NCBI GenBank assembly: GCA_964534905.1 | Contig: CAZHPZ010000001.1 | Location: 21,719 to 85,718 of the forward strand | From: an uncultured Lachnospiraceae bacterium | GTDB lineage: Bacteria > Bacillota > Clostridia > Oscillospirales > CAG-272 | Direction: 5' to 3' | DNA length: 64,000 nucleotides | In this document: positions 1-64,000 of the stretch, one piece after another | Numbering within the stretch: position 1 is the first letter of the stretch | How the letters are laid out: each line of letters begins with the position of its first letter | Position numbers and translations under genes: made by a program | Notes under the pieces: generated by a model | What the model saw: the letters and a program-made list of their open reading frames with translations, nothing else | Databases searched by the model: none | Told to the model about the DNA's origin: nothing

Positions 1-753
1 GATTACGAGCTTCTCCCCAATATGGCTATTATCGACGCAGATTTCCATATGAGTGCTCCGAGAGGACTTACGGCTGCGTCCGGTATAGACGCGGTAACTC
101 ACGCACTTGAGGCATATGCCGCAATGCTTGCAACCGATTATACAGACGGACTTGCGCTTCGCGCTCTTAAGATGATATTCGAATATCTTCCCAGAGCATA
201 CGATAACGGTCAGACAGACGTAGAGGCACGTGAAAAGATGGCTAATGCCGCAACCATGGCAGGTATGGCTTTCGCTAACGCATTCCTCGGCGTATGCCAC
301 TCAATGGCTCACAAGCTCGGTGCATTCCATCATCTTCCTCACGGCGTTGCAAACGCTCTTATGATAGAAGAGGTGCTCAGATTCAATGCAAGCGAGGCTC
401 CTGCAAAGATGGGTACATTCTCACAGTATGATCATCCTCATACACTTGCAAGATATGCCGAGGTTGCGGATTATCTCGGACTCGGCGGAAGCACGAACGA
501 GGAGAAGCTTGAAAACCTCATAAAGGCAGTAAACGACCTTAAGGCAAGAGTCGGAATAAAGGAGACTATCAAGGATTACGGTATTGACGAGGCTGACTTC
601 CTTGCACGTCTTGACGATATGACCGAGCAGGCGTTCGACGACCAGTGCACAGGTGCTAACCCCCGCTATCCGCTTATGAGTGAGATCAAGCAGATGTATC
701 TCAACGCATACTACGGAAAGCATTTTGTAGAAACCGAAAAGCCCACAGTTTGA
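1..753 (+). CDS. adhE: Bifunctional aldehyde/alcohol dehydrogenase AdhE, C-terminal Fe-ADH part (5' end lies outside the window)
   Basis: The frame is open from base 1. It carries the Fe-ADH block CHSMAHKLGAFHHLPHG and the AdhE-type C-terminus DDQCTGANPRYPLMSEIKQ. Confidence 0.9.
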   Translation, partial: DYELLPNMAIIDADFHMSAPRGLTAASGIDAVTHALEAYAAMLATDYTDGLALRALKMIFEYLPRAYDNGQTDVEAREKMANAATMAGMAFANAFLGVCHSMAHKLGAFHHLPHGVANALMIEEVLRFNASEAPAKMGTFSQYDHPHTLARYAEVADYLGLGGSTNEEKLENLIKAVNDLKARVGIKETIKDYGIDEADFLARLDDMTEQAFDDQCTGANPRYPLMSEIKQMYLNAYYGKHFVETEKPTV

Positions 754-769
754 TTTTGGAGGTATTAAT

Positions 770-1519
770 ATGAAACTTGATAACGTAATTTCCAAGAGAG
801 TAAACAAGACTATATACCGTGACGGCGATAAATGTATAAAGGTTTTTGCCGAGGGATATTCCAAGGCAGACGTGCTCAACGAGGCTCTCAATCAGGCGAG
901 AATAGAGGAAACGGGACTTAATATTCCCAAGAACCTTGGCGTTACGATGATTGACGGTAAGTGGGCGATAATTTCCGAGTTTATCGAGGGAACTACTCTT
1001 TCACAGCTTATGGAGGAGCATCCCGAAAAGAAGCACGAGTACATCGAGCTTTTGGTTGATATTCAGATGGAGGTACACAAAAAGACCTGCCCTCTGCTTA
1101 ATAAGCTTAAGGACAAGATGAATCGTAAGATTTCCGCAACAAGCTTTGACGCTACAACACGTTATGATCTCCATACACGTCTTGAGGGTATGCCCAAGCA
1201 TAACAAGGTTTGCCACGGCGACTTTAACCCATCCAATATTATTATTACGGAGGACGGAATTCCTTACATCATAGACTGGTCGCACGCAACTCAGGGAAAT
1301 GCTTCGGCGGACGTTGCGAGAACATATCTTCTGTTCTGCCTTAACGGCGACGACGAAGGAGCTGCTTACTATCTCGATACATTCTGCAAAAAGAGCGATA
1401 CCGCAAAGCAGTACGTTCAAAAGTGGATGCCCATCGTTGCAGCATCGCAGTCTGTAAAGGGAAATGAAAAGGAAATAGAATTCCTTTCAAAGTGGGTAAG
1501 CGTAGTAGATTACGAATAA
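770..1519 (+). CDS. Phosphotransferase-family kinase (APH/choline-kinase fold)
   Basis: GGAGG RBS upstream of the ATG. Catalytic-loop motif HGDFNPSNIII and the IDWSHA segment are typical of the APH fold. Confidence 0.7.
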   Translation: MKLDNVISKRVNKTIYRDGDKCIKVFAEGYSKADVLNEALNQARIEETGLNIPKNLGVTMIDGKWAIISEFIEGTTLSQLMEEHPEKKHEYIELLVDIQMEVHKKTCPLLNKLKDKMNRKISATSFDATTRYDLHTRLEGMPKHNKVCHGDFNPSNIIITEDGIPYIIDWSHATQGNASADVARTYLLFCLNGDDEGAAYYLDTFCKKSDTAKQYVQKWMPIVAASQSVKGNEKEIEFLSKWVSVVDYE

Positions 1520-1529
1520 TCACTGACAT

Positions 1530-1567
1530 AAAAGCAGACACGGTGAGAAATCACCGTGTCTGCTTTT
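1530..1567. terminator. Bidirectional intrinsic terminator between convergent genes
   Basis: Perfect 17-bp stem AAAAGCAGACACGGTGA / TCACCGTGTCTGCTTTT with a GAAA loop, and A/T runs on both sides. Confidence 0.85.
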
Positions 1568-1570
1568 GTA

Positions 1571-2233
1571 TTATATTTTTTTAACAATTTCGTCTGTGTT
1601 CTTTACTATACAGTCGGCAGGGTATACGCCTCGCAAGGATAGCAAGGGATAGACCGAGGTGTTTTTTCCTATGACCGTACCGGGATTAATGACCGTACCG
1701 CAGCCGATATTCGCTCCGTCTGCGAGTATTCCGCCGATCTTCCTGAGTCCTGTCGGTATATCCGTTTCGGCGTGTATTACGATGTTCTTTCCGTCGTTTT
1801 TGAGATTTGAGCAGACCGTTCCCGCACCAGTGTGTGCGTCATTTCCCAAAATACTGTCTCCGACATAGTTGTAGTGGGGGATTTGCACATGCTCAAGCAA
1901 AATGCAGTTTTTAAGCTCGCTCGAGTTACCTATAACGCAGTTTTTACCCGTGATAACTCCGCCTCTTATAAACGCACCGGGGCGAACCTCGCTTCCCGAG
2001 CCGATGATGCACGGAGGCTCAATAGTGGCGGTGGGATATATTTTCACGTTTTCGCCGACAAGAACGCCATCTGAAATTTCGGTGTATCCCTCTATTCCGT
2101 TTTTTATAAGCTCTTTGGCGTAATCCTTAATTTTGGGCAGCATCTCCCAGGGGTATTCGACTCCGTCAAATAGATTTTTTAAATATTCCGTGCGGCAGAG
2201 GAAAAGCTCTTTTGTTTTGACTTGCTTATTCAA
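1571..2233 (-). CDS. Left-handed beta-helix (hexapeptide-repeat) acyltransferase resembling the GlmU C-terminal domain
   Basis: Hexapeptide-type periodicity (e.g. IGSGSEVRPGAFIRGGVITGKNCVIGNSSELKNCIL). Its start overlaps the glmM stop by 8 nt, indicating an operon. Confidence 0.6.
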   Translation of the reverse strand: MNKQVKTKELFLCRTEYLKNLFDGVEYPWEMLPKIKDYAKELIKNGIEGYTEISDGVLVGENVKIYPTATIEPPCIIGSGSEVRPGAFIRGGVITGKNCVIGNSSELKNCILLEHVQIPHYNYVGDSILGNDAHTGAGTVCSNLKNDGKNIVIHAETDIPTGLRKIGGILADGANIGCGTVINPGTVIGKNTSVYPLLSLRGVYPADCIVKNTDEIVKKI

Positions 2234-3839
2234 CAGCGTATCCTCCGTCTCTTATTGACTTTGCAACCGATTCGGCAAGCTCACGGCAGAGCTGCTCACT
2301 CTCGCATTCAATCATAATGCGAATGAGAGGCTCTGTTCCGCTCGGGCGTAAAAGCACCCGTCCTTTACCGTCGATTATGTGCTCAACCTCGTTAAGAGAG
2401 GCGAGAACCGCTTTGTCCTGCATTGCCGCTTCCTTGCTCTTGACTCGGATGTTTTTCATATATTGGGGATAGAGTTTGACGTCCTCAACAAGACGTGAGA
2501 GAGAGGCTTTTGAATCGCAGATTTCTTCTGTGACCATAATAGCCGTGAGAAGCCCGTCGCCGGTAGTGGCGTATTTTTTCATAATTATGTGTCCGGACTG
2601 CTCTCCGCCTATCGAATATCCGCTTTCTTGCATACATTCGTAAACGAAGCGGTCTCCGACCTTGGTTTGTACGCATTTTATGCCGAGAGCATCAAGGCTT
2701 GCCACAAATCCGCTGTTTGACATAACGGTTGCGACAACCGTATTGTCGTTAAGCATTCCTCGGTTTTTAAGACGCTTTGCAAGTAGATACATAATCTTGT
2801 CACCGTCCACGATATTGCCGTTTTCATCTACGGCAAGACATCTGTCGGCATCTCCGTCAAATGCAAATCCTACGTCGAGATGCTTATCTCTGACAAGCTT
2901 TGTTAAAGCCTCAAGATGAGTTGAACCGCAATCTCTGTTAACGTTGAGACCGTCCGGCTCGTCGCCTATGACGTATATTTGTGCGCCGAGTGCTCCGAAG
3001 ACCGCACGTGCTATTGACCAAGATGCGCCGTTTGCGCAGTCGAGACCTATTCTTAGCTTTTTATACGAATTGGACGCAAGTGAAATGAGATATCCTATGT
3101 ATCTGTTTCTGCCGCTTACGTGGTCGTGTATTGAGCCTATATTTTCTCCGGTTGCGAGAGGCAGATCGTTTTCTGCAATTCCGAGGGTACCGAGATCTCC
3201 GTCAAGATAGGATTCTATTTGAGCGGTTGTTTCATCGTCAAGCTTTTCTCCGTATCGGTTGATGACCTTAATTCCGTTATCGTGAAAGGGATTATGGGAT
3301 GCGGTGATCATAATTCCGCAATCGAATCCGTCGAGCCTTGTGACATAAGAAACGCTCGGAGTGGTCGTTACGTGAAGTATATATGCGTCGGCACCGCTTG
3401 TTGCAATACCGGATGCAATAGCGTATTCAAGCATATAGCTTGAACGTCTTGTATCCTTTCCTATTACGATTTTCGCGCGTCCCTTTTCGTTTCCGTCACG
3501 GTGATTTGTATAATACCATCCGAGAAATCGTCCTACTTTATAAGCGTGAAGGGAGGTAAGGTCTGAATTTGCTTCTCCGCGAAATCCGTCCGTTCCGAAA
3601 TATTTATTTCCACCCGACGAGGCGGGTGAGGGGAAAAGCTCAATTTCCTCACGAAGCAAGTGGTCACAAGAAACACCGAAAATATCGGATATCTGTATGA
3701 TTTTGTCTATCTGCGGCACCGCCTGATCCATTTCCCATTTTGAAACCGACTGACGTGATACCGAAAGAAGCTCTGCGAGCTTTTCCTGAGATATCTCAAG
3801 ATTTGTTCTCAGCTTGATTATTTTCTGTCCGAAGGTCAT
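2226..3839 (-). CDS. glmM: Phosphoglucosamine mutase with an N-terminal XRE-type helix-turn-helix extension
   Basis: Residues 1-65 look like HTH_XRE (ISQEKLAELLSVSRQSVSKWE). From about residue 79 the GlmM signature appears: KYFGTDGFRGEAN and the phosphoserine loop TASHNPFHDNGIK. It is a single uninterrupted 537-codon frame. Confidence 0.85.
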   Translation of the reverse strand: MTFGQKIIKLRTNLEISQEKLAELLSVSRQSVSKWEMDQAVPQIDKIIQISDIFGVSCDHLLREEIELFPSPASSGGNKYFGTDGFRGEANSDLTSLHAYKVGRFLGWYYTNHRDGNEKGRAKIVIGKDTRRSSYMLEYAIASGIATSGADAYILHVTTTPSVSYVTRLDGFDCGIMITASHNPFHDNGIKVINRYGEKLDDETTAQIESYLDGDLGTLGIAENDLPLATGENIGSIHDHVSGRNRYIGYLISLASNSYKKLRIGLDCANGASWSIARAVFGALGAQIYVIGDEPDGLNVNRDCGSTHLEALTKLVRDKHLDVGFAFDGDADRCLAVDENGNIVDGDKIMYLLAKRLKNRGMLNDNTVVATVMSNSGFVASLDALGIKCVQTKVGDRFVYECMQESGYSIGGEQSGHIIMKKYATTGDGLLTAIMVTEEICDSKASLSRLVEDVKLYPQYMKNIRVKSKEAAMQDKAVLASLNEVEHIIDGKGRVLLRPSGTEPLIRIMIECESEQLCRELAESVAKSIRDGGYAVE

Positions 3840-3921
3840 AAATTACCTCTTCATAATATCTTATTTGATAAAATACCTTACGATTATATGAAAAGCAATC
3901 GCAAAATATTCCCACAATGAC

Positions 3922-3950
3922 ATTATACAGTATACTGCCCGAAAAAGCAA
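3922..3950 (-). promoter_or_regulatory. Putative sigma-A promoter of the HTH-glmM operon
   Basis: On the minus strand, TTGCTT (3950-3945), a 17-nt spacer, then TATAAT (3927-3922). The spacer contains the perfect 10-bp palindrome CAGTATACTG (3928-3937). Confidence 0.5.
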
Positions 3951-4077
3951 TAGATTTTTGAAACAAAAAAAGAAAATCGCAACTTTCGGTTGCAAAAAAA
4001 CGTCAAAAAACAAAAAACAGTCTGGAAATCCGAAAAAAAACGACTTGATAACGCAAACAAGAGTTGATTTGTGACGC

Positions 4078-4112
4078 AAAAATCGGCACGGAGACAAAAT
4101 TTCCGCACCGAT
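4078..4112 (-). terminator. Intrinsic terminator of ahpC-ahpF
   Basis: Minus-strand hairpin ATCGGTGCGGA...TCTCCGTGCCGAT followed by TTTTT. Two pairs are G-U on the minus strand only, so the hairpin is strand-specific. Confidence 0.7.
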
Positions 4113-4117
4113 TGACT

Positions 4118-5770
4118 TTATTGCTTATCTATTAGATCCAATATCTGCTCTACATTCTTTTTGCCGAAATATACGTCCTTGTCATTAATGATGAGGCAGG
4201 GAACACTCATAACATTGTATTGACTTTTCAGACTGTCAAAATGTCTGATGTCATATGCCTCGGCACGTACAGATGGGTTTTTCGAGGCTATGCGTTGGCA
4301 GGCGGTGACAAGGTCGGGGCACATTGTGCAGGAAAGAGATACCAATATCTTCATATCTGTTGCTGTTTTTATATTGTCAATCCTGCTTTCCGTTTCTGTA
4401 TTCAGTGTTTGCCCCTTGCCCGAAGCATTATAGAGTGCAAGCACGAATGATGTGAATTCGTGACCGAGAGGCACTCCGTGAAACGCTATTCCCGTATCCT
4501 CGCCGTCACGGAAAATACGCACACAGGGGTATGCCGTGTTTTTTGAGCCTGTTTCCGCAATTGTCAAGGTAAGCTTTTCCGAAAGACTGCATAACTCTCG
4601 TGCGAAATGCTCAAGCTCCTCTGATATGGGGCGATTGTCAAGGTACAGGGTGAGCGTCAGCGGATGTTCCGTTTTCTCGAAAACTACCGCTAACTGCTCT
4701 CGCATATTTCTATCAAAGAGTGATGATGCTCCGGTATCACCCTCTGAGTCTTTAGCATTTTGATGTGCAGAGGTAGCTCTTTTGCGTTCGGGTGGAGTCG
4801 GGTGCAGACCTGTTTTTGCTTGCATAGCCGTTGCATATTTTTCAAGCTCGGTTGCCGCTATCGCACCGTCACCCGTGGCGGTCACTACCTGACGAAGTGG
4901 CTTGATGCATACGTCTCCTGCCGCATAAACTCCGTCGGCACTCGTTTTTTGTGTAGGATCCGTTACAATATATCCCTTATCAAGGGCTATTTTATCCTTG
5001 ACAATCTCCGTGTCGGGCGAATAGCCCGCAAAAACGAATACGCCGAAGTCCTCTCCTACATCGGCTTTGTATTCGGTTGTCTCTCCCGTCCTTGTATTTC
5101 GGTATCTTATATAATTGATGCCGTTCTCACCCGATACCTTTTCCGCCACAGTATTTGTCAGTACGGTTATTTTTTCGTGATTTTTTGCCGGTTCTGCAAC
5201 TGCTGCAGCACAGGTGAAATCATCTCCTCGTATCATAATGGTTACGTGACGTGCGAATTTTGTCAGAAATACGCTCTCCTCGGCTGCGGCAAATCCGCCT
5301 CCTATTACAAAGATATCCTTGCCTGTAAAAAATTCTCCGTCACATGTCGCACAATAAGCAACTCCGCGCCCTCTGAATTCATCTTCTCCGTCAAATCCTA
5401 CCTTGCGAGGGCGAGCACCCGTGGCAATCAGTATTCCGAAGCAGTAAATGTCGCCTCTGCTTGTGTGAACGGTCTTTACGTCGTCCGTAATATCAAGCTT
5501 TATTACCTCTGCGGCTAAAAATTCCGCACCGAATCCCTCTGCTTGACGATACATTGCATCGGTCAGAGCACGTCCGCTTATCTGTTCTATACCGGGATAA
5601 TTTACCACCTCGTCCGTTATCGTAATTTGACCTCCGAGCTGCTCCTTTTCGATTACCAAAACTCTGTGTCTTGCTCTTGCAAGATAGATGGCGGCGGTTA
5701 GGCCTGCGGGACCTCCGCCGATTATTACCGCATCGTAGAGCCTCTCTTCATCATATTGTCTGTTTTCCAT
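4118..5770 (-). CDS. ahpF: AhpF-like NAD(P)H peroxiredoxin reductase with reversed domain order (TrxR module first, AhpF N-terminal-type thioredoxin folds last)
   Basis: N-terminal part has VIIGGGPAGLTAAIY and the CATCDG redox centre. C-terminal part has FHGVPLGHEFTSF and a CTMCPD dithiol. Its ATG overlaps the ahpC stop (TAATG). Confidence 0.8.
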   Translation of the reverse strand: MENRQYDEERLYDAVIIGGGPAGLTAAIYLARARHRVLVIEKEQLGGQITITDEVVNYPGIEQISGRALTDAMYRQAEGFGAEFLAAEVIKLDITDDVKTVHTSRGDIYCFGILIATGARPRKVGFDGEDEFRGRGVAYCATCDGEFFTGKDIFVIGGGFAAAEESVFLTKFARHVTIMIRGDDFTCAAAVAEPAKNHEKITVLTNTVAEKVSGENGINYIRYRNTRTGETTEYKADVGEDFGVFVFAGYSPDTEIVKDKIALDKGYIVTDPTQKTSADGVYAAGDVCIKPLRQVVTATGDGAIAATELEKYATAMQAKTGLHPTPPERKRATSAHQNAKDSEGDTGASSLFDRNMREQLAVVFEKTEHPLTLTLYLDNRPISEELEHFARELCSLSEKLTLTIAETGSKNTAYPCVRIFRDGEDTGIAFHGVPLGHEFTSFVLALYNASGKGQTLNTETESRIDNIKTATDMKILVSLSCTMCPDLVTACQRIASKNPSVRAEAYDIRHFDSLKSQYNVMSVPCLIINDKDVYFGKKNVEQILDLIDKQ

Positions 5771-6333
5771 TACAGCTGTCCGACGAGATCAAGACTCGGC
5801 TTGAGGGTTTCTTCACCGGGACGCCAGTTTGCGGGGCAGACCTGATCTCCGTGTGCGTGAACAAATTGGCATGCCTGAACCTTGCGGAAAAGCTCCTCTG
5901 CGTTTCTTCCGACGTTTCCGGCGGTTATCTCGTAGCCTACTATTTTCCCCTCGGGATTGACTATAAACGTTCCTCTTTCGGCGAGTCCCTCGGATTCTAT
6001 CAGAACCTCAAAATCTCTTGAAATGGCGTGAGTAGGATCGGCAAGCATGGGAAAGGTTATCTTTTTTATTCGTTCCGACGCGTCGTGCCAAGCCTTATGA
6101 ACGAAATGTGTGTCCGTGGATACGGAATATATTTCGCATCCGACTCCCTTGAATTTCTCATATTTATTTGCGAGATCCTCAAGCTCCGTGGGGCACACGA
6201 AAGTGAAATCGGCGGGATAGAAAAAGAATACGCTCCATTTGCCTAAGGTGTCGTCCTTGGTGACGGATTTGAATTCGCCTGCGTGATAGGCGTTTGCCTT
6301 GAAATTTGAAATTTCCTTATTAATGATTGACAT
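5770..6333 (-). CDS. ahpC: Alkyl hydroperoxide reductase subunit C (typical 2-Cys peroxiredoxin)
   Basis: Peroxidatic motif FFFYPADFTFVCPTEL and a resolving Cys near the C-terminus (HGDQVCPANW). Confidence 0.95.
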   Translation of the reverse strand: MSIINKEISNFKANAYHAGEFKSVTKDDTLGKWSVFFFYPADFTFVCPTELEDLANKYEKFKGVGCEIYSVSTDTHFVHKAWHDASERIKKITFPMLADPTHAISRDFEVLIESEGLAERGTFIVNPEGKIVGYEITAGNVGRNAEELFRKVQACQFVHAHGDQVCPANWRPGEETLKPSLDLVGQL

Positions 6334-6458
6334 AGTGATGCTTCTCCTTTGTTTGTTTTTTGAGGATGAAATTGTCCTTTCCCGAAAAGTATTCCCGAGT
6401 TTTGCTTGATTAATTCGTAAAGTTTCGGGGATACTAATTAAAAACAGAGGTGATATTT

Positions 6459-7862
6459 ATGGAAAAAAGCAAATCAAATAAATATGCGTCGGGATTTGTG
6501 CCGTTTGCTCTCGGAGCGTTTCTCGTCGGCATAGTGGGCGGATTTACCACGGTTCTCGGTCCTGCTTTCGTTAAGGATCTCGGACTTGATTATAATAATA
6601 CCGCTTGGACGTCGCTTGCATTGGCTATATCAAGTGCTGCCTGCGCCCCGATACTCGGCAAATTGGGTGACGCAATAGGCAAGGGAAGAACGCTTATCCT
6701 CGGAATAGGTATCTTTACTCTCGGTAACGTGCTTACCGCAACGTCTGCGACATTGATTTCTATGCTTGCGGCACGCTTTGTTGTCGGGCTGGGAAGTGCG
6801 GCTATAGCACCCGTTGTAATGTCATATATCGTCACGGAATTTCCGAAAGAGAAGCAGGGTGTCGGATTTTCTTTGTATATGCTGATATCGAGCTGTGCGG
6901 TCATATTCGGACCGACCTTGGGCGGAATTATGATAAACGGCTTCGGATGGAGAGCGATGGTTTGGGTCTGCGTTGCGATATGTATAATTGTGTTTCTTGC
7001 TTGTCTTGCGCTTTGCACTACTAAAGGAGAGAAGCGACGTTCACTCTCGGACTTCGATTATATCGGCTCATTTCTTGTTTTGCTGTTTTTCGGATCGCTT
7101 TTGTGCATACCGTCATTCGGGCAAAACATAGGCTGGAGCTCTGCTGCTTTTCTTCTAAGCGTAATATGCGCTTTGATATCTCTTTTCGGGCTTTGCATTG
7201 CGGAGAGACGGGCGAAAAATCCCATATTGAGGTGGGATTTTATAAAAAGAAAGAGATTTGTTTTGTCCGTGCTTGCCCTTTTTCTGACACAGGGGCTTAT
7301 GCAGGCGAATATGACGAATACGATAGTTTTTGTTAATTATACGCAGGCGGACAATACGGTAATTTCGGGATATGCAATCTCTGTTATGTATATCGGAATG
7401 TCTCTCGGCGCACTGCTTTTGGGACCGCTTGCGGACAGATATGAGCCGAAAAATGTTCTTCTTTGCTCTTTTGCCGTGACGGGCTTGGGGTGCGCTCTTA
7501 TGCTTGCCTTCTCCGAGTCTGTCGGTACGCTTTTGCTTGCGTTGTCGCTTGGTATTCTCGGATTCGGTCTCGGCGGAAACGGTACCGTGTTTATGAAGGT
7601 AGTTCTATCGGGCGTTCCTGTTGAAGCTGTAAGCTCAAGCACGGGAACGTATGGACTTTTCCGTGACCTTGCAGCACCGTTCGGCGTTGCGGTTTTCGTA
7701 CCGATGTTCACAAACAGCGTCACATCATATATTAATGAGGGAGCAAGTGCCGCATATGCAGCTGCAGTTTCGATAAGGGAGATTGCTCTTATCGAAATTT
7801 TCTGCGTTATCCTCGGTATTTGCGCCGTTCTTTTTCTGCCGAGGACGAATAGTGGAAAGTAA
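6459..7862 (+). CDS. MFS transporter (drug:H+ antiporter-like, about 14 TM segments)
   Basis: Hydrophobic throughout, with the MFS loop motif GKLGDAIGKGRT. AGAGG RBS lies 8 nt before the ATG at 6459. Confidence 0.8.
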   Translation: MEKSKSNKYASGFVPFALGAFLVGIVGGFTTVLGPAFVKDLGLDYNNTAWTSLALAISSAACAPILGKLGDAIGKGRTLILGIGIFTLGNVLTATSATLISMLAARFVVGLGSAAIAPVVMSYIVTEFPKEKQGVGFSLYMLISSCAVIFGPTLGGIMINGFGWRAMVWVCVAICIIVFLACLALCTTKGEKRRSLSDFDYIGSFLVLLFFGSLLCIPSFGQNIGWSSAAFLLSVICALISLFGLCIAERRAKNPILRWDFIKRKRFVLSVLALFLTQGLMQANMTNTIVFVNYTQADNTVISGYAISVMYIGMSLGALLLGPLADRYEPKNVLLCSFAVTGLGCALMLAFSESVGTLLLALSLGILGFGLGGNGTVFMKVVLSGVPVEAVSSSTGTYGLFRDLAAPFGVAVFVPMFTNSVTSYINEGASAAYAAAVSIREIALIEIFCVILGICAVLFLPRTNSGK

Positions 7863-7945
7863 TAAAAAACTCGGGCGCGGTGAAAATTCCCGTGCCCGAT
7901 TATGATTTTTGTGCAAAATGTAGAAAAATACGAATGAAAATAGGG

Positions 7946-7963
7946 CGCCTAATATATTATTAG
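7946..7963. repeat. Left arm of an 18-bp perfect inverted repeat (candidate inverton IRL; also part of a local imperfect palindrome)
   Basis: CGCCTAATATATTATTAG is the exact reverse complement of 8098-8115. Confidence 0.8.
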
Positions 7964-7981
7964 ACGCCTTTTGTTGCTCTA

Positions 7982-8010
7982 ATTTTACTCTTTTTTGTGA
8001 TATTTGTCAA
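7982..8010 (-). promoter_or_regulatory. Strong leftward sigma-A-type promoter inside the IR-bounded segment
   Basis: On the minus strand, TTGACA (8010-8005), a 17-nt spacer, then TAAAAT (7987-7982). Confidence 0.6.
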
Positions 8011-8026
8011 TACATTTTGGAAAATA

Positions 8027-8055
8027 TTGTACCGTAAATTGCTTTTTCTTAAAAA
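8027..8055 (+). promoter_or_regulatory. Weaker rightward promoter inside the IR-bounded segment
   Basis: TTGTAC (8027-8032), a 17-nt spacer, then TAAAAA (8050-8055). Confidence 0.35.
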
Positions 8056-8097
8056 AATATTCGTCATTTTAACTCAAAATCAGTGTTTTTTGGACGC

Positions 8098-8115
8098 CTA
8101 ATAATATATTAGGCG
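8098..8115. repeat. Right arm of the 18-bp perfect inverted repeat (candidate inverton IRR)
   Basis: CTAATAATATATTAGGCG. It is locally part of the 9-bp-stem palindrome CGCCTAATA-ATA-TATTAGGCG. Confidence 0.8.
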
Positions 8116-8336
8116 AACTCTTTCGCGGGTGCCGAGGGTGTTCGGAAAGCTCGGGCGGAGTAAAATCACTTGCACAAGGCTTTAATTTTTCAGGTGCGGC
8201 GATGATACTTTCCCGACGGCTGTTTTTTATCCGTGCGTTATTTGCGTAAACGCTTCGGAGTGAGGACGGCGGAGAGCGTTTGAGGTGCCCAAATCAAAAC
8301 AAAAATAAAAACAAAATCAAAAAGGAGATTTTTCTT

Positions 8337-9539
8337 ATGAGAAAAAATCAAAAGGGTTTTACCCTCGTTGAATTGCTCGTAGTAATCGCTATCCTTGCTA
8401 TTCTTGCAACCGTTGCGGTAGTCGGTTATTCAAGCTTTATCGACAGTGCAAACAAGAGCGTAGACCAGCAGGTAGTTGCTCAGATGAATACTGCTCTCCA
8501 GGCAGCTTCCGTTGAGGGCAGACCTCAGAACAGAACAGATCTTCTCAAACTGTTCGATAAGCACGATATCGACATAAACAAGCTTGCTCCCGTAACAGAG
8601 GGATATGCTTTCTATTGGGATATGACGGAAAATAAGATAGTTATCGTTAACAATGTTAAGGATATTGAAGAGGATTGGGAATATATTGTATCTAACGGCT
8701 TTGGTAAGTTGACAGAGGCAGAAAGTGTAGAATACATAACTTCCGCTATTTCCGAATCCAGTAAAACAAATCCTGCTCTTATTAAGTTGAGCGGCGATGT
8801 TACGACGACAGAATGCATTACTGTTACTGAAGAGCAGTGCGTAATAATTGATTTGAACGGTCACACGATTGGTTATGAAAACAGTGATAAACTCGCACTT
8901 CAGGTAGAAAAGGATGCAACATTGACTGTTAAAAACGGAGATATCAAGGGAAAAGTTAATAATGTCGGTGGACATTTAACTCTTGATCATGTAAATGTAA
9001 ATAAAGAAGCTGATAGTGAAGTCAAAGGTGCATTGGCATTTAGCCGCGCTTCCGATACTTATATTACAAATTGTACTTTTACAGCGGATAAAAACGCCGG
9101 ACATACTATCGGTACAAACAGCACCTATGATGCTGATGATGGCGCACGTGTGTATATTATAGATTCAAAAATATATCAAACAAGTGATGAAACTTACCCT
9201 GCCGCAGCACTTAATATCACTATTGATTGCGATATAACTATTAATCATTGTAAAGTTATAGGTGTAGGTCACGGTGCATACTTCCGCGGATGCACTGCCA
9301 CTCTCATCAATTCCACATTTACACATACTTCTACAAAAGACGGTACACCTTGGGGAACAGGAAATAACGGAAAATTTGCCGACATCGTATTTGCTTGCGG
9401 AGGAGAAAACTTTAGCGGCTATGCAACAACTGCTAACTACACTTGCGAAAAAGTAACCGCAACAACTGTATACGTACATCAGCCCGAGGGCGGTACAGTT
9501 ACTGTTAGCGGAATAGAAGTTAACGAAACTTATAATTAA
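8337..9539 (+). CDS. Prepilin-type (type IV pilin-like) protein with a large C-terminal domain predicted to be a parallel beta-helix
   Basis: Class III signal: MRKNQKG/FTLVELLVVIAILAIL. The C-terminal 250 aa carry repeated turns NCTFT, INHCKVIG and LINSTFTH. AAGGAG RBS precedes the ATG at 8337. Confidence 0.75.
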   Translation: MRKNQKGFTLVELLVVIAILAILATVAVVGYSSFIDSANKSVDQQVVAQMNTALQAASVEGRPQNRTDLLKLFDKHDIDINKLAPVTEGYAFYWDMTENKIVIVNNVKDIEEDWEYIVSNGFGKLTEAESVEYITSAISESSKTNPALIKLSGDVTTTECITVTEEQCVIIDLNGHTIGYENSDKLALQVEKDATLTVKNGDIKGKVNNVGGHLTLDHVNVNKEADSEVKGALAFSRASDTYITNCTFTADKNAGHTIGTNSTYDADDGARVYIIDSKIYQTSDETYPAAALNITIDCDITINHCKVIGVGHGAYFRGCTATLINSTFTHTSTKDGTPWGTGNNGKFADIVFACGGENFSGYATTANYTCEKVTATTVYVHQPEGGTVTVSGIEVNETYN

Positions 9540-9547
9540 TAACTTTT

Positions 9548-9578
9548 CCCACGGCTCTGAAAATAGCCGTGGGATTTT
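9548..9578 (+). terminator. Intrinsic terminator of the pilin-like gene
   Basis: CCCACGGCT / AGCCGTGGG stem followed by ATTTT. Confidence 0.7.
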
Positions 9579-9635
9579 CGTTATCTGAAGTGATTTAAAA
9601 CTTAGGGACGAATTCTCGCCGGCCACAACAAAAAA

Positions 9636-9669
9636 TCAGAGGATAGCGTGTGCTATCCTCTGATTTTTT
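9636..9669 (-). terminator. Terminator downstream of tRNA-Pro (bidirectional hairpin)
   Basis: 12-bp stem TCAGAGGATAGC / GCTATCCTCTGA with a GTGT loop, flanked by an A-run and a T-run. Confidence 0.8.
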
Positions 9670-9745
9670 TGGTCGAAGTGGCGGGACTCGAACTCGCGGC
9701 CTCCAGTACCCGAAACTGGCGCGCTACCAGCTGCGCTACACCTCG
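9670..9745 (-). tRNA. tRNA-Pro (anticodon CGG)
   Basis: Manual cloverleaf: acceptor CGAGGTG/CACTTCG, anticodon stem CCAGT/ACTGG with loop TTCGGGT, T-loop GTTCGAGTC, encoded CCA. Confidence 0.9.
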
Positions 9746-9757
9746 TAACACTTAGAT

Positions 9758-9786
9758 AATATACCATATTTTTTTGCTTTTGTCAA
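9758..9786 (-). promoter_or_regulatory. Promoter of tRNA-Pro
   Basis: On the minus strand, TTGACA (9786-9781), a 17-nt spacer, then TATATT (9763-9758). Confidence 0.55.
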
Positions 9787-9825
9787 TAGAATTTATGAAA
9801 AATTAAACCTTTTTCCGAAAAACGC

Positions 9826-9854
9826 TTGACATTATTCTTTTTGTGTGATACAAT
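9826..9854 (+). promoter_or_regulatory. Promoter of the lysine-riboswitch/ABC transporter operon
   Basis: TTGACA (9826-9831), a 17-nt spacer, then TACAAT (9849-9854). Confidence 0.65.
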
Positions 9855-9885
9855 ACTTGAGTAAATTAAATATCGGACTAAAGAA

Positions 9886-10031
9886 TAGTTAGAGGCGCGG
9901 TTAAGAATAGTAGCCTCCCGTAGACGCTCAAACGTTGATGACGGGGTGTGAAAGGCAAGACCGCCGAAGTGAATTTCGCTTTTGAGGGCGTTATTTGCTG
10001 GGCAAACGGGGAACACCCGCTTGACTGTCAC
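9886..10031 (+). promoter_or_regulatory. Lysine riboswitch (L-box) aptamer
   Basis: All the L-box islands I remember from Bacillus lysC are present in order: AGAGGCGCG, AGTAGCC, GTGAAAGG, CGCCGAAG, TTATTTGCTGG, ACTGTCA. Confidence 0.85.
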
Positions 10032-10084
10032 AATTTTTTGTGGAGTGCTGCTTTCGATATGGTGATCTTTTGCGGGATTATTGC

Positions 10085-10111
10085 GGTCGGGGCACTTTGC
10101 TCCGACCTTTT
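10085..10111 (+). terminator. Riboswitch expression-platform terminator
   Basis: GGTCGGGGC / GCTCCGACC stem followed by TTTT, located 40 nt before the SBP gene start. Confidence 0.6.
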
Positions 10112-10149
10112 AATTTGCAAAATATTATCGTTTGAAAGGAACAAACAAA

Positions 10150-11037
10150 ATGAAAAGAAACATTTCTTTAATCTCACTCGTTGCAGTTTTCTGCATACTT
10201 CTTACCGCTCTTACGGCATGCCCTGACAAGAGAGAGGGCGTTGATATCTCCGGTGCTACCGATCTTTCGGGTCTTGCGGGTGCAACTCTTGCCGCACAGA
10301 CAGGAACATTCCACCTTGACGCACTCAATACGCTCGGTAACATTACCGTTCGCGAATACGAGGACTTTTCAAAGCTTCTCATTGCATTGAAGAGCGGTGC
10401 TATTGACGGATATGTTGCAGAGGAGCCTACGGCTCTCAGCGTTGTCGCTTCCGATTCCTCTCTTGCTTATCTCCCTCTTGTAAACAATTCAACGGGATTT
10501 GCCGCAACCGATGAGGATACGGGAATTGCAGTCGGATTTAAAAAGGGTAGTGAAATGGTTGCAAGGGTAAATCCTATTATTGCTTCCATCAGCTCCGAAA
10601 CACGCTCCGCGCTTATGGAACAGATTGTAAGAATCAGTGAAAATACCGACACTTCCATTGGCGAGGACATCGTTCTTTCATCGTCAAATACAAATGTATC
10701 AAACGGTACGCTTAAGATAGCGATGGAGTGCAATTACGCTCCCTTTAACTGGACGCAGATGACCGATGCCAACGGTGCTGTTCCGATTGCAAATGCAAGT
10801 AATATGTACGCTAACGGATATGACGTTCAGATTGCAAAGTACATTGCGGCAGAGCTCGGTATGACTCTTGAAATATATTCCGCAGAGTGGGACAGCTTGA
10901 TTCCCGGAGTTAACGCCGGAACATACGACGGAATTATCGCAGGTATGAGCCCCACAGCCGAAAGAAAAGAAAAGATCGATTTTACGGATTGCTATTACAA
11001 TTCAAATCTCGTTATAATTTATAAGAAAGCTAACTGA
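10150..11037 (+). CDS. Amino-acid ABC transporter substrate-binding lipoprotein (SBP_bac_3-like, circularly permuted)
   Basis: Lipobox LLTALTAC. The second-lobe segment (ATLAAQTGTFHLD...IDGYVAEEPTAL) precedes the segment that normally comes first (LKIAMECNYAPFNW...WDSLIPGVNAGTYDGIIAGMSPTAERKEKIDFTDCYY). Confidence 0.8.
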   Translation: MKRNISLISLVAVFCILLTALTACPDKREGVDISGATDLSGLAGATLAAQTGTFHLDALNTLGNITVREYEDFSKLLIALKSGAIDGYVAEEPTALSVVASDSSLAYLPLVNNSTGFAATDEDTGIAVGFKKGSEMVARVNPIIASISSETRSALMEQIVRISENTDTSIGEDIVLSSSNTNVSNGTLKIAMECNYAPFNWTQMTDANGAVPIANASNMYANGYDVQIAKYIAAELGMTLEIYSAEWDSLIPGVNAGTYDGIIAGMSPTAERKEKIDFTDCYYNSNLVIIYKKAN

Positions 11038-11038
11038 A

Positions 11039-11815
11039 ATGGAATTTATCAACAACGTAATTAACATCATAACAAAATATTATTCCGTGCTCCTTGAGGG
11101 CTTGGGATATACAATGCTTATCGCACTTACGGGTACTCTTTTCGGACTTGCGATCGGATTGCTCACCGGTATTCTCAAAACGGTCCCCGCTTCAAAGAGC
11201 CGTCCTGTCAGAATACTTCAGAAGATACTTAATTTTATAATCGCGTGCTATGTCGAGGTGTTCCGCGGAACGCCTATGATGGTACAGGCTATGGTAATTT
11301 TCTGGGGGTATGCCTTTATGAACGGAGGAAATACGCTTCCTCTTATCCCTGCGGGCATATTTATCGTTTCCATAAATACGGGTGCGTATATGACGGAGAT
11401 CGTGCGCGGCGGCATTATTTCAATAGACAAGGGACAGTTTGAGGGCGCGTATAGCGTCGGAATGACACATTGGCAGGCTATGACCAATGTCGTTATCCCT
11501 CAGGTTATGAGAAATATTCTCCCCTCTATTTCCAACGAGTTTGTTATCAATATTAAGGATACATCGGTGCTCAACGTTATCGGCGTTATGGAGCTTTACT
11601 ATATGGCAAGCAAGATACAGTTTATGACGCTTGACATATTCGAAACATATCTTATCGTTTGCGTGATGTATTTCATAATGACCTTTACGGTTACAAGAAT
11701 CCTTCGCCTCTTCGAAAAGAAGCTTGCGGGAAGTGATTCTTATACGATTTGCGGCTCACAGTCGGATCCCGACGCCGAGATACATGTGCATGCACAGAAG
11801 GAGGAATACAGATGA
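11039..11815 (+). CDS. Amino-acid ABC transporter permease (His/Glu/Gln/Arg family)
   Basis: Multi-TM protein with an EAA-like loop ([28 protein letters not shown]). Confidence 0.9.
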
Positions 11816-12549
11816 GCGAAACGGTAATTTCAATTAAAAATCTCAAAAAGAGCTTCTCCGAACGTGATATTCTTAAGGGAATAGACTTGGAAGTTAAGAA
11901 AAACGAGGTTATTTCGGTTATCGGCTCATCGGGCTCGGGAAAGAGCACGATGCTTCGCTGTATTAACCTGCTTGAGGAGCCTACCTCCGGTGATATTCTT
12001 TTCCACGGAAAGAGCGTGCTCGGAGGGGATATCGATCTGAATGAATACCGTTCGAGAATCGTTATGGTGTTCCAGCAGTTCAACCTTTTCGGAAATATGA
12101 GCGTTCTTGACAATTGTGTTCGTCCGCAAACGGTCGTTCTCAAGAGAAGCAAGGACGAGGCACAGAAAACAGCCCTTAAATACCTTTCAAAGGTCGGTAT
12201 GGCAGAGTATATAAATGCCCGTCCGTCGCAGCTTTCGGGCGGTCAGAAGCAGAGAGTTGCCATTGCACGTGCGCTTTCTATGAATCCCGAGGTTATCCTT
12301 TTTGATGAGCCTACGAGTGCACTTGACCCCGAAATGGTCGGAGAGGTGCTTGACGTAATGCGTGAGCTTGCCGACGAGGGACTTACAATGATAGTTGTAA
12401 CGCACGAAATGGCATTTGCCCGCGATGTTTCAAGCAGAGTAATATTCATAGACGAGGGTATTATTTGTGAGGAGGGAGATCCGAAGGAATTCTTCGCCGA
12501 TCCCAAGACCGACAGAGCCAGAGCCTTTCTGTCAAGATTTTTACAATAA
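11812..12549 (+). CDS. Amino-acid ABC transporter ATP-binding protein
   Basis: Walker [10 protein letters not shown], signature [15 protein letters not shown], Walker [16 protein letters not shown] overlap with the permease stop. Confidence 0.9.
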
Positions 12550-12568
12550 AATAAAGCGGTACAAAAGC

Positions 12569-12597
12569 AGAGGATTGTCTTCGGACAGTCCTCTTTT
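12569..12597 (+). terminator. Intrinsic terminator of the ABC operon
   Basis: AGAGGATTGTC / GACAGTCCTCT stem with a TTCG loop and a T-run. Confidence 0.75.
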
Positions 12598-12671
12598 GAT
12601 ATTTTATGTTGACATTTATATATTATTGTGCTAAAATGAATTTATATTATCCGTGCTTGGAGGGATTGAAT

Positions 12672-13442
12672 ATGAGAGAATTTGTTTATTGGCTGTTGAG
12701 TGAGGAAAATTCCGATCTTAAAATAACGCTTTTTAACGAATGGCATATTTTCTATTTGCTCATTGCTTTCGGCTCAGCAATAGCGCTTGCATTTATTTTT
12801 AAGGATAAATCCGAGCATGCAAGGGAAAAGTTGCTGCGTGTATATGCATACGTAACAATAGGACTTTACATAGCCGACTTCTTCCTTATGCCGCTTTCGG
12901 ATTCTTACGGCGGAAGAATAGCCGTCAATAAGCTTCCGTTTCATATTTGCACGCTGATGTCGATTTGTGCGGCATTTGCGCAGTTTAATAAGAAATTTAA
13001 GCCTATAAAGGAGCCGATAGTTGTTCTTTCGCTCGTTTCATCGCTTATGTGGATGACCTATCCCGGCAGTGCGCTCGGAGGAGAGCCGCCGTTCAGCTAT
13101 ATTATAATGCAGACATTTATGTTCCACAGCTTCCTTTTCGGTTGGGCATTTCTCAATCTTGCTCTCGGCGAGGTCAAGCTTAATATAAAGAATGTTTGGC
13201 AGGAGCTTTTCGGTATTTTGCTGATTTCGGCTTGGGCGACTCTCGGAAACACGCTTTACGAGGATCAAAACTGGTTCTTCCTTGCCGACAGTATATTTTC
13301 ATTTATACCCGACGAGGCAATGCCCGTGACGGTTATCACTGCGGTTTTCGCTATGTGTCTTTTAATATACGGAATTTATTACGGAGCACATACGCTTATT
13401 GAGAATAAACGTAATGAACAAAAGCAAGCACGCAGAGTATAA
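12672..13442 (+). CDS. YwaF/TIGR02206-type integral membrane protein (TMEM164-like)
   Basis: Multi-TM protein with the LPFHICTL motif. GGAGGG RBS precedes the ATG at 12672. A paralogue lies at 51846-52586. Confidence 0.6.
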   Translation: MREFVYWLLSEENSDLKITLFNEWHIFYLLIAFGSAIALAFIFKDKSEHAREKLLRVYAYVTIGLYIADFFLMPLSDSYGGRIAVNKLPFHICTLMSICAAFAQFNKKFKPIKEPIVVLSLVSSLMWMTYPGSALGGEPPFSYIIMQTFMFHSFLFGWAFLNLALGEVKLNIKNVWQELFGILLISAWATLGNTLYEDQNWFFLADSIFSFIPDEAMPVTVITAVFAMCLLIYGIYYGAHTLIENKRNEQKQARRV

Positions 13443-14160
13443 AAGGATAGTAAAGGGCGCTCGTGTTGCCGTGCTTTGCGTTCACGGAATTCTCGGAACG
13501 CCCAATCACTTCAGAGATCTCGTCCCGCTTATCCCGGAGGAATATTCGGTCTTTAACATAGTTCTCGATGGGCATTGCGCAGGCGTCGATGATTTTTCAC
13601 ATGCCTCCATGAAGGCGTGGGAGAAGAATGTTTCCGATGCACTTTGCGAGCTTTTGAGCACGCACGGTGAGGTGTATATTCTTGCTCACTCTATGGGAAC
13701 GCTTCTTGCGATAGAGGCGGCAATGAAAGAGAAGAGAGTTACAAGGTTCTTCTGTCTTTCAATTCCGATAAAAGTGGGATTCAAGCTAAGAATGCTTACC
13801 ACAATGCTGAAAATGTATTTCGGCAAGGTAAACGAGAGTGACGTTTATGCATATGCCGCAAAGGAGTGTACGGGTATGACTTTGTCTGCAAATCCGTTCA
13901 AATACTTAGGATTTGTTCCGAGATATATCGAGCTTTTCGCAAAGATACGTCAGGTAAGAAAAGCATTACCGAGCTTTACTACGCCCTGCGTGTCGTATCA
14001 GTCGTCGCTGGATGAGCTTGTCTCTCCGAAATCTTATGCGATATTGAGGCGAGAGTCTCAGGTACGTACCGAAATGCTTGAGCATTCGACGCACTTTTAT
14101 TATGACTCAGGTGATCTTAAACGCATACGGGATGATTTCGTAAGCTTTTTGAATAATTAA
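13414..14160 (+). CDS. Alpha/beta-hydrolase (esterase/lipase-like)
   Basis: HG oxyanion segment (LCVHGILGT), nucleophile elbow AHSMGT, distal His (EHSTH). Overlaps the upstream gene by 29 nt. Confidence 0.7.
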   Translation: MNKSKHAEYKRIVKGARVAVLCVHGILGTPNHFRDLVPLIPEEYSVFNIVLDGHCAGVDDFSHASMKAWEKNVSDALCELLSTHGEVYILAHSMGTLLAIEAAMKEKRVTRFFCLSIPIKVGFKLRMLTTMLKMYFGKVNESDVYAYAAKECTGMTLSANPFKYLGFVPRYIELFAKIRQVRKALPSFTTPCVSYQSSLDELVSPKSYAILRRESQVRTEMLEHSTHFYYDSGDLKRIRDDFVSFLNN

Positions 14161-14169
14161 AAATAAAAA

Positions 14170-14198
14170 GGAAAATCACAGCGTGATTTTCCTTTTTT
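14170..14198. terminator. Bidirectional terminator
   Basis: GGAAAATCAC / GTGATTTTCC stem flanked by an A-run and a T-run, between convergent genes. Confidence 0.75.
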
Positions 14199-14209
14199 GC
14201 TTAATTTGA

Positions 14210-14581
14210 TTAGCTTGTATGCTCCTGCTCCTTGGCAAGATCCTCGGAAGCCTTGACGGACTGCTCGATCCTTTCGGCAATCTCTCTTTCGACCTCTTTT
14301 TTTGTTTCTTTTTCCTTAAATGCCGATTTTATCGTATATACCTCGGCACGAATGATGTCAATCTTTTCAATGAGAACCTTTGCTTTTTCAGTTTCCGCTT
14401 CGCCTGTTTTTATCTTCTGATATGCCACTCTGCCAAGCTGCTCGTAAAGCTCCGAAAGAGTTGATTCCTTTTGAGCAAGCTTTATATGAAGGGAGGCATT
14501 GTCCGAAAGATCTCCTGCTTTTGATACAGCCTTGCTTGCCGATCTCTTAATATTACGGCGAATTTCCTTCCAATTAGCCAT
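14210..14581 (-). CDS. Hypothetical coiled-coil protein
   Basis: AGGAGG RBS precedes the ATG at 14581. Sequence is Lys/Glu-rich with heptad character; I recognised no family. Confidence 0.55.
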   Translation of the reverse strand: MANWKEIRRNIKRSASKAVSKAGDLSDNASLHIKLAQKESTLSELYEQLGRVAYQKIKTGEAETEKAKVLIEKIDIIRAEVYTIKSAFKEKETKKEVEREIAERIEQSVKASEDLAKEQEHTS

Positions 14582-14699
14582 TTTAATCCTCCTGTTTTTA
14601 TGATTATGATTCATTATACTATTTTTTTGTTAAAAAGTAAAGAGATTTGTTATATTTTTTTGCGTTTTCGGAAAAATATATTTTGAGAGGAGTGATTTT

Positions 14700-15146
14700 A
14701 TGGATATGGATAAAAAGACCTACAAGAAATTTGTCGATGCGCATGCGCCGCGATCTCCTGTCGGAAAGAACTGTCTGAATGCATTTGTCATAGGAGGACT
14801 GATATGTGCGATAGGGCAGGGCTTTAACGATATTTACGGACTTGCACTCGGGCTTGATTCTGATGATGCGGGAATGCTTGCTTCGTGCACACTCGTCCTG
14901 ATCAGCGTATTTCTTACCGCTATCGGCGTGTTTGATGAAATTGCCAAGGTGGCGGGTGCGGGAACTCTTGTTCCGATAACGGGATTTGCAAATTCCGTTG
15001 TATCGCCCGCAATAGACAGTAAGAGTGAGGGACTTGTTCTCGGCGTCGGTGCCAAAATATTCACCGTTGCGGGACCTGTTCTTCTTTACGGTATACTTTC
15101 AGGTGCGATATACGGGATTATTTACTATATTGTGTCATTGATCTGA
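14700..15146 (+). CDS. spoVAC: Stage V sporulation protein AC
   Basis: 148-aa 4-TM protein starting KKTYKKFVDAHAPRSPVGKNCLNAFVIGGLICAIGQG, typical of SpoVAC/SpoVAEB. Confidence 0.8.
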   Translation: MDMDKKTYKKFVDAHAPRSPVGKNCLNAFVIGGLICAIGQGFNDIYGLALGLDSDDAGMLASCTLVLISVFLTAIGVFDEIAKVAGAGTLVPITGFANSVVSPAIDSKSEGLVLGVGAKIFTVAGPVLLYGILSGAIYGIIYYIVSLI

Positions 15147-15148
15147 TT

Positions 15149-16885
15149 TTATTGAGAAACGGTGAACAGTGAATAGAAGTATCCTTTCTTGTCAATAAGC
15201 TCGTCGAATTTTCCTTCTTCTATTATGCTTCCGTTTTTCATAACGATAATTCCCTCATAGCGCTCAAGAAGTGAGGCGTCGAGAGTGTGTGTAACCTCAA
15301 TGGCGGTAACACCGTCAAGGCTAAGAATGGAGCTTGTGACCTGATATGCCGTTTCGGCATCGAGAGCGGCGGTCGCTTCGTCAACAAGTAATACCTGCGA
15401 ATTTTTGAGAAGAGCACGGGCGATTGATATTCTTTGCTTTTCTCCGCCGGAGAGCGCGGAGCCGTTCTCGCCGCAGACGTAATCCGCACCCTTTTCGAGT
15501 ATCAGATCGGAAAGCCCCGAAAGATGCACCGCTCTTTCGATGTCCTCCTCGGGAAATGGCTTGAACATAGTAATATTGTTGAGTATGGATGAATTGAATA
15601 CGAATACGTTTTGTTGAATAATGCTTTGTATTTCGTAAAGATCCTCAAGATTCATATTTTTTATATCGCATTCATCATACGATATGCTTCCCGAGTAGTC
15701 GCCGTGTGATGCCATAAGCATATTTAAAAGCGTGGATTTTCCGCTTCCCGAGGCACCTACTATTGCGTATTTTTTACCGAGCTCAAATGAATAGTTAATG
15801 TTTGAAAGTGCCTGCTTTTCGTTTCCGTATGAGAATGAAAGATTATTGAGCTTTATTTCGTGCTCAAGCCTTTTGCCGCTCGGAGCAGATTCCTCTGCGG
15901 AATTGTCCTCAAGTGCTTTAGCACATTTTTTTATAAGCTCAATTGAGGATTTAAACTGTGCATAATATGTGGGTATTGAACCTATGGGACCTACAATGTA
16001 ATTTACCATCTGCACAAACATAATTACAATACCCGCCGTTATTCCGATGTTTTTTGTAGTCAGATAAGCGGCTATAAGGAAAACTCCGAATTGTGTGAAA
16101 AGTCCCGCAATGCTTGAAAGCATTGAAATGATAATTCTGATCTTATCTCTTTTGGATTGCGCCGAGGCGAGCTCCTTTACCTGTGCGGAAAAAATGCAGA
16201 ACATTTCTTTTTCCGCCTTGAATGATTTTACAACGCTGAATCCGCTCAAAACGTCCTTTATGCTTGCAACGTATTCCTTGTTTTCATCGGATACGCGGGA
16301 TTCCGCTGTCGCAGCCTTGTTTCCGAAAAGTATGGAGACCGCAAAGGGGATAAGTGCGAGAAGTATAGCCGTAAGAGTCAGCAGAGGGCTGTAATAAGCC
16401 ATCATCGCAAGGGCACATATAAAAAGGAGAACGGAGCTGACAAATGAAAATATATTGTTAAGAAGCCCTGTGGATATCGGGGTTGTATCATTTGTAAGCG
16501 CGGAAATATATACTGACGAATTTTCTTTACTGAATGCCGAAATGTTTTTTTTCGTTATTTTTTTGAAAACATATTCCTTATATCTTCTTATGCCGTCATT
16601 TATAAAATGAGGATGTGCATAATATGAAATCAGTGAGGATACGATAATAATCATCACCAGGCATAAGGATATAAGCGTAAGCTCAGACAGGGAAAATCCG
16701 ACGTCGAGTCCACCGGTGAAGTCCGTTATTTTCTGCAGCAACCAGGCAATGCCGAGACTTGATATAACGTCAAGCAGAGTTGCGGTCATTTCAAGCAGGA
16801 AGTATTTTGTGTTGCCTCTGTATAGCTGATGTAAGTACGGTCGAATATTGACCGAATTGCTTTTTGATTTGTTTTGATGTGTCAT
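15149..16885 (-). CDS. ABC exporter, fused permease/ATPase (type 1 exporter fold)
   Basis: N-terminal 6-TM domain. Walker A GASGSGKST, signature LSGGEKQRISIARALL, Walker B LLVDEATAALD. Confidence 0.85.
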   Translation of the reverse strand: MTHQNKSKSNSVNIRPYLHQLYRGNTKYFLLEMTATLLDVISSLGIAWLLQKITDFTGGLDVGFSLSELTLISLCLVMIIIVSSLISYYAHPHFINDGIRRYKEYVFKKITKKNISAFSKENSSVYISALTNDTTPISTGLLNNIFSFVSSVLLFICALAMMAYYSPLLTLTAILLALIPFAVSILFGNKAATAESRVSDENKEYVASIKDVLSGFSVVKSFKAEKEMFCIFSAQVKELASAQSKRDKIRIIISMLSSIAGLFTQFGVFLIAAYLTTKNIGITAGIVIMFVQMVNYIVGPIGSIPTYYAQFKSSIELIKKCAKALEDNSAEESAPSGKRLEHEIKLNNLSFSYGNEKQALSNINYSFELGKKYAIVGASGSGKSTLLNMLMASHGDYSGSISYDECDIKNMNLEDLYEIQSIIQQNVFVFNSSILNNITMFKPFPEEDIERAVHLSGLSDLILEKGADYVCGENGSALSGGEKQRISIARALLKNSQVLLVDEATAALDAETAYQVTSSILSLDGVTAIEVTHTLDASLLERYEGIIVMKNGSIIEEGKFDELIDKKGYFYSLFTVSQ

Positions 16886-17072
16886 GGGAGCCTCCTTGAA
16901 TTTTTGTGATTATATTTTAGCATAAGAATGTAGGTTGCGTCTATACATTCGGGATTGAAAATGCGCAACCATGGGTTGCATTGGCATTATATAGGGCAAA
17001 AATCGATGCTTGAGACCTTATAAATATAAAATGCGCCGTTTAATTTTGTGCGATAATTTCGGATAAAAGCTA

Positions 17073-17101
17073 TTGACACGTTTGTGGTTTTATGATATAA
17101 T
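17073..17101 (+). promoter_or_regulatory. Promoter of tRNA-Gln(UUG)
   Basis: TTGACA, a 17-nt spacer, then TATAAT with a TG extension. Confidence 0.7.
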
Positions 17102-17118
17102 TGCAATGTTATGAATAT

Positions 17119-17195
17119 TGGGATATAGCCAAGCGGTAAGGCACCAGACTTTGACTCTGGCATTTTCGATGGTTCGAATCCATCTATCCCAGCCA
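17119..17195 (+). tRNA. tRNA-Gln (anticodon UUG)
   Basis: Acceptor TGGGATA/TATCCCA, anticodon stem CCAGA/TCTGG with loop CTTTGAC, T-arm GATGGTTCGAATCCATC, encoded CCA. Confidence 0.95.
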
Positions 17196-17197
17196 AA

Positions 17198-17234
17198 ATG
17201 CACGAGGGGACAAAGTCCCCCTCGTGCATTTTTT
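17198..17234 (+). terminator. tRNA-Gln terminator
   Basis: ATGCACGAGGGGAC / GTCCCCCTCGTGCAT stem followed by TTTTTT. Confidence 0.85.
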
Positions 17235-17324
17235 CTTGTGTTGTATATTCGAACTTCAAATCCGTAGGATTTGCAGACCTGCGAGCAGTTATTATCAATA
17301 ACGAACAAACTCTCGCGCAGGTCG

Positions 17325-17388
17325 GGTTCTGAATCCATCTATCCCGGTCAAAGAATGCACAAGGGGAAATCCCCTTGTGCATTTTTTT
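17325..17388 (+). repeat. Degenerate duplicate of the tRNA-Gln 3' half plus its terminator (att-like remnant)
   Basis: GGTTCTGAATCCATCTATCCCGGTCA aligns with GGTTC-GAATCCATCTATCCCAGCCA at 17171-17195. The hairpin ATGCACAAGGGG/CCCCTTGTGCAT with a T-run mirrors 17198-17234. No matching 5' acceptor strand lies upstream. Confidence 0.75.
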
Positions 17389-17418
17389 AAAATATGATGA
17401 CTTTTTGGGCTAAAACTA

Positions 17419-17446
17419 TTGAATTTTTTAAAAAAAGTAGTATAAT
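17419..17446 (+). promoter_or_regulatory. Promoter of structured RNA copy A
   Basis: TTGAAT, a 16-nt spacer, then TATAAT. The -10 is followed by the conserved AAATTTGCCAAAC, as in copy B. Confidence 0.6.
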
Positions 17447-17657
17447 AAATTTGCCAAACTAACTTAATAATTGTGACTTGCGGTATTATTTTATCTTTAG
17501 GGATAGTTATACCTTTTTTTGCACACACTTATCTTATGAACTTGATAAAATGCAAATTCCATCTGGTAAGTGTGGTAATACCCATTTCACAAAGAGTTAG
17601 TTTGGCGACTATCGGGGTTTGCGTTTTGGTGCGGTTGCTTCGGTAGCCGCACTTTTT
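17447..17657 (+). ncRNA. Unclassified structured RNA or leader, copy A (long irregular hairpin, conserved tail and terminator)
   Basis: 12-bp closing helix 17453-17464/17595-17606. Nested helices close on the conserved loop TTGATAAAATGCAAATTC. A UUCG-capped 10-bp terminator occupies 17629-17652 and is followed by a T-run. The helix covaries with copy B. Confidence 0.6.
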
Positions 17658-17718
17658 ATTTGAAGAACTATTGTTTTGTCTTATATGAGTGCAATTTATT
17701 TTGGAGGTATAGGACAAG

Positions 17719-20013
17719 ATGATTAAAAAATTCAATGTAGAACTTGAAGGACAGATTGAGTTTTATGAGCAGTATTTGAAAGTTGTTGATCCTAATTTAA
17801 CTTATGAAGATATTTTTCGTAATAATACGGATGGTATATTAAACGGAAATTTGTTAGAATTTAAGTTAAATATAACAGATCTTAATGCATGCTTGCTTCA
17901 AACAATAAAGTACCTTTCCGCTATGCGAATAAAGGGGGAACCGATACCGGCAAATATTCTATTGGTTTCATTAAATACCGCAACAATTTATTTATATCGT
18001 TCGGTAGACTACCTGAACTATATTGAAACGGTTTATGTTGGCGGAGCATCAAAAGAAAACAAAGGGTTTGTTGCTCATAGCTTTGCTAAAAAACTCGAAT
18101 ATTGTGAAAATCAGGCAGATGAATTTACTTTGATTCAATTGCTCAAAGAAAAAAATTATACCAAAATTCATATTGACGAAAATTGTATTGTCGGTTGGGC
18201 AGAGAAATATTATAAAGAAAATCCGCAGGCGAGAAAAGCCGATTTTATCGGTGATACCACGGGAAAGGTCAAGATTATCGGGGAAATACGTGATCCAAAC
18301 AAATTTAATGATTATATTTATGCCTACGATGGAAAAGATAATGTTCGTTTTCAATATCTTATGGATAAACTCAACGATACCATACAAAAGAAAAATTTGG
18401 GGGCTTTTTATACTCCCGAGCCTTATGCTGATAAATCCATTGAGTTGGTTCGTGAAGCAATTACCAGAGTTCCGCAAGGTAATGATTATATAATTTTGGA
18501 TCGTTGTGCGGGAACCGGAAATCTTGAGAAAAGATTGACGGACGAGGAGTTATCTCATTGTATTGTTTCAACTATTGAATATTATGAATACAAGGTTTTA
18601 CTTGAAGTATTAGGTAGCAAAGTCAGATATATTATTCCGCCTACGGAAAAAGAAGATACTTTTAATATGGGACTTGTTCGTGGTGCTGATGCACTATCGG
18701 AAGAATACATAAATAACCCTGTGATAAAACAGTATATTGATAATCCAAAATGCACAGTTATTTTATTCGAAAATCCACCTTATGCCGAAACTACCTCGTT
18801 GGAACATCAACGGACAAAGCAATCGGCAAATTCGTCGGGTTGGAAAAACACTTTTGTTGTTAAGGAGATGAAAAAGGAAGTTAAGGGAGCTGTTTCCAAT
18901 GATTTGGGAAATGCTTTCATTTGGTCTGCGTTTAAATACTATTTAAGGCAACCTACCGATAGTTATATTGTTTATTCTCCCGTTAAATATTGGAAGTCAC
19001 AACATTTGATAAACAAAGAATTTATAAAAGGGTTTGCTTTTAATCGTAAACATTTTCATACCAATATCGAAGCCTGCATTATGTGTGCATTATGGTCAAA
19101 TGTCGATAAAAATATTTCCTCAATAAAAATTACCGGTTATGATATTTTAAGCAACAATCAATTGAGTGATCCTATTACTTTATATGTCGATAGAATTTAT
19201 AAATTGTTTAGCACAAGGTATTATAATAAAAACAGCCTCGACGATGTATCTTTTGATGGGATTTTAACAGGACTTAACGGTTTGGAGACGGAAAATGGCG
19301 TTAAATGCCGAATTAAGCCATTATATTCCAAAGATATGTTGGGCTATTTAGTTGCAGATAGCGTTGGCTTCGATAATCCGGATGCAAAATCAAGTTTATT
19401 AGTTGCGGGCAGATATAATGGAAATGGTTGCTATATAAGGAAAGATGATTATCTTGACAAACTACCAATGTTTTGTGCAAGTAGATACATTACTTACAAT
19501 AGAGAGTGGACGGAAAGAGCAAGAATTATGAAATCTGCAGACGGTGCCAATAGATTTTTTGATGATGTTCAAAACGGAACGTTAAATCAGTTTTTGCTCA
19601 AATGTCTTGTTTTTACTTGCTTTGAAATGCAGAATCATATGAGAACATTTATAGGTTCCGACGCTCGTTTTTACAGAAACGAACTATGTCTTGATACTAC
19701 TAACGGGGAAACGTTAGCAAGCACTGATTTAAAAAGATTACGTGCTAACAATAAAGAAAAAGAAATGTTTGAACTTTGGAATTTGATTTTATCAAAAGCC
19801 AAGAGAACAAAAAATTACAATCCCGACTTAACATACGGAATCTACCAAATATTTACCGAACTTAATATTTTCACGCGTGACGAAATAACCGGTGTAAATA
19901 TACCCGATTATCCTGAATTGAACGGACATTTGAAATCATTAAAGCAAAAAGTCAAAGAATATTACAATTCGGAAATTGTCCCTGTTTTATTTGAATATGA
20001 ATTTTTGAAATAA
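17719..20013 (+). CDS. Single-chain Type IIG-like restriction-modification enzyme (N-terminal putative D-X8-E-X-K nuclease, gamma-class N6-adenine methyltransferase, C-terminal specificity region)
   Basis: Motifs in order: TDGILNGNLLEFK, LGAFYTPEPY, ILDRCAGTGNL (SAM motif I-like), ILFENPPYAETT (motif IV). Strongly AT-rich codon usage. Confidence 0.7.
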   Translation: MIKKFNVELEGQIEFYEQYLKVVDPNLTYEDIFRNNTDGILNGNLLEFKLNITDLNACLLQTIKYLSAMRIKGEPIPANILLVSLNTATIYLYRSVDYLNYIETVYVGGASKENKGFVAHSFAKKLEYCENQADEFTLIQLLKEKNYTKIHIDENCIVGWAEKYYKENPQARKADFIGDTTGKVKIIGEIRDPNKFNDYIYAYDGKDNVRFQYLMDKLNDTIQKKNLGAFYTPEPYADKSIELVREAITRVPQGNDYIILDRCAGTGNLEKRLTDEELSHCIVSTIEYYEYKVLLEVLGSKVRYIIPPTEKEDTFNMGLVRGADALSEEYINNPVIKQYIDNPKCTVILFENPPYAETTSLEHQRTKQSANSSGWKNTFVVKEMKKEVKGAVSNDLGNAFIWSAFKYYLRQPTDSYIVYSPVKYWKSQHLINKEFIKGFAFNRKHFHTNIEACIMCALWSNVDKNISSIKITGYDILSNNQLSDPITLYVDRIYKLFSTRYYNKNSLDDVSFDGILTGLNGLETENGVKCRIKPLYSKDMLGYLVADSVGFDNPDAKSSLLVAGRYNGNGCYIRKDDYLDKLPMFCASRYITYNREWTERARIMKSADGANRFFDDVQNGTLNQFLLKCLVFTCFEMQNHMRTFIGSDARFYRNELCLDTTNGETLASTDLKRLRANNKEKEMFELWNLILSKAKRTKNYNPDLTYGIYQIFTELNIFTRDEITGVNIPDYPELNGHLKSLKQKVKEYYNSEIVPVLFEYEFLK

Positions 20014-20081
20014 AAGTATAGATGGGTATCATAGATCAATTTCTAAATTCGTGGTATGCAAGACTGTATCATTGTTCAAAA

Positions 20082-20116
20082 GATGCACGATCGGCTTCGC
20101 CTCTCGTGCATCTTTT
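20082..20116. terminator. Terminator hairpin closing the AT-rich islet
   Basis: GATGCACGA / TCGTGCATC stem followed by TTTT. The stem base is related to the two hairpins at 17198 and 17355. Confidence 0.65.
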
Positions 20117-20151
20117 GATATTTAACTGTATATTCGTTTTTATTTAAGTGC

Positions 20152-21033
20152 CTATTCGGTACTTTTTATTACATTGGAAATTGCCTCGATAATATCATGT
20201 GCCATCACAGAGTATTCGGAGAGAGTGACGGATGCGTACTCTCCGGCAAGACCGTGTATGTATGCCGCAAGACAGGCGGATTCAAACGGAGATTTTCCCT
20301 GTGCGGCAAGTCCTGCGATAATTCCGTCAAGAACGTCACCGGAGCCTCCCGTGCTCAATCCGCTGTTCCCGCTTTGATTGACGTAAATTTTGTCACTTGC
20401 GGGTGAGAAAACCGCCGTTCTGTGATCCTTGAGCAGGCAGACGGCTCCGACAAGGTCGGAGATTTTCTTTGATGAGCTTGGAATATCCGAAACGATATCC
20501 TTGACCGAAATCCCGGAAAGTCTTGAGGCTTCAAGCGGATGAGGAGTGATTATCGCATCATCTCCTATCAGAGGCAAAAGCTCTTTTTTCGTCGCAAGCA
20601 GATTTATGCCGTCTGCATCTATTATTATAGGGCAGGAACGGTTTTCTAAGGTGAATTTCAGTATCTGTGCGGCTTCATTGCTTTGTGAGAGTCCCATTCC
20701 GATGGCAATGACATCGGCTTTTCTTATCGACTGCAGCAGAGCTTCAAGATCGTCGGGTAAGCTTTCCCATACGGAAAGAACCGCCTCGGGTACAAGGGCT
20801 TGCGCGATGACTCTGTTCTTTTCGTGGGTGAATATTTCAACAAGACCGGCGCCGATTCTGTACGCCGATTTTGCGGAAAAGCAGGGGGCGCCTGCCATAC
20901 AGGGAGCACCTCCGATTATAAGAACACGTCCGAATGTCCCCTTGTGCGATATCTCGCTTCGCTTTGGAAGAAGATTTTTGATATCTTCTTTTCTGTATGA
21001 AAAAGTATCCGTTTTAATCATCTCCGTTTTCAT
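20152..21033 (-). CDS. nnrD: ADP-dependent NAD(P)H-hydrate dehydratase (YjeF C-terminal type)
   Basis: GTFGRVLIIGGAPCMAGAP and GGSGDVLDGIIAGL motifs. The start is uncertain (ATG at 21033 or 21021). Confidence 0.8.
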   Translation of the reverse strand: MKTEMIKTDTFSYRKEDIKNLLPKRSEISHKGTFGRVLIIGGAPCMAGAPCFSAKSAYRIGAGLVEIFTHEKNRVIAQALVPEAVLSVWESLPDDLEALLQSIRKADVIAIGMGLSQSNEAAQILKFTLENRSCPIIIDADGINLLATKKELLPLIGDDAIITPHPLEASRLSGISVKDIVSDIPSSSKKISDLVGAVCLLKDHRTAVFSPASDKIYVNQSGNSGLSTGGSGDVLDGIIAGLAAQGKSPFESACLAAYIHGLAGEYASVTLSEYSVMAHDIIEAISNVIKSTE

Positions 21034-21778
21034 AGTCCTTGATTCCGTCCATGTTTCCAACGGGCTTGAATCCGTCTATTTCTCCTCTTTGCATCGCTCC
21101 GAAAATGCGGTAACGAAGTCCCTTGTGCTTTATATCAAGCTCTCGAAGCAATGACTTCATTTCTTCACGCTCCGTGTTTCCGTCTGCGGGGCATTTCGAT
21201 TTTACAACGGGAAGCTCTGCGGCGTCGGCAAGCTGTCTAACGCTTTTTTCGCTTGCATAGAGCAAGGGGCGTATCATTGTGATATCTATTCGGGAAAGGT
21301 AGGTGACCGGAGAAAAGCAACCGATTCTGCCCTCGAAAAAGAGATTCAGCATAAACGTTTCTATAGCATCGTCGAAGTGATGTCCGAGAGCGACCTTGTT
21401 GCATCCGAGCTCCTTTGCTGTGTTGTAGAGAACGCCTCTTCTCATTTTGGCACAAAGAGAGCAGGGGCTTTTTTCTTTTCTTTCTTCGAAAATGATTTGA
21501 TAAATTTGAGTTTTTGCAATGTGAAATTCAACGTTTATCCTTTCGCAAAATTCTTTTACCGGCGTAAGATCCATACCCGGAAATCCCATATCCACGGTTA
21601 TGGCTATCAGCTCGAATTTTTTTGGATAAAACCGTCTCATCTCGGCGAGCGCATAGAGCAGTGCAAGGGAATCCTTACCCGCGGAAACTCCAACGGCGAT
21701 TTTGTCACCGTCCTCTATCATAGAATAGTCGTCAACGGCACGTCTTGTATAGCTTAAAATTCTTTTTAATTCTTTCAT
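21014..21778 (-). CDS. ttcA: PP-loop ATPase, tRNA 2-thiocytidine synthetase TtcA family
   Basis: PP-loop VSAGKDS and CSLCAKMRRG. The start shares an ATGA overlap with the upstream gene stop. Confidence 0.8.
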   Translation of the reverse strand: MKELKRILSYTRRAVDDYSMIEDGDKIAVGVSAGKDSLALLYALAEMRRFYPKKFELIAITVDMGFPGMDLTPVKEFCERINVEFHIAKTQIYQIIFEERKEKSPCSLCAKMRRGVLYNTAKELGCNKVALGHHFDDAIETFMLNLFFEGRIGCFSPVTYLSRIDITMIRPLLYASEKSVRQLADAAELPVVKSKCPADGNTEREEMKSLLRELDIKHKGLRYRIFGAMQRGEIDGFKPVGNMDGIKDYENGDD

Positions 21779-22527
21779 TGAAAATTGCATTCCTCGTATA
21801 TTTTTTTTGCTCTTTCTGTGAGCACTTTGGCGTCCTCGTCGGAATTCAAAAACAGCGGAGGTATGAGCGTCAGCGATGGTGACGCACCCTTCTTCGCTTT
21901 TACGAGCACCATTGACGGTGCGCTTTTTGAATTGGCGTGTACAAAGCACATTTCCTTTGGTTCAAGAGAGTGCTTTCGCATAGCGCATATAAGATCCGTG
22001 AGTCTGTCGGGACGCCATACACAGTAAAAATATCCGCCGAATTTCAGAATTCTTGCGGCACATTCGCAAAAATCGTATATTCCGCCGCATACCTCGTGTC
22101 TGGCAAGATATTTTTCGTCGTGGATATTGCGTTTTCCACAGTCTGTTTTCATATAGGGCGGATTTGAAAATACCGTATCTGCCTCACCGCCGATATCCGT
22201 GCTCTTGAGGTCTCTTATGTCTGCACATACGGAGTCGATGACGGCGGTAAGCCCGTTGAGCTCCGCGTTCCTTGCGATTACATCGGCAAAGTCGTTCTGT
22301 ACCTCGACGCAATGTATTCGGGAGAATTTCTTTCTTGCGGCGCAGAGCAGGGAAATGATTCCCGTTCCGCCTCCGAACTCTACCGCTACTCCGCTTTTCT
22401 GTGCCTTTATGAATGAGGCAAGCAAAAATGCGTCCGTGCCGAAGGTCAATCCGTTTTTTCTTTGTATAAGCCTTATGCTTTCATTAACGTCTGTCAGTGT
22501 TTCAATATCTTTATCTATAATACACAT
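21775..22527 (-). CDS. SAM-dependent N6-adenine methyltransferase, tRNA (adenine37-N6) TrmN6/YfiC-like
   Basis: EFGGGTGIISL (motif I) and FSNPPYM (motif IV), in about 250 aa. Confidence 0.7.
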   Translation of the reverse strand: MCIIDKDIETLTDVNESIRLIQRKNGLTFGTDAFLLASFIKAQKSGVAVEFGGGTGIISLLCAARKKFSRIHCVEVQNDFADVIARNAELNGLTAVIDSVCADIRDLKSTDIGGEADTVFSNPPYMKTDCGKRNIHDEKYLARHEVCGGIYDFCECAARILKFGGYFYCVWRPDRLTDLICAMRKHSLEPKEMCFVHANSKSAPSMVLVKAKKGASPSLTLIPPLFLNSDEDAKVLTERAKKIYEECNFQ

Positions 22528-22588
22528 AAATATCCTCTAAAGTAAAAAATACGGGGCGAGCTGCTCCGTATCTTTTAATGTGATTTAA

Positions 22589-22759
22589 TTATTCCTGAAC
22601 GGGAGCACCTACGGGGCAAACGTCAGCGCAAGCACCGCACTCTGCACATTCATCAGGATTAATTACATACATACCGTCACCCTCTGTGATAGCGCCGCAG
22701 GGGCAAGCATCAGCGCAAGCACCGCAAGCGATGCAAGCATCGGTAATCTTGTAAGCCAT
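22589..22759 (-). CDS. Clostridial-type 2[4Fe-4S] ferredoxin (56 aa)
   Basis: Two CxxCxxCxxxCP clusters (CIACGACADACP, CAECGACADVCP). GGAGG RBS. The longer ORF in the track is an upstream extension. Confidence 0.9.
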   Translation of the reverse strand: MAYKITDACIACGACADACPCGAITEGDGMYVINPDECAECGACADVCPVGAPVQE

Positions 22760-22847
22760 AATAAATACCTCCAAATAGTATTGCAAAGACATTATAACAC
22801 AACCCCCTGCAACTTTGCAAGGGGTTATTGAAAAATAATTAAATTTT

Positions 22848-23924
22848 TTATTCCTCGTCATCGACCTTTTTGCTGTGTATGAGCTTTACGTCGTCTCTGT
22901 GGTATATTTTAGGCGCTTCATCCTTGCCGTTAAGCTTGACCTTTATGTTTCCGGTGAGAGGACGGCTTTCTATTACCGTTCCTATTCCGTCCGCGGTCTT
23001 TACGGTGGAATCGACGGTAGGAGTTCTTGCTATTTCGTATTCGTACGTGTCGTGCTCATAACGCAGACAGCACATAAGTCTTCCGCAGGTTCCCGAAATT
23101 TTCGAGGAATTTAAGAAGAGTCCTTGCTCCTTTGCCATTTTGATGGATACCTGCACGAAGTCGGAGAGAAATGTCGCGCAGCAGAGAGGTCTGCCGCATG
23201 CACCGAGACCGCCGAGAATCTTTGCCTCGTCGCGTATTCCTATCTGACGAAGCTCTATTCTTGTTCTGAACACGGATGCGAGATCCTTAACAAGCTCACG
23301 GAAATCCACTCTGCCGGCGGATGTAAAGTAAAACAGGAGCTTACTGTTGTCAAAGGTGTACTGAGCATCTACAAGCTTCATATCAAGCTCGTGAGCCGCA
23401 ATCTGCTTTAAGCAGACTGAGTACGCTTCCTTTTCCTTTTCAGTGTTGTCCTTGTTATGAATGATATCCTCTGGCGTCGCTATGCGTATGACGGGGCGCA
23501 GAGGAGGTACTATTTCGGAGGCGCTCACAAGCTTGTTTGCTATAAATACCTCTCCGAATTCAAGTCCTCTTGCGGTGTCTACTATGGCATATTCACCCTT
23601 TTCGGCTTGTATTCCCTCGGGGGAAAAATAGTATACCTTTCCGACCTTTTTGAATCTTACGCCTATTACCTCAACCTTTTCTTCGCTATCCTCGCTGTTT
23701 TCCGCCTGCGACTCTTCGACCGAGAGCTCCGGGAGCATATCGTTTATGATATCGGCTATTTCCTCCTCGGTACCGAATACAGCTTCATCAAGCTCCTCGC
23801 CAAGTTCTGCGGCTTCCGTTACCGCAGGCTCTTTTTTTGCATTGGGCTTGCCGTATCTGCGATGATGCTTTTTGTTAAATTTTCTTTTTCCCTGATTATT
23901 ATCCTTGTTTTGATTGTTTTCCAT
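22848..23924 (-). CDS. ricT: PSP1-domain protein RicT/YaaT with an acidic N-terminal extension
   Basis: PSP1 core with CGRPLCC and CGRLMCCLRYE cysteine motifs. Conserved holB-yaaT gene order. Confidence 0.8.
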   Translation of the reverse strand: MENNQNKDNNQGKRKFNKKHHRRYGKPNAKKEPAVTEAAELGEELDEAVFGTEEEIADIINDMLPELSVEESQAENSEDSEEKVEVIGVRFKKVGKVYYFSPEGIQAEKGEYAIVDTARGLEFGEVFIANKLVSASEIVPPLRPVIRIATPEDIIHNKDNTEKEKEAYSVCLKQIAAHELDMKLVDAQYTFDNSKLLFYFTSAGRVDFRELVKDLASVFRTRIELRQIGIRDEAKILGGLGACGRPLCCATFLSDFVQVSIKMAKEQGLFLNSSKISGTCGRLMCCLRYEHDTYEYEIARTPTVDSTVKTADGIGTVIESRPLTGNIKVKLNGKDEAPKIYHRDDVKLIHSKKVDDEE

Positions 23925-23942
23925 ATTTACTCCATAAATTAT

Positions 23943-24980
23943 CTATATCAACTCGCTTAAAAAGCTTGTAACGGTCAACTTTACGTTTGCATTTCGCCGC
24001 AGAGCACTCTTAGCCTTTTCCGCACTTTCGATTATATCCGAGAGCCTTTTTGTCGAAAAGCTGTATGAAAGCTCTTCAACGTATTCTCTGTCTGCGAAGA
24101 ACAAAAGCGGCGCATTGTCGGATTTCTTCAGTGCCATAATATCGCGCAGAGCAATCTGCATCTGCGTCAGCTGCTCTATAACTCTCTCTCTTTCATCACG
24201 CTTTTGAGAAAATTGCGATAAAATTCGGGAGAAGCTTGCTGCGAGCGTTTTTGAGGCTATGGCTTCTATTATATCCTTTGTTTTTTGCCTTTCCTGCAAT
24301 ACATTCTTTCCATCACTTGAATTTATAAGCGAAAGAAGCTTGCCGATGCTACCCTCCGATGCCGCATAAAGCTCGTTGAATTCGTCCGGGGAACGGTTTA
24401 TCAACGCATTTCCCGATGGCGAGCTGCTTGCAATGTAGCGCATAGCTTCGCTTTTTGTCGGTACCTTCATTCTGAGAATGGGAGCGCGGCTCTTTATAGT
24501 TTCGAGAATGTTTTCCGCTACCTCGCACAGAAGTATGAATACGACATATGGCGGAGGCTCCTCAAGTGTAAGCAGAAGCGCATTTTGCGCTTGCGGAGTC
24601 ATAGTGTGCGCGTCCTCGATTATATATATTTTATAGTCCTTGTCGTTTGGATATACCGATACGTCGTTCTTTATAAATCTTACCGATTCCACGCCGAGCG
24701 TGGCACGGTCCTTTTCTCTTGATATAAAGGTTACGTCTGCGGAATCACGGCTCAGTATTTTTCTGCAGGACGGGCATTTGCCGCAGGGGATACCCGTATG
24801 CTTATCCTCTTTTGCGTCACAGTTGAGCGCCGCGGCTATTTCAAGGGCGAGAGTATGCTTTCCTGTGCCCTTGTCCCCGAGCAAAATATATGCATGGGAG
24901 AGGGAAGAGCTCCTTATAGCGTCGGAGAAATAATTGCAAAGAGCGTCGTTTGCTATTATAGCCGAAAAATCCGTGTTCAT
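23943..24980 (-). CDS. holB: DNA polymerase III delta' subunit
   Basis: GDKGTGKHTLA P-loop-like segment, zinc module CGKCPSC, ALLLTLEEPP. GGAGG RBS precedes the ATG at 24980. Confidence 0.85.
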   Translation of the reverse strand: MNTDFSAIIANDALCNYFSDAIRSSSLSHAYILLGDKGTGKHTLALEIAAALNCDAKEDKHTGIPCGKCPSCRKILSRDSADVTFISREKDRATLGVESVRFIKNDVSVYPNDKDYKIYIIEDAHTMTPQAQNALLLTLEEPPPYVVFILLCEVAENILETIKSRAPILRMKVPTKSEAMRYIASSSPSGNALINRSPDEFNELYAASEGSIGKLLSLINSSDGKNVLQERQKTKDIIEAIASKTLAASFSRILSQFSQKRDERERVIEQLTQMQIALRDIMALKKSDNAPLLFFADREYVEELSYSFSTKRLSDIIESAEKAKSALRRNANVKLTVTSFLSELI

Positions 24981-25250
24981 CTGCAATACCTCCGCAATGA
25001 TATATACAATTATTATAACAAATAAAGCCGACAATGTCAATAGCGCAATAAAGCGGAAAATCGCGCAGACGCCGATTTTTTCGGATTGTGTAGTGAGCTT
25101 CGCCACCATATTTTGTGAAAAATAGCCAAAAAGGAAAAAATATTAAAAAAAGACTTGAAAAAAGAGTGCATTCATACTATAATGATAATGCAGTATTATG
25201 TCTGCTACAATATTATAATAAAATAAATGGTTATCAGGGAGGTTCTTGAT

Positions 25251-26435
25251 ATGTTCAAGAAAAAAGAATGTGTCGCCATGCTTCTGGCGGGCGGCCAAGG
25301 ATCACGACTTTACGCACTTACCCAAAAAACCGCTAAACCCGCAGTGTCGTTCGGAGGCAAATTCAGAATTATCGATTTTCCTCTTTCGAACTGCATAAAT
25401 TCAGGCGTTGATACCGTGGGTGTGCTTACGCAATATCAGCCCCTCGTTCTTAACGAATACATAGGAAACGGACTTCCGTGGGATCTTGACAGAACCTACG
25501 GCGGAGTTTCGATCCTGCCCCCGTATCAGGGACACAACGGAGCCGATTGGTATAAGGGAACGGCAAATGCGATTTATCAGAATCTTGAGTTTATCAAGAG
25601 ATATTCCGCTGAATATGTTCTCATCCTCTCCGGTGACCATATCTACACTATGGATTATAACAAGATGCTCGAATATCACAAATCTCACGGCGCCGACTGC
25701 ACCATTGCCGTACTTTCCGTTCCTATGGAGGAGGCAAGCAGATTCGGTATTATGAGCGTAAATGAAGATAACTCCATATATAAATTTACAGAAAAGCCGA
25801 AGAATCCCGAAAGCAATCTCGCGTCTATGGGTATATATATATTCACGGCGCAGAAGCTTTACGATTATTTGATCGCCGATGAGGCGGATCCGAATTCAAG
25901 CAACGACTTCGGAAAGAATATTATTCCCAATATGCTCGCAAACGGAGAAAAGATGTTTGCTTACAATTTTGAGGGGTATTGGAAGGATGTCGGAACAATA
26001 AATTCTCTCTGGGAGGCAAATATGGATCTCCTCGGAGAAAAGCCCGTGCTTTCATTTGACGATAATGAAAAAAGAGTGTTCTCACGTCACGAAAATGAGG
26101 CTCCGCAGTATATAGGCGTCGATGCGATAGTTGAAAATTCTTCTATCACAGAGGGATGTGAGATATACGGAACAGTCATCAATTCCGTTTTGGGATACGG
26201 CGTTACGGTAGAGAGAGGAGCTGTTGTCAAAGACAGCGTTCTTATGCATCACGTAACCGTCAGTGAGGGCGCACACGTGGAATATTCCATACTTGACTGC
26301 GATGTTACCGTAGGAAACGGTGCAACGGTTGGCAGACCTAAGGATGTTTCTCAAGGCATAACCGTTATCGGTGCCGACAGAACAGTCGGTGACGGTGAGG
26401 ACGTGCCCGATAATAAAATGATATATTCTGAATAA
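25251..26435 (+). CDS. glgC: Glucose-1-phosphate adenylyltransferase
   Basis: [29 protein letters not shown] and a C-terminal LbH domain. GGGAGG RBS. Confidence 0.95.
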
Positions 26436-26447
26436 AGGAGCGAAGAT

Positions 26448-27584
26448 ATGAAAGCAGCTGGACTTATTTTTTCAAATGTACACGACGCATCTATTCCCGA
26501 GCTTACAAAGCCGAGAACAACGGCAAGCATTCCCTTCGGAGGAAGATATCGCCTTATAGATTTCGCTCTTTCCAATATGGTTAATTCCAATATCACGAAC
26601 GTAGGTCTCGTAACGCATAATAATTATTCGTCACTTCTTGACCATATAGGTACGGGAAAGGACTGGGACCTTGCACGCCGTTCGGGAGGAATAAGAATAC
26701 TTCCTCCGTTCATAACGAGCGGATCGCACGGCGGCGATGTGCTTTATTCCACAAGACTTGAGGCACTTATCGGTGTTAAGCACTTTATCGAGCATTGCGG
26801 AGCGGATAATATTATTATTACCGACTGCAATATGATATGCAATATCGATTTTACGGACGCACTCAAGGCGCATATTGCAAATGACGCGGATATAACCGTT
26901 ATTACCAAGCTTGTAAATACGGAAGAGCTTAAATTCCCGCTTGACAAGTATATAAAGATTGTTACAAGCAACGAAAGCGGAGAAATAGTCGGATATGAGT
27001 CTTATGATGCTCACACCGGCAAGCTTCGTATAAATACAAATATGATGATAGTTAAGCGTTCTTACCTGCTTGACGTTATCAATCAGTCCGAGTCACGCGG
27101 ATATAAGAGCTTTTCAAGAGATGTTATAATTCGCAATCTCGGAAAGCACAGATATTTTGCGTTTGAGTATGACGGATATTTCAATTATATCGACTCTATG
27201 CAAAAATATTTCTTCTGCAATATGAAGATGCTTGATCCCTCAAAGAGAGATCTTGTGTTCCGTGTTAAGAACAGACCCGTTTACACAAAGGTCAGAAATT
27301 CCTCTCCAACGAGATATACGGAGAGTGCCAAGGTTAGAAATTCAATTGTTGCCGACGGCTGCGTTATAGAGGGTGTGGTTGAAAATTCCATACTTTTCAG
27401 AGGAGTTAAGGTCGGAAAGGGAACTGTTGTAAAAAATTCGATACTTTTGCAGAATACATATACAGGTGACGATGTTTATCTTAACTGCGTCGTTACCGAT
27501 AAGGACGTAACGATAAAGGACGGAAAGATGCTTTCCGGTCACGAAACGCTTCCTTTCTTCATCGGAAAGGGAACTACTGTTTAA
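26448..27584 (+). CDS. glgD: Glucose-1-phosphate adenylyltransferase subunit GlgD
   Basis: GlgC paralogue lacking the GGxGxRL loop (IPFGGRYRLIDFALSNM), positioned directly after glgC. Confidence 0.85.
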   Translation: MKAAGLIFSNVHDASIPELTKPRTTASIPFGGRYRLIDFALSNMVNSNITNVGLVTHNNYSSLLDHIGTGKDWDLARRSGGIRILPPFITSGSHGGDVLYSTRLEALIGVKHFIEHCGADNIIITDCNMICNIDFTDALKAHIANDADITVITKLVNTEELKFPLDKYIKIVTSNESGEIVGYESYDAHTGKLRINTNMMIVKRSYLLDVINQSESRGYKSFSRDVIIRNLGKHRYFAFEYDGYFNYIDSMQKYFFCNMKMLDPSKRDLVFRVKNRPVYTKVRNSSPTRYTESAKVRNSIVADGCVIEGVVENSILFRGVKVGKGTVVKNSILLQNTYTGDDVYLNCVVTDKDVTIKDGKMLSGHETLPFFIGKGTTV

Positions 27585-27631
27585 ATCTCCTACCTGCGCA
27601 TTTATAAAAAATTGATTAAAGGAGAAGCAAA

Positions 27632-29074
27632 ATGAGAAAAATTTTATTTGTAGGCTCCGAGGTAATGCCGTTTGCGGCAACCGGAGGACTCGGCGATGTT
27701 CTCGGCTCACTTCCGACAGCACTCAAGAGAGACCGCGGAGACGATGTTGACGTCAGAGTGGTTATGCCTCTTTACGACGCGATATCCGATGAATGGAGAT
27801 CGCAGATGAAGCAGGAGGCTGTGTTCAATCTTCAGCTTTCGTGGCGTAATCTCTATTGCGGAGTTTTCAGTCTTGTAAAGGACGGGGTGACCTATTACTT
27901 CATAGATAACGAATATTATTTCAAGAGAGGAAAGCTTTACGGCTTTGACGACGAGGCGGAGAGATATGCATTTTTCTGCAAGGCGTCAATAGAGATGCTC
28001 TGCCATATAGGCTTTTATCCCGACATTCTTCACGCACACGATTGGCAGGCGGCTCTTTCACTTACCTACCTGAATTTTGAGTATCGTTGGAGAAGAGAAT
28101 ATCAGAATATCAGGACTGTTTTCACAATTCATAATATAGAATATCAGGGACAGTTCCCGCATAATGTCGTAGGATTTGTTTTCGGCTTCGGACATTCCGA
28201 TTATCTTGACTATAACGGTTGCATAAATCTTATGAAATGTGCTATCGAGATGGCTGATATCGTCAGCACGGTAAGCCCGAGATATGCGGAGGAGATAAGA
28301 AGCGACGAATATTCTCACGGTCTTGCTCCCATTCTGAACAAGAATGCGCATAAGCTTACCGGTATTCTCAACGGTATAGATTACGATTATTATAATCCGC
28401 TTAACGACAAGGTGATTTGCAAAAATTACGGAGCGGGCGATATTGCCGATAAGAGAATTAATAAAACAGAGCTTCAGAAGAGCGTAGGCTTGCCCGTAAG
28501 AGAGGATGTTCCGCTGATTGCCATAATTTCGAGACTCGCATCTCACAAGGGAATAGATCTGATAAGAGATATTGCGTACAGGCTCGTCGATAATAACGAT
28601 GTTCAGCTCGTTATTCTCGGAAAGGGTGAGGCACAGTATGAGGGATTTTTCTCCGAGCTTGAAAGAAACAGACCCGACAAGGTTCGCGCTCTTTTGATGT
28701 ACGACAGAGATCTTTCGAAGCGTCTTTATGCCGCCGCGGATTTGTTCCTTATGCCGTCGAAGAGCGAGCCCTGCGGACTTTCGCAGATGATCGCGTCACG
28801 CTACGGAGCAATTCCCGTAGTAAGAGAAACAGGAGGTCTTTACGACTCCATAAAGGGCTATTGGTTGCTTAACGGCACCATACTCGGCAACGGATTTACC
28901 TTTGCCAATTATTCGTCTGATGAGCTTTACGAGCGCACATGCGCCGCACTTGAGCTTTATTATAACAAGGATCTGTACCCGATGTTTGTAAGGAAGATTA
29001 TGAACACCGATTTCTCATGGGACACATCCGCAAAAAAATACAATATGCTTTATGACAGAATAAGAAGCATATAA
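27632..29074 (+). CDS. glgA: Glycogen synthase (ADP-glucose type)
   Basis: N-terminal KILFVGSEVMPFAATGGLGDV and C-terminal SKSEPCGLSQM motifs. Confidence 0.95.
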   Translation: MRKILFVGSEVMPFAATGGLGDVLGSLPTALKRDRGDDVDVRVVMPLYDAISDEWRSQMKQEAVFNLQLSWRNLYCGVFSLVKDGVTYYFIDNEYYFKRGKLYGFDDEAERYAFFCKASIEMLCHIGFYPDILHAHDWQAALSLTYLNFEYRWRREYQNIRTVFTIHNIEYQGQFPHNVVGFVFGFGHSDYLDYNGCINLMKCAIEMADIVSTVSPRYAEEIRSDEYSHGLAPILNKNAHKLTGILNGIDYDYYNPLNDKVICKNYGAGDIADKRINKTELQKSVGLPVREDVPLIAIISRLASHKGIDLIRDIAYRLVDNNDVQLVILGKGEAQYEGFFSELERNRPDKVRALLMYDRDLSKRLYAAADLFLMPSKSEPCGLSQMIASRYGAIPVVRETGGLYDSIKGYWLLNGTILGNGFTFANYSSDELYERTCAALELYYNKDLYPMFVRKIMNTDFSWDTSAKKYNMLYDRIRSI

Positions 29075-29103
29075 TCGCAAAACCTATTTATTTTGGAGGA
29101 CAC

Positions 29104-31539
29104 ATGAATTACCAACCCACAGTGAACGAAATCACAGAAAATTTAGAGGGCAAGCTTGCCCGTTACTTCGGCTGTACATCGGCTGAAGCGACGAGAGACC
29201 AGATGTACAAGGCTGCCGCTATGACCGTTAAGGATATTCTCACGGCAAAAAGAGGAGAATATAAAAAGCAGGTCAATGAGGCGGGCGGTAAGAGAGTATA
29301 CTATATGTGTATGGAATTCCTTCTCGGAAGATCTCTCAAGACCAACCTTTGCAATCTCGGACTTGCCGAAAACTATAAAGAATCTCTCAAGGGACTCGGA
29401 TTTGATCTCGACGATCTTTACGAGTGTGAGCCTGACGCAGGACTCGGAAACGGCGGTCTCGGAAGACTTGCAGCCTGCTTTATGGACTCCCTTTCATCTC
29501 TCGACTACCCCGCAACAGGATTTTCGCTTTGCTATGAGTACGGTTTGTTCAAGCAGATGATCGTTGACGGCACTCAGATTGAGTTGCCCGATGTATGGCT
29601 TCCCGGCGGTGAGGTATGGCTCACACCGAGAACCGACAGAGTTTTCAGAGTAAGACTCGGCGGTCATGTCCGTGAAGAATGGCGTGAGGATCATATGGAG
29701 GTTATATACGAGAATTGCGACGAATTCGAAGCATTCCCCTATGATATGATGATCTCCGGCGCGGATTCGCACGCAGTATCTCAGCTTCGTCTTTGGAAAG
29801 CAAGAGATATTAATAATAATTTCAATATGGGACTTTTCTCTCAGGGACAGTATGCGAGAGCGCTTGAAAAGAGCACCAGCGCAGAAGCTCTGACTAAGGT
29901 TCTTTATCCCTCCGATAACCATACAGAGGGTAAAATACTTCGTCTTACACAGCAGTATTTCCTTGTATCCGCGTCTATGCAGAGCATTATTCGCGACCAT
30001 ATGGCTGTTTACGGAACTCTCGACAATTTTGCGGATAAGGTTGCTATCCATATTAACGATACACACCCCGCACTTTGTATCCCCGAGCTTATGAGAATAT
30101 TCCTTGACGATTATCACTTCTCTTGGGAAAGAGCGTGGGATACTGTACAGAAGGTAGTATCTTATACTAACCATACAGTACTTCCCGAGGCTCTTGAAAC
30201 ATGGAATGAGGATATATTCCAGTTCCAGCTCCCGAGAATTCATCAGATAATCAAGGAGATTAACGAACGCTTCTGCAAGGAGGCTTGGAACGCATTCCCC
30301 GGTAACTGGGATAAGATATCCAAGCTCAGCGTTATCGGATACGGTCAGGTCAGAATGGCTAACCTTTCCGTAATAGGATCTCACTCCGTTAACGGCGTTT
30401 CAAAGCTTCACTCCGAGATACTCAAGGATAATACCTTTAAGGATTTCTATAAGATGTATCCCGACAGATTCGATAACGTAACCAACGGTATCGCACACAG
30501 AAGATGGCTTTGCTACTCCAATCCCAAGCTTTCCGCTCTTCTTGACGAATGCATAGGTACAGGATACAGACATGAGCCCGAGCAGCTTGCCGAGTTCGCA
30601 AAATATGCCGATGATAAGGCTGTTCTTGAGCAGCTTCGTGCAATCAAGCACGAAAACAAGAAGTACTTTGCGGAGCTTGTATATAAAAAGACAGGCAGAG
30701 CACTTGATACTCATTCGGTATTCGACGTGCAGATCAAGCGCTTGCACGAGTACAAGCGTCAGCTCCTCAATGCACTTAATATCATCAACCTTTATATTGA
30801 TCTTAAGGAAAATCCCAATCTTGACGTTCAGCCTCAGACATTCCTCTTCGGAGCAAAAGCGGCTCCAGGATATCAGATGGCTAAGGAGATTATTAAGCTT
30901 ATATGCTTTATCAGCCGCGAGATAGATCAGGATCCCGTTATACGTCAGAAGCTTCGCGTCGTATTCCTTGAGGATTACAACGTAAGCATGGCAGAGGCAC
31001 TTATCCCCTCGGCTGAAATAAGCCAGCAGATTTCTCTTGCGGGTAAGGAAGCGAGCGGAACGGGCTGCATGAAGCTTATGATGAACGGTGCTCTTACCAT
31101 AGGTACGCTTGACGGAGCTAATATCGAGATGCTTGCAGCAGCCGGTAAGGATAATATGTATATCTTCGGTCTTACTGCCAAGGAGGTCGAGGAGATCTGG
31201 GCAAGAGGCTATCACTCCAATGAATTCTATGCAAATAACGACAGACTCAATAAGATAATCGATTACCTTAACAGAGGATTTGCAGGTCAGTCGTTTGCCA
31301 ATATTTCGAGATATCTTCTTACGGGTATGGGTGTAGCCGATCCGTTTATGTGCCTTGCTGACTTTGAGTCGTATCGTACAACTCACGACAGAATGATCGC
31401 GGATTATGCAAATAAAGAAAAGTGGAACAGAATGTCGCTTCTCAATATCGCAAATTCCGGATTCTTTGCAGCTGACAGAAGTATTGAGGAATATGCAGAT
31501 AAATTCTGGAATCTCAAAAAAATTCCCGATAATAAATAA
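29104..31539 (+). CDS. glgP: Glycogen/maltodextrin phosphorylase
   Basis: 811 aa with EPDAGLGNGGLGRLAACF and the PLP-lysine region EASGTGCMKLMMNGA. Confidence 0.95.
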   Translation: MNYQPTVNEITENLEGKLARYFGCTSAEATRDQMYKAAAMTVKDILTAKRGEYKKQVNEAGGKRVYYMCMEFLLGRSLKTNLCNLGLAENYKESLKGLGFDLDDLYECEPDAGLGNGGLGRLAACFMDSLSSLDYPATGFSLCYEYGLFKQMIVDGTQIELPDVWLPGGEVWLTPRTDRVFRVRLGGHVREEWREDHMEVIYENCDEFEAFPYDMMISGADSHAVSQLRLWKARDINNNFNMGLFSQGQYARALEKSTSAEALTKVLYPSDNHTEGKILRLTQQYFLVSASMQSIIRDHMAVYGTLDNFADKVAIHINDTHPALCIPELMRIFLDDYHFSWERAWDTVQKVVSYTNHTVLPEALETWNEDIFQFQLPRIHQIIKEINERFCKEAWNAFPGNWDKISKLSVIGYGQVRMANLSVIGSHSVNGVSKLHSEILKDNTFKDFYKMYPDRFDNVTNGIAHRRWLCYSNPKLSALLDECIGTGYRHEPEQLAEFAKYADDKAVLEQLRAIKHENKKYFAELVYKKTGRALDTHSVFDVQIKRLHEYKRQLLNALNIINLYIDLKENPNLDVQPQTFLFGAKAAPGYQMAKEIIKLICFISREIDQDPVIRQKLRVVFLEDYNVSMAEALIPSAEISQQISLAGKEASGTGCMKLMMNGALTIGTLDGANIEMLAAAGKDNMYIFGLTAKEVEEIWARGYHSNEFYANNDRLNKIIDYLNRGFAGQSFANISRYLLTGMGVADPFMCLADFESYRTTHDRMIADYANKEKWNRMSLLNIANSGFFAADRSIEEYADKFWNLKKIPDNK

Positions 31540-31545
31540 TATAAA

Positions 31546-33459
31546 ATGAATAATCAGCTGACTTATAATCCCTCGGCAAACGGTGTCGAGATAATAAGGG
31601 AAGTAAAGGTCGGTTCGTCATGGGAAAATGCCTCGTATCGCGGGGCATTTTCCATCGACGACGACATTCGCTTCAGGGTGAGCATACCCACGGAAATGGG
31701 CGCACAGGGAATAGTCCTGAGAATTAACCGAGACGGTGAAAACTATTGGGATATTCCGCTTGCTCTGACACGGCTTGAGGTGGGACGCGGAGAATATATC
31801 GTTGAGTTGAATATGCGTCATACCTGCGGTATCGTTCCCGCACTGTTTTTTTATGAATTTTTGTTTTTGCGCGGAACGAGAACGCTTTTTACCGAAAGTA
31901 TAAATAATTACGATTTTGATCTTTCTTACCGTTCAACATCAAAGTTTTCCTTGCTGGTTTACGAAAGCTATTTCAAGGCCAAGGAGTGGTTCGGATCGGG
32001 TATAATGTATCATATATTCGTCGACCGCTTTGCAAAGGGTGATATACCGCCGTTTACAAGAGATGACGCGGTGTACAACGACGATTGGTATAACGGCGTT
32101 CCGCAGTATGCCAAAAGGCAGGGAGATAAGCTGAAGAATAATATGTTCTTCGGCGGAAATATTAAGGGAATTGAGGATAAGCTCGATTATCTTGCATCGC
32201 TCGGAACGCGCGTCATATATCTCAGTCCCGTGTTTAAGGCATATTCCAATCATAAATACGATACGGGTGACTATATGAAAGTCGATGAGGCGTTCGGCGG
32301 GGATGAGGCGTTGCGCTCTCTTATCAAGCACGCGGATGAGTACGGAATCAAAATAATTCTTGACGGCGTTTTCAATCATACGGGCGACGACAGCGTGTAT
32401 TTTGACAGATACGGAAAATACGGCTCCCGAGGCGCATATGAGTGCGAGGCCTCTCCTTATCACGATTGGTATAATTTCAAGAGTTTTCCCGACAGCTATG
32501 ACTGCTGGTGGGGCATAGATGTTCTGCCTAAGCTTAATCAGAATAATGAATCCTGCCGCAATTATTTTGTCGGAGAGAGCGGAGTTGTCGAAAAATATAC
32601 GAAAATGGGCATCGGAGGCTGGAGACTTGATGTCGCCGACGAGCTTCCCGACGAATTTTTATACCGTTTACGGGATTGCGTTCATAAGAATTCCGAAAAT
32701 GAGGGTATCATTATCGGCGAGGTCTGGGAAAATGCCGCGGTAAAGAGCGCATACGGAAAGCGCAGAAATTACTTCCACGGCGGACAGCTTGACAGCGTTA
32801 TGAATTATCCGCTCAGAAACGGAATTATTGATTTTGTTACCTGCGGAAGTGCGGAGATGCTCTATAATGTTCTTATGGAGATATATACCTCTTATCCGAG
32901 ATTTGTTTCGGACTCGCTTATGAATATACTCGGAACACACGATACGGAGAGAATTCTCACGGTGCTCGGAGATAATTTCAAGCCCGATCTTGATAACGAT
33001 CACCTCGCAGTGATGAGAATGACTCCGAATGAAAGAGAGATTGCCGTAAAGAGACTCAAAATGGCGTCGGTGATTCAGTATACCGTGTACGGTATACCGT
33101 CGGTATTTTACGGAGACGAGGCGGGAATCGAGGGATATCACGATCCGTTTTGCCGCAGGACATATCCGTGGGGCAGAGAGGACGGCGGACTTCTTGAGCA
33201 TTACAGAAGGCTTGGAGAGCTAAGATGTATTGAAAAGGCATTTGATCGCGGCTCGTTCAGAGTGCTTGATCACGGTGCGGATTATCTTATTTACGAGCGT
33301 GAGCGTGAGGGCTCACGTGTTGTCGTGCTTGCAAACGGCGGAGGAGATAACCGTAAATTCGCACTTGAGGGCAAGTGGATAGATATGCTTTCCTTTGATA
33401 CCTATGAGGGACGTGTTCCCGTGAAATCGCATACCGCGAGAATTATGAAGCAAATATAA
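31546..33459 (+). CDS. GH13 alpha-glucosidase/neopullulanase-like enzyme with an N-terminal accessory domain
   Basis: The four GH13 regions are present: DGVFNHTG, GWRLDVADE, EVWE, LGTHDTER. Confidence 0.85.
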   Translation: MNNQLTYNPSANGVEIIREVKVGSSWENASYRGAFSIDDDIRFRVSIPTEMGAQGIVLRINRDGENYWDIPLALTRLEVGRGEYIVELNMRHTCGIVPALFFYEFLFLRGTRTLFTESINNYDFDLSYRSTSKFSLLVYESYFKAKEWFGSGIMYHIFVDRFAKGDIPPFTRDDAVYNDDWYNGVPQYAKRQGDKLKNNMFFGGNIKGIEDKLDYLASLGTRVIYLSPVFKAYSNHKYDTGDYMKVDEAFGGDEALRSLIKHADEYGIKIILDGVFNHTGDDSVYFDRYGKYGSRGAYECEASPYHDWYNFKSFPDSYDCWWGIDVLPKLNQNNESCRNYFVGESGVVEKYTKMGIGGWRLDVADELPDEFLYRLRDCVHKNSENEGIIIGEVWENAAVKSAYGKRRNYFHGGQLDSVMNYPLRNGIIDFVTCGSAEMLYNVLMEIYTSYPRFVSDSLMNILGTHDTERILTVLGDNFKPDLDNDHLAVMRMTPNEREIAVKRLKMASVIQYTVYGIPSVFYGDEAGIEGYHDPFCRRTYPWGREDGGLLEHYRRLGELRCIEKAFDRGSFRVLDHGADYLIYEREREGSRVVVLANGGGDNRKFALEGKWIDMLSFDTYEGRVPVKSHTARIMKQI

Positions 33460-33467
33460 TATAAATA

Positions 33468-33499
33468 ATACGGTGCTCGTTTTGGGTGCCGTATTTTTT
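33468..33499 (+). terminator. Terminator of the glycogen operon
   Basis: ATACGGTGCTC / GGGTGCCGTAT stem (with G-U pairs) followed by TTTTTT. Confidence 0.6.
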
Positions 33500-33575
33500 A
33501 TGAAAATTTCAAAAAACGATTGATATATTTCTTAAAATGTGATAATATTAATATGAATATTTTTTGTACGGGTAA

Positions 33576-34103
33576 ATGTGTATGAAAATAAAGCTGTTGA
33601 CGTTGATATTAATTATAATCATTTTGCTCGGTATGCTTTCCTGTGTATACGACGATAACGGTGCGCCGGGAGCGATAGCGGCAGACGAAGATACGGTTGC
33701 ATCCGTGAAGCGTGACCTTGAGAATATGGAAAATTCGCTTCTTGCAAGCGACGGTGATGTCTTTTGGACGAAGTCGGGTACGCTTTGGCACGCAAGCTAT
33801 AAATGCTCTTATATTGCCAATTCCAAAACGGTATATCACGGAAGCGTGGAGGATGCAATGCTGGCAGGTAAGGTAAAGGCGTGCGAAAGATGCTCGGCAG
33901 CTCTTGCAGAGCAGGATATTTGGGAACAGCTTGAGAAAAACAGCGTGCTTGACGGAGATGTTTTCTTTACCCGTGAGGGTGAAGTATGGCATTCCTCCGA
34001 GAATTGCAATGCTCTCGGGCAGGAAAGGGTGTATCACGGAAGCCGTGCGATAGCAATATTGCTCGGAAAGACCGTGGCATGCAATGAATGCGGTGACAGA
34101 TAA
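33576..34103 (+). CDS. Small lipoprotein with two tandem Cys-motif modules
   Basis: Lipobox LGMLSC. Two copies of GDVF(W/F)T..G..WH.S..C......(V)YHGS.......G....C..C. Confidence 0.6.
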
Positions 34104-34114
34104 AAAGGTGGATT

Positions 34115-34588
34115 ATGGCAGATAAGAATAAAAATTCGATAAAAATAATATCTCAGAATAAAAAGGCATATCACGACTATTTTGTAGAAGAAAAATATGA
34201 GGCGGGAATAGAGCTTTTCGGCACAGAGGTTAAAAGCATACGTGCGGGAAAGGTCAATATCAAGGAAGCGTATTGCGATATCAAGGATGGCGAGGTTTTC
34301 GTTCTCGGTATGCACATAAGTCCTTATGAGCAGGGAAATATATTCAACAAGGACCCATTGCGTCCGAAGCGTTTGCTTTTGCATAAGCGTGAAATTCTTA
34401 AGCTTTTCGGACTTGTTTCGCAAAAGGGATATACGCTCGTGCCGCTTCAGATATATTTGTCGGGCTCAAGAGTAAAGATTGAGATAGGACTTTGCCGAGG
34501 TAAAAAGATATACGATAAGAGAGAGGATATGGCGAGAAGCGATGCGAAACGCGATATGGAGCGTGTATTCAAATCGCACGATATGTGA
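34115..34588 (+). CDS. smpB: SsrA-binding protein
   Basis: [33 protein letters not shown] matches the SmpB N-terminal signature. Confidence 0.95.
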
Positions 34589-34595
34589 GGATAAT

Positions 34596-36086
34596 ATGAA
34601 GATAAGCTTTGATAACGAAAAATATATTGATATGCAGTCGAGGCATATCAAGGACAGAATCGCCGAATTCGGCGGAAAGCTCTACCTTGAATTCGGCGGA
34701 AAGCTCTTTGATGATTATCACGCGTCGCGTGTTCTTCCCGGATTTAAGCCGGATAGCAAGCTTAAAATGCTTCTCCAGCTGAAGGACAGAGCGGAGATCG
34801 TGATAGCTGTCAATACGGAGGACATCGAAAAGAATAAGATGCGCGGAGATCTCGGTATTACATACGATCTTGATGTATTGAGACTGATCGACGCCTTTCG
34901 TAATGTCGGACTTTACGTCGGAAGCGTAGTTCTTACAAGATTTGAGGGTACGGATCCCACGGTTGCCAAATTTGAAAGAAAGCTTACAAGGCTCGGCGTT
35001 AAGGTTTATCATCATTTCAACATCAGCGGATATCCGTCCGATATTGAAAAAATACTCAGCGATGAGGGATACGGCAATAATGAGTATATAGAGACAGAGA
35101 GGGAGCTTGTGATTGTCACAGGCCCCGGTCCCGGAAGCGGGAAAATGGCTGTATGCCTTTCTCAGCTTTATAACGATAATAAAAAGGGTGTTAAGGCGGG
35201 ATATGCTAAATTTGAGACGTTTCCGATATGGAATAAACCCCTGCGTCACCCCGTTAATCTTGCTTATGAGGCGGCAACCGCAGACCTTAAGGATGTTAAT
35301 ATGATAGACCCGTATCACCTTGAAAAATACGGTGAGATGGCGGTCAACTATAACCGTGATGTGGAAATATTCCCCGTGCTTGACGCTATATTTAAGGGAA
35401 TTTACGGTTCATCACCGTATAATTCTCCGACGGATATGGGCGTAAATATGGTCGGTAACTGTATTGTCGACGACGACGGAGTTTGTGACGCCTCAAAACG
35501 AGAGATATCAAGACGTTATTGTGACGCTCTTTGCATCTATAAGGACGATGATACGCAGAAAAATGCCGAAACCGTTCAGAAGCTTGAGCTTCTTATGCGT
35601 CAGGCGGGAATCTCAAAGGATTACAGACAGGTGGTCTCCGCCGCACAGGAAAAGAGTCACACCGCGGGAGTACCTGCGAGTGCGATAGAGCTTGAGGATG
35701 GCAGAATAGTTACGGGAAAGGAAACCGAGCTGCTTGAATCGGCGTCGGCAATGCTTCTTAATGCGCTTAAGGAGATAACCGGTATTCCCGACGAGATACA
35801 TTTGCTCACGCCCGAGGTAATCGAGCCTCTGCAGAAGCTTAAATGTCAGTATCTTTCGAGAAGCTATACTAAGTTGAATGTCAATGAAATTCTTATTGCA
35901 CTCTCGATATCAGCACACACCTCCGCTATGGCGGCGTATGCGCTTAAACAACTGCCGTCGCTTGCATTCTGCGACGTGCATTCGAGCGTAATGCTCAGTA
36001 AATCCGATATTGAGGTGCTTAAAAGGCTCGGTATGAACGTAACGAGCGAGCCTAAATATCAGATAAAGGAAATATTTATAGGATGA
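34596..36086 (+). CDS. DUF1846 (UPF0371) family protein
   Basis: About 496 aa starting MKISFDNEKYIDMQSRHIKDRI...YHASRVLPGF, typical of UPF0371. GAGGA RBS. Confidence 0.75.
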   Translation: MKISFDNEKYIDMQSRHIKDRIAEFGGKLYLEFGGKLFDDYHASRVLPGFKPDSKLKMLLQLKDRAEIVIAVNTEDIEKNKMRGDLGITYDLDVLRLIDAFRNVGLYVGSVVLTRFEGTDPTVAKFERKLTRLGVKVYHHFNISGYPSDIEKILSDEGYGNNEYIETERELVIVTGPGPGSGKMAVCLSQLYNDNKKGVKAGYAKFETFPIWNKPLRHPVNLAYEAATADLKDVNMIDPYHLEKYGEMAVNYNRDVEIFPVLDAIFKGIYGSSPYNSPTDMGVNMVGNCIVDDDGVCDASKREISRRYCDALCIYKDDDTQKNAETVQKLELLMRQAGISKDYRQVVSAAQEKSHTAGVPASAIELEDGRIVTGKETELLESASAMLLNALKEITGIPDEIHLLTPEVIEPLQKLKCQYLSRSYTKLNVNEILIALSISAHTSAMAAYALKQLPSLAFCDVHSSVMLSKSDIEVLKRLGMNVTSEPKYQIKEIFIG

Positions 36087-36204
36087 CGGGAGGCTTGCAA
36101 TACGCAAGCCCCCTTTTTTCTAAATTATTATATTACCACTTGAAAAAGCAGGGGATATTTGATATAATGTAAATATATTGAGATACGATTTTTGGAGATA
36201 TGCT

Positions 36205-36792
36205 ATGAGATCTTGGGAAGAATTATACGATGAATGCGCGGCTTGCGAAAAATGCGAGCTTCATAAAACACGAACGAATTGCGTTTTCGGAATAGGAAAT
36301 AAAAATGCGGATATTTTGTTCGTCGGAGAAGCTCCGGGCGAGCGTGAGGATCTTTCGGGAACACCGTTTGTCGGAAGAGCCGGTCAGCTGCTTGATAAAT
36401 ATTTGTTTGCGGTAGATATTCCGCGAGAGAGCGTTTATATAGCAAATATTTTAAAATGCCGTCCGCCGAAAAACAGAGACCCGAAACCCGATGAAGAGGA
36501 CGCTTGTATGGATTATCTCCGTGAGCAGGTTCGACTTATAAAGCCTAAAATGATAATCTGCCTCGGCAGAATCGCGGCTCAAAGGCTGATAGATCCGAAT
36601 TACCGCATCACCAAGGAACATGGTACGTGGGTTCAGAGGGGAAGCTTTCTGATTACCGCCGTTTATCACCCCGCACTTCTTTTGCGTGATCCGCGAAAGA
36701 AAGAGGAAATGCTTGAGGATATGAAATCGGTCAAGGCTAAGCTTGACGAAATAAGAGGCTCCGAGACGGAGAGGGGCGGAAATGGGCAATAA
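36205..36792 (+). CDS. Uracil-DNA glycosylase, family 4
   Basis: [23 protein letters not shown] motif and N-terminal Cys cluster CAACEKC. Confidence 0.85.
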
Positions 36793-37918
36793 AAATTACA
36801 ACAGAGAAAAATTTAACAGCGGCTCCGGAGATGAAAACAGGTATGTCACAAGCACGCAGACGAGCAGGGAAAACCGCTCATCGCTTGCTATCGTGGCGGC
36901 TGTGCTCGTGCTTGCGATAATTGCAACGGCAGTTTTGCGTGATATTGCAGAGGATAGCTCTCAGGTTTGGAATCCCGTAAATTCCACAACCACGAGCACC
37001 ACCGTAACAACGACGTCGCCGAGTATAACACCCGATAATAAAAATCATCCGTATGCAACCGTTACCGATAAGACGCAATTTGTTGCAAGCTCCGGCGGAG
37101 AAGCGCTTTACGGACTTGATATAAGCTCCGATTTTGCAATTCTCGTAAATCTATCCGATATGAGCACGCTCGCGTATAAATATGCCGACGAGCTTATTTA
37201 TCCGGCGTCTATGACAAAAATAATGACGGTAGTTACAGCACTTGATATGATAGAAGATCTTGATGACGGATATGTAATCACAAAAGATGTGCTTTCGCAA
37301 GTGCCGAGCGACGCTTCCACAGCGTGGCTTTCGAGCTATAAGGGCAAGACAGTCAGCGTCAGAGACCTGCTTTACGGCATAACTTATATGTCGGGAGCAG
37401 ATTCCGTGCTCTGCCTTATCGACTATCTCAATCTTACTGTGCCGGAATTTGCGGTGCTTATGAATGAAAAGGCAAACGAGATCGGAATGGAAAGGACGAA
37501 TTTTGGCGGAGCGATAGGTATGGATACCGAGAATAATACCACGACCTGCCGTGATATTGCGGCTCTGATGGCTTATGCTATGGAAAATCCGCTTTGCCGT
37601 GAGCTTTTCGGCGGTACATCGTACCGACTTGATTATCTTAATCTTACGTATTATAATTCCACGCTTAAGAAGACGATGGAAAATATGGGTACGAATGCGG
37701 AGAATGTGCTTGGTAGAGATTATACTCTTTTGGCGGCAAAATCGGGGCTTGAGGATAAGGCGGGATATTGCCTTGCTTCATATATCAGAAACGATGTTAC
37801 GGGTGAGCTTTTCGTTCTCGTTACCGCAAGGGCGGACAGAAGTGACGCTGACGATTATCCGCCGAATAAAAATACAATAATCGATATGATGAAGATCATA
37901 GATAGAGTGAAGCCGTAA
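36782..37918 (+). CDS. Membrane-anchored serine-type D-Ala-D-Ala carboxypeptidase (S11-like)
   Basis: N-terminal TM anchor, SxxK motif PASMTKIMT, KSG triad (AAKSGLE). Confidence 0.75.
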   Translation: MGNKNYNREKFNSGSGDENRYVTSTQTSRENRSSLAIVAAVLVLAIIATAVLRDIAEDSSQVWNPVNSTTTSTTVTTTSPSITPDNKNHPYATVTDKTQFVASSGGEALYGLDISSDFAILVNLSDMSTLAYKYADELIYPASMTKIMTVVTALDMIEDLDDGYVITKDVLSQVPSDASTAWLSSYKGKTVSVRDLLYGITYMSGADSVLCLIDYLNLTVPEFAVLMNEKANEIGMERTNFGGAIGMDTENNTTTCRDIAALMAYAMENPLCRELFGGTSYRLDYLNLTYYNSTLKKTMENMGTNAENVLGRDYTLLAAKSGLEDKAGYCLASYIRNDVTGELFVLVTARADRSDADDYPPNKNTIIDMMKIIDRVKP

Positions 37919-38055
37919 ATATTTACACAAATTCTTATTTATTTTTACTGAATTTTGTTAATCTTTTTTGGTAAAAAATACTTTACATTTTGCAAATTTT
38001 TTGTTATACTTAATCGTCAAAAAATCTTATTTTTTGAGCGTAAAGGAGATTTATT

Positions 38056-39252
38056 ATGAGTCGTTTGATCGGAACAGTATCAAGGGGCGTAAGAGCGCCC
38101 ATAATCAAGAGCGGCGATGATATCGTTGATATAGTATCGTCCTGTATCCTCAATGCATCTAAGGAGGAGAATATTCCGCTTCGAGACCGTGACGTTATTG
38201 CGATGACCGAGGCTATCGTTGCACGTGCGCAGGGAAACTATGCCACGGTTGACGATATTGCGGCTGATGTCAAAGCAAAATTCGGCGGTGAAACAGTCGG
38301 AGTTATTTTCCCGATTCTCAGCCGTAACCGTTTTTCGGTGTGTCTTGCCGGTATAGCAAGAGGAGCAAAGAAGATAGTTCTTATGCTCTCCTATCCCTCG
38401 GATGAGGTCGGAAACCACCTTGTGAGCCTTGACAAGATAGATGAGCTTGGTATTAATCCGTACAGCGATATTCTTGATATTAAGAAATACCGTGAATGCT
38501 TCGGATATGAAAAGCATCGCTTTACAGGCGTTGATTATGTTGAATTTTATGAAAAGCTTATCAGAGAGAACGGCGCAGACTGCGAGATAGTTTTCGCAAA
38601 TGACGCACGTGCTATCCTGAATTATACCGATAACGTGCTTGCCTGCGATATACATACGAGAGCGAGAACAAAGAGAATACTTAGGGCTGCGGGCGCTAAG
38701 AATGTTTACGGCCTTGACGATATACTTTCCGAGAGTGTAAATGGCTCCGGATATAACGAGAAATACGGACTTCTCGGCTCAAATAAGGCAACGGACGAGC
38801 AGATCAAGCTCTTCCCGAGAGATTGCCGCCCTGTTGTTGACGCTATTCAAAAGAGAATATTCGATGAGACAGGCAAGAGAGTCGAGGTAATGGTGTACGG
38901 CGACGGCGCGTTTAAGGATCCCGTGGGTAAGATATGGGAGCTTGCCGATCCGATCGTTTCGCCTGCATATACAAGCGGACTTGAGGGTACCCCCAACGAG
39001 CTTAAGCTTAAGTATCTTGCGGATAACGATTTTGCCGATCTTTCCGGAGATGCACTTCGTGACGCTATCAAGGAAAGAATCATCGAAAAGGACGAAAACC
39101 TTGTCGGAAATATGGCAAGTGAGGGAACAACCCCACGTCAGCTTACCGACCTTATCGGTTCGCTCTGTGACTTGACATCCGGTTCCGGCGATAAGGGAAC
39201 TCCCATCGTTTGGATTCAGGGCTATTTCGATAACTATACAACGGAATATTGA
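38056..39252 (+). CDS. CofE-like (F420-0:gamma-glutamyl ligase family) protein with a long C-terminal extension
   Basis: The N-terminal 230 aa resemble the F420-ligase fold ([12 protein letters not shown]...[14 protein letters not shown]). The assignment is from memory only. Confidence 0.5.
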
Positions 39253-39264
39253 TAAATAAAGCGT

Positions 39265-39296
39265 AAGCGCTCGGATAAAATCCGAGCGCTTTTTTA
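39265..39296 (+). terminator. Intrinsic terminator
   Basis: AAGCGCTCGGA / TCCGAGCGCTT stem followed by a T-run. Confidence 0.8.
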
Positions 39297-39309
39297 TTTT
39301 CAAAAAATG

Positions 39310-39338
39310 TTTACAAATGTCGATGATTGTGCTATAAT
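39310..39338 (+). promoter_or_regulatory. Promoter of structured RNA copy B
   Basis: TTTACA, a 17-nt spacer, then TATAAT, followed by GAAATTTGCCAAAC. Confidence 0.65.
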
Positions 39339-39559
39339 GAAATTTGCCAAACAAGTTGAATAAAAAAGCGGGTATATATTAGCATAACTATACCTTTTTT
39401 CATCATACCATTTTACAATTTGATAAAATGCAAATTCCGATGGAATGGTGAAAAAATTATATGATCATATGCTTGATTATATTGCTTTGCTTTCTTTAAC
39501 TTGTTTGGCGACAATGGAGTTTGCGTTTTTGTGCGCTGACTTCGTTGGCGCACTTTTTT
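39339..39559 (+). ncRNA. Unclassified structured RNA or leader, copy B
   Basis: Closing helix 39346-39357/39498-39509. Inner 18-bp helix 39395-39412/39439-39456 caps the conserved loop TTGATAAAATGCAAATTCC. The terminator occupies 39531-39553 and is followed by TTTTTT, ending 27 nt before the next ATG. Confidence 0.6.
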
Positions 39560-39586
39560 ATTTATATTTTGAAAGGAGAAAATATT

Positions 39587-40804
39587 ATGAAAAAGAAACT
39601 TTTGTCCATGATTTTGGCGTTTCTTACTTTTTTGGTGTTGTCATCGTTGTTCGTATCCTGTATCATTTTGTATCCCTACGATTCAACATCGACAGACAAG
39701 AACGGACAGATTATTAAACCGAGTGAGAGTGATTCTGTAGTCGATAGTACAATAACTAAGTCGAGTAGTGAAAAAACAGATTCTAAATCTGATGATGATC
39801 CTGAATATGAGGCAATGGACTTCTTTAAGGAGGACGTAAGTCAGTGGGTAACTCTCGGTCAGTGGCAGAATATGAAGGTAGAGGTGTCTATGCTTGAGGT
39901 ACCCGAGGATTATATAGATAAACAGATAAATGTCGCGCTTTTCCAGAGCAGTCTCTATACAAAGGTAGAAGAGGGTACGGTTACCGACGGAGTTATATTT
40001 AACTTCGACTATACCGGATACATCAACGGAGTTCGCTTTGAGGGCGGCTCGGCAACGAATACGAGCGCATATATAGACGGAAATGATTTTATAACCGTTA
40101 CCACGAGCGGTACGGGAATGTTCATCGACGGCTTTGCACAGGGAACACTCGGCGCCAAGGTCGGAGAGACAATAGACGTTAACGTTACGTTCCCCGAGAA
40201 TTATTCCGAAAAGGATTATGCGGGCAAGGAAGCCGTTTTCAAGGTAAAGATAAATTATATCTATAAGACCGAGCTTACGGACGAAAACGCAAGCACTCTT
40301 TCAAGCAAGAAGTATACGACTGCGGAATCCTTCAGAGCATATCTTAAGGATTATATTGACGAGAGCCTTGAGGAGAATAATATAGCTACTCTTTGGGGGC
40401 AGATTGTTAAGAACGCTACGTTTATCGAGATTCCCGAGCAGGAATTCAACTATATGTTCAACGCTTTCAAATCAACCATAAATTCGCTTACCGCTTACGG
40501 TATTACATATGAGCAGGCGCTTCAGTATTACGGATTTGCGGACGAGGAGGAGCTTAAGGAGTACACCAATGACCTTATAAAGAGCGAGCTTGTCGTTTAT
40601 GCGATAATGCAGGCAAACGAGATCGACGCGTCCGATGAGGAAATTGCGGCGAAGCTTACCGAGCTTGCAAAGGAAGCCGAAAAAACAGAGGACGAATTTG
40701 TCGAGGCATACGGAATGGACTACGTTAAGCAGAAGGTAATGCTTGAAAAGACGGATGCTCTTGTACTCGGCTCAAACACATTCGTGCTTGAGACAGATAA
40801 ATAA
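39587..40804 (+). CDS. Trigger-factor-like FKBP-type PPIase lipoprotein
   Basis: Lipobox LFVSC. PPIase segment GVIFNFDYTGYINGVRFEGG...FIDGFAQGTLGAKVGE, plus a helical C-terminal domain as in trigger factor. Confidence 0.65.
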   Translation: MKKKLLSMILAFLTFLVLSSLFVSCIILYPYDSTSTDKNGQIIKPSESDSVVDSTITKSSSEKTDSKSDDDPEYEAMDFFKEDVSQWVTLGQWQNMKVEVSMLEVPEDYIDKQINVALFQSSLYTKVEEGTVTDGVIFNFDYTGYINGVRFEGGSATNTSAYIDGNDFITVTTSGTGMFIDGFAQGTLGAKVGETIDVNVTFPENYSEKDYAGKEAVFKVKINYIYKTELTDENASTLSSKKYTTAESFRAYLKDYIDESLEENNIATLWGQIVKNATFIEIPEQEFNYMFNAFKSTINSLTAYGITYEQALQYYGFADEEELKEYTNDLIKSELVVYAIMQANEIDASDEEIAAKLTELAKEAEKTEDEFVEAYGMDYVKQKVMLEKTDALVLGSNTFVLETDK

Positions 40805-40813
40805 TATAAAAAT

Positions 40814-40854
40814 ATCCGCAGAGACGTTTTGAAACGTCCTGCGGATTGTTTTTT
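40814..40854. terminator. Bidirectional terminator between convergent genes
   Basis: ATCCGCAGAGACGTTT / AAACGTCCTGCGGAT stem (one bulge) followed by a T-run. Confidence 0.75.
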
Positions 40855-40859
40855 GTGAA

Positions 40860-41639
40860 TTATTGTTCCTTTTGAAGTGCGTAGACCGCATTTCTTACAA
40901 GTGAGCGGGGAGCGAGTCTGTTGGAAAAAACGATGATCTTGTTTACAAAGCCGCAAACACAGAGGGGCTTGCCGCGTTTCATATTCTTATATCCGAATTC
41001 CGCAACGGTATTGGGATCCCAAACCTTGAGGTTTTTGAAAAGTCCGGATTCGCCGAGCTCGGACGAGGATTCAAAATTGGTTTTGATAGGTCCGGGGCAG
41101 AGTGCCGTGACGGTAACTCCCGTACCCTTAAGCTCACGTGTGAGAGCCTGTGAAAACGAGAGAACAAACGCCTTTGTCGCATAGTAAACGCTCATAAGAG
41201 GTCCCGCCTGAAATGCGGCAATGGAATCGACGTTGAGAATTTTGCCATCTCCGCGTTCGACCATTGAGGGAAGATAGAGCCTGCAAAGCTGCATAAGCGC
41301 CGTAACGTTAAGGTTTACCATTCTTATCTGCTTGTCTGCATCGCTTTTGTGAAATTCACCGAAATCGCCGAATCCCGCATTGTTTACGAGAACATCGACA
41401 GTGAGTCCGAGCCTCTCGGTTTCGGCAAATACTTCGTTGACGCATTCCGTTTTGCAAAGATCACGTGCTATGACGTATGATTTGATTCCGTATTTCTTTT
41501 CTATATCGGCTTTGATCTCGTTAAGCTTCGATTCATTTCTCGCAACGAGCACGACGTCGTAGCCCTCGCGCGCGAAAATGTTTACGAACGAAAGACCGAG
41601 TCCGCCGCTCGCACCTGTAATAAGTGCCGTTTTATTCAT
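40860..41639 (-). CDS. Short-chain dehydrogenase/reductase
   Basis: TGASGGLG cofactor motif, NNAG, YxxxK (YYATKAF). ATG at 41639. Confidence 0.85.
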   Translation of the reverse strand: MNKTALITGASGGLGLSFVNIFAREGYDVVLVARNESKLNEIKADIEKKYGIKSYVIARDLCKTECVNEVFAETERLGLTVDVLVNNAGFGDFGEFHKSDADKQIRMVNLNVTALMQLCRLYLPSMVERGDGKILNVDSIAAFQAGPLMSVYYATKAFVLSFSQALTRELKGTGVTVTALCPGPIKTNFESSSELGESGLFKNLKVWDPNTVAEFGYKNMKRGKPLCVCGFVNKIIVFSNRLAPRSLVRNAVYALQKEQ

Positions 41640-41772
41640 ATTTATCTCCGATCCGCCGCACGGGGCGGCTTTGTGTTTTGATTTAATTATACACGATTTT
41701 TTGTAAAATGCAACCTTAAAAAGGATAAAAACAATAAAAAAGAAAAATATCTCAAAAAAATTCACAAATCTC

Positions 41773-41801
41773 TTGACAAAGCCGTTTTGCTGTGATATAA
41801 T
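41773..41801 (+). promoter_or_regulatory. Promoter of tRNA-Gln(CUG)
   Basis: TTGACA, a 17-nt spacer, then TATAAT (both hexamers consensus). Confidence 0.75.
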
Positions 41802-41815
41802 AACAAAGTCGCTGA

Positions 41816-41891
41816 TGGGGCATCGCCAAGCGGTAAGGCAACGGACTCTGACTCCGTCATTACCTAGGTTCGAATCCTAGTGCCCCAGCCA
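41816..41891 (+). tRNA. tRNA-Gln (anticodon CUG)
   Basis: Acceptor TGGGGCA/TGCCCCA, anticodon stem ACGGA/TCCGT with loop CTCTGAC, T-arm CTAGGTTCGAATCCTAG, encoded CCA. Confidence 0.95.
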
Positions 41892-41898
41892 TTGAAGA

Positions 41899-41929
41899 AG
41901 CAGATTGCTAAGGCAATCTGCTTTTTTTG
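41899..41929 (+). terminator. tRNA terminator
   Basis: AGCAGATTGC / GCAATCTGCT stem with a TAAG loop and TTTTTTT. Confidence 0.85.
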
Positions 41930-42073
41930 TTGTATTTATAGTTTTATTTGCGATTGACTCACAAAAAATGTATGAGGCATCTGTAAATTTAACAATTTGT
42001 TATTGAAATTGTGCGAAAAGCGTGATATAATCAATGCATAAATAAATTTTTGCAACTACGGAGGTAATATATT

Positions 42074-43075
42074 ATGCCGGGACCAGGCGGAGGATCAAGA
42101 GGAGGCGGCTTCGGAGGAGGCTCACGAGGCGGCGGATTTAGCGGCGGAGGCGGCAGACCGGGCGGCTTTGGCGGCGGTGGAAGACCGGGACCGGGCGGAC
42201 CGAGACCGGGTGGCTTCGGAGGCCCTCACGGACCGATGCATCACGGACCGCGTCATCACAGACCGTTTTTCCACAGACCTTTCTTTCACAGACCTTACGG
42301 CGGCGGAGGCGGTTGCCTCGGCAGTATGTTCGGAATGATCATTTCGATCTTTTTTATAGGAATTTTGCTTTTTGCACTCTTGTTCGGAGGTGTGGCATCG
42401 CTTTTTAACGGTTGCAGCTTTGAAGCGGTGAACGGCTATGACGAGAGCGCCCTGCAGGAATATGCAAATAAGCAGTATGCCGTTGCGTTCGGAAATACCG
42501 ATGATTACGAGTCAAATATACTTTTGGTATTTACAGTTTATAACGATTACAGCGGATACGAAACGATTGCTTTTGTTGGATATAATATCGATTCCGATAT
42601 ATCGAATATGTACGGAAACGAATATACCGATTACGGTATTGCCGTTATGGCTTATATGCCCGATTATTATGAATATTCGATATCAAAAAATCTTGCGGAC
42701 ATAGTTGAATCTATGCAGGAAAAGACCGCAAGGTACGCAAGCGCGGACGGCGAGGTCGACACAAGCTTTTCAAAGCTGATTAACAATTCAAATCTTGTCT
42801 CGATGAACGAAGAAACCGTAAATAAGGCACTCGTTTCCTTTACCGAGAAGACGGGCATCAGCATTGCGGTGGTCGTTGCCGACGGAGTGGACGTTTTCGG
42901 AGAATCCAAGGAATTTGAAATTCTCGGAATAATTGCGATAATTATCATCGCAGTCATCGCTCTCGTTGCTATTTTCAGCAAGAGAGGCGGAGGCAAGAGC
43001 GGAAGCTCGGCATCGAAAACCGATCCCAATGCGGGACAGGGAAAATATGATCCCAATACAGGCACTTATACCTGA
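42074..43075 (+). CDS. Membrane protein with a Gly/Arg/Pro/His-rich low-complexity N-terminus
   Basis: About 80 aa of GGSRGGGFGG and HRPFFHRPFFHRPY repeats, then a TM segment, a domain of about 190 aa, a second TM segment and a basic tail. GGAGG RBS. Confidence 0.6.
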   Translation: MPGPGGGSRGGGFGGGSRGGGFSGGGGRPGGFGGGGRPGPGGPRPGGFGGPHGPMHHGPRHHRPFFHRPFFHRPYGGGGGCLGSMFGMIISIFFIGILLFALLFGGVASLFNGCSFEAVNGYDESALQEYANKQYAVAFGNTDDYESNILLVFTVYNDYSGYETIAFVGYNIDSDISNMYGNEYTDYGIAVMAYMPDYYEYSISKNLADIVESMQEKTARYASADGEVDTSFSKLINNSNLVSMNEETVNKALVSFTEKTGISIAVVVADGVDVFGESKEFEILGIIAIIIIAVIALVAIFSKRGGGKSGSSASKTDPNAGQGKYDPNTGTYT

Positions 43076-43236
43076 TATCAGGTGATAAAGAGCGGAGCGG
43101 TTGCTCCGCTTTTTGTGTATTTCAGATGATTGTTATTGTTAAAAAAATGTGAAAATTTTATCAATCATATTGACATAAAACGCGGTATAATATATAATTA
43201 AAGTGTACATTTCTATAAAATCCGAAAGGAGGAAAA

Positions 43237-44754
43237 ATGAATAATCTTATTAAAGTTTTAAAGGAATCCGTGCAGTCGGTTATGCCCATATTTGCGATAG
43301 TTCTGCTTCTCAGTATAACAGTGGCGCCTATGCAGTCGGGAATACTCGTAATGTTTTTGTTCGGCACTCTGATGATAATCGTCGGAATGGGATTCTTTAC
43401 TGTCGGCTCCGGAATTTCGATGGAGCCTCTCGGAGAGGGCATCGGTGCCACTCTCGGAAAGTCGAAGAAGCTCGGCTTGCCGATGATAATCTGCTTGGTG
43501 CTCGGTATGCTCATAACCATCGCAGAGCCCGATCTTTCGGTGCTTGCGGAGCAGGTGCCGTCGATACCGAATATGGTGCTTATACTCAGCGTAGCGGTCG
43601 GCGTGGGTATTTTCCTCGTTATTGCGATGATACGTGCGAGAAAGGGAATACCGCTTAAGAATCTCTTGCTCGTGTTTTACGGATTTATAATCATTCTTGC
43701 GTTTTTTGCTCCGGATGATTTTATTCCTACCGCCTTCGATTCGGGCGGAGTTACCACGGGCCCGATAACTGTTCCGTTTATTATGGCTCTCGGTGCCGGT
43801 ATGGCGTCGATGAGCACGGCTAAGAACGCACGTGAAAATTCATTCGGCTTGATAGCGCTCTGCTCGATAGGTCCGATACTCTCGGTTCTCGTGCTCAGCA
43901 TAGTTTTCAACCCGTCAAGCGAAACTACACAGACTACGATAAAGGTTGCCGAAACCACAAAGGAAGCGTTTGCAGCGTTTCTTGAGGGCTTGCCTCAGTA
44001 TGCGGAGGAGGTACTTATCGCAATACTTCCGATTCTCGGCGTGCTTGTTGTGTTCCAGCTCATAAGCCGACGCTTCAATAAGCATCAGCTTCTTAAAATG
44101 TGCATGGGATTTCTCTATACTTACATAGGTCTTGTTCTGTTCCTCACCGGTGCGAACGTAGGCTTTATGCCTGCGGGACGTCTTATCGGCTCGAAGATAG
44201 CGGAGAGCGATATGAAATATATGCTTATTCCGATAGGCGCTCTGATGGGATATTTCGTGGTCAGTGCGGAGCCTGCGGTGCATTCGCTTAAAAAGCAGGT
44301 TGAGGAAATAACGAACGGCTCTATATCACAAAAATCGATAGGACTTGCACTTTCCGTCGGCGTTGCCGTTTCTGTCGGCATTGCAATGCTGCGCGTCCTT
44401 ACGGGAATTCCGATCCTTCCGATACTTATTGTCGGATATGCTATCTCGCTTGCCATAACATTCTTTGTTCCGCCTATATATACGGGTATCGCGTTCGACT
44501 CGGGCGGAGTTGCATCGGGACCTATGTCGACGACGTTTATTCTGCCGTTTGCGATAGGCGCCTGCGAAACTCTCGGCGGAAATATTATGACGGACGCATT
44601 CGGAATAGTCGCTATGGTAGCGATGACTCCCCTTATCGCCATTCAGGTAATGGGACTGTTCTCGGAGATCAAGAGAAAGAAATCCCTTGCTGCCGCTAAG
44701 CGTGAAATGCTCTCGCTTGAGGACGATATGATTTACTACGAGGAGGTGGCTTGA
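43237..44754 (+). CDS. DUF1538-family membrane protein (internally duplicated)
   Basis: Polytopic protein with the motif AFDSGGV(T/A)(T/S)GP occurring twice (FDSGGVTTGPITVPF and FDSGGVASGPMSTTF). Confidence 0.75.
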   Translation: MNNLIKVLKESVQSVMPIFAIVLLLSITVAPMQSGILVMFLFGTLMIIVGMGFFTVGSGISMEPLGEGIGATLGKSKKLGLPMIICLVLGMLITIAEPDLSVLAEQVPSIPNMVLILSVAVGVGIFLVIAMIRARKGIPLKNLLLVFYGFIIILAFFAPDDFIPTAFDSGGVTTGPITVPFIMALGAGMASMSTAKNARENSFGLIALCSIGPILSVLVLSIVFNPSSETTQTTIKVAETTKEAFAAFLEGLPQYAEEVLIAILPILGVLVVFQLISRRFNKHQLLKMCMGFLYTYIGLVLFLTGANVGFMPAGRLIGSKIAESDMKYMLIPIGALMGYFVVSAEPAVHSLKKQVEEITNGSISQKSIGLALSVGVAVSVGIAMLRVLTGIPILPILIVGYAISLAITFFVPPIYTGIAFDSGGVASGPMSTTFILPFAIGACETLGGNIMTDAFGIVAMVAMTPLIAIQVMGLFSEIKRKKSLAAAKREMLSLEDDMIYYEEVA

Positions 44755-44755
44755 T

Positions 44756-45436
44756 ATGGCAGAGGAAATGAATCGCGTGATGGCTGTTTTCTCCATAATA
44801 ACACGCGGAAAGGCAAAAACCTATATGGAGACGCTCGCCTCTCGCGGAATAGGGTTCAATATCCAAATGACCGCGCACGGCACCGCTCCCTCGGAGATGA
44901 TGGATATTTTCGGACTCGGAACAAACGATAAGGATATCGTTCTGAGCCTTGCACCCGAGAATATCATAAATTCGTATGCATACGACCTTTCGAAAAATAT
45001 CAGCGGAAGCTTTGAATACGGCGGACTTATGATGTGCATAAGACTTTCCGCCATAAGCAGGCTCACAAGCGAGCTTGTTGTGAGAAGAAGCACAGACAAT
45101 ACTGAAGCAGGAGGAAAAAAGAAAGTGAAAAATACACAGAAGCATCAGCTTATAGTTGTATCCGTAAACCAGGGATACACCGATGCGGTGATGGAGACCG
45201 CAAGGCGTGCGGGCGCAAGCGGGGGAACCGTTTTGCGTGCAAGACTTGCCGATTCCGACGCACTCTCAAGCCTCGGCGATCTTGCGGTTCAGCAGGAGAG
45301 AGAGGTGCTTACTATCTTTGCTCCGGCAACGACAGCCTCGGGCATTATGGACGAGATAAACCGTGAGCACGGTGTAACAAGCCCGGCAAATGGAATGGTA
45401 ATTGCTCTGCCCGTTGATAAGGCTTACAAAATTTAA
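44756..45436 (+). CDS. Tandem P-II-like (nitrogen-regulatory-protein fold) protein
   Basis: Two segments of about 95 aa with a beta-alpha-beta pattern (MAVFSIITRGKAKTYMETLASRGIGFNI and LIVVSVNQGYTDAVMETARRAGASGGTV). The start lies 1 nt after the DUF1538 stop. Confidence 0.65.
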   Translation: MAEEMNRVMAVFSIITRGKAKTYMETLASRGIGFNIQMTAHGTAPSEMMDIFGLGTNDKDIVLSLAPENIINSYAYDLSKNISGSFEYGGLMMCIRLSAISRLTSELVVRRSTDNTEAGGKKKVKNTQKHQLIVVSVNQGYTDAVMETARRAGASGGTVLRARLADSDALSSLGDLAVQQEREVLTIFAPATTASGIMDEINREHGVTSPANGMVIALPVDKAYKI

Positions 45437-45443
45437 AAAAATA

Positions 45444-45473
45444 TCGGAGCGTGATCTCACGCTCCGAATTTTT
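45444..45473. terminator. Bidirectional terminator
   Basis: Perfect 11-bp stem TCGGAGCGTGA / TCACGCTCCGA followed by a T-run. Confidence 0.8.
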
Positions 45474-45714
45474 ATACCTTAAAAAGCTCCTCCATGCTTA
45501 TGTCCAAAACCTTTGAAATGATGTAAATCTCCTTGTCGGTGGCGGCACGAAGCTGTCCCTCAAGCTTGGAATAGCTTGTGGGATTGATGTCGCATCCCTC
45601 AACCTGAAGCTTCGCTATAAAGTCCTTTTGCTTTATATGGCGCTCCTTGCGAAGCGTTTCGATGTTTTTGCCGACCAGATTTGCATTTCCGTAACCGTTT
45701 TTGCGTATCTTCAT
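45472..45714 (-). CDS. XRE-family HTH transcriptional regulator (80 aa)
   Basis: LVGKNIETLRKERHIKQKDFIAKL HTH segment. ATG at 45714. Confidence 0.75.
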   Translation of the reverse strand: MKIRKNGYGNANLVGKNIETLRKERHIKQKDFIAKLQVEGCDINPTSYSKLEGQLRAATDKEIYIISKVLDISMEELFKV

Positions 45715-45761
45715 ATGTATCCCCCAATAATTATTTTTTAGAATTATATCGTAAAAGGATA

Positions 45762-45790
45762 TTGACAAAATTCTGAAAGAGAATTATAAT
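45762..45790 (+). promoter_or_regulatory. Promoter of the GLUG lipoprotein gene
   Basis: TTGACA, a 17-nt spacer, then TATAAT. Confidence 0.65.
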
Positions 45791-45840
45791 GAAATTAATT
45801 CCAAATCGGAATAATATTGGTTTGCTTTTTAGGAGGTCAT

Positions 45841-47697
45841 ATGAAAAATTCATTTAAATTTGTGATCGTATGCACTTTGCTTGCCGTGACGGTTATGCTC
45901 GCGGCGACATCCTGCGCGCTTTTCGGCGGCAATGGCAACGGTACGGGTACTACAACACCGCCCGACTCGACGCCCGGTGGGGATAATATGGGCGATACGC
46001 TTTTTAAGGTAACCTTTATCGATTTTTACGGTGAGGTTATATCAACTCAATATGTGAAGTCGGGCGATGGCGCAGTTGCACCGGCTATTGATAATAAAAT
46101 AGGCGCTTGGCTTTTTGACGGCTGGGACAGTGATTTCGCTGAAGTAAAAGAAGATATGACGGTTCGGGCTACGTACAAGAATACGGGATATACCGTAAAG
46201 TATGATACGCAGGGGCTTGTCGAGATTTCGGACGAGGTGTGCGAAAAATCGTCTGCACCGACCTCGCCGGAGCTTACCGCTCCCGAGGGTTATATATTCG
46301 GCGGATGGTATCTTGATTCGTCTTATAGATCAAGATATGATTTCAGCTATTCCTTGGGCAGTGATACAACACTTTATGCCAAAATTTATAACAACATTAA
46401 CGGAGAATATACCGTTATATCAAGCGCATCTGATCTCGGTGCAATAGGTGCAGATCCCGACGGCAAATATGTTTTTGTTAACGATATAGACCTCAGGGGA
46501 GAATCTCTGAGCTATATTCCCGAGTTCAACGGAGAGATATACGGAAACGGATATAAAATCCGTAACTTTATTCTGTCAAGCACAGCAGATACCGTAGGCG
46601 TTATCGGAAAGAATAACGGATATATATCCGACATTATATTGAGCGGATTTAAGATTTCTTTTACAAACGAAACAAGTAAGAGCATTAAATATTTCGGTAT
46701 TTTGTGCGGACTTAACTCGGCTACGGGATATATCGAAAATTGCCACATACAAAACGGCGATATAACCGTGATCGCATCTTATAAAAACGCAAGCGACAAC
46801 GTATACGGATTTGTAGGAGCATTTGCGGGAGATAACCTCGGAATAATAGACGGTTGCACGAGCAATGCGGATATCTCCGTATCCTTTACGTCTTCTTATG
46901 ACGCAAACGGTCACGGCAAATTTGAAATGTATACCTGCGTAGGCGGAATATGCGGAGCAAACAGCGGTAGCGCACGTGTCAGCGAATGCGCAAGCTGTGG
47001 TGATGTGAGTCTGACTTCATATGTTTGGGTGGGCAAATACGGAAATATTACCTTGCGTACTCGCGTAGGCGGAGTGTGCGGGCAAAACTATTCTGTTATC
47101 GAAAGCTGTATGAGTGACGGAAAGGTTACTCACGACATATCCGATAACGCAAGTGTTCATATTTATACGGATTCCTATGTAGGCGGATTTGTCGGAATAA
47201 ATGCCGGAGAGATAAGAAACGCCTATAAGACCGGATCGGTAAAGCAGACAGGTAAGGTTTCATATTCGATGCTCGGAGGATTTGCCGCTCTCAATCAGGG
47301 AAAGATAATAAGCGCTTATTCTACGGCGAGCGTTGAGGATACAACCGGAACGGTCAATTCCGCGGGAGGATTTGTGGGCTATAACGAGCTTAAGGACGGC
47401 TCGACAGCCACCGTATCAAAATGCTTTTCCACGGGAAATATCATTTTGAAGTCAAATGCGTCAAATACCGGTGCGTTTGTGGCAAGAAGCACGGGAACGG
47501 AATTTTCTGTATATTATCTTGATACATTCACATTGACAGTGGGAGAGAACGTGACATCTCCGAGCCTTGAAAGAGGCGAAGCAAGGAGCGAGGATGTCTT
47601 GAAGGGCACCGATTTCGTTTTGAATACCGTATATTTTGAAACTGATGTATGGTCGGTAACGGACGGCACGCTTCCCACGCTTAAATGCTTGGAATAA
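45841..47697 (+). CDS. Surface lipoprotein with Listeria-Bacteroides (Flg_new) repeats and GLUG-motif repeats
   Basis: Lipobox LAATSC. F(D/G)GW-type repeats (WLFDGWDSDF, YIFGGWYLDS). Repeated (V/L/A)GGF(V/A)G..N.G motifs. Confidence 0.7.
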   Translation: MKNSFKFVIVCTLLAVTVMLAATSCALFGGNGNGTGTTTPPDSTPGGDNMGDTLFKVTFIDFYGEVISTQYVKSGDGAVAPAIDNKIGAWLFDGWDSDFAEVKEDMTVRATYKNTGYTVKYDTQGLVEISDEVCEKSSAPTSPELTAPEGYIFGGWYLDSSYRSRYDFSYSLGSDTTLYAKIYNNINGEYTVISSASDLGAIGADPDGKYVFVNDIDLRGESLSYIPEFNGEIYGNGYKIRNFILSSTADTVGVIGKNNGYISDIILSGFKISFTNETSKSIKYFGILCGLNSATGYIENCHIQNGDITVIASYKNASDNVYGFVGAFAGDNLGIIDGCTSNADISVSFTSSYDANGHGKFEMYTCVGGICGANSGSARVSECASCGDVSLTSYVWVGKYGNITLRTRVGGVCGQNYSVIESCMSDGKVTHDISDNASVHIYTDSYVGGFVGINAGEIRNAYKTGSVKQTGKVSYSMLGGFAALNQGKIISAYSTASVEDTTGTVNSAGGFVGYNELKDGSTATVSKCFSTGNIILKSNASNTGAFVARSTGTEFSVYYLDTFTLTVGENVTSPSLERGEARSEDVLKGTDFVLNTVYFETDVWSVTDGTLPTLKCLE

Positions 47698-47709
47698 TAT
47701 AATAAAAAA

Positions 47710-47745
47710 ATATATCCTGCGAATGAACGCAGGATATATTTTTTG
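47710..47745 (+). terminator. Intrinsic terminator
   Basis: 12-bp stem ATATATCCTGCG / CGCAGGATATAT followed by a T-run. Confidence 0.8.
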
Positions 47746-47805
47746 TATAAGTACGGCTAAATGGGGAAACATATTATTAACATTATAAAGAAAAGGGGAG
47801 ATAAT

Positions 47806-47982
47806 ATGTTCAGAAGTAAGCTCGGGATTATGGCGGGAGCGGTAGTGGCTGTTGCCGCGGTAGGTACACTCAGCGCAATGCTTTGCAACTCAAAGGCAAT
47901 GCGCCGCAGAAGATTTATGAAAAGGGTGTTTAAGAATGCCGGGAAGATGTGCTGCTTTATGCAAAAGCTGACATCGTTCTGA
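47806..47982 (+). CDS. Small (58 aa) single-TM protein with a basic tail
   Basis: GGGGAG RBS. Hydrophobic MAGAVVAVAAVGTLSAML followed by RRRRFMKR. Flanked by terminators on both sides. Confidence 0.45.
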   Translation: MFRSKLGIMAGAVVAVAAVGTLSAMLCNSKAMRRRRFMKRVFKNAGKMCCFMQKLTSF

Positions 47983-47989
47983 AAAGAAA

Positions 47990-48026
47990 ATCAAAGCATC
48001 GGGCATTGCCCGATGCTTTGATTTTT
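47990..48026. terminator. Bidirectional terminator
   Basis: 15-bp stem ATCAAAGCATCGGGC / GCCCGATGCTTTGAT with A and T runs. Confidence 0.85.
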
Positions 48027-48030
48027 ATGA

Positions 48031-48975
48031 TTATACATCGCCGTTTATTCCGTCGATTATTCCGAGTGTGAGTATTCCGATTATTACAAGTCCGACCATA
48101 AGATACTGCTTCTTTGAAAGCTTTTCCTTGAGGAATATTCTCGAAAGAATGAGGCTGACTATGCAATAGGAGCTGATCATGGGTGCGACAACAACCGCGT
48201 TTCCGCTGATTGCATATACGTATGTTATCTGACCGAGGGTTTCCGCACTTGCGGCAAGTATTCTGTCACGCTGCTTCGGAAGCTCGATCTTTTCCTTTTT
48301 GATTAACTTGAGGTATATGAATATAACCACCGCAACAATGAGGAAAGTGTACATATACGAAACGTTTGCAACGTCCTCAAAATTATCCTCTGTAACATAC
48401 TTGAGGGGTGTCGTTGCGATATCGTCAAGATAATAGCCGTCGAATACCGTTCCGAGTGCGTCGATTATACAGTAAAGAATCGGCATCATAAATGCTACAA
48501 AGCCCATTCTGTATTTCTTGTTTTCGGGATCGGCAAGCTCCGCCTCGTCCTCGCTCTGCTTTTCAAGGAGACCGAGCATAAATACTCCGATGCAGATAAC
48601 TGCGATGGCAATGCCGGAGGGTAGGTCAATGCTTTGACCTACGAAGAGAAAGAGCATAATGGACGCAACGGCGCCCGATGCATTCTGAATGGGTGAGCTT
48701 ATCGAAAGATCAAGATAGCGAAGTCCGAAATAGCCAATCGCCATCGAAAGAATATACATTGTGGAAACTGGGAGGTAGATGAGAAGATTTATCGGATGAA
48801 AATCAACGCCTCCGAGCGTTATCATATATGTAGCGTAAAGTCCCATAACGACACCGACCCACATAGTAGTCTTGAGGTGACTGTATTTGTCGGATTCGTC
48901 GGCGCCTTTTTTATAAAATACGTCTGCTACGCCCCATGCGAGAGTCGTGCAGAGAGCAAATAAAAACCAAGTCAT
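48031..48975 (-). CDS. DMT/EamA-like transporter
   Basis: About 10 TM segments in two halves. N-terminus FALCTTLAWGVADVFYKKG. Confidence 0.6.
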   Translation of the reverse strand: MTWFLFALCTTLAWGVADVFYKKGADESDKYSHLKTTMWVGVVMGLYATYMITLGGVDFHPINLLIYLPVSTMYILSMAIGYFGLRYLDLSISSPIQNASGAVASIMLFLFVGQSIDLPSGIAIAVICIGVFMLGLLEKQSEDEAELADPENKKYRMGFVAFMMPILYCIIDALGTVFDGYYLDDIATTPLKYVTEDNFEDVANVSYMYTFLIVAVVIFIYLKLIKKEKIELPKQRDRILAASAETLGQITYVYAISGNAVVVAPMISSYCIVSLILSRIFLKEKLSKKQYLMVGLVIIGILTLGIIDGINGDV

Positions 48976-49031
48976 ATTATTTTATCCTTTTCTTAATTAA
49001 AAATGTTTTTTTTGTTATATGATTTTATTTT

Positions 49032-50177
49032 TTATTTGCCGTTTTTCGTCTTATCTCTTGCCCTGTAATATTGATAGAGATTACAGGGTATCATTCCGTT
49101 ATAAAGCTTTCGCACCTTGTCGGCACGTCTGCCGTAGCAGCGTTCAAAGCTTTCAAGCGAGGTCAGAACATATATCTGCCACGGATAAAAGGATTCGAAG
49201 CGCTTGCCGATGTCACGGTACAGCTGCTCAGCCTCGCGGGGGGTCATAAGTCGCTCGCCGTATGGGGGATTGCAGACTATCGTTCCGCGTCTGTCGGGCT
49301 TTTCTATTTTTCTTGCGTCGGCACAGAAAATGTTCAGATAATCCGTGACGCCCGCACGCAAAGCGTTTTCGTATGCGATATCCGTTGCGTCCTCGTCGAT
49401 GTCGGAGGCGTATATTTCGAAATCCACCTCTGTCGATCTTGCCGCCTCGGCACTCTCTCTTGCCGCGCTCCAAAGTTCACCCGATATGAGAGGGAAGCTC
49501 TCGGATACAAATTGTCTGTTAATTCCCGGGGCAATGTTTGCGAGTATCATTGCGGACTCTATTGCGATAGTGCCCGATCCGCAGAACGGATCCCAAATAA
49601 GCACGTCCTTGCGCGGACGGCTTGTGAGTGCGATTGCCGCCGCAAGCGTTTCTCTGAGCGGTGCGGCAACGGATGCCGGGCGATAGCCTCTCTTGTGAAG
49701 AGCTGTGCCGCTTGTGTCTATCATAAGCGTTGCCTTATCCTTGAGAATAAAGAATTCTATCTGATATTTCACGCCGCTGCTTTCGGTGAACCATTTAACA
49801 CCGTATTTTTCGGAGAGCCGTGCGACAACGGCTTTCTTGACTATACTCTGACAGTCGGGAATCGAATAGAGCTTGCTCTTTATTGAGTGTCCCTTGACGG
49901 GAAATTCATCGTATTTGGAGATGAAGCATTCCCAAGGAAGCGCCTTTGTGCCCTCAAAGAGGTCGTCAAAGGAATATGCGGGAAAATCACCGAGCTTGAT
50001 GAATACACGCTCGGCAAGGCGCAGGCATATATTGGCGCGTGCAACCGCAAGCTCATCGCCCTCAAAGGTTACTCTGCCGTCTATGGTTTCTATTCTTTTG
50101 TAGCCCAGTGCGTCAATCTCTTCACCGAGCATTTTTTCAAGTCCGAATAGGCACGTAGCCACGAGTTCAAGCCTCAT
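49032..50177 (-). CDS. THUMP-domain class I SAM-dependent RNA methyltransferase (RlmL/YpsC-like)
   Basis: N-terminal THUMP-like region, DPFCGSGTI (motif I), CNPPYGERL (motif IV). Confidence 0.8.
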   Translation of the reverse strand: MRLELVATCLFGLEKMLGEEIDALGYKRIETIDGRVTFEGDELAVARANICLRLAERVFIKLGDFPAYSFDDLFEGTKALPWECFISKYDEFPVKGHSIKSKLYSIPDCQSIVKKAVVARLSEKYGVKWFTESSGVKYQIEFFILKDKATLMIDTSGTALHKRGYRPASVAAPLRETLAAAIALTSRPRKDVLIWDPFCGSGTIAIESAMILANIAPGINRQFVSESFPLISGELWSAARESAEAARSTEVDFEIYASDIDEDATDIAYENALRAGVTDYLNIFCADARKIEKPDRRGTIVCNPPYGERLMTPREAEQLYRDIGKRFESFYPWQIYVLTSLESFERCYGRRADKVRKLYNGMIPCNLYQYYRARDKTKNGK

Positions 50178-50329
50178 TGATATCTCCCGAAAAACAATAA
50201 ATTACGATTTATGATAACATATGATTAATAAATTGTCAACAATTAATGACTAAATTTGTTCTTACTTGTTGAAAAAAATTCGCACAGATGCTATAATAAT
50301 GCTTGAATTACAGTGTTAAGGAGTATCTT

Positions 50330-51826
50330 GTGAATACGGATAAAACGACGATATATCTTGTGGGGGACTCCACGCTTGCGAGCTTTTGCGACGGATATTA
50401 CTATCCGAGATACGGCTACGGCACACAGCTTGCCGAATTTATTAACGGTGAGGCACAGGTCTGCAATCTCGCACTTTCGGGAAGAAGCTCGAAAAGCTTT
50501 GTTCGGGAAGAGAATTATTCAATGCTTGAGGGGCAAATACGCCGAGGAGATATTCTCATAATCGGATTCGGACACAACGATGAAAAGAGTGACGATCCCG
50601 CCCGCTTTACCGACGCTTCGCTTCCGTATACCGACGAGAGATCGTTCGGATATCATTTGAATAAATATTATGTTCGGCTTGCGCTTTCGGTCGGTGCCTA
50701 TCCCGTTCTTTGCACCCCGATAGCACGAGCGAACGAGAAAAACGATTACAGCGGAGTCAGCGGACATATAACCGAGCACGGGGATTACCGCCTTGCCGTG
50801 CAAAGGCTCGGAGAGGCACTCGGCGTTCCGGTCGTAGATATTTGTGCCGCTACCAGCGAGAGATATGTAAGGCTCGGATATGAGGGAGCGCTTAAGCATC
50901 ATGCGGTTATAACGGGAAAGTATGCGGAGGACGGAGAAACGGTTGTGCCGGATATGACGACGGTGGATACAACGCATCTCAATCTTTACGGTGCAAGTAC
51001 AGTTGCGTATATGCTTGCCAAGGGACTTGAAAATATCGAATATGTGAAGAATTATGTGCGTGAAAAAATATGCGAGCCGAGCGAGAATATTCTTCTTCCC
51101 AATCCCGATTACAAAATACCTCGGTATTCCACGCCGTGCCTTGAAAATTACGTGCCGCCGAAGCATTTCTTTACAGAGCCCGAAAGCGGTTGGTACGGAA
51201 CGGCATTCGGAAGCGTGGGCGATGACCCCGAGAATGAAAAAACGGGATATGTCGCAAGACAGGACGGTAAAAACGAATTTAGCGTCGGTCAGCGTGCGGG
51301 CACGAGCAAGGGTAAAATATCAAGGGACGGCGACGGCTTTGCATTTGCGTTTCGCAGAGTTGGCGCAGACGAAAATTTCACGCTCTCGGCGGAGTGTGTC
51401 GTTGAATGTCACGCCAAATGCCCGCAGTCCGCATTCGGCATAATGCTTCGTGACAACTGTATTGTGGGGCAGCGAGAGGACGGAGCCGAAAACGCAAATT
51501 ACGTTACTGCCGGACTGCTTTTGCAAAACGATAAAACGGCAATCAACTTTTGGCGAGAGGGCGGACGTCTCGGCACGGACGATATCTGCGATGTATCGGC
51601 GTTTGACGTCGGAGAGGTATACCACCTTTCGATTGAAAGAGTCGGACAGAGCGTAAACGTTAAGCTTGTGCGAGACGGCGAAGCTTTTTTAAAAACGCAT
51701 ATTGATTTTGACTTTTTAGCCGTAGATACCGAGTATATGTTTGTCGGGATGTTTGCGTGCCGTGGAACCGTTGTAAAATTTTATAATGTGGAATTTAAGC
51801 TTACCGGCAAAAGTCAGGGAGCGTAA
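50330..51826 (+). CDS. SGNH/GDSL hydrolase fused to a C-terminal jelly-roll (LamG-like) domain
   Basis: Block I IYLVGDSTL, block III GHND. AAGGAG RBS lies 6 nt before the GTG at 50330. Confidence 0.7.
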   Translation: MNTDKTTIYLVGDSTLASFCDGYYYPRYGYGTQLAEFINGEAQVCNLALSGRSSKSFVREENYSMLEGQIRRGDILIIGFGHNDEKSDDPARFTDASLPYTDERSFGYHLNKYYVRLALSVGAYPVLCTPIARANEKNDYSGVSGHITEHGDYRLAVQRLGEALGVPVVDICAATSERYVRLGYEGALKHHAVITGKYAEDGETVVPDMTTVDTTHLNLYGASTVAYMLAKGLENIEYVKNYVREKICEPSENILLPNPDYKIPRYSTPCLENYVPPKHFFTEPESGWYGTAFGSVGDDPENEKTGYVARQDGKNEFSVGQRAGTSKGKISRDGDGFAFAFRRVGADENFTLSAECVVECHAKCPQSAFGIMLRDNCIVGQREDGAENANYVTAGLLLQNDKTAINFWREGGRLGTDDICDVSAFDVGEVYHLSIERVGQSVNVKLVRDGEAFLKTHIDFDFLAVDTEYMFVGMFACRGTVVKFYNVEFKLTGKSQGA

Positions 51827-51845
51827 TAAAGCAGAAGAAGCAGTC

Positions 51846-52586
51846 TTATGACTGCTTCTTTTTGAATTTGCTTTTGATGCTTGAAATTATGGGACGTGCA
51901 TAGCAGGCGCTTACGCAAAACAGGACAAGGCAGGCGTAATGGATTATGTAAACGAACCAGCCGTGATCCTTGTTTAAAAAAGGAAGTCCGCTTTGAGGAG
52001 GAGATACCACGTACATAAAATTGATATTTCCCGAACCGTCATAAACTATGCTGTTGATGTATACTGCGAAGAAAAATATCGCTATGAGAAATTTCAGACA
52101 GCTGGCGTAGCCTTTTATGCTCACGACACCGAGCTCCTTGCTTCTTGCGATATAGATTGCAAATACGACTATGGCAACATGATATAAAAAATATTGAGCC
52201 GTTATTATCGGGTAGCCGTTAAGCGATGAGCTTGTGGCGATGAATATTGCCGCAATACCGCCGAGAAGGCAGCTTGGATACATAAAGCTGAGCAGAACTT
52301 CTCTTATTTTTTCATTATCCGTTAGATTTAATATCAATATGAAGATTATCTGTATCGAGCAGAGGTGAAATGGGAGATCGGTTTTAGGCAAAACTCCGCC
52401 GTATTTGGATTCATTGGTTATTATGTAGTAAAATACCTTTACGGTTTCGGAGCATATCCCGACGTAAAGCATTATTTTACATAATTTTTTTAAGCTGATT
52501 TTCTTTGATAATACGGAAAAAACGATTATCAAGGCAAAAGAGACAGTCACTAAGATAAGGTGCTTGACACCGAATATTTTGTTCAT
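51846..52586 (-). CDS. YwaF/TIGR02206-type integral membrane protein (second paralogue)
   Basis: Multi-TM protein with the motif LPFHLCSI, the same family signature as 12672-13442. Confidence 0.6.
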   Translation of the reverse strand: MNKIFGVKHLILVTVSFALIIVFSVLSKKISLKKLCKIMLYVGICSETVKVFYYIITNESKYGGVLPKTDLPFHLCSIQIIFILILNLTDNEKIREVLLSFMYPSCLLGGIAAIFIATSSSLNGYPIITAQYFLYHVAIVVFAIYIARSKELGVVSIKGYASCLKFLIAIFFFAVYINSIVYDGSGNINFMYVVSPPQSGLPFLNKDHGWFVYIIHYACLVLFCVSACYARPIISSIKSKFKKKQS

Positions 52587-52927
52587 ATTTTTACACTCCT
52601 ATTTGCAATTAAGCACAGTATATCACAAAAATATGTCTAAATCAACATTATTTGCGATTTTTAGGGCGGAGATGTCCCAAAGTGATGAAAATATGCCGTA
52701 AAAAATAATTTAAAGGAGCGTTTTTGCTTAAAAACAGCATCCTATCCCCACATAAGCTTTAATATTGGTGATATTGAATAAAAATAGTTGAAAAAATAAT
52801 ATTTTTTTGATTTTTATATGGACGATAATTAAAAATTGACAAAAAAGTATTTACTTTTCTTTTTTTTTTAGCTATAATGACATTAAACAAATGATAGATA
52901 TACAGGCATTATGCAGGGAGGATAATT

Positions 52928-53812
52928 TTGATCAACATTGAATCACGTGATTTTTACAAGGGTACGGATAATTGCTCCCTCAGAATAACGCGAATCGGAC
53001 AGGAATTTTGCAGTCTTCAGAAAAAGCCCGAAAAAATGAAGCGAGATTATTATTCCTTGCACTTTGTTCTTTTCGGATCCGGAGTACTCAAGGACGGAAA
53101 TTCCGTTTATAAAATAAAGGCGGGAAGCGCATTTCTCCTTTATGAGGGGATAGAGTACGAATATTATCCCGATCCTCAAAATCCGTGGACATATGTTTGG
53201 GTGGACGTTTACGGAGAAAATCTTGACGAGCTCTTCGAGAGAGCCGGATTTACACGCAATGATCCTGTTACGAAAATCAAAAAAATGGACGAGATAAACG
53301 TTCTTCTTCGAAATTTGAATGATGCATATTCTTACGATTTTTACGGAGAAATGGCATATTACGGATATCTTTTCCTGCTTATAGACAGGCTTGTGGATAA
53401 TAATTCCGCATTTCTTGAGCAGAGCAAGAAAAAGGTTCTCAATAAAAAGCTTATCAGAAATATTCTCATATTTATGAATAACAACTCCACTCTTGATCTG
53501 ACTCCCAAGGATATAGGGCAGAAGTTCAATATCTCGTACGGAACGCTTATGGGACTGTTCAAGAGTGAGGTCGGAATGGCGCCCATGCAGTACCTCGCAA
53601 GCTTCAGAATAGCGCATGCGTGCATTCTTTTGCGTTCCGAGGAAAAAATGTCCGTCGGTGAAATTTCGAGAGCGGTCGGATACACGGATCAGCTTTATTT
53701 TTCGAGATTGTTCAAAAAGCTCAAGGGCGTTTCTCCGAGCGAATATCAAAAAAGCGACATCGAGGACGATCCTTATGAGTGGCTTAAAAGTAAAGACCTT
53801 GATTTTAGATAA
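52928..53812 (+). CDS. AraC-family transcriptional regulator
   Basis: N-terminal cupin-like sensor and C-terminal double HTH (ISRAVGYTDQLYFSRLFKK). GGAGG RBS precedes a TTG start. Confidence 0.8.
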   Translation: MINIESRDFYKGTDNCSLRITRIGQEFCSLQKKPEKMKRDYYSLHFVLFGSGVLKDGNSVYKIKAGSAFLLYEGIEYEYYPDPQNPWTYVWVDVYGENLDELFERAGFTRNDPVTKIKKMDEINVLLRNLNDAYSYDFYGEMAYYGYLFLLIDRLVDNNSAFLEQSKKKVLNKKLIRNILIFMNNNSTLDLTPKDIGQKFNISYGTLMGLFKSEVGMAPMQYLASFRIAHACILLRSEEKMSVGEISRAVGYTDQLYFSRLFKKLKGVSPSEYQKSDIEDDPYEWLKSKDLDFR

Positions 53813-53844
53813 TATATAAATAATGAAAGGAAAGGTATATTAGA

Positions 53845-56184
53845 ATGAAGGCACTGAGACTTATGAGTTTGGTTCTTCTTGTTTCCATGCTCTTGGTCGG
53901 ATGCTTCGGACCTCAGTACAATTTCATATTCGGTGACGATTTGGATATTGAAGAGGGAAGCAAGCTGACTGACGGAATTGATCCGTTCGGCGAAAAGGGA
54001 CTTTATGAGGACCCCGAGGTCGAGATCGACGGAATAAGAGAACCGGAATACGACTATCCCACGGGAAGCGGCAGACATCTCGTTTATTCAAGCGAGACGG
54101 AAACCACATACGTTTCCATTTACAAGGGTGAACGCGGTATATATTTCCTCTTTGAGTGTGAGGACGACTGTCTTTCCGCTCTTAACGTAGAGGATATCAA
54201 CCTTGTTACCGCACAGTCCGACTCCGTTGAGATTTACGTCGACGCTTACGGCGTGGGCGGCTCGAAGAGAGGAAACAATCAGCACGAATTCAGAGTTACG
54301 TGCTCTGAGCGTATTTATTCTTATTTGACGGGCTTCGTTGCAAGAGTATTTACGTACGGAACGCTTAACGACCACAGCGACGTTGACGAGGGCTTCAACG
54401 TAGAGGGATATATCTCCTATTCGGTGCTCGGAGAGGGCGTTGATAAAAACACTCCCACTTCATTTGCATTTGCCCGTGTAACAAAAACGGGTAACAAGGG
54501 ATATGTTTGGCACGGTGATGTTGACCCACAGGTCCCCGACAACTATCTTGTTCTGAATAACGACAATAAATTCTATACACTTGAAAGCTGCCCCGCAAGC
54601 GGTGTTGTAAGCGGTAAGCTGCTTGACATAAACGGAAATCCCGTATCCGGTGCAAAGGTAAGCGCCGAGGGATACAAGACCGTTTACACCGGAAGCGACG
54701 GAAGCTACTCGCTCGACATTACGAATTGCACAAGCGATTTGCAGATAAACTTCAGCAAGAAGGATTATCTTGAAAATTCCGTAGAGGTAAATAAGTCCGA
54801 GCTCAGACTTTCCGACGGAACGCTTGATATCGGTAGCTCCTTGTTCCTCAAGGAGAGCGAATCCGAGTATTCGACAACTATTAAGGGAACTCTTACGGAG
54901 AGAGACGGCAAAACTCCTATCGCAAATGCGACAGTAGAGGTTAACGGCTTAAGCACGAGAACGGACAAGGACGGAAATTACACGCTTGAGGCTAATCTCA
55001 GCGGCTATAACGGAAAGGTTAATTTCTCGGCTGACGGTCATATCTCCTATACAAAACAGCTTGAGATCCTTGACGTTACCATAAACGGTACAACGAATCT
55101 CGCGACAACAAATCTTGACGAAAGTGCCGGCGGAACGATCAATTTCGGCAAGGATAATTCGTCTGTCGCAAGAATAGTCAGAGGAGAGGATTCCTTTAAG
55201 ATAGTTCTTAAGACTCCTTACGTTATGGATATAAGTCAGGTGCCCGGATCCAACTTCGAGTTGTTTATTGATACCAAGGATTCCTGCACAATGAACAAGA
55301 GAGATCTTACCGACTATCTGTTCGTGCTTCAGTATGCCGAAGAGGGAGTTCTCAGCTCCACGCGCTACGGCGGCGGAACGGTAAATACAAGAGATATTAA
55401 GACAACATACGGCAGAATCAACGAGCTTTACTACGTTGAGGCTGAAATCCCTTATTCTGTTATCGGAATTGAAAAGGATGAGGTATTCGGAGTTTACTTG
55501 GGTATTAAGTATAATTACGACTGGACGGGTATGTACGACGCAAGCGGAGATTATATTCCCGCAGAGGCAACAATAAACTACACGCGTGTTGACGCAAATT
55601 CCAATATCTTCGCAGGCTCCTGCAATACAGAGCCCGCAAAGGAGCTTACATTTAAGGAAATCGGAGTAATGGGCTCATTCTCTCAGAATGCCGACACGGT
55701 TAAATACAATGTAAGCTATGCAAGAGAGGACGATTACGTTATGCTTAAGCTTAAGCTTGTGGATAACGGTATCGGTATGACGGAGCAAAGACATTCCATC
55801 AACGTATACTTTGATATGAATTGCAACGACTCCAAAACGCAGAGAGACGGCTCAAGCTATCATATGACGATTTATCCCGGAAGACCTGTATCGACATACC
55901 GCGAATGGGATTCGTCACTTAACGATTACAGCAAAAAGAAATATTACGAGAGCGATTTCGCTCAGGGTACATGGGCATATCTCTACGGAGATACGATTTA
56001 CATTAAGCTTGACACGGCGATATTCGGCGGAGATGCAAGTCAGTCTATCGGCTTTGCAATCGGAATGTGGCACGACGGCGTCGGTGCAAACTCCATTTTG
56101 TCGATGAACGGCCATACGTGCAGCTTCGAAAACCCGAGCAAATACTTTATCGTTGATTCAAACGGTAATATTACCATAAAGTAA
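53845..56184 (+). CDS. Glycan-binding surface lipoprotein (CBM9-like modules plus CarboxypepD_reg-like Ig folds)
   Basis: Lipobox LLVGC. SDSVEIYVDA-type CBM9 motif. GKLLDINGNPVSGAKVSA...TGSDGSYSL regulatory-like domains. Confidence 0.65.
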   Translation: MKALRLMSLVLLVSMLLVGCFGPQYNFIFGDDLDIEEGSKLTDGIDPFGEKGLYEDPEVEIDGIREPEYDYPTGSGRHLVYSSETETTYVSIYKGERGIYFLFECEDDCLSALNVEDINLVTAQSDSVEIYVDAYGVGGSKRGNNQHEFRVTCSERIYSYLTGFVARVFTYGTLNDHSDVDEGFNVEGYISYSVLGEGVDKNTPTSFAFARVTKTGNKGYVWHGDVDPQVPDNYLVLNNDNKFYTLESCPASGVVSGKLLDINGNPVSGAKVSAEGYKTVYTGSDGSYSLDITNCTSDLQINFSKKDYLENSVEVNKSELRLSDGTLDIGSSLFLKESESEYSTTIKGTLTERDGKTPIANATVEVNGLSTRTDKDGNYTLEANLSGYNGKVNFSADGHISYTKQLEILDVTINGTTNLATTNLDESAGGTINFGKDNSSVARIVRGEDSFKIVLKTPYVMDISQVPGSNFELFIDTKDSCTMNKRDLTDYLFVLQYAEEGVLSSTRYGGGTVNTRDIKTTYGRINELYYVEAEIPYSVIGIEKDEVFGVYLGIKYNYDWTGMYDASGDYIPAEATINYTRVDANSNIFAGSCNTEPAKELTFKEIGVMGSFSQNADTVKYNVSYAREDDYVMLKLKLVDNGIGMTEQRHSINVYFDMNCNDSKTQRDGSSYHMTIYPGRPVSTYREWDSSLNDYSKKKYYESDFAQGTWAYLYGDTIYIKLDTAIFGGDASQSIGFAIGMWHDGVGANSILSMNGHTCSFENPSKYFIVDSNGNITIK

Positions 56185-56194
56185 GGAGGATATA

Positions 56195-58639
56195 ATGAAA
56201 AACGTAGCTAAAACGATTTCGCTTATCCTGTCAATGTTAATTCTTCTGGGCGCCACCTCTTGTGCGTGGATCAATACGCCTGTTGAGGACATTATAATAA
56301 GCGGAAATTCCGCACTCCAAACTCCTCCGGAGGAGAGCGAGACCTATAAGAATTTCTTCAGAGATGACAGAATTGAAAATCAGTGGGAAAACTACGGCAT
56401 AGGAGACCCGTTCATTTACAGATTTGACGGTATTTATTACCTTATCTGCTCTACAAAGGCGGGCTGCTACGGCGTAAAGGGCTGGCAGTCAAAGGATCTC
56501 ATAAATTGGGAGCCCGTAGACAACGGCGTAACAAAGAAGGGATACATTGTTTCGGATGACGTTAAGGCGTCCTACGACGCATACGCAAGCGAGGTATATT
56601 ACCTTGACGGTGTGTTCTATCTTGTGGAATCAAGCAACGGTAAGGGCCATTACGTCCTTGCAAGTACATCTCCCGACGGACCCTTTGAGGTTATTTCCGA
56701 CGGAACGATAGACAACAAGATCGACGGAAGCCTTTATATGGACGTAAACGGCAAAATGGTTCTGTTCACGGCGAACGGTACTCTTGACGCCGCTTATATG
56801 TCCGACGATATGAAGACCGCAAGCGACAAGATCGCTCTTGCCAACTGTAATATGTCGGGTTGGACAGAGGGTCCCGAGCTTCTTACAAGAAACGGTGTAA
56901 GATATTACTTCTATACAGGAAACGGCGTTACACAGAGAGCGTACCGTATCAATTACAGCTACGGCTCCGCCGAAAAGTCCATTTTCGAGGATGACATAAA
57001 GGTCGGCAAGAACGTACTTCTCAATACAGACAGCGAATGGTGCGGACTCGGACACGGATGCGTTGTTATGGGGCCCGACCTCGACAGCTATTATCTCGGC
57101 TTCCATAATATTTATACCGACGGTAATAACGAGGGAAGACGATTCAATATCGGCAGACTTCTCTTCAACGGAACGGACGTTGTAATGCAGCATACGGGAC
57201 TTTATGACAATATCGTTCCCAATCTTCCCGATTATTCGGAATACGATTCCGCAAATCTTACGAGCGAGAACGGATTGCTTCTCAGCACATCCGCTCACGG
57301 AGATTCCTTTACGGTAGAGTTCAACTTTACCGGTACAGGCAAGCTTGTGTTCTCCTATGTTGACGCAAGCAATTACGGATACGTAACATTTGACGGTGAA
57401 ACAATTGAAATTCACGCTGTTGTTAACGGCACGGATACTCTCAGAGGCAGCTGCAAGACATACAGAACATACCGTACAGACGTTTTCCACGAGATAAGAA
57501 TCGGATACGGAAACGGTCTGATGGACGTAAGCTTCGATTATCAGGAAATCGCAAACGATATCGAGGTCGGTGAGTTTGCGGGCGGAAGAACAGGATATTC
57601 CGAGTCCTTTGAGTACAAGGGAAGCCTTATCTTCAACAACACATCTCACGGCGACAGCGACAAGGAAGCGGTTAAGATGGAGAACATCCCCGCCGTATCC
57701 TACGACAATACGCTTAGCAATTTCAGCGACGCAAGCGGCGTTGAAGCATCACGCGAAACACTTGCTAACGATATTCCCGAGGGCACATTCGATCTTAAGC
57801 TCGGCAGAGTTGGCGATTACGCTACATATCTTATAAACGTAACCGAGAGCGGAACATTCGGACTTGATATGGTTCTTTCATCGAAATATTACGGCAAGAC
57901 GGTCGGAATTCAGGTCGATGGCGGAACGGTAACAAAGTGGACGATTCCCGATTACAGCTCCTACGCTTACGACGGATATTTCAGAACGAAGATAGCTGAT
58001 CTTAATCTTGAAAAGGGAAATCACTACATAACCGTTTGGAACGTTGAGGACGAATTCGGATTTGAGATGATGTATCTCGAAAAGAATTACAGCGTCAGCG
58101 GAACGGTATATGAGCACGACCTTAAGACATATCCCGAATTCGGTATCGGATATCCCACGTTCTTCGATTCTACCGACGACGGTCTTAAGACAACAAATAT
58201 GGCAAGATACCTTTGCACGTTCGGAAACGGAACGCTTGAGGATCTTGAAATCAGCTGTGACATAACAATGACAGGTGAAAACGGCTCCGGTACACTCGGA
58301 CTTGTAATAGCCGCCGACAACTGGGCATTTAACAACGTTGACCTTGATAACTATAAGTCGTTGCAGGGTGATTACTTCGCCTTCAACAATACCAAGGTTA
58401 CAATTATTAAATCGAATTACCAATATTCCGACGAGAGCTGCCGTGATATATTCAGATTTGAAACGGGCAAGACCTACAATATCAAGGCGGTAAAATCCGG
58501 CAAGGTGCTCACGATGTACGTTGACGGAGAAAAGGTTCTCGAAACGTTTGATCCCATGGGCAGAACAAGAGGATATTGCGGACTTTATTCCAACTTTATC
58601 GAAGCTGTATTCTCTAATCTGAAAATAAAGACTTTGTAA
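56195..58639 (+). CDS. GH43-family glycoside hydrolase lipoprotein with CBM6-like and C-terminal LamG-like domains
   Basis: Lipobox LGATSC. GH43 N-terminal signature GIGDPFIYRFDGIYYL. Central beta-sandwich (YLINVTESGTFGLDMV). Confidence 0.75.
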   Translation: MKNVAKTISLILSMLILLGATSCAWINTPVEDIIISGNSALQTPPEESETYKNFFRDDRIENQWENYGIGDPFIYRFDGIYYLICSTKAGCYGVKGWQSKDLINWEPVDNGVTKKGYIVSDDVKASYDAYASEVYYLDGVFYLVESSNGKGHYVLASTSPDGPFEVISDGTIDNKIDGSLYMDVNGKMVLFTANGTLDAAYMSDDMKTASDKIALANCNMSGWTEGPELLTRNGVRYYFYTGNGVTQRAYRINYSYGSAEKSIFEDDIKVGKNVLLNTDSEWCGLGHGCVVMGPDLDSYYLGFHNIYTDGNNEGRRFNIGRLLFNGTDVVMQHTGLYDNIVPNLPDYSEYDSANLTSENGLLLSTSAHGDSFTVEFNFTGTGKLVFSYVDASNYGYVTFDGETIEIHAVVNGTDTLRGSCKTYRTYRTDVFHEIRIGYGNGLMDVSFDYQEIANDIEVGEFAGGRTGYSESFEYKGSLIFNNTSHGDSDKEAVKMENIPAVSYDNTLSNFSDASGVEASRETLANDIPEGTFDLKLGRVGDYATYLINVTESGTFGLDMVLSSKYYGKTVGIQVDGGTVTKWTIPDYSSYAYDGYFRTKIADLNLEKGNHYITVWNVEDEFGFEMMYLEKNYSVSGTVYEHDLKTYPEFGIGYPTFFDSTDDGLKTTNMARYLCTFGNGTLEDLEISCDITMTGENGSGTLGLVIAADNWAFNNVDLDNYKSLQGDYFAFNNTKVTIIKSNYQYSDESCRDIFRFETGKTYNIKAVKSGKVLTMYVDGEKVLETFDPMGRTRGYCGLYSNFIEAVFSNLKIKTL

Positions 58640-58660
58640 AAAAGGAAAGGGGTAAGGACT

Positions 58661-61432
58661 ATGAAAAAAAGCAGAATATTGATAGCGCTTTTGGCATTAT
58701 CATTAATTCTCACATTGGCAAGCTGCGAGTTTTTCGATCTTTTAAAGGATCAGAGAGCGGAGGCTGTTACCACAATCGAAGCAATTGTAAAAGAGGAGAG
58801 ATTCGCTTCTCTTAGCGAGGATGACATTTCCGATGTTTTAAACACTGCATTGGAGGCAATCAATGCGGCAAAGAGCGAGGACGAAATCACTCAGGCATTG
58901 AACAATGCAAGAGATTCGCTTGATAAGCTTTTGCTTGACGCCGCCAAGGCAGACGCTAAGGCAGAGCTCAGAGCTTATGTAAATCTTGAGCTTTACAGCG
59001 ATGCAAATAAGGCGCTTATCGAATCCAAAATAAGCGAGGCAGAGGCGAAGATCGACGCTTGCAAGAAGGGCACGGATATCACACCGATACTTGACGAGGC
59101 AAAGGCCGAGATAAGTAAAATCGTTCCCGCGCTTGACGAGGCGAAGAGCGGTGCAAAGAGCACACTTGATTCATACGCAACATCTACGGAGTACACCGAG
59201 GCAAACTGGGCTCTCATTGAGGGTAAGATCCTTGAGGCTAAAACCGCAATCGACGCTTGCGAAAGCGTTGAGGCAGTAGCAACGGCTCTTGAAAATGCCA
59301 AGGCGGCAATCGATGCTGTTCCTACAATTCTCGGACAGGCAAGAGCGGACGCTATATCCGAGCTTGAGTCCTACATTACAGACAAGACGCTTTACAGCGA
59401 AAACGGTATTGCACAGATCGACAGAATTATTTCAGATGCAAAAGAAAACATTAATTCCGTCAGCGACGAGAGCGTTATCACCGCTATCGTTGAGGATACA
59501 AAGGCAGATCTCGATAAGGTTTTGACTCTTAACGAGGAGTTTGAGGCGGCTGCAAAGGCGTTCAAGGAATCTCTCGTCGTAAGCGTTAACGATGGTGATA
59601 TACTTAACGACAAGCTCTACGCGGACGGTGCAAGCGTTATTGCCGACGTGGCAGAGGGTAATTCCACAAGAGTATATTTCGGAAGTCAGGACGGCAATAC
59701 AGCAACGGTTTTCGATGCATATCTTACAATTGATTACCGTAGCACGGAATGGTCTGTCGTTACACTCTATTTCCGCGCGTGGGACGACTCCACTGCGTAT
59801 ATAGCTGATATCAGAGACGGCAGAACAGAATTCGTAAAGGGCTTCTGGAATAACGATCTTGGCGGTAAGGACAGAACGACCATTATTAAATCCAACACCG
59901 GTATAGAAAACGGCAAAGAGGTTCATCTCCAGGTTATCAGCTGGGGCTGGACAAAGATGATTCTCATCGACGGCGAATGCGTATTTAAGACCGTTGAGGA
60001 TGATTATAACGCAGGCAGAATCTATATCGAAACATGGCAGGCAGGCTGGACTCTCAGAAATCCTGTATATAAGGAATATGCATCCGACGCAGAGCTTGAG
60101 GCGGATTACGCAGACGAGCTTGCAAAGACTTGCGTAAACAAGAGCGAGGCTGAATTGCTTGCAGAGGCTAAGACAGCGGGCAAGAGTGCGATCGCATCTC
60201 ATCTCACCGACGTTGAAACAACGTACAGCACAGCAAATCAGGCTGCTATTTCCGGTATTATCAGCGCAGGTAACACTGCAATTGATTCCTGTACATCTAT
60301 TGATGCGGTTAACGCAGCAGTAGAGCAGGTAAAGAAGAATCTTGACGGCGTTCTTACAATAGCCGAGGAGAACGAGCTTGCAACAGCTAAGACTAATGCA
60401 AAGGCAGAGATCGCAGGATATCTTAAGGACGTAGAGACAAATTACACCACAGCGCGTCAGACAGAAATCAGCGGAATTATTTCCGAGGGAAATACCGCTA
60501 TTGACGCATGTGCATCCAAGGCCGAGCTTGAGGCTGCGGTAACAAGAATCAAGGCAGCTCTTAATGCGGTTCCCACTCTTAAGGATGAGTCCGATACGGC
60601 TCTCATCTCAAAGAAGGACGCAGCAAAGGAAGAGATAGCAGGATATCTTAAGGACGTTGAAACAAAATACAGCACAGCAAATCAAACAACAATTTCGGGC
60701 ATTATTGCAAACGGAAAGATCACTATCGCAGGCTGCACAAGTGCAGAAGACGTAGACTCTGCCGTTGCGGCAATAAAGGCAGAGCTTGACGCGGTTCTTA
60801 CCATAGAGGGTGAGAAGATCGCGGCAAAGAACGCAGAGCTTGAAGCGTTCAAGGCAACTCTTTCGAACGTAGACAAGGATCTCATAAGCAAGATGACCGT
60901 TAAGGACGGAAAGCTTGTAGTCGATTCCAAGCAGGCAGGTCTCGGCGGTACATTCAAGTTCGGTACGCAGACCGGCAATATGAACAAGGCGATCGACTTC
61001 TATATGACCGTTCATTACAATACAACGCAGTGGTCAAGTGTATCGGTTTCCTTCTGCGCATGGGACGCGAACACAACTCTCAAGATGGAAATAACGAACG
61101 ACAGCATTAAGATCTACCGTTGCACATGGGGAGACAACGGTCCCCAGAAGGAGCTTCTTGTTGAGCATTCAACCGGTGTTGCAAACGACAGCGAGGTTCA
61201 CATTCAGATAATCACAAGAGGATGGACAAAGGCAGTTCTTATTGACGGCGTATGTATCCTCAAATACTGGCCCAACGAATTCCATGAGGGATACACAATG
61301 TTCTCTACATGGGAGGCAGGATTTGAACTCAGAGACGTTATTTATAACGTATACGGCTCGGAGGACGAGGTAACTGCGGATTACGGCGCCGAGCTTGCAA
61401 AGGATTCCATACATCCCGTCGAAGGCTATTAA
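58661..61432 (+). CDS. Repeat-rich surface lipoprotein: two blocks of FIVAR-like helical repeats, each followed by a beta-rich domain of about 175 aa
   Basis: Lipobox LTLASC. At least seven helical units with the pattern Y..AN...I......A..AID.C.S...V..A....K..L..V.T. The two beta domains are paralogous (WTKMILIDGECVFK vs WTKAVLIDGVCILK). Confidence 0.7.
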   Translation: MKKSRILIALLALSLILTLASCEFFDLLKDQRAEAVTTIEAIVKEERFASLSEDDISDVLNTALEAINAAKSEDEITQALNNARDSLDKLLLDAAKADAKAELRAYVNLELYSDANKALIESKISEAEAKIDACKKGTDITPILDEAKAEISKIVPALDEAKSGAKSTLDSYATSTEYTEANWALIEGKILEAKTAIDACESVEAVATALENAKAAIDAVPTILGQARADAISELESYITDKTLYSENGIAQIDRIISDAKENINSVSDESVITAIVEDTKADLDKVLTLNEEFEAAAKAFKESLVVSVNDGDILNDKLYADGASVIADVAEGNSTRVYFGSQDGNTATVFDAYLTIDYRSTEWSVVTLYFRAWDDSTAYIADIRDGRTEFVKGFWNNDLGGKDRTTIIKSNTGIENGKEVHLQVISWGWTKMILIDGECVFKTVEDDYNAGRIYIETWQAGWTLRNPVYKEYASDAELEADYADELAKTCVNKSEAELLAEAKTAGKSAIASHLTDVETTYSTANQAAISGIISAGNTAIDSCTSIDAVNAAVEQVKKNLDGVLTIAEENELATAKTNAKAEIAGYLKDVETNYTTARQTEISGIISEGNTAIDACASKAELEAAVTRIKAALNAVPTLKDESDTALISKKDAAKEEIAGYLKDVETKYSTANQTTISGIIANGKITIAGCTSAEDVDSAVAAIKAELDAVLTIEGEKIAAKNAELEAFKATLSNVDKDLISKMTVKDGKLVVDSKQAGLGGTFKFGTQTGNMNKAIDFYMTVHYNTTQWSSVSVSFCAWDANTTLKMEITNDSIKIYRCTWGDNGPQKELLVEHSTGVANDSEVHIQIITRGWTKAVLIDGVCILKYWPNEFHEGYTMFSTWEAGFELRDVIYNVYGSEDEVTADYGAELAKDSIHPVEGY

Positions 61433-61448
61433 TAATTAAACCCAAGCA

Positions 61449-61479
61449 ATGCTTAGCGGACATTTTGTCCGCTAAGCAT
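61449..61479 (+). other. Intercistronic hairpin without a U-tract
   Basis: 13-bp perfect stem ATGCTTAGCGGAC / GTCCGCTAAGCAT followed by CAAACAC, so not a canonical terminator. Confidence 0.6.
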
Positions 61480-61498
61480 CAAACACAAGGAGAAACAC

Positions 61499-62896
61499 AT
61501 GAAAAAAATAATATCGTTAGCACTCATTATGTGCTTGATACTCTCATTGTCGGTTTTTATCACATCCTGTGATGACGAGCCCGATGTAGATAATCAGGTA
61601 TATGAGGAATTTGATCCGAACAAGGAATATGAGCTTGACTTCCTCGGCTGGGGAAGCGTACAGGAGCAGAGAATCTTCCAGGATATGATCTCGGAGTTTA
61701 TGAATGAATATCCTAACGTTAAGGTGTACTACAACGCCATAAGCGATACAACAACATATTCAAACAACCTCGTAAACAACGCAGACAATCTTCCCGACGT
61801 ATTTTATGTTCCCGACTGGGACTACATAAAGTGGACGGATTCCGGCAAGCTTCTTAACCTTGCACCCTATCTTACCGAAGAGGATACCGATAAGCTTTGG
61901 GATATGTCACTTGACATTTTCCGTTGGGATTCCGATACAAAGACTGTCGGAACAGGCGATGAAATATACGGACTTCCCAAGGATCTCGGTCCCTACGCTA
62001 TCGTGTATAACAAGACTCTTATGCTTCAGCTCATTGACGAATACAATCTCGACGTTGAGCTTCCTTCCTCTACGGAGCCTATGACATTCAGCGAATTCAA
62101 GGAATATCTTTCCGTATTTAAGGGACTCAAGGTCGACGGAAAGGCTATTACACCTCTTTCTCACTATGAGGTAAGTGCGGCTGTATATTCCAATAACGCA
62201 AACTTCTACACAGATGACAGCGCTACAACAAGTGCTATCACAGATCAGAATTTCATCGACGCAATTCAGTTCGTAGCAGACCTTTCTCTTGAGGGACTTG
62301 CGTCCAGCTATTCCGAAGCAAACGCTTCCAGCAGCCTTACAAAGTTCGCATCTCAGCAGGTTCTCTTCACTTGGATGGGTCCGTGGGATACAGCTACATT
62401 CTGGGAGGCTCTTTCCTTCGAGTTTGATATTATGCCCGTTCCCGTTGGAGAGGCAGAGGGTTCCAAGTCCACTACCATTGTCGGAACAGTTGCATATTCC
62501 GTAAGTGCGGCAAGTAAGAATAAGGCAGCAGCGGTTCTCCTTGCTAAATGGCTTGCGACAAGCGATACAGCCGCAAGGATGAACTATCAGCTCGGTCAGG
62601 CTATGCCCAACATCGAGGAGATGGCAAAGACCGATTGGCTCAACAATGTGGGACTTACGGGAGCTAAGACATATCCCGTTACAAAGTCCGTATTTATCGA
62701 TCCCATTAAGGGAACGGAAACTATGGCAGGAAAGTCACGTCCGTATTACTACACATATGAAAAGACCGCGTTTGACGATCTTATGGATAAGCTTAACCCC
62801 GTATGGGCGGGAACAAAGACCGCTAAGGACGCTATTACCGAATATGCGGCTACATTCCAGGAAAAGCTTTCGAAAATACATAGAAACTTAGAATAA
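61499..62896 (+). CDS. Sugar ABC transporter substrate-binding lipoprotein
   Basis: Lipobox FITSC. SBP_bac_1-like size and composition. Followed by two permease genes. Confidence 0.8.
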   Translation: MKKIISLALIMCLILSLSVFITSCDDEPDVDNQVYEEFDPNKEYELDFLGWGSVQEQRIFQDMISEFMNEYPNVKVYYNAISDTTTYSNNLVNNADNLPDVFYVPDWDYIKWTDSGKLLNLAPYLTEEDTDKLWDMSLDIFRWDSDTKTVGTGDEIYGLPKDLGPYAIVYNKTLMLQLIDEYNLDVELPSSTEPMTFSEFKEYLSVFKGLKVDGKAITPLSHYEVSAAVYSNNANFYTDDSATTSAITDQNFIDAIQFVADLSLEGLASSYSEANASSSLTKFASQQVLFTWMGPWDTATFWEALSFEFDIMPVPVGEAEGSKSTTIVGTVAYSVSAASKNKAAAVLLAKWLATSDTAARMNYQLGQAMPNIEEMAKTDWLNNVGLTGAKTYPVTKSVFIDPIKGTETMAGKSRPYYYTYEKTAFDDLMDKLNPVWAGTKTAKDAITEYAATFQEKLSKIHRNLE

Positions 62897-62911
62897 ACAG
62901 GAGTGGTGGTT

Positions 62912-63826
62912 ATGCAAGAACTTAATTTATTGCATAAGGGAAAAGGTCATAAGGCGAGATTTAACGCAAGATTTAAGGAGAATTTCTTCGGATACTTGTT
63001 CGTTCTCATTCCCGTTTTAGGCTTTTTCCTGTTCACCGCCTGGGCTCTCGGATATTCTGTTTTTATGTCGTTTACCGATTTTAACGCCATAAAGGGAACG
63101 TTTAAATTCGTTGGATTTCAAAACTATATTGAAATATTCAAGGAGGAAAATTTCCGCGATGCAACACTTAACACAGTGCTTATGCTGTTGAGCATTCCCG
63201 TGGGAGTTTTCCTCGGACTTTTGTTGGCGATTTATCTTAAAAGGCTTGCAAAGGGAAGAACGCTTCTTACAATTTTGTATTATCTTCCCGCAGTAACGTC
63301 AAGCCTTGCTATTATGATAGTGTTCAGGGATCTTTTCAAGAACGGAGAGTACGGACTTATCAACAGCTTGCTCGGAATAGATTTGAACTGGATTTCAAAC
63401 GATCCGTGGCTGATAAAAATAGCGATAATCTTTAAGAATATCTGGGGTGGCATCGGAGGAACGATGATACTCTATTTGGCGGGTGTGAATAACATTCCCG
63501 AATCGTATTACGAGGTTGCGCGTGTTCAGGGAGCTACAGGCTGGCAGCAGTTTATCGATATAACCCTGCCGATGACAAACAACACCTCGTTTTATCTTAT
63601 AGTTACGGGTATTATCGGCGGACTTCAAAGCTATGCCGACAGCCGAGTAATGGGCGGCGGTCTCCCGGGTGGACGAACGATAGTATATTATATTTGGAAT
63701 TACGGTATAAATCAGGCAAATTACGGCTTGGCAAGTGCCGCATCGGTGCTTCTTCTGATAGTTATTTTGATAATTACCGTAATACTGTTTTCAAAATCTA
63801 ACATGTTTAAGGATGTGAGAAAATGA
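62912..63826 (+). CDS. Sugar ABC transporter permease (MalF-like)
   Basis: 6 TM segments and an EAA loop (YEVARVQGATGWQQFIDITLP). AGGAG RBS precedes the ATG at 62912. Confidence 0.85.
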   Translation: MQELNLLHKGKGHKARFNARFKENFFGYLFVLIPVLGFFLFTAWALGYSVFMSFTDFNAIKGTFKFVGFQNYIEIFKEENFRDATLNTVLMLLSIPVGVFLGLLLAIYLKRLAKGRTLLTILYYLPAVTSSLAIMIVFRDLFKNGEYGLINSLLGIDLNWISNDPWLIKIAIIFKNIWGGIGGTMILYLAGVNNIPESYYEVARVQGATGWQQFIDITLPMTNNTSFYLIVTGIIGGLQSYADSRVMGGGLPGGRTIVYYIWNYGINQANYGLASAASVLLLIVILIITVILFSKSNMFKDVRK

Positions 63827-64000
63827 CATATAAAGAAAATATGATTTCCTTACAGGCGAAGCGCGGAAGAATATCAAACAGAGCGTGGTTTATCTTTTCT
63901 ACCATTATCGTTTGTATAGGAGCGTTTATGATGATATTTCCTTATGCGTATATGATCATTTCCGCATTGAAAACAAGACAGGAGATCATCGGATCTGCGT
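63823..64000 (+). CDS. Sugar ABC transporter permease 2 (MalG-like), 3' end outside the window
   Basis: ATGA overlap with the upstream stop. The frame stays open to the window end and translates to MTYKENMISLQAKRGRISNRAWFIFSTIIVCIGAFMMIFPYAYMIISALKT. Absent from the ORF track because there is no stop codon. Confidence 0.8.
   Translation, partial: MTYKENMISLQAKRGRISNRAWFIFSTIIVCIGAFMMIFPYAYMIISALKTRQEIIGSA

Follow-up and report, generated by a model that had tools for sequence, protein, structure and literature searches.

Does the inverted repeat at positions 7946-8115, which lies between an MFS transporter gene (6450-7862, plus strand) and a pilin-like gene (8337-9539, plus strand), turn the pilin-like gene on and off by inverting a promoter? 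An earlier note had proposed this from the letters of the window, the whole 64-kb stretch of DNA analysed here. Our analysis supports that proposal, and 7946-8115 is probably an inverton, i.e., a switch in which a tyrosine recombinase inverts a promoter. The support is comparative and comes from the site family, its geometry, its linkage to recombinase genes and flips detected elsewhere, not from the window locus itself. Judged by its sequence, the window element matches the family in site sequence, spacers, spacing, promoter geometry and surface-protein cargo, and inversion of the window copy would be expected by analogy with its relatives.

The gene that such a switch would control reads away from the element, as the surface-protein cargo of the family does:

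8337..9539, plus strand: pilin-like gene of 400 aa with a prepilin N-terminal methylation motif (KGFTLVELLVVIAILA) and a match to PF07963 (E 3.4e-11).

A tRNA gene (9673-9745, minus strand) comes after the pilin-like gene, which is thus a stand-alone single-gene unit. Further along, a lysine riboswitch (9882-10058, plus strand; Rfam RF00168, 105 bits) is followed by ORFs at 10132-12549 that read like the binding protein, permease and ATPase of an amino-acid ABC transporter. On the other side, upstream of the MFS gene, the ORFs 5770-6333 and 4118-5770 (minus strand) read like an AhpC/AhpF peroxiredoxin pair.

The perfect 18-bp inverted repeat described in the earlier note is present: CGCCTAATATATTATTAG occupies 7946-7963, and 8098-8115 is its exact reverse complement. 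The 134-bp interior is indeed AT-rich, with 27.6% G+C between the 18-mers compared to 44.1% for the 64-kb window. The arms had also been described as locally palindromic, which is borne out, and they are more fully described as two 21-bp sites. Each site consists of two inverted 9-bp half-sites around a 3-nt spacer, CGCCTAATA-N3-TATTAG(G/A)CG. This is the two-half-site layout of a recombinase core site, and the palindromy is no complication for reading the element as an inverton. The sites and the segment that they enclose are as follows:

7946..7966, no strand assigned: left recombination site, CGCCTAATA-TAT-TATTAGACG, i.e., outer half-site, 3-nt spacer and inner half-site.
8095..8115, no strand assigned: right recombination site, CGCCTAATA-ATA-TATTAGGCG, identical to the family consensus at 21/21 positions.
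7967..8094, no strand assigned: invertible segment, 128 bp between the 21-bp sites.

These are the sole sites of the 9-N3-9 palindrome pattern in the 64 kb, where 0.05 matches were expected and none of 100 shuffles gave two or more. A search of the window with the 18-mer, allowing up to three mismatches, returned three matches against 0.11 expected. The left site agrees with the family consensus at 20/21 positions; its sole mismatch is in the inner half-site, and the resulting GACG variant is common in the family, occurring in L028, L029, L031, L050 and the loci of recombinases P0192 and P0164. The spacers, TAT on the left and ATA on the right, are reverse complements of each other, and the sites are in inverted orientation with a start-to-start distance of 149 bp, which is within the family range. 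If the crossover falls in the site centres, the DNA that truly flips would be approximately 7956-8105. The bases immediately outside the window half-sites are GGG, AGG, GGA and GTT, compared to a family flank consensus of TGT(A/T) adjoining CGCC that is 70-80% conserved. Covarying flanks had been considered as evidence for an RNA stem and were dropped, as the flanks are mostly conserved TGT(A/T) and resemble part of an extended half-site.

Both promoters described in the earlier note were found. The leftward one, TTGACA-17-TAAAAT, has 11/12 consensus positions, and the rightward one, TTGTAC-17-TAAAAA at 8029-8057, has only 8/12 and falls under our scan threshold. The leftward promoter points away from the pilin-like gene, i.e., the assembly has the OFF orientation, and the distance from the end of its -10 box to the left site is 15 nt, the most common value in the family. 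The features of the predicted transcripts are:

7982..8010, minus strand: sigma-70-type promoter, -35 TTGACA at 8010-8005, 17-nt spacer, -10 TAAAAT at 7987-7982.
7944..7968, minus strand: left-site hairpin in the OFF transcript, 11 pairs, -14.9 kcal/mol, then CCCUAUUUUCAU.
7863..7899, minus strand: second hairpin (7871-7899), then UUUUUU, adjoining the MFS stop codon, as folded with RNAfold from the predicted OFF transcript.
8116..8336, plus strand: leader from the right site to the start codon, with the ribosome-binding site AAAGGAG at 8321-8327.

From these features a mechanism can be proposed. Each 9-bp half-site would presumably bind one recombinase monomer, around the asymmetric 3-nt spacer, and strand exchange in the centres of the inverted sites would flip a segment of about 150 bp that carries one strong sigma-70-type promoter. 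The recombinase would act in trans from elsewhere in the genome. In the OFF state, the promoter would read leftward through the left site into two terminator-like hairpins: the transcript would start near 7975 (minus strand), form the arm hairpin followed by a U-rich stretch, and then meet the second hairpin. The arm hairpin looks like a terminator, and the second hairpin, as predicted by folding, probably stops the OFF transcript ahead of an antisense run into the MFS gene and probably also terminates the MFS gene on the plus strand. Because the OFF transcript would contain two such hairpins, antisense transcription into the MFS gene should be blocked. In the ON state, the flipped promoter would lie at about 8051-8079 (plus strand), with transcription starting near 8086, crossing the right site and reaching the pilin-like gene at 8337 after a leader of about 250 nt. 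A flip about the site centres would give the arms CGCCTAATATATTATTAGGCG and CGTCTAATAATATATTAGGCG. The junctions expected in the flipped state are ...GGGCGCCTAATATATTATTAGGCGTCCAAAAAAC... and ...ACAAAAGGCGTCTAATAATATATTAGGCGAACTC..., and GGGCGCCTAATATATTATTAGGCGTCCAAAAAACACTG and CAACAAAAGGCGTCTAATAATATATTAGGCGAACTCTTTCG would be the diagnostic junctions of a flipped reference. Within the leader (8116..8336) we found neither a plus-strand promoter of at least 9/12 nor a terminator-like site. A 20-nt stretch of the MFS terminator stem (AAAACTCGGGCGCGGTGAAA, 7866-7885) recurs at 80% identity in the leader at 8146-8165, where this copy is part of a hairpin (CCGAG...CTCGG) without a U-tail.

The hairpins raise the question of whether the locus could work through RNA only, with the arms as hairpins or bidirectional terminators and the segment encoding a small RNA of about 115 nt that is read leftward. 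The arm hairpin does fold at -12 to -15 kcal/mol, the minus strand has the U-rich tail and the second terminator, and A-rich/T-rich flanks belong to the family consensus. The hairpin sequence itself is conserved, however, and not just its pairing, and a search of 7800-8400 against Rfam gave no family at the gathering score, the best E-values (0.4-5) falling far short. Like the operator reading discussed below, which the earlier note had also listed as an alternative, an RNA function does not explain the paired inverted layout with its matched spacers, the recombinase linkage or the flips, and as a sole explanation it deserves very little credence. A hairpin or terminator function may well coexist with inversion as a secondary role of the sites.

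The evidence that carries the inverton reading comes from other genomes. We scanned one genome per species for exact matches to CGCCTAATANNNTATTAGNCG and obtained 50 stretches. Most came from MAGs of Clostridia or Ruminococcus; a genome often contained several of them, and they frequently lay at the ends of contigs. These stretches contain 24 inverted pairs (up to three mismatches) with start-to-start distances of 127-225 bp, mostly 127-180 bp, and interiors between the sites of 106-204 bp. The central triplets fall into 11 classes across loci, yet within pairs they are exact reverse complements in 24/24 cases, with 0/72 positions differing. Between partner arms, about 9.8% of half-site positions are different, which makes the probability of observing zero spacer difference about 6e-4. 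Tyrosine recombinases such as Cre, Flp and lambda Int need an identical overlap region in the partner sites. Two strain variants at the locus of recombinase P0128 are identical over the 330 nt compared except for a coordinated spacer change that affects both arms, TGC/GCA versus TAC/GTA.

The spacers bear on the possibility that the palindromes are a pair of operators, to which a dimeric repressor binds, possibly looping the 149 bp, and controls the promoter without any rearrangement. Arms of the form 9-N3-9 are typical of dimeric DNA-binding proteins, and the predicted transcription start is followed by one of the sites after about 8 nt. An operator pair does not, however, predict that a non-conserved triplet is matched in every one of the pairs, that both spacers change together between strains, or that a tyrosine recombinase lies next to sites at which flips are observed. 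We regard this reading as highly improbable.

The promoter geometry of the family is equally regular. A promoter of at least 10/12 is enclosed in 34/35 distinct elements, usually with 11-12/12 and a 17-nt spacer, and in 31 of the 34 strong-promoter elements the -10 box ends 13-17 nt (mode 15) from an arm, with the promoter reading outward through this arm. The gene pointing away from the element nearly always encodes a surface protein. Five other family loci (L008, L009, L012, L023, and L037) have pilin-like N-methyl cargo, nine (L004, L006, L014, L016, L018, L040, L043, L048, and L050) have lipoprotein cargo, and LRR_5 proteins form the third cargo class. At L029 (4305-6599), an inverton in the ON orientation faces not a surface protein but a 764-aa protein with an N-terminus like a helicase or restriction-type ATPase (…HPTGTGKSF…), which, going by its sequence, may be a phase-variable defence gene.

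Several family loci show further arrangements. Tandem invertons are present in L055 (3477-3655 and 3759-3938), L024 (3302-3481 and 3572-3740), L035 (2949-3096 and 3394-3573), and L031 (6817-6983 and 7084-7261), and every one of these has a separate promoter and spacer class (TGC and TCG in L055, for instance); those in L035 control divergent neighbouring genes. Recombination between neighbouring switches would be prevented by such differences in the spacers. Contigs end at a site or within a few bases of one at the end of L019, the start of L027, and in L005, L013, L026, L020, L072, and L073. L019 and L027 come from one MAG and share an overlap of exactly 55 nt, which stops at the point of expected divergence between the orientations. 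Such breaks fit mixed orientations or repeated copies that break the assembly graph.

Homologues of the window's pilin-like protein have PF07963 and some also have PF13229 (beta-helix), and the closest of them, P0002 and P0005 (37-42% identity), have no such sites upstream, which ties the switch to the recombinase/site lineage rather than to the pilin gene family. Two homologues of the small pilin cargo of L023, P0366 and P0279, likewise have no sites and give no information on flips. P0366 directly follows a truncated recombinase gene. In L090-L097, a truncated recombinase (614-1465, 283 aa, weak catalytic-domain match) is separated by 36 bp from a small pilin gene at 1501, with no sites between the two; this arrangement appears to result from a deletion in which the inverton was lost and expression became fixed.

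Which enzyme would act on the sites? At four loci (L004, L008, L018, and L028), the distance between the pair and the end of an ORF with PF00589 and PF14659 (about 300-313 aa) is 47-83 bp, and tblastn revealed that the same recombinase family adjoins a site in L031, L044, and L049. Together these make seven loci, selected by their sites, in which no more than about 85 bp separate a site from the end of the recombinase gene. The converse also holds: four recombinases picked by protein homology and contig count alone (P0128, P0203, P0192, and P0164) all have paired sites just downstream. In all, a recombinase of about 310 aa lies beside a pair in 11 independent lineages. The catalytic R..HxxR..H..Y residues are invariant in the alignment, and the catalytic domain of Tn1549 Int (6en0, E 2e-25) is the nearest relative with a solved structure. 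With a profile search, at least 7,244 related proteins of about 308-314 aa were found at E < 1e-30, none of them named, and the family scores under the cut-off of every NCBIfam model. The plasmid and phage collections contained only relatives under 40% identity. From this co-location, we infer that the recombinase family is the enzyme that acts on the sites.

Genes for mobilisation, rolling-circle replication and conjugative coupling were observed directly upstream of several recombinase-plus-inverton modules: Mob_Pre at L055/L057 (972-2129), REP_ORF2-G2P at L075-L078 (1110-2156), and a TraG-like coupling protein/MobL at L065 (353-1879) and L073 (1-2294). This suggests that the modules ride on mobilisable elements or plasmids, and such carriage might explain the occurrence of the site in distant taxa (Mollicutes, 'Bacteroides' MAGs).

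Within the window itself, the earlier note had reported no recombinase gene, and we also detected none among all ORFs of at least 60 aa with the family HMM and a Hin query, a screen that covers the tyrosine family and the Hin-like serine type and that other recombinase types would escape. This bears on the only serious rival explanation, namely that the element is a locked relic, descended from an inverton whose recombinase was lost or never compatible, with the promoter frozen OFF and the pilin-like gene silent or otherwise expressed. The deviation of the window's flank bases from the family consensus points in the same direction, as does the fact that only one orientation of the window locus is at hand. 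Unselected relics are expected to decay, whereas the window has two intact sites (20/21 and 21/21), matched spacers and an 11/12 promoter. Moreover, most family loci in multi-locus MAGs have no adjacent recombinase, which makes action in trans the norm and plausible for the window; in CAYOCM, at least eight family loci are without a recombinase within the 8 kb examined. We therefore consider a relic unlikely.

Exact-protein look-ups with the window's pilin-like and MFS proteins and with P0001 returned no record, i.e., no other copy of the locus. A metagenome scan with the left flank of the window plus the repeat gave 0 matches, and a scan with a gapped two-site pattern also gave 0 matches, which may reflect the make-up of the collection or the handling of gapped patterns. 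The locus is present as a single copy in the searched collections, which accordingly yielded no second orientation of it.

At related loci, the segment was found in both orientations. In contigs of different samples encoding identical recombinases (three lineages, 25 contigs), both orientations occur with identical flanks. At the P0203 locus, the 127-nt interior has one sequence in three contigs (L065, L069, and L070) and its exact reverse complement in five (L066, L067, L068, L071, and L074), with flanks and arms identical between the two groups, and two further contigs (L072 and L073) end two bases past the arm, where the two versions diverge. The P0203 arms have matched GTA/TAC spacers and keep the architecture, with half-sites that have diverged by 4 and 2 mismatches from the consensus. 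P0192 is represented by five contigs per orientation and P0164 by three contigs in one orientation and two in the other. In these two lineages the inner half-sites differ from each other and swap with the segment while the outer half-sites stay put; the left arm, for example, alternates between CGCCTAATA-CAC-TATTAGACG and CGCCTAATA-CAC-TATTATTGG. Since the inner half-sites move with the segment, the crossover falls within the AATA-NNN-TATTA centre. The promoter faces the surface-protein gene in one state and the 3' end of the recombinase gene in the other. The repeats are far shorter than the k-mers of assemblers, and the flips are therefore no artefacts of assembly.

The same is true of other homologous loci. 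L004 compared with L018 and L014 has collinear flanks and an interior that aligns only when flipped. In one MAG, the paralogous pilin-like loci L023 (ON) and L037 (OFF) have pilin-like genes that align forward, whereas the alignment of the element is a reverse one, with 84.8% identity over 151 nt.

These comparisons also bear on a miniature transposable or REP-like repeat, whose terminal inverted repeats would be the arms and whose chance insertion would have brought in a promoter. In favour of such a repeat, genomes have many copies, the interiors in one genome are alike, and contigs break off at the arms. Transposition would not, however, produce orthologous loci in which only the interior is reversed and the outer half-sites are fixed. 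The window element is flanked by no target-site duplication, close relatives revealed no empty sites with a duplicated target, and the tyrosine recombinase associated with the family retains every catalytic residue. This is the least probable of the explanations that we weighed, and we give it next to no weight.

If the inverton reading is correct, the window contains heritable ON/OFF control of a pilin-like, probably adhesive, surface protein in an uncultured Clostridia-type organism, and such control of surface proteins is the usual strategy for immune and phage evasion and for variation of adhesion. A broader proposal, which we put forward only tentatively and hold to be somewhat more doubtful than true, is that the window switch is an instance of a very large, hitherto undescribed inverton system of gut Clostridia, with a near-universal lox-like site, a 3-nt spacer pairing code, phase variation of modular type IV-pilin-like adhesins, lipoproteins and LRR proteins, and travel with mobilisation and replication genes. 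If a spacer code exists, a single recombinase acting in trans could flip many promoters while recombination between loci stays limited, and if the broader proposal is true, the phase-variable surface genes of uncultured Clostridia would be predictable by site search alone. The 21-bp site together with the fixed promoter geometry would provide a sequence-only signature for switches in MAGs, where read-based methods are weak. Spacer matching within pairs and the natural double-substitution variants make a partner-spacer rule directly testable, and the spacer classes suggest an orthogonal set of sites for genetic tools in Clostridia. A literature search did not find the motif in a relevant context, nor a description of this particular inverton family. 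The family-level picture, i.e., the near-universal site, the spacer matching, the fixed promoter geometry, the thousands of unnamed recombinases and the mobilisation links, may be new.

In kind, the proposed switch is a tyrosine-recombinase promoter inversion, comparable to fimS, the Clostridioides difficile RecV switches and Bacteroides Tsr. E. coli fimS (FimB/FimE) is likewise a promoter inversion by tyrosine recombinases that controls a pilus gene, with half-sites that flank a short core. The fimS element is 314 bp long, its repeats measure 9 bp, it depends on IHF and Lrp, and fimB and fimE, its recombinase genes, lie next to it. The window differs in its segment of about 150 bp, its 21-29-bp lox-like palindromes and the lack of a recombinase nearby, and lies outside the definition of fimS. 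The cargo differs as well, being a chaperone-usher fimbria at fimS and a Gram-positive type IV-pilin-like protein in the window.

The sites resemble those of Cre/loxP, Flp/FRT and XerCD/dif in having two inverted binding elements around a short asymmetric central region. In loxP, FRT and dif this central region sets the orientation and must match between partners. Only 3 central bases vary in the window family, compared to 6-8 in the Cre, Flp and Xer systems, and the true overlap of the window-family sites probably extends over conserved TA bases to the left and right. Among solved structures, the catalytic domain of Tn1549 Int, rather than Cre, Flp or Xer, is closest to the recombinase.

The invertible promoters of Bacteroides (Mpi for capsule loci, Tsr tyrosine recombinases for surface proteins) are similar: the numerous loci of a genome have a repeat consensus in common and resemble one another in their internal promoter, a single recombinase acts on them globally, and most are in the OFF state at a given time (cited in PMC11892184, PMC11602134). 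Mpi is a serine recombinase, whereas the recombinases of the window's site family are PF00589 tyrosine recombinases, which places this family outside the Mpi type; the Bacteroides systems also differ in phylum, promoter type and repeat sequence. In the hCom2 gut community, inverton group 139 with 'invertase group 35' comprises 33 invertons, 32 of them from the class Clostridia, nearly all of which adjoin a tyrosine-type recombinase/integrase, and orientation shifts were measured in culture (PMC11892184). For two examples of group 139, the repeats measure 13 and 25 bp and the interiors, at about 206-228 bp, exceed most of those in the window family (PMC11892184); a member of the group lies in Clostridium sp. 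D5 at 3525576-3525832.

The RecV switches of C. difficile (cwpV, flgB, and cmrRST) consist of several short invertible regulatory segments on which a tyrosine recombinase acts in trans (PMC2784873, PMC5903667). They share with the window family the occurrence in Clostridia, segments of about 150-200 bp, inverted repeats of about 20 bp and a position upstream of surface or motility genes. The RecV repeats are not known to share the sequence of the window site. The cwpV switch works via a terminator in the leader, and its promoter is not moved, whereas in the window family a promoter at a fixed distance from the arm moves. Finally, in the R64 shufflon (Rci, PilV) a tyrosine recombinase also varies a type IV pilin-related protein, and the module is also linked to mobile DNA; the shufflon rearranges coding segments of pilV, whereas the window family inverts a promoter.

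Follow-up and report, generated by a model that had tools for sequence, protein, structure and literature searches.

What is the structured RNA that lies, in two copies, between a promoter and a protein-coding gene of this DNA, and what does it do there? The window, that is, the whole 64-kb stretch of DNA analysed, carries both copies on the + strand, and a preliminary description had proposed the same layout for each of them. In copy A the promoter (17419-17446) consists of a -35 box, TTGAAT (17419-24), a 16-nt spacer and a -10 box, TATAAT (17441-46), as recovered by a promoter scan. The leader RNA of ~210 nt (17451-17657) was divided into a sensor domain extending from the closing helix P1 to a conserved GAC (17451-17609), a tail, called here segment c (17610-17628), and a terminator, located by a terminator scan (17629-17652), which has a 10-bp stem, a UUCG loop and a U-run at 17653-57. 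The 5' strand of P1, GCCAAACTAACT (17453-17464), pairs with AGTTAGTTTGGC (17595-17606), and the GAC stands directly after the latter; the P2 strand TTGTGA (17471-17476) pairs with TCACAA (17587-17592), and the P3 strand X1 (GGUAUUA, in DNA GGTATTA; 17482-17488) with X3 (TAATACC; 17576-17582). A single-stranded island X2, UAUACC with a U-run (17508-17520), was recognised as conserved from the comparison of the two copies and from the family consensus. It is followed by P4, formed by CACACTTA (17524-17531) and TAAGTGTG (17567-17574), and by the apical hairpin P5 (17538-17560), in which a stem (17538-44 with 17553-59) closes the loop AUAAAAUG. The P5 loop together with its 3' strand makes up segment b, AAAAUGCAAAUUCC (17547-17560). 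The promoter, helix and terminator positions given earlier for copy A all agreed with the sequence. The gene behind copy A (17719-20013, + strand) encodes a protein of 764 aa with N6-adenine methyltransferase-like motifs. Copy A adjoins a duplicated tRNA 3' end.

The corresponding layout at 39310-39559 was likewise recovered, the promoter and the terminator of copy B having been found by the same scans. The promoter (39310-39338) reads TTTACA, a 17-nt spacer and TG-TATAAT; the leader RNA (39344-39559), supported by the folding z-score and the R1 score described below, contains P1 (39346-57 with 39498-509), segment b (39425-38), tail c (39513-30), an antiterminator (39513-20 with 39539-46) and a terminator (39531-39553) followed by a U-run, all on the + strand. 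The gene behind it (39587-40804, + strand) encodes, according to Pfam, a peptidyl-prolyl isomerase of the FKBP/trigger-factor-C type, secreted or a lipoprotein. Copy A folds at -71.4 kcal/mol (z = -7.2) and copy B at -75.4 kcal/mol (z = -9.2), and in neither case was the value equalled by any of 200 dinucleotide shuffles. The 19-mer of the loop island, TTGATAAAATGCAAATTCC, occurs exactly twice in the 64-kb window, against 0.04 occurrences expected. Four islands had been reported as the only ones conserved between the copies, but a fifth, TATACCTTTTT, was also found. Similarly, the variable end of P1 does show the compensated changes that had been claimed, but at three differing positions instead of four.

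The covariance models of Rfam 15 (4227 families) were applied with cmscan, to the window at gathering thresholds and to copy A and 12 other family loci under permissive settings. At gathering thresholds neither copy was matched, and the only matches in the whole window were one lysine riboswitch and three tRNAs. The permissive scan gave no match better than E = 0.3 in the region of copy A (17350-17750) and no recurrent match in the 12 other loci, which bears out the earlier statement that the RNA fits no riboswitch, T-box or 6S consensus. The 6S RNA model (RF00013) and related models found nothing in the window at gathering thresholds and nothing up to E = 10 at 17350-17750, and the consensus structure of the leader family is devoid of the central bubble of 6S RNA. 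The T-box model (RF00230) matched neither copy nor the 12 family loci; the antiterminator is a continuous helix of 9-11 bp without a bulge of the T-box type, and the downstream genes of the family are neither aminoacyl-tRNA nor amino-acid genes. The aptamer models of c-di-GMP-I and c-di-GMP-II gave no match in copy A (E <= 10) or in the 12 loci (E <= 5). One candidate, the L20 leader (RF00558), reached 18.1 bits (E = 0.43; gathering score 58.7) at 17562-17664 and was rejected, the match being absent in the 12 other members and the downstream genes being unrelated to infC-rpmI-rplT. Full-text searches of the literature with the conserved sequences and with topical keywords did not find the leader family, and the motif was absent from the first 200 of the 408 supplementary files of a catalogue of structured RNAs of the human microbiome (PMC8040213). 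An earlier, unnamed entry may stand in a large automated catalogue, for example in the rest of PMC8040213 or in a phage catalogue (PMC10690425). The kind of RNA, a transcription-attenuation leader, is already known; the family appears to be undescribed.

Copies A and B are members of a real and large RNA family of gut Clostridia and their phages. When one genome per species was scanned with the exact pattern TGATAAAATGCAAATTCC, at least 120 loci were obtained, of which at least about 98 carry the whole module; these constitute the main family. Its hosts are metagenome-assembled genomes (MAGs) with labels such as Eubacteriales, Clostridia, Christensenellaceae, Oscillospiraceae, Acutalibacteraceae, Ruminococcus and Subdoligranulum, recovered from the gut of humans and ruminants and from other guts, and several of these MAGs contain two or more copies of the leader. 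R1, a hand-annotated covariance model of the domain from P1 to GAC, scored the main-family loci at 60-173 bits on the forward strand and at 25-50 bits on the reverse strand; copy A obtained 95.6 bits (E = 9e-19) and copy B 45.2 bits. With R1, three divergent copies came to light that lack the 18-mer of the main-family scan: two stand beside a standard copy in a tandem arrangement (L072, L105), and the third (L117:645-752) is a minimal variant. Features of the divergent variants (TTTGGTAAAA, 35-65 nt, TTGTGTRRCAACAA) were then used to scan metagenomes, which yielded a second subfamily with at least 120 loci, so that the further homologues expected by the preliminary description do exist. Among the matches listed, this subfamily has leaders of 155-170 nt forming a simple rod without the P3 branch and comes mostly from the human gut; the logic of its promoter, tail and terminator is the same as in the main family. 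Of the IMG/VR contigs with the 18-mer, 7 out of 11 proved to be true members.

With these sequences the helices could be assessed by covariation. In a MAFFT alignment of the 94 main-family members listed, P1, P5 and the terminator were 98.9% paired and 13 pairs were changed on both sides, and none of 500 shuffles reached any of the measures. In the alignment of 99 sequences fitted to the covariance model, which is biased toward the structure it was fitted to, the 46 pairs of P1, P2, the small hairpin P3a, P4 and P5 were 93.1% paired and 35 of them double-changed, compared with 33-47% pairing in slid controls. Taken singly, P1 was paired in 99% of the cells, with 8 of its 12 pairs changed on both sides; P2 in 90.5%, with all 7 model pairs changed; and the terminator helix in 98.7%, with 5 pairs changed. 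In the P4 core each of the 10 pairs was double-changed, and every position showed 4-6 types of pair. X1:X3 gave 98 double-change cells against 52 in shuffles, and none of 500 shuffles was as high, while the alternative X1:X2 (X2 at 17508-17513) was barely above the shuffled values. The support for P3 (X1:X3) is therefore real but weaker than that of the other helices. The covariation first noticed between two copies is thus confirmed with 94-99 sequences for P1, the terminator, P2 and P4, and more weakly for GGTATTA/TAATACC. The P5 stem is hardly stable by itself (-0.2 kcal/mol in copy A, -0.2 to -1.8 across both copies).

Not all of the conservation is explained by pairing. In both subfamilies the loop UUUGRUAAAA, the AAUA internal loop, the GCCA/UGGC and RAC at the base of P1 and the GUGCG/CGCAC at the base of the terminator are conserved beyond the needs of the helices, and these nucleotides are candidate contacts of a ligand or a protein. 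The excess conservation of the terminator base and of UUUGRUAAAA could also reflect a function of the released RNA itself. A riboswitch would at most be hinted at, and indirectly, by the conservation of AAUA, UAUACC with its U-run and UUUGRUAAAA among covarying helices.

The RNA keeps a fixed distance to its promoter and is closely coupled to the gene. The promoter consensus of the family is TTGAcA, 17 nt, TGnTATAAT, and in 80 of 92 members among the matches listed the -10 box ends exactly 6 nt 5' of the GCCA, which indicates that the transcript starts at P1. On the other side, in the main-family matches listed, an ORF with a ribosome-binding site follows on the same strand, its start codon lying at a median of ~26 nt past the U-run and within 40 nt of it in about 55 of 71 loci; the spacing in the second subfamily is similar. 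Such a short gap leaves no room for a separate promoter, and the earlier remark that none precedes the ATG behind copy A can be generalised to the family. Among the matches listed, 41 of 70 loci have a convergent ORF as the second one downstream, so most units consist of the leader and one gene. The upstream neighbours in the main family are unrelated housekeeping genes (GroEL, tRNA synthetases, GidA, SpoIVA), and no linked regulator gene was found among them. In related genomes (L001-L006) the orthologues of the copy B gene stand directly after rpmF without a leader; thus the leader spreads as a module and has no ancient tie to a particular gene, and a conserved leader of the isomerase gene was ruled out on the same ground. 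Pairing of b or d (the terminator apex) with the downstream ribosome-binding site was also ruled out, these sites being constant across the b/c types. A leader peptide or small ORF was rejected as well: the indels in the variable regions are not multiples of three, as had been pointed out for the two copies, conservation of the P5-loop AUG does not extend to the second subfamily, and the candidate ORF that starts with GUG and runs across the terminator stops at varying places from member to member.

The genes placed behind the leader are diverse. Among the main-family matches listed, an N-terminal hydrophobic segment is present in 52 of 71 products and a lipobox-like motif in 25 of 71; Pfam assigned BspA-type LRR to 14 of 68, and Listeria-Bacteroides repeats, dockerin, zinc-ribbon membrane proteins, DUF4352/DUF5067, Ltp and SLH to others. 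Three AbrB/MazE-like proteins also occur among the main-family matches listed. In the second subfamily 8 of the 40 products among the matches listed are membrane-anchored PASTA-domain proteins, and DUF4839 lipoproteins, SLH, CAP, Ltp and other superinfection-exclusion families are represented too. The seven second-subfamily loci that were scanned have phage genes for neighbours, namely those for DUF2800, Bro-N, MazG, the anti-Thoeris protein Tad3 and a conserved HTH protein of 929 aa; these cassettes look like phage cargo ('moron') genes. As judged from the predicted products, the regulon would be a patchwork of single accessory genes, mostly for envelope proteins, on chromosomes and phages. 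In the case of copy A, the label 'restriction-modification gene' is a putative one: the motifs DRCAGTGN and NPPY were seen by eye in the 764-aa product, but searches of Pfam, PADLOC and PDB sequences gave no match. An orthologue of this protein stands behind the same leader in L050.

What the leader may do is suggested by its tail, whose two pairings had both escaped the preliminary description and are supported by covariation. The first was suggested by RNAalifold, which paired the tail UAUCGGAGU after P1 with the terminator apex ACUUCGGUA; in copy A this antiterminator joins 17610-18 to segment d (17637-17645, + strand). Over its 9 bp, c:d was 96% paired and 5 of 9 pairs were double-changed, against 24-54% pairing in slid controls, and its covariation score was reached by 0 of 500 shuffles. 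Column 283 covaries both with column 242, in the antiterminator, and with column 274, in the terminator, which amounts to a three-way covariation. Across the family the antiterminator measures 9-11 bp.

The second pairing, an anti-antiterminator, follows from the complementarity of the tail GGAGUUUGCGUUUU to segment b over 14-15 bp in both copies of the window (17614-27 with b in copy A) and over 13-15 bp across the family; the duplex amounts to -16.5 kcal/mol in copy A and -16.4 in copy B. Segment b is invariant in the main family as a consequence of the search pattern. Since the first scan had fixed the loop sequence, b:c was tested on the divergent copies and the second subfamily, and the covariation reported for it rests on that subfamily and a few divergent copies. 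From one divergent type to another the sequences on the loop side, in the tail and at the terminator apex differ strongly, yet they remain mutually complementary. Thus, in L117 b:c is formed by GUGUAUCUC with GAGAUAC, and the pairings are AAAAAGUGUAUCUC with GAGAUACAUUUUU and AAAUGAGAU with GUCUCGUUU; the contig of L117 carries two different b/c/d types. In the L139 type b, c and d contain UCUCU, AGAGA and UCUCU, respectively. In the L164 type AAAUGGGGCUA and UAGCCCCAUUU form an antiterminator of 11 bp without a mismatch, which in L218 turns into GGAG with CUUC. When 15 cluster representatives were compared, of which one or two are badly delimited (L140; segment c of L162), the cognate b:c duplexes had a mean of -15.9 kcal/mol against -11.4 for cross pairs, and the cognate c:d duplexes -12.7 against -9.0; none of 10000 permutations was as good.

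Based on these data, each copy is probably a cis-acting transcription-attenuation leader of riboswitch-like design, fused to a strong conserved promoter. A terminator stands between the promoter and the gene without a second promoter, and it is overlapped by a conserved antiterminator that excludes it. The helices and three competing pairings are demonstrated by the comparison of the family members, as are the fixed distance to the promoter and the tight coupling to the gene; which state is the default, and that the outcome is regulated at all, we infer. The leader would fold into a long irregular hairpin, in which P1, the AAUA internal loop, P2, P4 and, at the tip, the weak A/U-rich P5 succeed each other, with P3 and a small branch between P2 and P4 in the main family only. 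The purine-rich tail c of ~20 nt would leave the closed P1 and lead to the terminator, and it would have two mutually exclusive partners, either b, that is, the P5 loop and 3' strand (about -16 kcal/mol), or d, the terminator apex. If b captures c, the terminator would form, an RNA of ~200 nt would be released and the gene would be OFF. If b is unavailable, c would pair with d and the terminator could not nucleate; the polymerase would then read into the ribosome-binding site and the start codon 15-35 nt further on, and the gene would be ON. In this arrangement b:c would be a long-range pseudoknot, for which the rod of ~30 bp must fold back, tip to base. Since the b:c duplex far exceeds P5 in stability, the OFF state should win at equilibrium, assuming that the rod does fold back, and the control point is likely to be this fold-back or the access to the P5 loop. 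When nested folds alone are considered, the terminator and antiterminator states lie 0-3 kcal/mol apart, and the nested minimum-energy fold of copy B is already the antiterminator.

The alternative tail pairings are what distinguishes a cis-acting attenuator from a free-standing RNA gene. A covarying antiterminator laid over the terminator apex would be purposeless if the terminator were the plain 3' end of a gene for a trans-acting small RNA, 6S-like, base-pairing or protein-sponging, with the downstream genes as accidental neighbours or targets of incidental leak-through. It is true that such a gene would account for the strong conserved promoter of its own and the efficient-looking terminator, for the several copies per genome, for the conservation of the P5 loop UUUGRUAAAA, the P1 base and the terminator base beyond the demands of pairing, and for the dominance that the terminated form should have at equilibrium. 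However, a same-strand ribosome-binding site and ATG regularly follow the U-run at the short median distance given above, where a promoter has no room, and neither 6S nor any other sRNA model of Rfam matches. We consider this explanation quite improbable.

The discrete b/c/d types raise a further question, namely whether the leaders act on each other. In a scheme like the immunity of phage P4, segment b of a released leader would pair with the nascent tails c of the same type and force termination, the types being specificity groups comparable to heteroimmune phages. The order a, b, c, in which both a and c are complementary to b, mirrors seqA/seqB/seqC of P4; b and c are identical in all main-family copies listed while the other helices have diverged; several discrete types occur in the phage-associated subfamily, and the two types of L117 share one contig. 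The conservation could nevertheless be explained solely by the interlocking of the segments a:b, b:c, c:d and d:e, and a terminated RNA would have its b taken up by the c of the same molecule; we regard such cross-talk as less probable still.

It might also be supposed that nothing is regulated, and that acquired genes are provided with a cassette whose 5' structure protects the mRNA and whose leaky terminator allows a low readthrough at a constant level. The occurrence of the module before unrelated cargo in many contexts, including phages, and the want of an evident effector would suit this view. Three compensated, competing helices and a covarying rod of ~150 nt are, however, more than a stabiliser or a leaky terminator needs, as are the conserved junction nucleotides, and this makes the proposal very unlikely. 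Finally, an element acting as DNA, either a MITE-like inverted repeat or a recombination site, as the long inverted-repeat architecture, the dispersed copies and the duplicated tRNA 3' end beside copy A might suggest, is hardly credible: the conserved G-U pairs, which occur in P1, the terminator and the antiterminator, would turn into A-C mismatches on the opposite strand and, together with the far lower reverse-strand scores of the covariance model, assign the structure to RNA of the + strand, the orientation of promoter and terminator is fixed, and the copies, instead of being near-identical, have helices that diverge by compensatory change.

For the attenuator reading, the nature of the signal can be estimated only roughly. 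A small-molecule ligand would be the foremost candidate, though at less than an even chance, and an RNA-binding protein is a possible one of the second rank; a kinetic or physical input seems rather unlikely, and a trans-acting RNA more unlikely again. More tentatively, the family may constitute an RNA sensor of a new class, whether as an orphan riboswitch or as a switch that responds to a protein or an RNA, set over a mobile, horizontally exchanged regulon of surface and superinfection-exclusion genes in gut Clostridia and their phages. Through interchangeable b/c/d types the released leaders might also cross-regulate in trans, in the manner of RNA-based phage immunity; we put all this forward as a doubtful extension of the model. 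Large, complex and widespread orphan leader RNAs are rare finds now, and this one is directly testable because its examples run into the hundreds, its covariation is well supported and its three-way platform can be read. The leader would control mostly uncharacterised envelope proteins in the abundant and little-studied Christensenellaceae, Oscillospiraceae and Acutalibacteraceae, among them BspA-type LRR, PASTA and Ltp-like superinfection-exclusion proteins and lipoproteins, as well as phage cargo. The signal, once found, would show what these hosts sense when they remodel their surface. The module of promoter, leader and terminator looks portable and could serve as a genetic part for Clostridia.

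Among known systems, the attenuators of Firmicutes (S-box, L-box, T-box, the L20/infC leader, LicT-RAT, PyrR) resemble the present leader in having a promoter-proximal structured leader, mutually exclusive terminator and antiterminator, a sensor segment which sequesters the antiterminator strand and a gene directly after. They differ in that the anti-antiterminator is here not the 3' strand of P1 but the apical loop of a long rod, acting through a pseudoknot, that the antiterminator grips the terminator apex, and that the regulon consists of accessory envelope and phage genes and not of a metabolic pathway. The c-di-GMP-I and c-di-GMP-II riboswitches of Clostridia occur in many copies per genome, each before a single gene for a surface, adhesin or envelope protein, and their expression platforms often rely on a terminator. 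The likeness lies in copy number, in single surface-gene targets and in the terminator platform, whereas the long rod with its pairing between apical loop and tail is an unrelated architecture. 6S RNA shares the size of ~200 nt, a long closing helix between 5' and 3' ends, an own promoter and, in Bacillus, the presence of two paralogues per genome; the leader differs from it by the missing central bubble, the coupling to a downstream gene, the antiterminator and the possibility of more than two copies per genome. In phage P4 the segments seqA, seqB and seqC follow each other in this order and the middle one is complementary to both flanks; the CI RNA of P4 and the C4 RNA of P1 and P7 are processed, act in trans and belong to proteobacterial phages. 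In comparison with these RNAs, the Clostridial hosts, the unmatched C4 model of Rfam and the action in cis, which is the simplest reading here, set the leader apart, while the three collinear segments whose pairing leads to premature termination, the association with phages and the specificity types are common to both.

The gene for tRNA-Gln(UUG) (window 17119-17195, plus strand) lies approx. 0.25 kb before leader copy A. The 3' end of this tRNA gene and its terminator hairpin are found a second time about 155 nt downstream, directly upstream of copy A, with 91-94% identity (17176-17197 / 17331-17352 and 17218-17234 / 17371-17387). The repeat looks like an att-type scar and suggests that copy A and the 764-aa protein gene behind it came in by insertion at the tRNA gene. 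This protein (17719-20013, plus strand) carries DRCAGTGN and NPPY, which are N6-adenine methyltransferase-like motifs, while the Pfam, PADLOC and PDB-sequence searches returned no match for it. A Ruminococcus sp. MAG has an orthologue of it (L050:906-3197), preceded by the same leader.

Each leader copy of the window has a tRNA-Gln gene nearby, UUG for copy A and CUG for copy B (41816-41891, plus strand, approx. 2.3 kb after the leader), and the leader of L007, another locus of the family, likewise adjoins a tRNA. The window also contains a full-length lysine riboswitch aptamer (9882-10058, plus strand, 105 bits).

Tandem leaders, spaced by about 100-120 nt, were observed at L072 (1429-1595 with 1718-1878) and L105 (2226-2386 with 1960-2123). 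In these pairs the P5 loop of the upstream leader is a variant, GGUAAAAUCGCG or GGUAAAAGCGCA, and the tail is unchanged; the pair could be a two-step attenuator, or else one leader could have lost its cargo gene. On the L117 contig, a minimal variant (645-752) and a standard leader (6046-6203) are both present, each on the minus strand; the variant is wholly different in its loop, tail and terminator-apex sequences, and two types therefore coexist within one genome. In L113 (2859-3074, minus strand) the P3 region is enlarged by a tandem repeat of approx. 17-nt, ACAGGGATAACTGTATC-like units.

Seven loci of the second, simpler subfamily have phage context (L141, L143, L154, L173, L191, L217 and L225), and in these related phage genomes the cassette of leader and cargo occupies a fixed place. 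Phage genes lie upstream, among them DUF2800, Bro-N, MazG and the gene for the anti-Thoeris protein Tad3, and downstream follow two small ORFs and a conserved protein of approx. 929 aa with a C-terminal HTH, which is 78-87% identical from locus to locus. The cargo gene itself differs among the loci. Such varying cargo at a fixed phage site resembles the situation at a moron hotspot.

Follow-up and report, generated by a model that had tools for sequence, protein, structure and literature searches.

The gene at 39587-40804 of the window (the whole stretch of DNA analysed, 64 kb) encodes a secreted or lipid-anchored trigger-factor-like FKBP PPIase (Pfam FKBP_C and Trigger_C; a TIGR00115 match over residues 86-392 falls below its cut-off). 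Directly upstream of this foldase gene lies a structured RNA with its own promoter, here called copy B; a related unit, copy A, is found elsewhere in the window. The parts of the two units are as follows.

17419-17446 and 17452-17657, + strand: promoter and RNA of copy A (covariance model 181.6 bits).
39310-39338, + strand: promoter of copy B, sigma-70-type, TTTACA-17-TATAAT, 11/12 match, with an extended -10 TG.
39345-39559, + strand: whole copy B unit (sensor, tail, terminator and U-run), about 215 nt, with its own promoter.
39346-39360, + strand: 5' strand of the closing stem P1, GCCAAACAAGUUGAA, the 5' end of the transcript; pairs with 39495-39509.
39370-39395, + strand: side hairpin P3, GGGUAUA/UAUACCU, with the conserved UAUACC-U-run block (MFE fold).
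39396-39455, + strand: arm P4, 39396-39412 with 39439-39455, enclosing the apical hairpin (MFE fold and partner-swap test).
39416-39437, + strand: conserved apical hairpin P5, CAAUUUG-AUAAAAUG-CAAAUUC.
39459-39482, + strand: extra small hairpin (UAUAUGAUC...), specific to copy B (MFE fold).
39495-39509, + strand: 3' strand of P1 (...AACUUGUUUGGC; MFE fold and family covariation).
39501-39514, + strand: candidate alternative mini-hairpin H, UUGU-UUGGCG-ACAA (column covariation).
39512-39525, + strand: conserved tail CAAUGGAGUUUGCG, the antiterminator 5' strand; 39512-39521 pairs with 39538-39547.
39531-39559, + strand: intrinsic terminator GUGCGCUGAC-UUC-GUUGGCGCAC, then U6; 10 pairs, 6 of them GC.
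39572-40804, + strand: RBS GAAAGGAG (39572-39579) and the foldase ORF (39587-40804).

Transcription of copy B would start at about 39344-39345, downstream of a promoter that is present just as an earlier, sequence-only reading of this DNA had described it. The closing helix given in that reading, GCCAAACAAGTT at 39346-39357 with AACTTGTTTGGC at 39498-39509, pairs perfectly and reaches 15-17 bp in the MFE fold, which also contains the inner helix proposed at 39395-39412/39439-39456. A smaller proposed pair, AGCATA/TATGCT (39381-86/39468-73), is complementary but is absent from the MFE fold and from the family consensus alike. The 26-nt loop said to crown the inner helix is not open: it holds P5, a conserved hairpin of 6-7 bp, and the tail is complementary to the 3' strand of this hairpin. 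The nearly continuous hairpin of the first description gives way to a three-way junction in the family consensus, a shape common to 89 of the 111 listed members. Copy B has the additional hairpin at 39459-39482 and is therefore a four-way junction, the shape [[][][]] seen in 15 of those 111, and its P3 is a variant of the family GGG/CCC hairpin with an AUAnUAUA loop. The terminator lies where it had been placed (39531-39553 plus T6 at 39554-39559), with a stem of 10 bp and not 9 bp.

The RNA structure before the foldase gene is real and beyond chance. The family covariance model R1 matches copy B with 127 bits (E 1.6e-23) over model positions 1-213, and the nhmmer match has an E of 1.9e-29. 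The fold has a z of -9.0, and none of 200 shuffles folds as well. The 19-mer TTGATAAAATGCAAATTCC occurs exactly twice in the 64-kb window, where 0.04 occurrences are expected. With filters off, the covariance model found only copies A and B in the whole window (181.6 and 127 bits); an 18-bit match at 7946-8190 was rejected as unrelated palindromes.

Copy B is a member of a previously uncatalogued and widespread family of structured leader RNAs of uncultured gut Clostridia. Pattern scans gave more than 190 members overall, in MAGs of gut and rumen Clostridia and in some prophages; distinct members number at least 115 from genome MAGs, at least 72 from metagenomes and 11 from viral contigs. In gut and rumen microbiomes the family is abundant among uncultured Oscillospiraceae, Acutalibacteraceae, Ruminococcaceae and Christensenellaceae. 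At the gathering threshold, Rfam 15 returned nothing at the coordinates of either copy when the whole window was searched, and at E <= 10 there was no credible match to copy B, copy A or the member L114; the best sub-threshold scores in the region were 18-29 bits against cut-offs of 58-170 bits. The unmatched families include 6S (RF00013), T-box, c-di-GMP-I/II, ydaO and raiA. A full-text literature search by sequence strings and topic retrieved only primer coincidences and general reviews.

Could these units be a lineage-specific 6S-like RNA, an open-promoter mimic that binds the RNA polymerase holoenzyme? Their size of about 200 nt, paired 5' and 3' ends and rod-like irregular hairpin would suit such an RNA, as would an own promoter, 1-2 copies per genome and a variable context. 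Nevertheless, 6S models are unmatched even at E <= 10, the three-way junction has an unpaired stretch on the 5' side only and not a two-sided central bubble, and the conserved tail, the antiterminator and the tightly coupled ORFs have no 6S counterpart, which makes a 6S-like role extremely unlikely. A T-box or other tRNA-sensing element, considered for the UGGC in GUUUGGCGAC and the GCCA end of tRNA, was rejected for want of an Rfam match and was further ruled out by the downstream genes, among which there are no aminoacyl-tRNA synthetase or amino-acid genes.

The members, at least 190 in number and taken from one assembly per locus, all have one orientation relative to promoter and terminator. 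They are built alike, with a -10 box followed by a 5' GCCAAAC, then a three-way-junction sensor, a conserved tail and an intrinsic terminator, in an RNA of about 200-215 nt. In the sensor, a long stem closes the junction, from which a small hairpin (its loop AU-rich and conserved) and a long arm of about 22 bp emerge; the tip of this arm is GAAUUUG-AUAAAAAUG-CAAAUUC. P1 carries 5' GCCAAAC / GUUUGGC 3', and transcription is predicted to begin at the first base of this stem; of 107 listed loci, 101 have a -10 box matching at 4 or more of its 6 positions, and in 97 the box ends 6-7 nt short of the G of GCCAAAC. The stem ends were compared with the integron attC consensus (RYYYAAC/GTTRRRY) and this candidate was rejected, with one mismatch per side and no cassette arrays.

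The helices are supported by strong covariation. Thirteen pairs of P1 covary (for example, columns 34/250 with AU36/UA33/CG26), and the terminator also covaries across the family. In partner-swap tests, P4 strands paired with their own partners at -16.9 kcal/mol and with swapped partners at -6.3 kcal/mol, only 1.2% of the swapped pairs being equally good; the corresponding values for P2 were -14.8 and -7.2 kcal/mol. G-U pairs are frequent and the reverse strand scores 34 bits with the covariance model against 127 bits for the forward strand, so the structure is strand-specific and exists at the level of RNA. The same G-U-dependent strand specificity also counts against attC. As in a riboswitch, there is a conserved sensor domain with covarying helices around conserved unpaired nucleotides.

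Copy A is a paralogue of copy B from another subfamily (the GAC-UAUCGG / GUAG type). The two copies share 75% column identity and differ by compensatory changes in every helix; the near-identical mobile repeat that the sequence-only reading had named as fatal to a leader was not found. The gene following copy A had been taken for an RM enzyme, but it finds no family in Pfam, PADLOC, NCBIfam or PDB sequence searches, and this assignment is therefore unsupported. Genomes in the sample carry 1-3 copies, and most 8-kb loci carry one.

The unit is absent from the orthologues of the foldase gene at 50-91% identity, and thus the PPIase gene does not need the leader. Relative to these orthologous loci, the first 69 codons of the leader-bearing foldase have been exchanged together with the unit, and the placement of a leader before this PPIase is recent in evolutionary terms. 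Promoter, leader, terminator and RBS behave together as a portable module ahead of accessory genes. For the most part this cargo consists of genes for the cell envelope, and one clade has the packaging and structural operon of a prophage downstream.

Such portability, seen even at 91% identity and with swapped codons, would be expected of a DNA-level element whose RNA structure is incidental, be it a MITE, an invertible promoter segment or an attC-like site. P1 resembles terminal inverted repeats of 13-17 bp that enclose about 140 bp, positions just after tRNA and tmRNA genes are enriched for the unit (12 of 60 loci), and surface-protein cargo is typical of phase-variable loci. We consider this reading very unlikely. 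A MITE is expected in many near-identical copies per genome, and the window holds two diverged ones, with compensatory changes in each of their helices; interior helices covary, in a fold made strand-specific by its G-U pairs; and the low copy number goes with 8-kb loci that contain neither partial second copies nor flanking repeats. Moreover, the 5' repeat has the promoter immediately outside it, at a fixed spacing, and a simple TIR/TSD structure is therefore unlikely.

Which genes follow the RNA? At copy B, the ATG at 39587 lies 27 nt past the T-run with its RBS within the gap, as first read, and a promoter scan found no usable promoter between terminator and ATG. The single promoter-like match in this gap (39561-39588, 9/12) would put its -10 box over the ATG and cannot serve the foldase gene, in agreement with the earlier claim that the gene is reached solely by readthrough. 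The same arrangement recurs in the family. A co-directional ORF with an RBS starts no more than 150 nt past the U-run in 91 of 111 listed loci, and in 71 of the 111 it starts 16-37 nt past it. Truly convergent neighbours are confined to about five loci.

The downstream genes are diverse. Among 88 downstream proteins there are 10 with LRR_5, five zinc ribbons, three AMP-binding and three MazE/AbrB proteins, and most have no family; BspA-type surface proteins, lipoproteins, zinc-ribbon proteins and a prophage terminase operon are all represented. Clustering of 687 flanking ORFs revealed no conserved neighbour or partner gene and no synteny. It had been remarked that the two genes following copies A and B make an odd set for a metabolite riboswitch, and this holds for the family, where the downstream genes have no common pathway or transport function.

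The region after the sensor can adopt two competing folds. The antiterminator helix (columns 260-269/294-303) is 97.2% paired and has four pairs changed on both sides; its pair 261/302 occurs as UA39/AU37/UG16/GC5, and none of 500 shuffles reaches this level of pairing. The energy of the antiterminator minus that of the terminator has a median of -0.1 kcal/mol (10-90% range -3.6 to +3.2). With real tails, giving up the terminator base costs 0.1 kcal/mol, against 10.4 with dinucleotide-shuffled tails, and the real tail was cheaper than the shuffled one in 104 of 104 members tested. The MFE fold of copy B is the antiterminator state (-74.2 vs -70.3 kcal/mol), and that of copy A is the terminator state. 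The unit has two marks of an attenuator: a promoterless co-directional ORF right after the terminator, and a covarying, mutually exclusive alternative pairing of comparable stability. The cis-acting leader of the sequence-only reading is thereby supported by ORF proximity and by a covarying antiterminator isoenergetic with the terminator.

A further candidate pairing in this region is hairpin H, which overlaps the P1 3' strand and the beginning of the antiterminator strand. Its columns 250/261 occur as UA38 AU33 GU27 UG4 with two others, 99.5% of cells are paired, and none of 500 shuffles does as well; forming H in place of P1 would cost about +13 kcal/mol. Its hexaloop UUGGCG was compared informally with the ANTAR-type dual hexaloop, and the candidate was set aside, as a second matching hairpin was not seen.

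The same evidence bears on the view that the unit is a stand-alone gene for a trans-acting sRNA of about 210 nt, with AU-rich loops that pair with targets or bind a chaperone and downstream ORFs that make use of leaky readthrough. A strong promoter at fixed spacing, a terminator sequence conserved as much as the body, conserved single-stranded loops, the convergent next gene in about five listed loci, the presence of only 1-3 copies per genome in the sample and the lack of conserved synteny are all in keeping with such a gene. An sRNA of this kind is quite unlikely, given that 71 of the 111 listed ORFs start 16-37 nt past the U-run with their own RBS and no room for a promoter, that a tail tuned to be isoenergetic with the terminator in 104 of 104 members would be useless to a pure sRNA, and that no target complementarity was found.

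The tail has a further potential partner in the sensor. In copy B, 39516-39525 can pair with the apical strand at 39429-39438 (UGCAAAUUCC), which comprises the P5 3' strand and its flanks. Across the family, the tail and the apical strand are complementary over 10 bp, with 98-99% of cells paired, and the apex is the tail's best site in the sensor in 160 of 161 members, at -13.9 kcal/mol versus -4.1 kcal/mol for the apical hairpin alone. Covariation between the two strands was weak in the set selected on the tail (Fisher p = 0.03), and it was therefore sought again in an independently selected metagenome set, in which neither strand was constrained. In three members of this set, from different subfamilies, a U->C change in the tail goes with an A->G change in the apex (AU56 GC3 GU2 AC1 at this position; one-sided hypergeometric p ~0.001), so the covariation comes from few events. 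The pairing would create a pseudoknot spanning two arms, about 28 and 22 bp long; when fold-back docking was examined by correlating the lengths of these arms, r was -0.3, a value that neither supports nor excludes this pseudoknot. A leader peptide starting at the apical AUG was rejected by inspection, as this triplet lacks an RBS and reads ACG in roughly one member in four.

On viral contigs, the unit lies on the same strand as, and directly upstream of, genes for a lipoprotein, the small and large terminase subunits, portal, protease and capsid. Heading terminase, portal and capsid genes is the place of a late-operon leader, and the phage lambda late leader is laid out as a short promoter-proximal terminated transcript. 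The family might therefore be a phage-type site of processive antitermination (as lambda PR'-tR' with Q, N/nut or HK022 put), at which the RNA or its DNA recruits a protein, or the RNA modifies the polymerase, so that the terminator is ignored and the alternative hairpins are secondary. The family's own short, terminated, promoter-proximal transcript fits this picture, and many of its cargo genes are of the prophage 'moron' type, for example Ltp, CHAP and MazE/AbrB. However, most members stand before a single chromosomal gene and have no phage genes in their vicinity, the covarying isoenergetic antiterminator favours hairpin competition at this very terminator, and there is no conserved regulator neighbour; PHROG annotation gave no hits upstream of the RNA in viral contigs, and nothing recognisable precedes the unit in L003 or L006. 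Processive antitermination is accordingly an improbable account of the family.

The members of the copy B family are probably portable cis-acting transcription attenuator leader RNAs. In this model, transcription would start at the first base of P1, and P1 would close the three-way-junction sensor. The tail C(U/A/G)AUCGGAGUUUGCG, which follows P1, would have two alternative partners. Pairing with the loop and upper 3' strand of the terminator, with the tail GCG also engaging the terminator GUGC, would form the antiterminator and permit readthrough into the ORF. Pairing with the apical 3' strand would instead leave the terminator free, and transcription would stop with release of a stable RNA of about 210 nt. 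Control of access to the apex would set the outcome, and the candidate effector is a small molecule, a protein or another RNA acting on the sensor. We infer that termination is regulated, and that an occupied or occluded apex would lead to antitermination (ON), while a free apex would capture the tail and cause termination (OFF).

P1 has at least 13 bp of near-invariant sequence, and a classical ligand-gated P1 is therefore unlikely. The platform is conserved as much as the sensor, which is atypical of riboswitches and expected of an sRNA with a functional terminator. The conserved AU-rich loops resemble a protein- or RNA-binding site more than a metabolite pocket. The absence of a common downstream function, the roughly five loci with a convergent neighbour, and the PPIase orthologues that have no leader also sit uneasily with an attenuator.

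A bolder and rather unlikely proposal is that the family is a new global class of sensor, through which signals reach the flexible genome of gut Clostridia. In a riboswitch version, a second-messenger-like or other physiological signal could gate newly acquired surface and accessory genes, as well as the prophage late operon, through apex-to-tail strand exchange. In a more radical trans version, the invariant apical strand UGCAAAUUCC of the terminated RNA could capture the equally invariant tail GGAGUUUGCG of nascent paralogous leaders; if so, the result would be family-wide termination, a copy-counting feedback circuit made of RNA only that spans host genes and prophages.

New riboswitch classes and new RNA-protein regulators come mainly from orphan structured leaders, and the switch in this family is unusually explicit, with an isoenergetic terminator and antiterminator and a complementary sensor apex. 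Host and phage interactions are shaped by genes of the kind predicted to be its targets: those for BspA-type and other surface proteins and for lipoproteins, and an operon for prophage packaging. The presence of one module on unrelated, recently acquired genes may show how foreign genes are put under a common control signal. In practical terms, the covariance model allows annotators to fill several hundred intergenic regions that are now blank.

How does the family compare with known systems? Among repeats, ERIC, Correia and RUP elements and MITEs are similar in being intergenic, portable imperfect palindromes (about 165 nt here) that carry expression signals. Unlike these repeats, the family has 1-3 copies per genome, diverged paralogues with compensatory substitutions, and a strand-specific G-U fold followed by a tail and terminator that are not palindromic. 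With phage late leaders (the lambda PR'-tR' '6S' transcript with Q, and HK022 put) it shares a promoter-proximal terminated RNA of about 200 nt, and in one clade the next genes downstream are those of a terminase, portal and capsid operon. In contrast to those leaders, hairpin competition is encoded in the family RNA and most copies are chromosomal, before single genes.

Further parallels are found among attenuators and riboswitches. As in terminator/antiterminator riboswitches such as c-di-GMP-I and c-di-GMP-II, which precede surface genes in Clostridia, a 5' leader contains a covarying sensor closed by P1, and a terminator competes with an alternative helix; several copies per genome, surface genes downstream and phage copies are also common to both. 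The family differs from the c-di-GMP riboswitches in matching no Rfam entry, in its long and sequence-invariant P1, in a platform as conserved as the sensor, and in a regulon that lacks functional coherence and is not retained at orthologous loci. Attenuators of the trp and pyr type have the same kind of exclusive chain, here apical 5'/3', apical 3'/tail, tail/terminator 3' half and terminator 5'/3' halves, but the family lacks a leader peptide and a TRAP or PyrR site. As with the kissing loop of the cobalamin riboswitch, a long-range contact from sensor loop to platform would decide the outcome; unlike that kissing loop, the predicted contact is a 10-bp strand exchange that would open the stem of a hairpin.

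The best-supported reading of the RNA that precedes the window's foldase gene is that it, and the family to which it belongs, would act in cis as a transcription attenuator. The features concerned are as follows.

39345-39559 (+), copy B, the family RNA, ending in the U-run (T6, 39554-39559)
39587-40804, gene for the foldase (PPIase)
17452-17657 (+), copy A, a paralogous RNA of another subfamily, with its promoter at 17419-17446

The promoter recognised in the sequence-only reading, TTTACA-17-TATAAT (39310-39338), carries an extended -10 TG and matches at 11 of 12 positions. The closing stem, P1 (39346-39357/39498-39509), is a perfect 12-bp helix that is prolonged to 15-17 bp, and the proposed inner helix was recovered at 39395-39412/39439-39456. 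The terminator with its T6 (39531-39559) is present with a stem of 10 bp rather than the nine first counted, and the ATG at 39587 does lie 27 nt past the T-run, preceded by GAAAGGAG. What had been taken for a 26-nt loop is a conserved hairpin in its own right, and the pairing AGCATA/TATGCT is absent from both the predicted and the consensus folds. Over 220 nt, copy B folds at -75.4 kcal/mol, compared with -40.6 ± 3.9 for shuffled sequences (z = -9.0); for copy A, z = -6.3. A 19-mer common to both copies occurs exactly twice in the window (0.04 expected), and a profile HMM and the family covariance model R1 (213 positions) likewise find exactly two copies in the 64 kb, with R1 scores of 127 and 182 bits on the given strand against 34 and 29 on the reverse.

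Is copy B a member of a known RNA family? Rfam 15 gave no match at the copy B site at gathering thresholds, and no credible match at E <= 10 for copy B, copy A and one typical relative; a full-text literature search with sequence strings and topic returned no description of the family RNA. Relatives are plentiful. In viral contigs, the loop 19-mer pattern retrieved seven true relatives and the 3' block GTTTGGCGAC-N3-4-GGNNTTTGNGTTTT 11 matches, all 11 true. Across one genome per GTDB species, a relaxed 3' block gave at least 120 matches, all but about four of those listed being true, and in metagenome contigs an independent pattern, aimed at another region of the molecule, found at least 72 true members. 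Tail and terminator are the same in every metagenome member listed, except those cut by a contig end. The carriers among the matches listed are uncultured Clostridia of gut and rumen, labelled Oscillospiraceae, Acutalibacteraceae, Ruminococcaceae, Christensenellaceae, Borkfalkiaceae, Faecousia and Fimenecus.

The structure is conserved from the promoter onwards. Among 107 loci from the matches listed, 101 have a -10 box (at least four of six matches), 81 a TG extension and 78 a -35 box; in 97 the -10 box ends 6-7 nt ahead of the G of GCCAAAC, and therefore the transcript would start at P1. In the alignment of listed members P1 has 13 pairs, and covariation is seen in P1 as well as in the terminator (column pair 34/250, AU36/UA33/CG26; 37/247, UA52/CG41/AU9). 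Since the interior of the sensor, the region closed by P1, is too variable in length for MAFFT, it was examined by two other tests. Single-sequence folds give a three-way junction as the abstract shape in 89 of 111 listed members, with one additional hairpin in 15, copy B among them. A partner-swap test compared how well the 5' arm strand of each member pairs with its own 3' strand and with those of the others: for arm P4 the energies were -16.9 and -6.3 kcal/mol, respectively, and for arm P2 -14.8 and -7.2, the swapped partner being equally good in 1.2% and 5.6% of trials. A 6S-like RNA is a less likely identity for this stable fold; the recurrent form is a junction followed by a conserved tail and terminator. 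One natural mini-variant (L108:343-483) is without the entire P4/P5 arm, and its antiterminator is mismatched.

Conserved unpaired or invariant blocks of the family RNA
GAAUA, 5' bulge past P1
UAUACC-U-run, in the loop of the side hairpin P3
GAAUUUG-AUAAAAAUG-CAAAUUC, apical hairpin (P5, the apex)
GUUUGGCGAC
(U/A/G)AUCGGAGUUUGCG-U5-7, the tail, 3' of P1
GUGCG...CUUCGG...CGCAC, terminator

The tail has two alternative partners. Its strand C-N-A-U-C-G-G-A-G is complementary to the terminator loop and upper 3' strand, CUUCGGUNG, and the resulting antiterminator helix is paired in 97.2% of cells across 104 listed members, a level that no shuffle or slid register approaches. In these members four of its nine pairs have changed on both strands (261/302: UA39, AU37, UG16, GC5); copy B has a 1-nt deletion in each strand. 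Antiterminator and terminator cannot coexist because, on geometric inference, no more than 1 nt of linker would be available to span the 9 bp of the helix. The two competing folds are balanced: with each helix enforced, the energy difference in the listed members has a median of -0.1 kcal/mol (10-90% range, -3.6 to +3.2), and the minimum free energy state is the antiterminator in copy B and the terminator in copy A. As a control, the terminator base was forbidden: the penalty was 0.1 kcal/mol for real tails and 10.4 for dinucleotide-shuffled ones, and the real tail was cheaper in 104 of 104 listed members. Such tuning would have no obvious purpose other than competition with the terminator.

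The other partner is the apex. The tail segment GGAGUUUGCG can pair with UGCAAAUUCC, which consists of the apical hairpin's 3' strand and one or two flanking bases; 98.9% of cells are paired in the tail-selected set and 98.1% in the independently retrieved metagenome set (listed members in both). For 160 of 161 listed members the apex is the tail's best duplex site in the whole sensor, at -13.9 kcal/mol compared with -4.1 for the apical hairpin alone. Compensatory events are few because both strands are nearly invariant. Covariation is weak in the tail-selected set (p = 0.03); in the unbiased metagenome set, a tail U->C change accompanies an apex A->G change in three listed members of different subfamilies (AU56 GC3 GU2 AC1; hypergeometric p ~0.001). 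As GGAG is common to both pairings, the tail-apex duplex and the antiterminator exclude each other. A candidate 4-bp mini-hairpin over GUUUGGCGAC would be a fourth alternative (columns 250/261, UA38 AU33 GU27 UG4 and two other among the listed members), about 13 kcal/mol dearer than P1, and completes a chain of alternative partners, 34:250, 250:261, 261:302 and 302:292.

How might these pairings control transcription? The three-way-junction sensor would govern the tail's choice of partner: with the tail caught by the apex the terminator would form, and with the tail paired to the terminator's 3' half readthrough would follow. We infer that the fold balance is regulated, with this ON/OFF direction and by an effector. 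A protein or RNA is at least as likely in that role as a metabolite, because P1 is long and invariant, the conserved loops are AU-rich and the platform is invariant.

Promoterless ORFs stand directly downstream. Among 111 distinct loci from the matches listed, an ORF in the same direction, with a ribosome-binding site, follows within 150 nt in 91 and starts 16-37 nt past the U-run in 71. The remaining 20 comprise eight contig-end cuts, several slightly more distant ORFs and about five convergent neighbours; a stand-alone sRNA is the less likely reading beside an attenuator. In the listed loci the led genes are extremely diverse: BspA-type LRR proteins (10 of 88), N-terminal zinc-ribbon membrane proteins, lipoproteins, AMP-binding enzymes, AbrB/MazE-like proteins, small Cys-rich peptides, dockerin, PASTA, Ltp, CHAP, collagen and lectin proteins, and many proteins without any family, with no conserved synteny on either flank. 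A Cys-rich peptide of ~52-123 aa, with the motif CLGNGE(Q/H/R)GFECCCDECDY(Y/L)L, recurs behind the leader in four MAGs (L029, L055, L059, L079); in L029 (2159-2702) two family RNAs lie in tandem, ~100 nt apart, ahead of its gene.

In two IMG/VR contigs (L004, 1-9232; L006, 887-5576) the RNA heads genes for a lipoprotein, small and large terminase, portal, ClpP-like protease, cement protein and major capsid, all on one strand. Such arrays would suit a phage-type processive antitermination site, which is less likely than an attenuator for a family that also leads single, unrelated genes. Several viral contigs reach no further than 0.3-2 kb past the 5' side of the RNA. Of 60 genome loci scanned, 12 have a tRNA or tmRNA gene in the same direction 70-710 nt ahead of the RNA, where about one is expected by position (L015, L023, L024, L034, L040, L042, L044, L045, L049, L058, L061 and L065), and so does copy A; the led genes seem to be located in tRNA-flanking flexible islets.

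The foldase behind copy B has FKBP_C and Trigger_C domains and resembles trigger factor over residues 86-392, with a signal peptide and lipobox-like sequence in place of the ribosome-binding domain. The family RNA is absent upstream of all five orthologues compared (91%, 65%, 56%, 50% and 42% identity), which have a different terminator-like hairpin instead. A convergent short-chain dehydrogenase is kept downstream in the 65%, 56% and 50% loci, and yceD and rpmF precede the gene in these and the 42% locus. In orthologous loci another conserved element lies between rpmF and the foldase gene (L135:1385-1500, L136:1380-1500, L137:180-294, L140:1360-1500); it consists of GCGGAATTTCCTATAAAATAAGG, the hairpin AGGGAC-N22-GTCCCT and T7, ends ~30 nt ahead of the start codon and may also be a leader that depends on readthrough. 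Only from residue 70 onwards does the protein resemble the 91% orthologue. Residues 1-69 (39587-39793) comprise the signal peptide, lipobox-like sequence and a Ser/Asp-rich linker, unrelated to the transmembrane anchor and Thr-rich linker of orthologues with 91% identity elsewhere (P0002/P0005; loci L134-L140). The promoter and leader were therefore swapped in recently, along with the ribosome-binding site and the start of the coding region, and the change of sequence marks the recombination breakpoint, within the 5' coding region, through which the leader arrived. The comparison shows a portable module that is not ancestral to the foldase gene. The copies are not near-identical, as those of a recent mobile insertion would be: A and B, paralogues from two subfamilies, have diverged; a mobile or invertible element acting at the DNA level is less likely than a transferable attenuator.

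Upstream of copy A, tRNA-Gln(ttg) (17119-17195) has a terminator hairpin behind it. About 155 nt downstream, part of the tRNA's 3' end is repeated (17326-17350, 80% identical) and a second hairpin of the same kind follows (~17350-17385), just ahead of the promoter; the arrangement (17119-17385) looks like an att-type scar or pseudo-tRNA. The 764-aa ORF behind copy A (17719-20013), previously called a restriction-modification enzyme, has no Pfam, PADLOC, NCBIfam or PDB-sequence match and is an orphan protein. At 7944-8117, in intergenic DNA ahead of a gene that starts at 8338, ~125 nt are bracketed by the AT-rich palindromes GGGCGCCTAATATATTATTAGACGCC and GGACGCCTAATAATATATTAGGCG, which are related to each other; the weak R1 match there (18 bits) is spurious. 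The window also holds a canonical lysine riboswitch (9882-10058, 105 bits), an ORF with Gly/Arg-rich GGxRGG-type tandem repeats and without a Pfam family just past tRNA-Gln(ctg) (42074-43075), and a 104-nt repeat present three times at a spacing of 219-225 nt (60179-60726).

No curated or published counterpart of the family could be found. The opposition of terminator and antiterminator is a classical principle; the family is unusual in combining apex-to-tail strand exchange, conservation of the platform to the same degree as the sensor, and a portable module placed on unrelated accessory and prophage genes.
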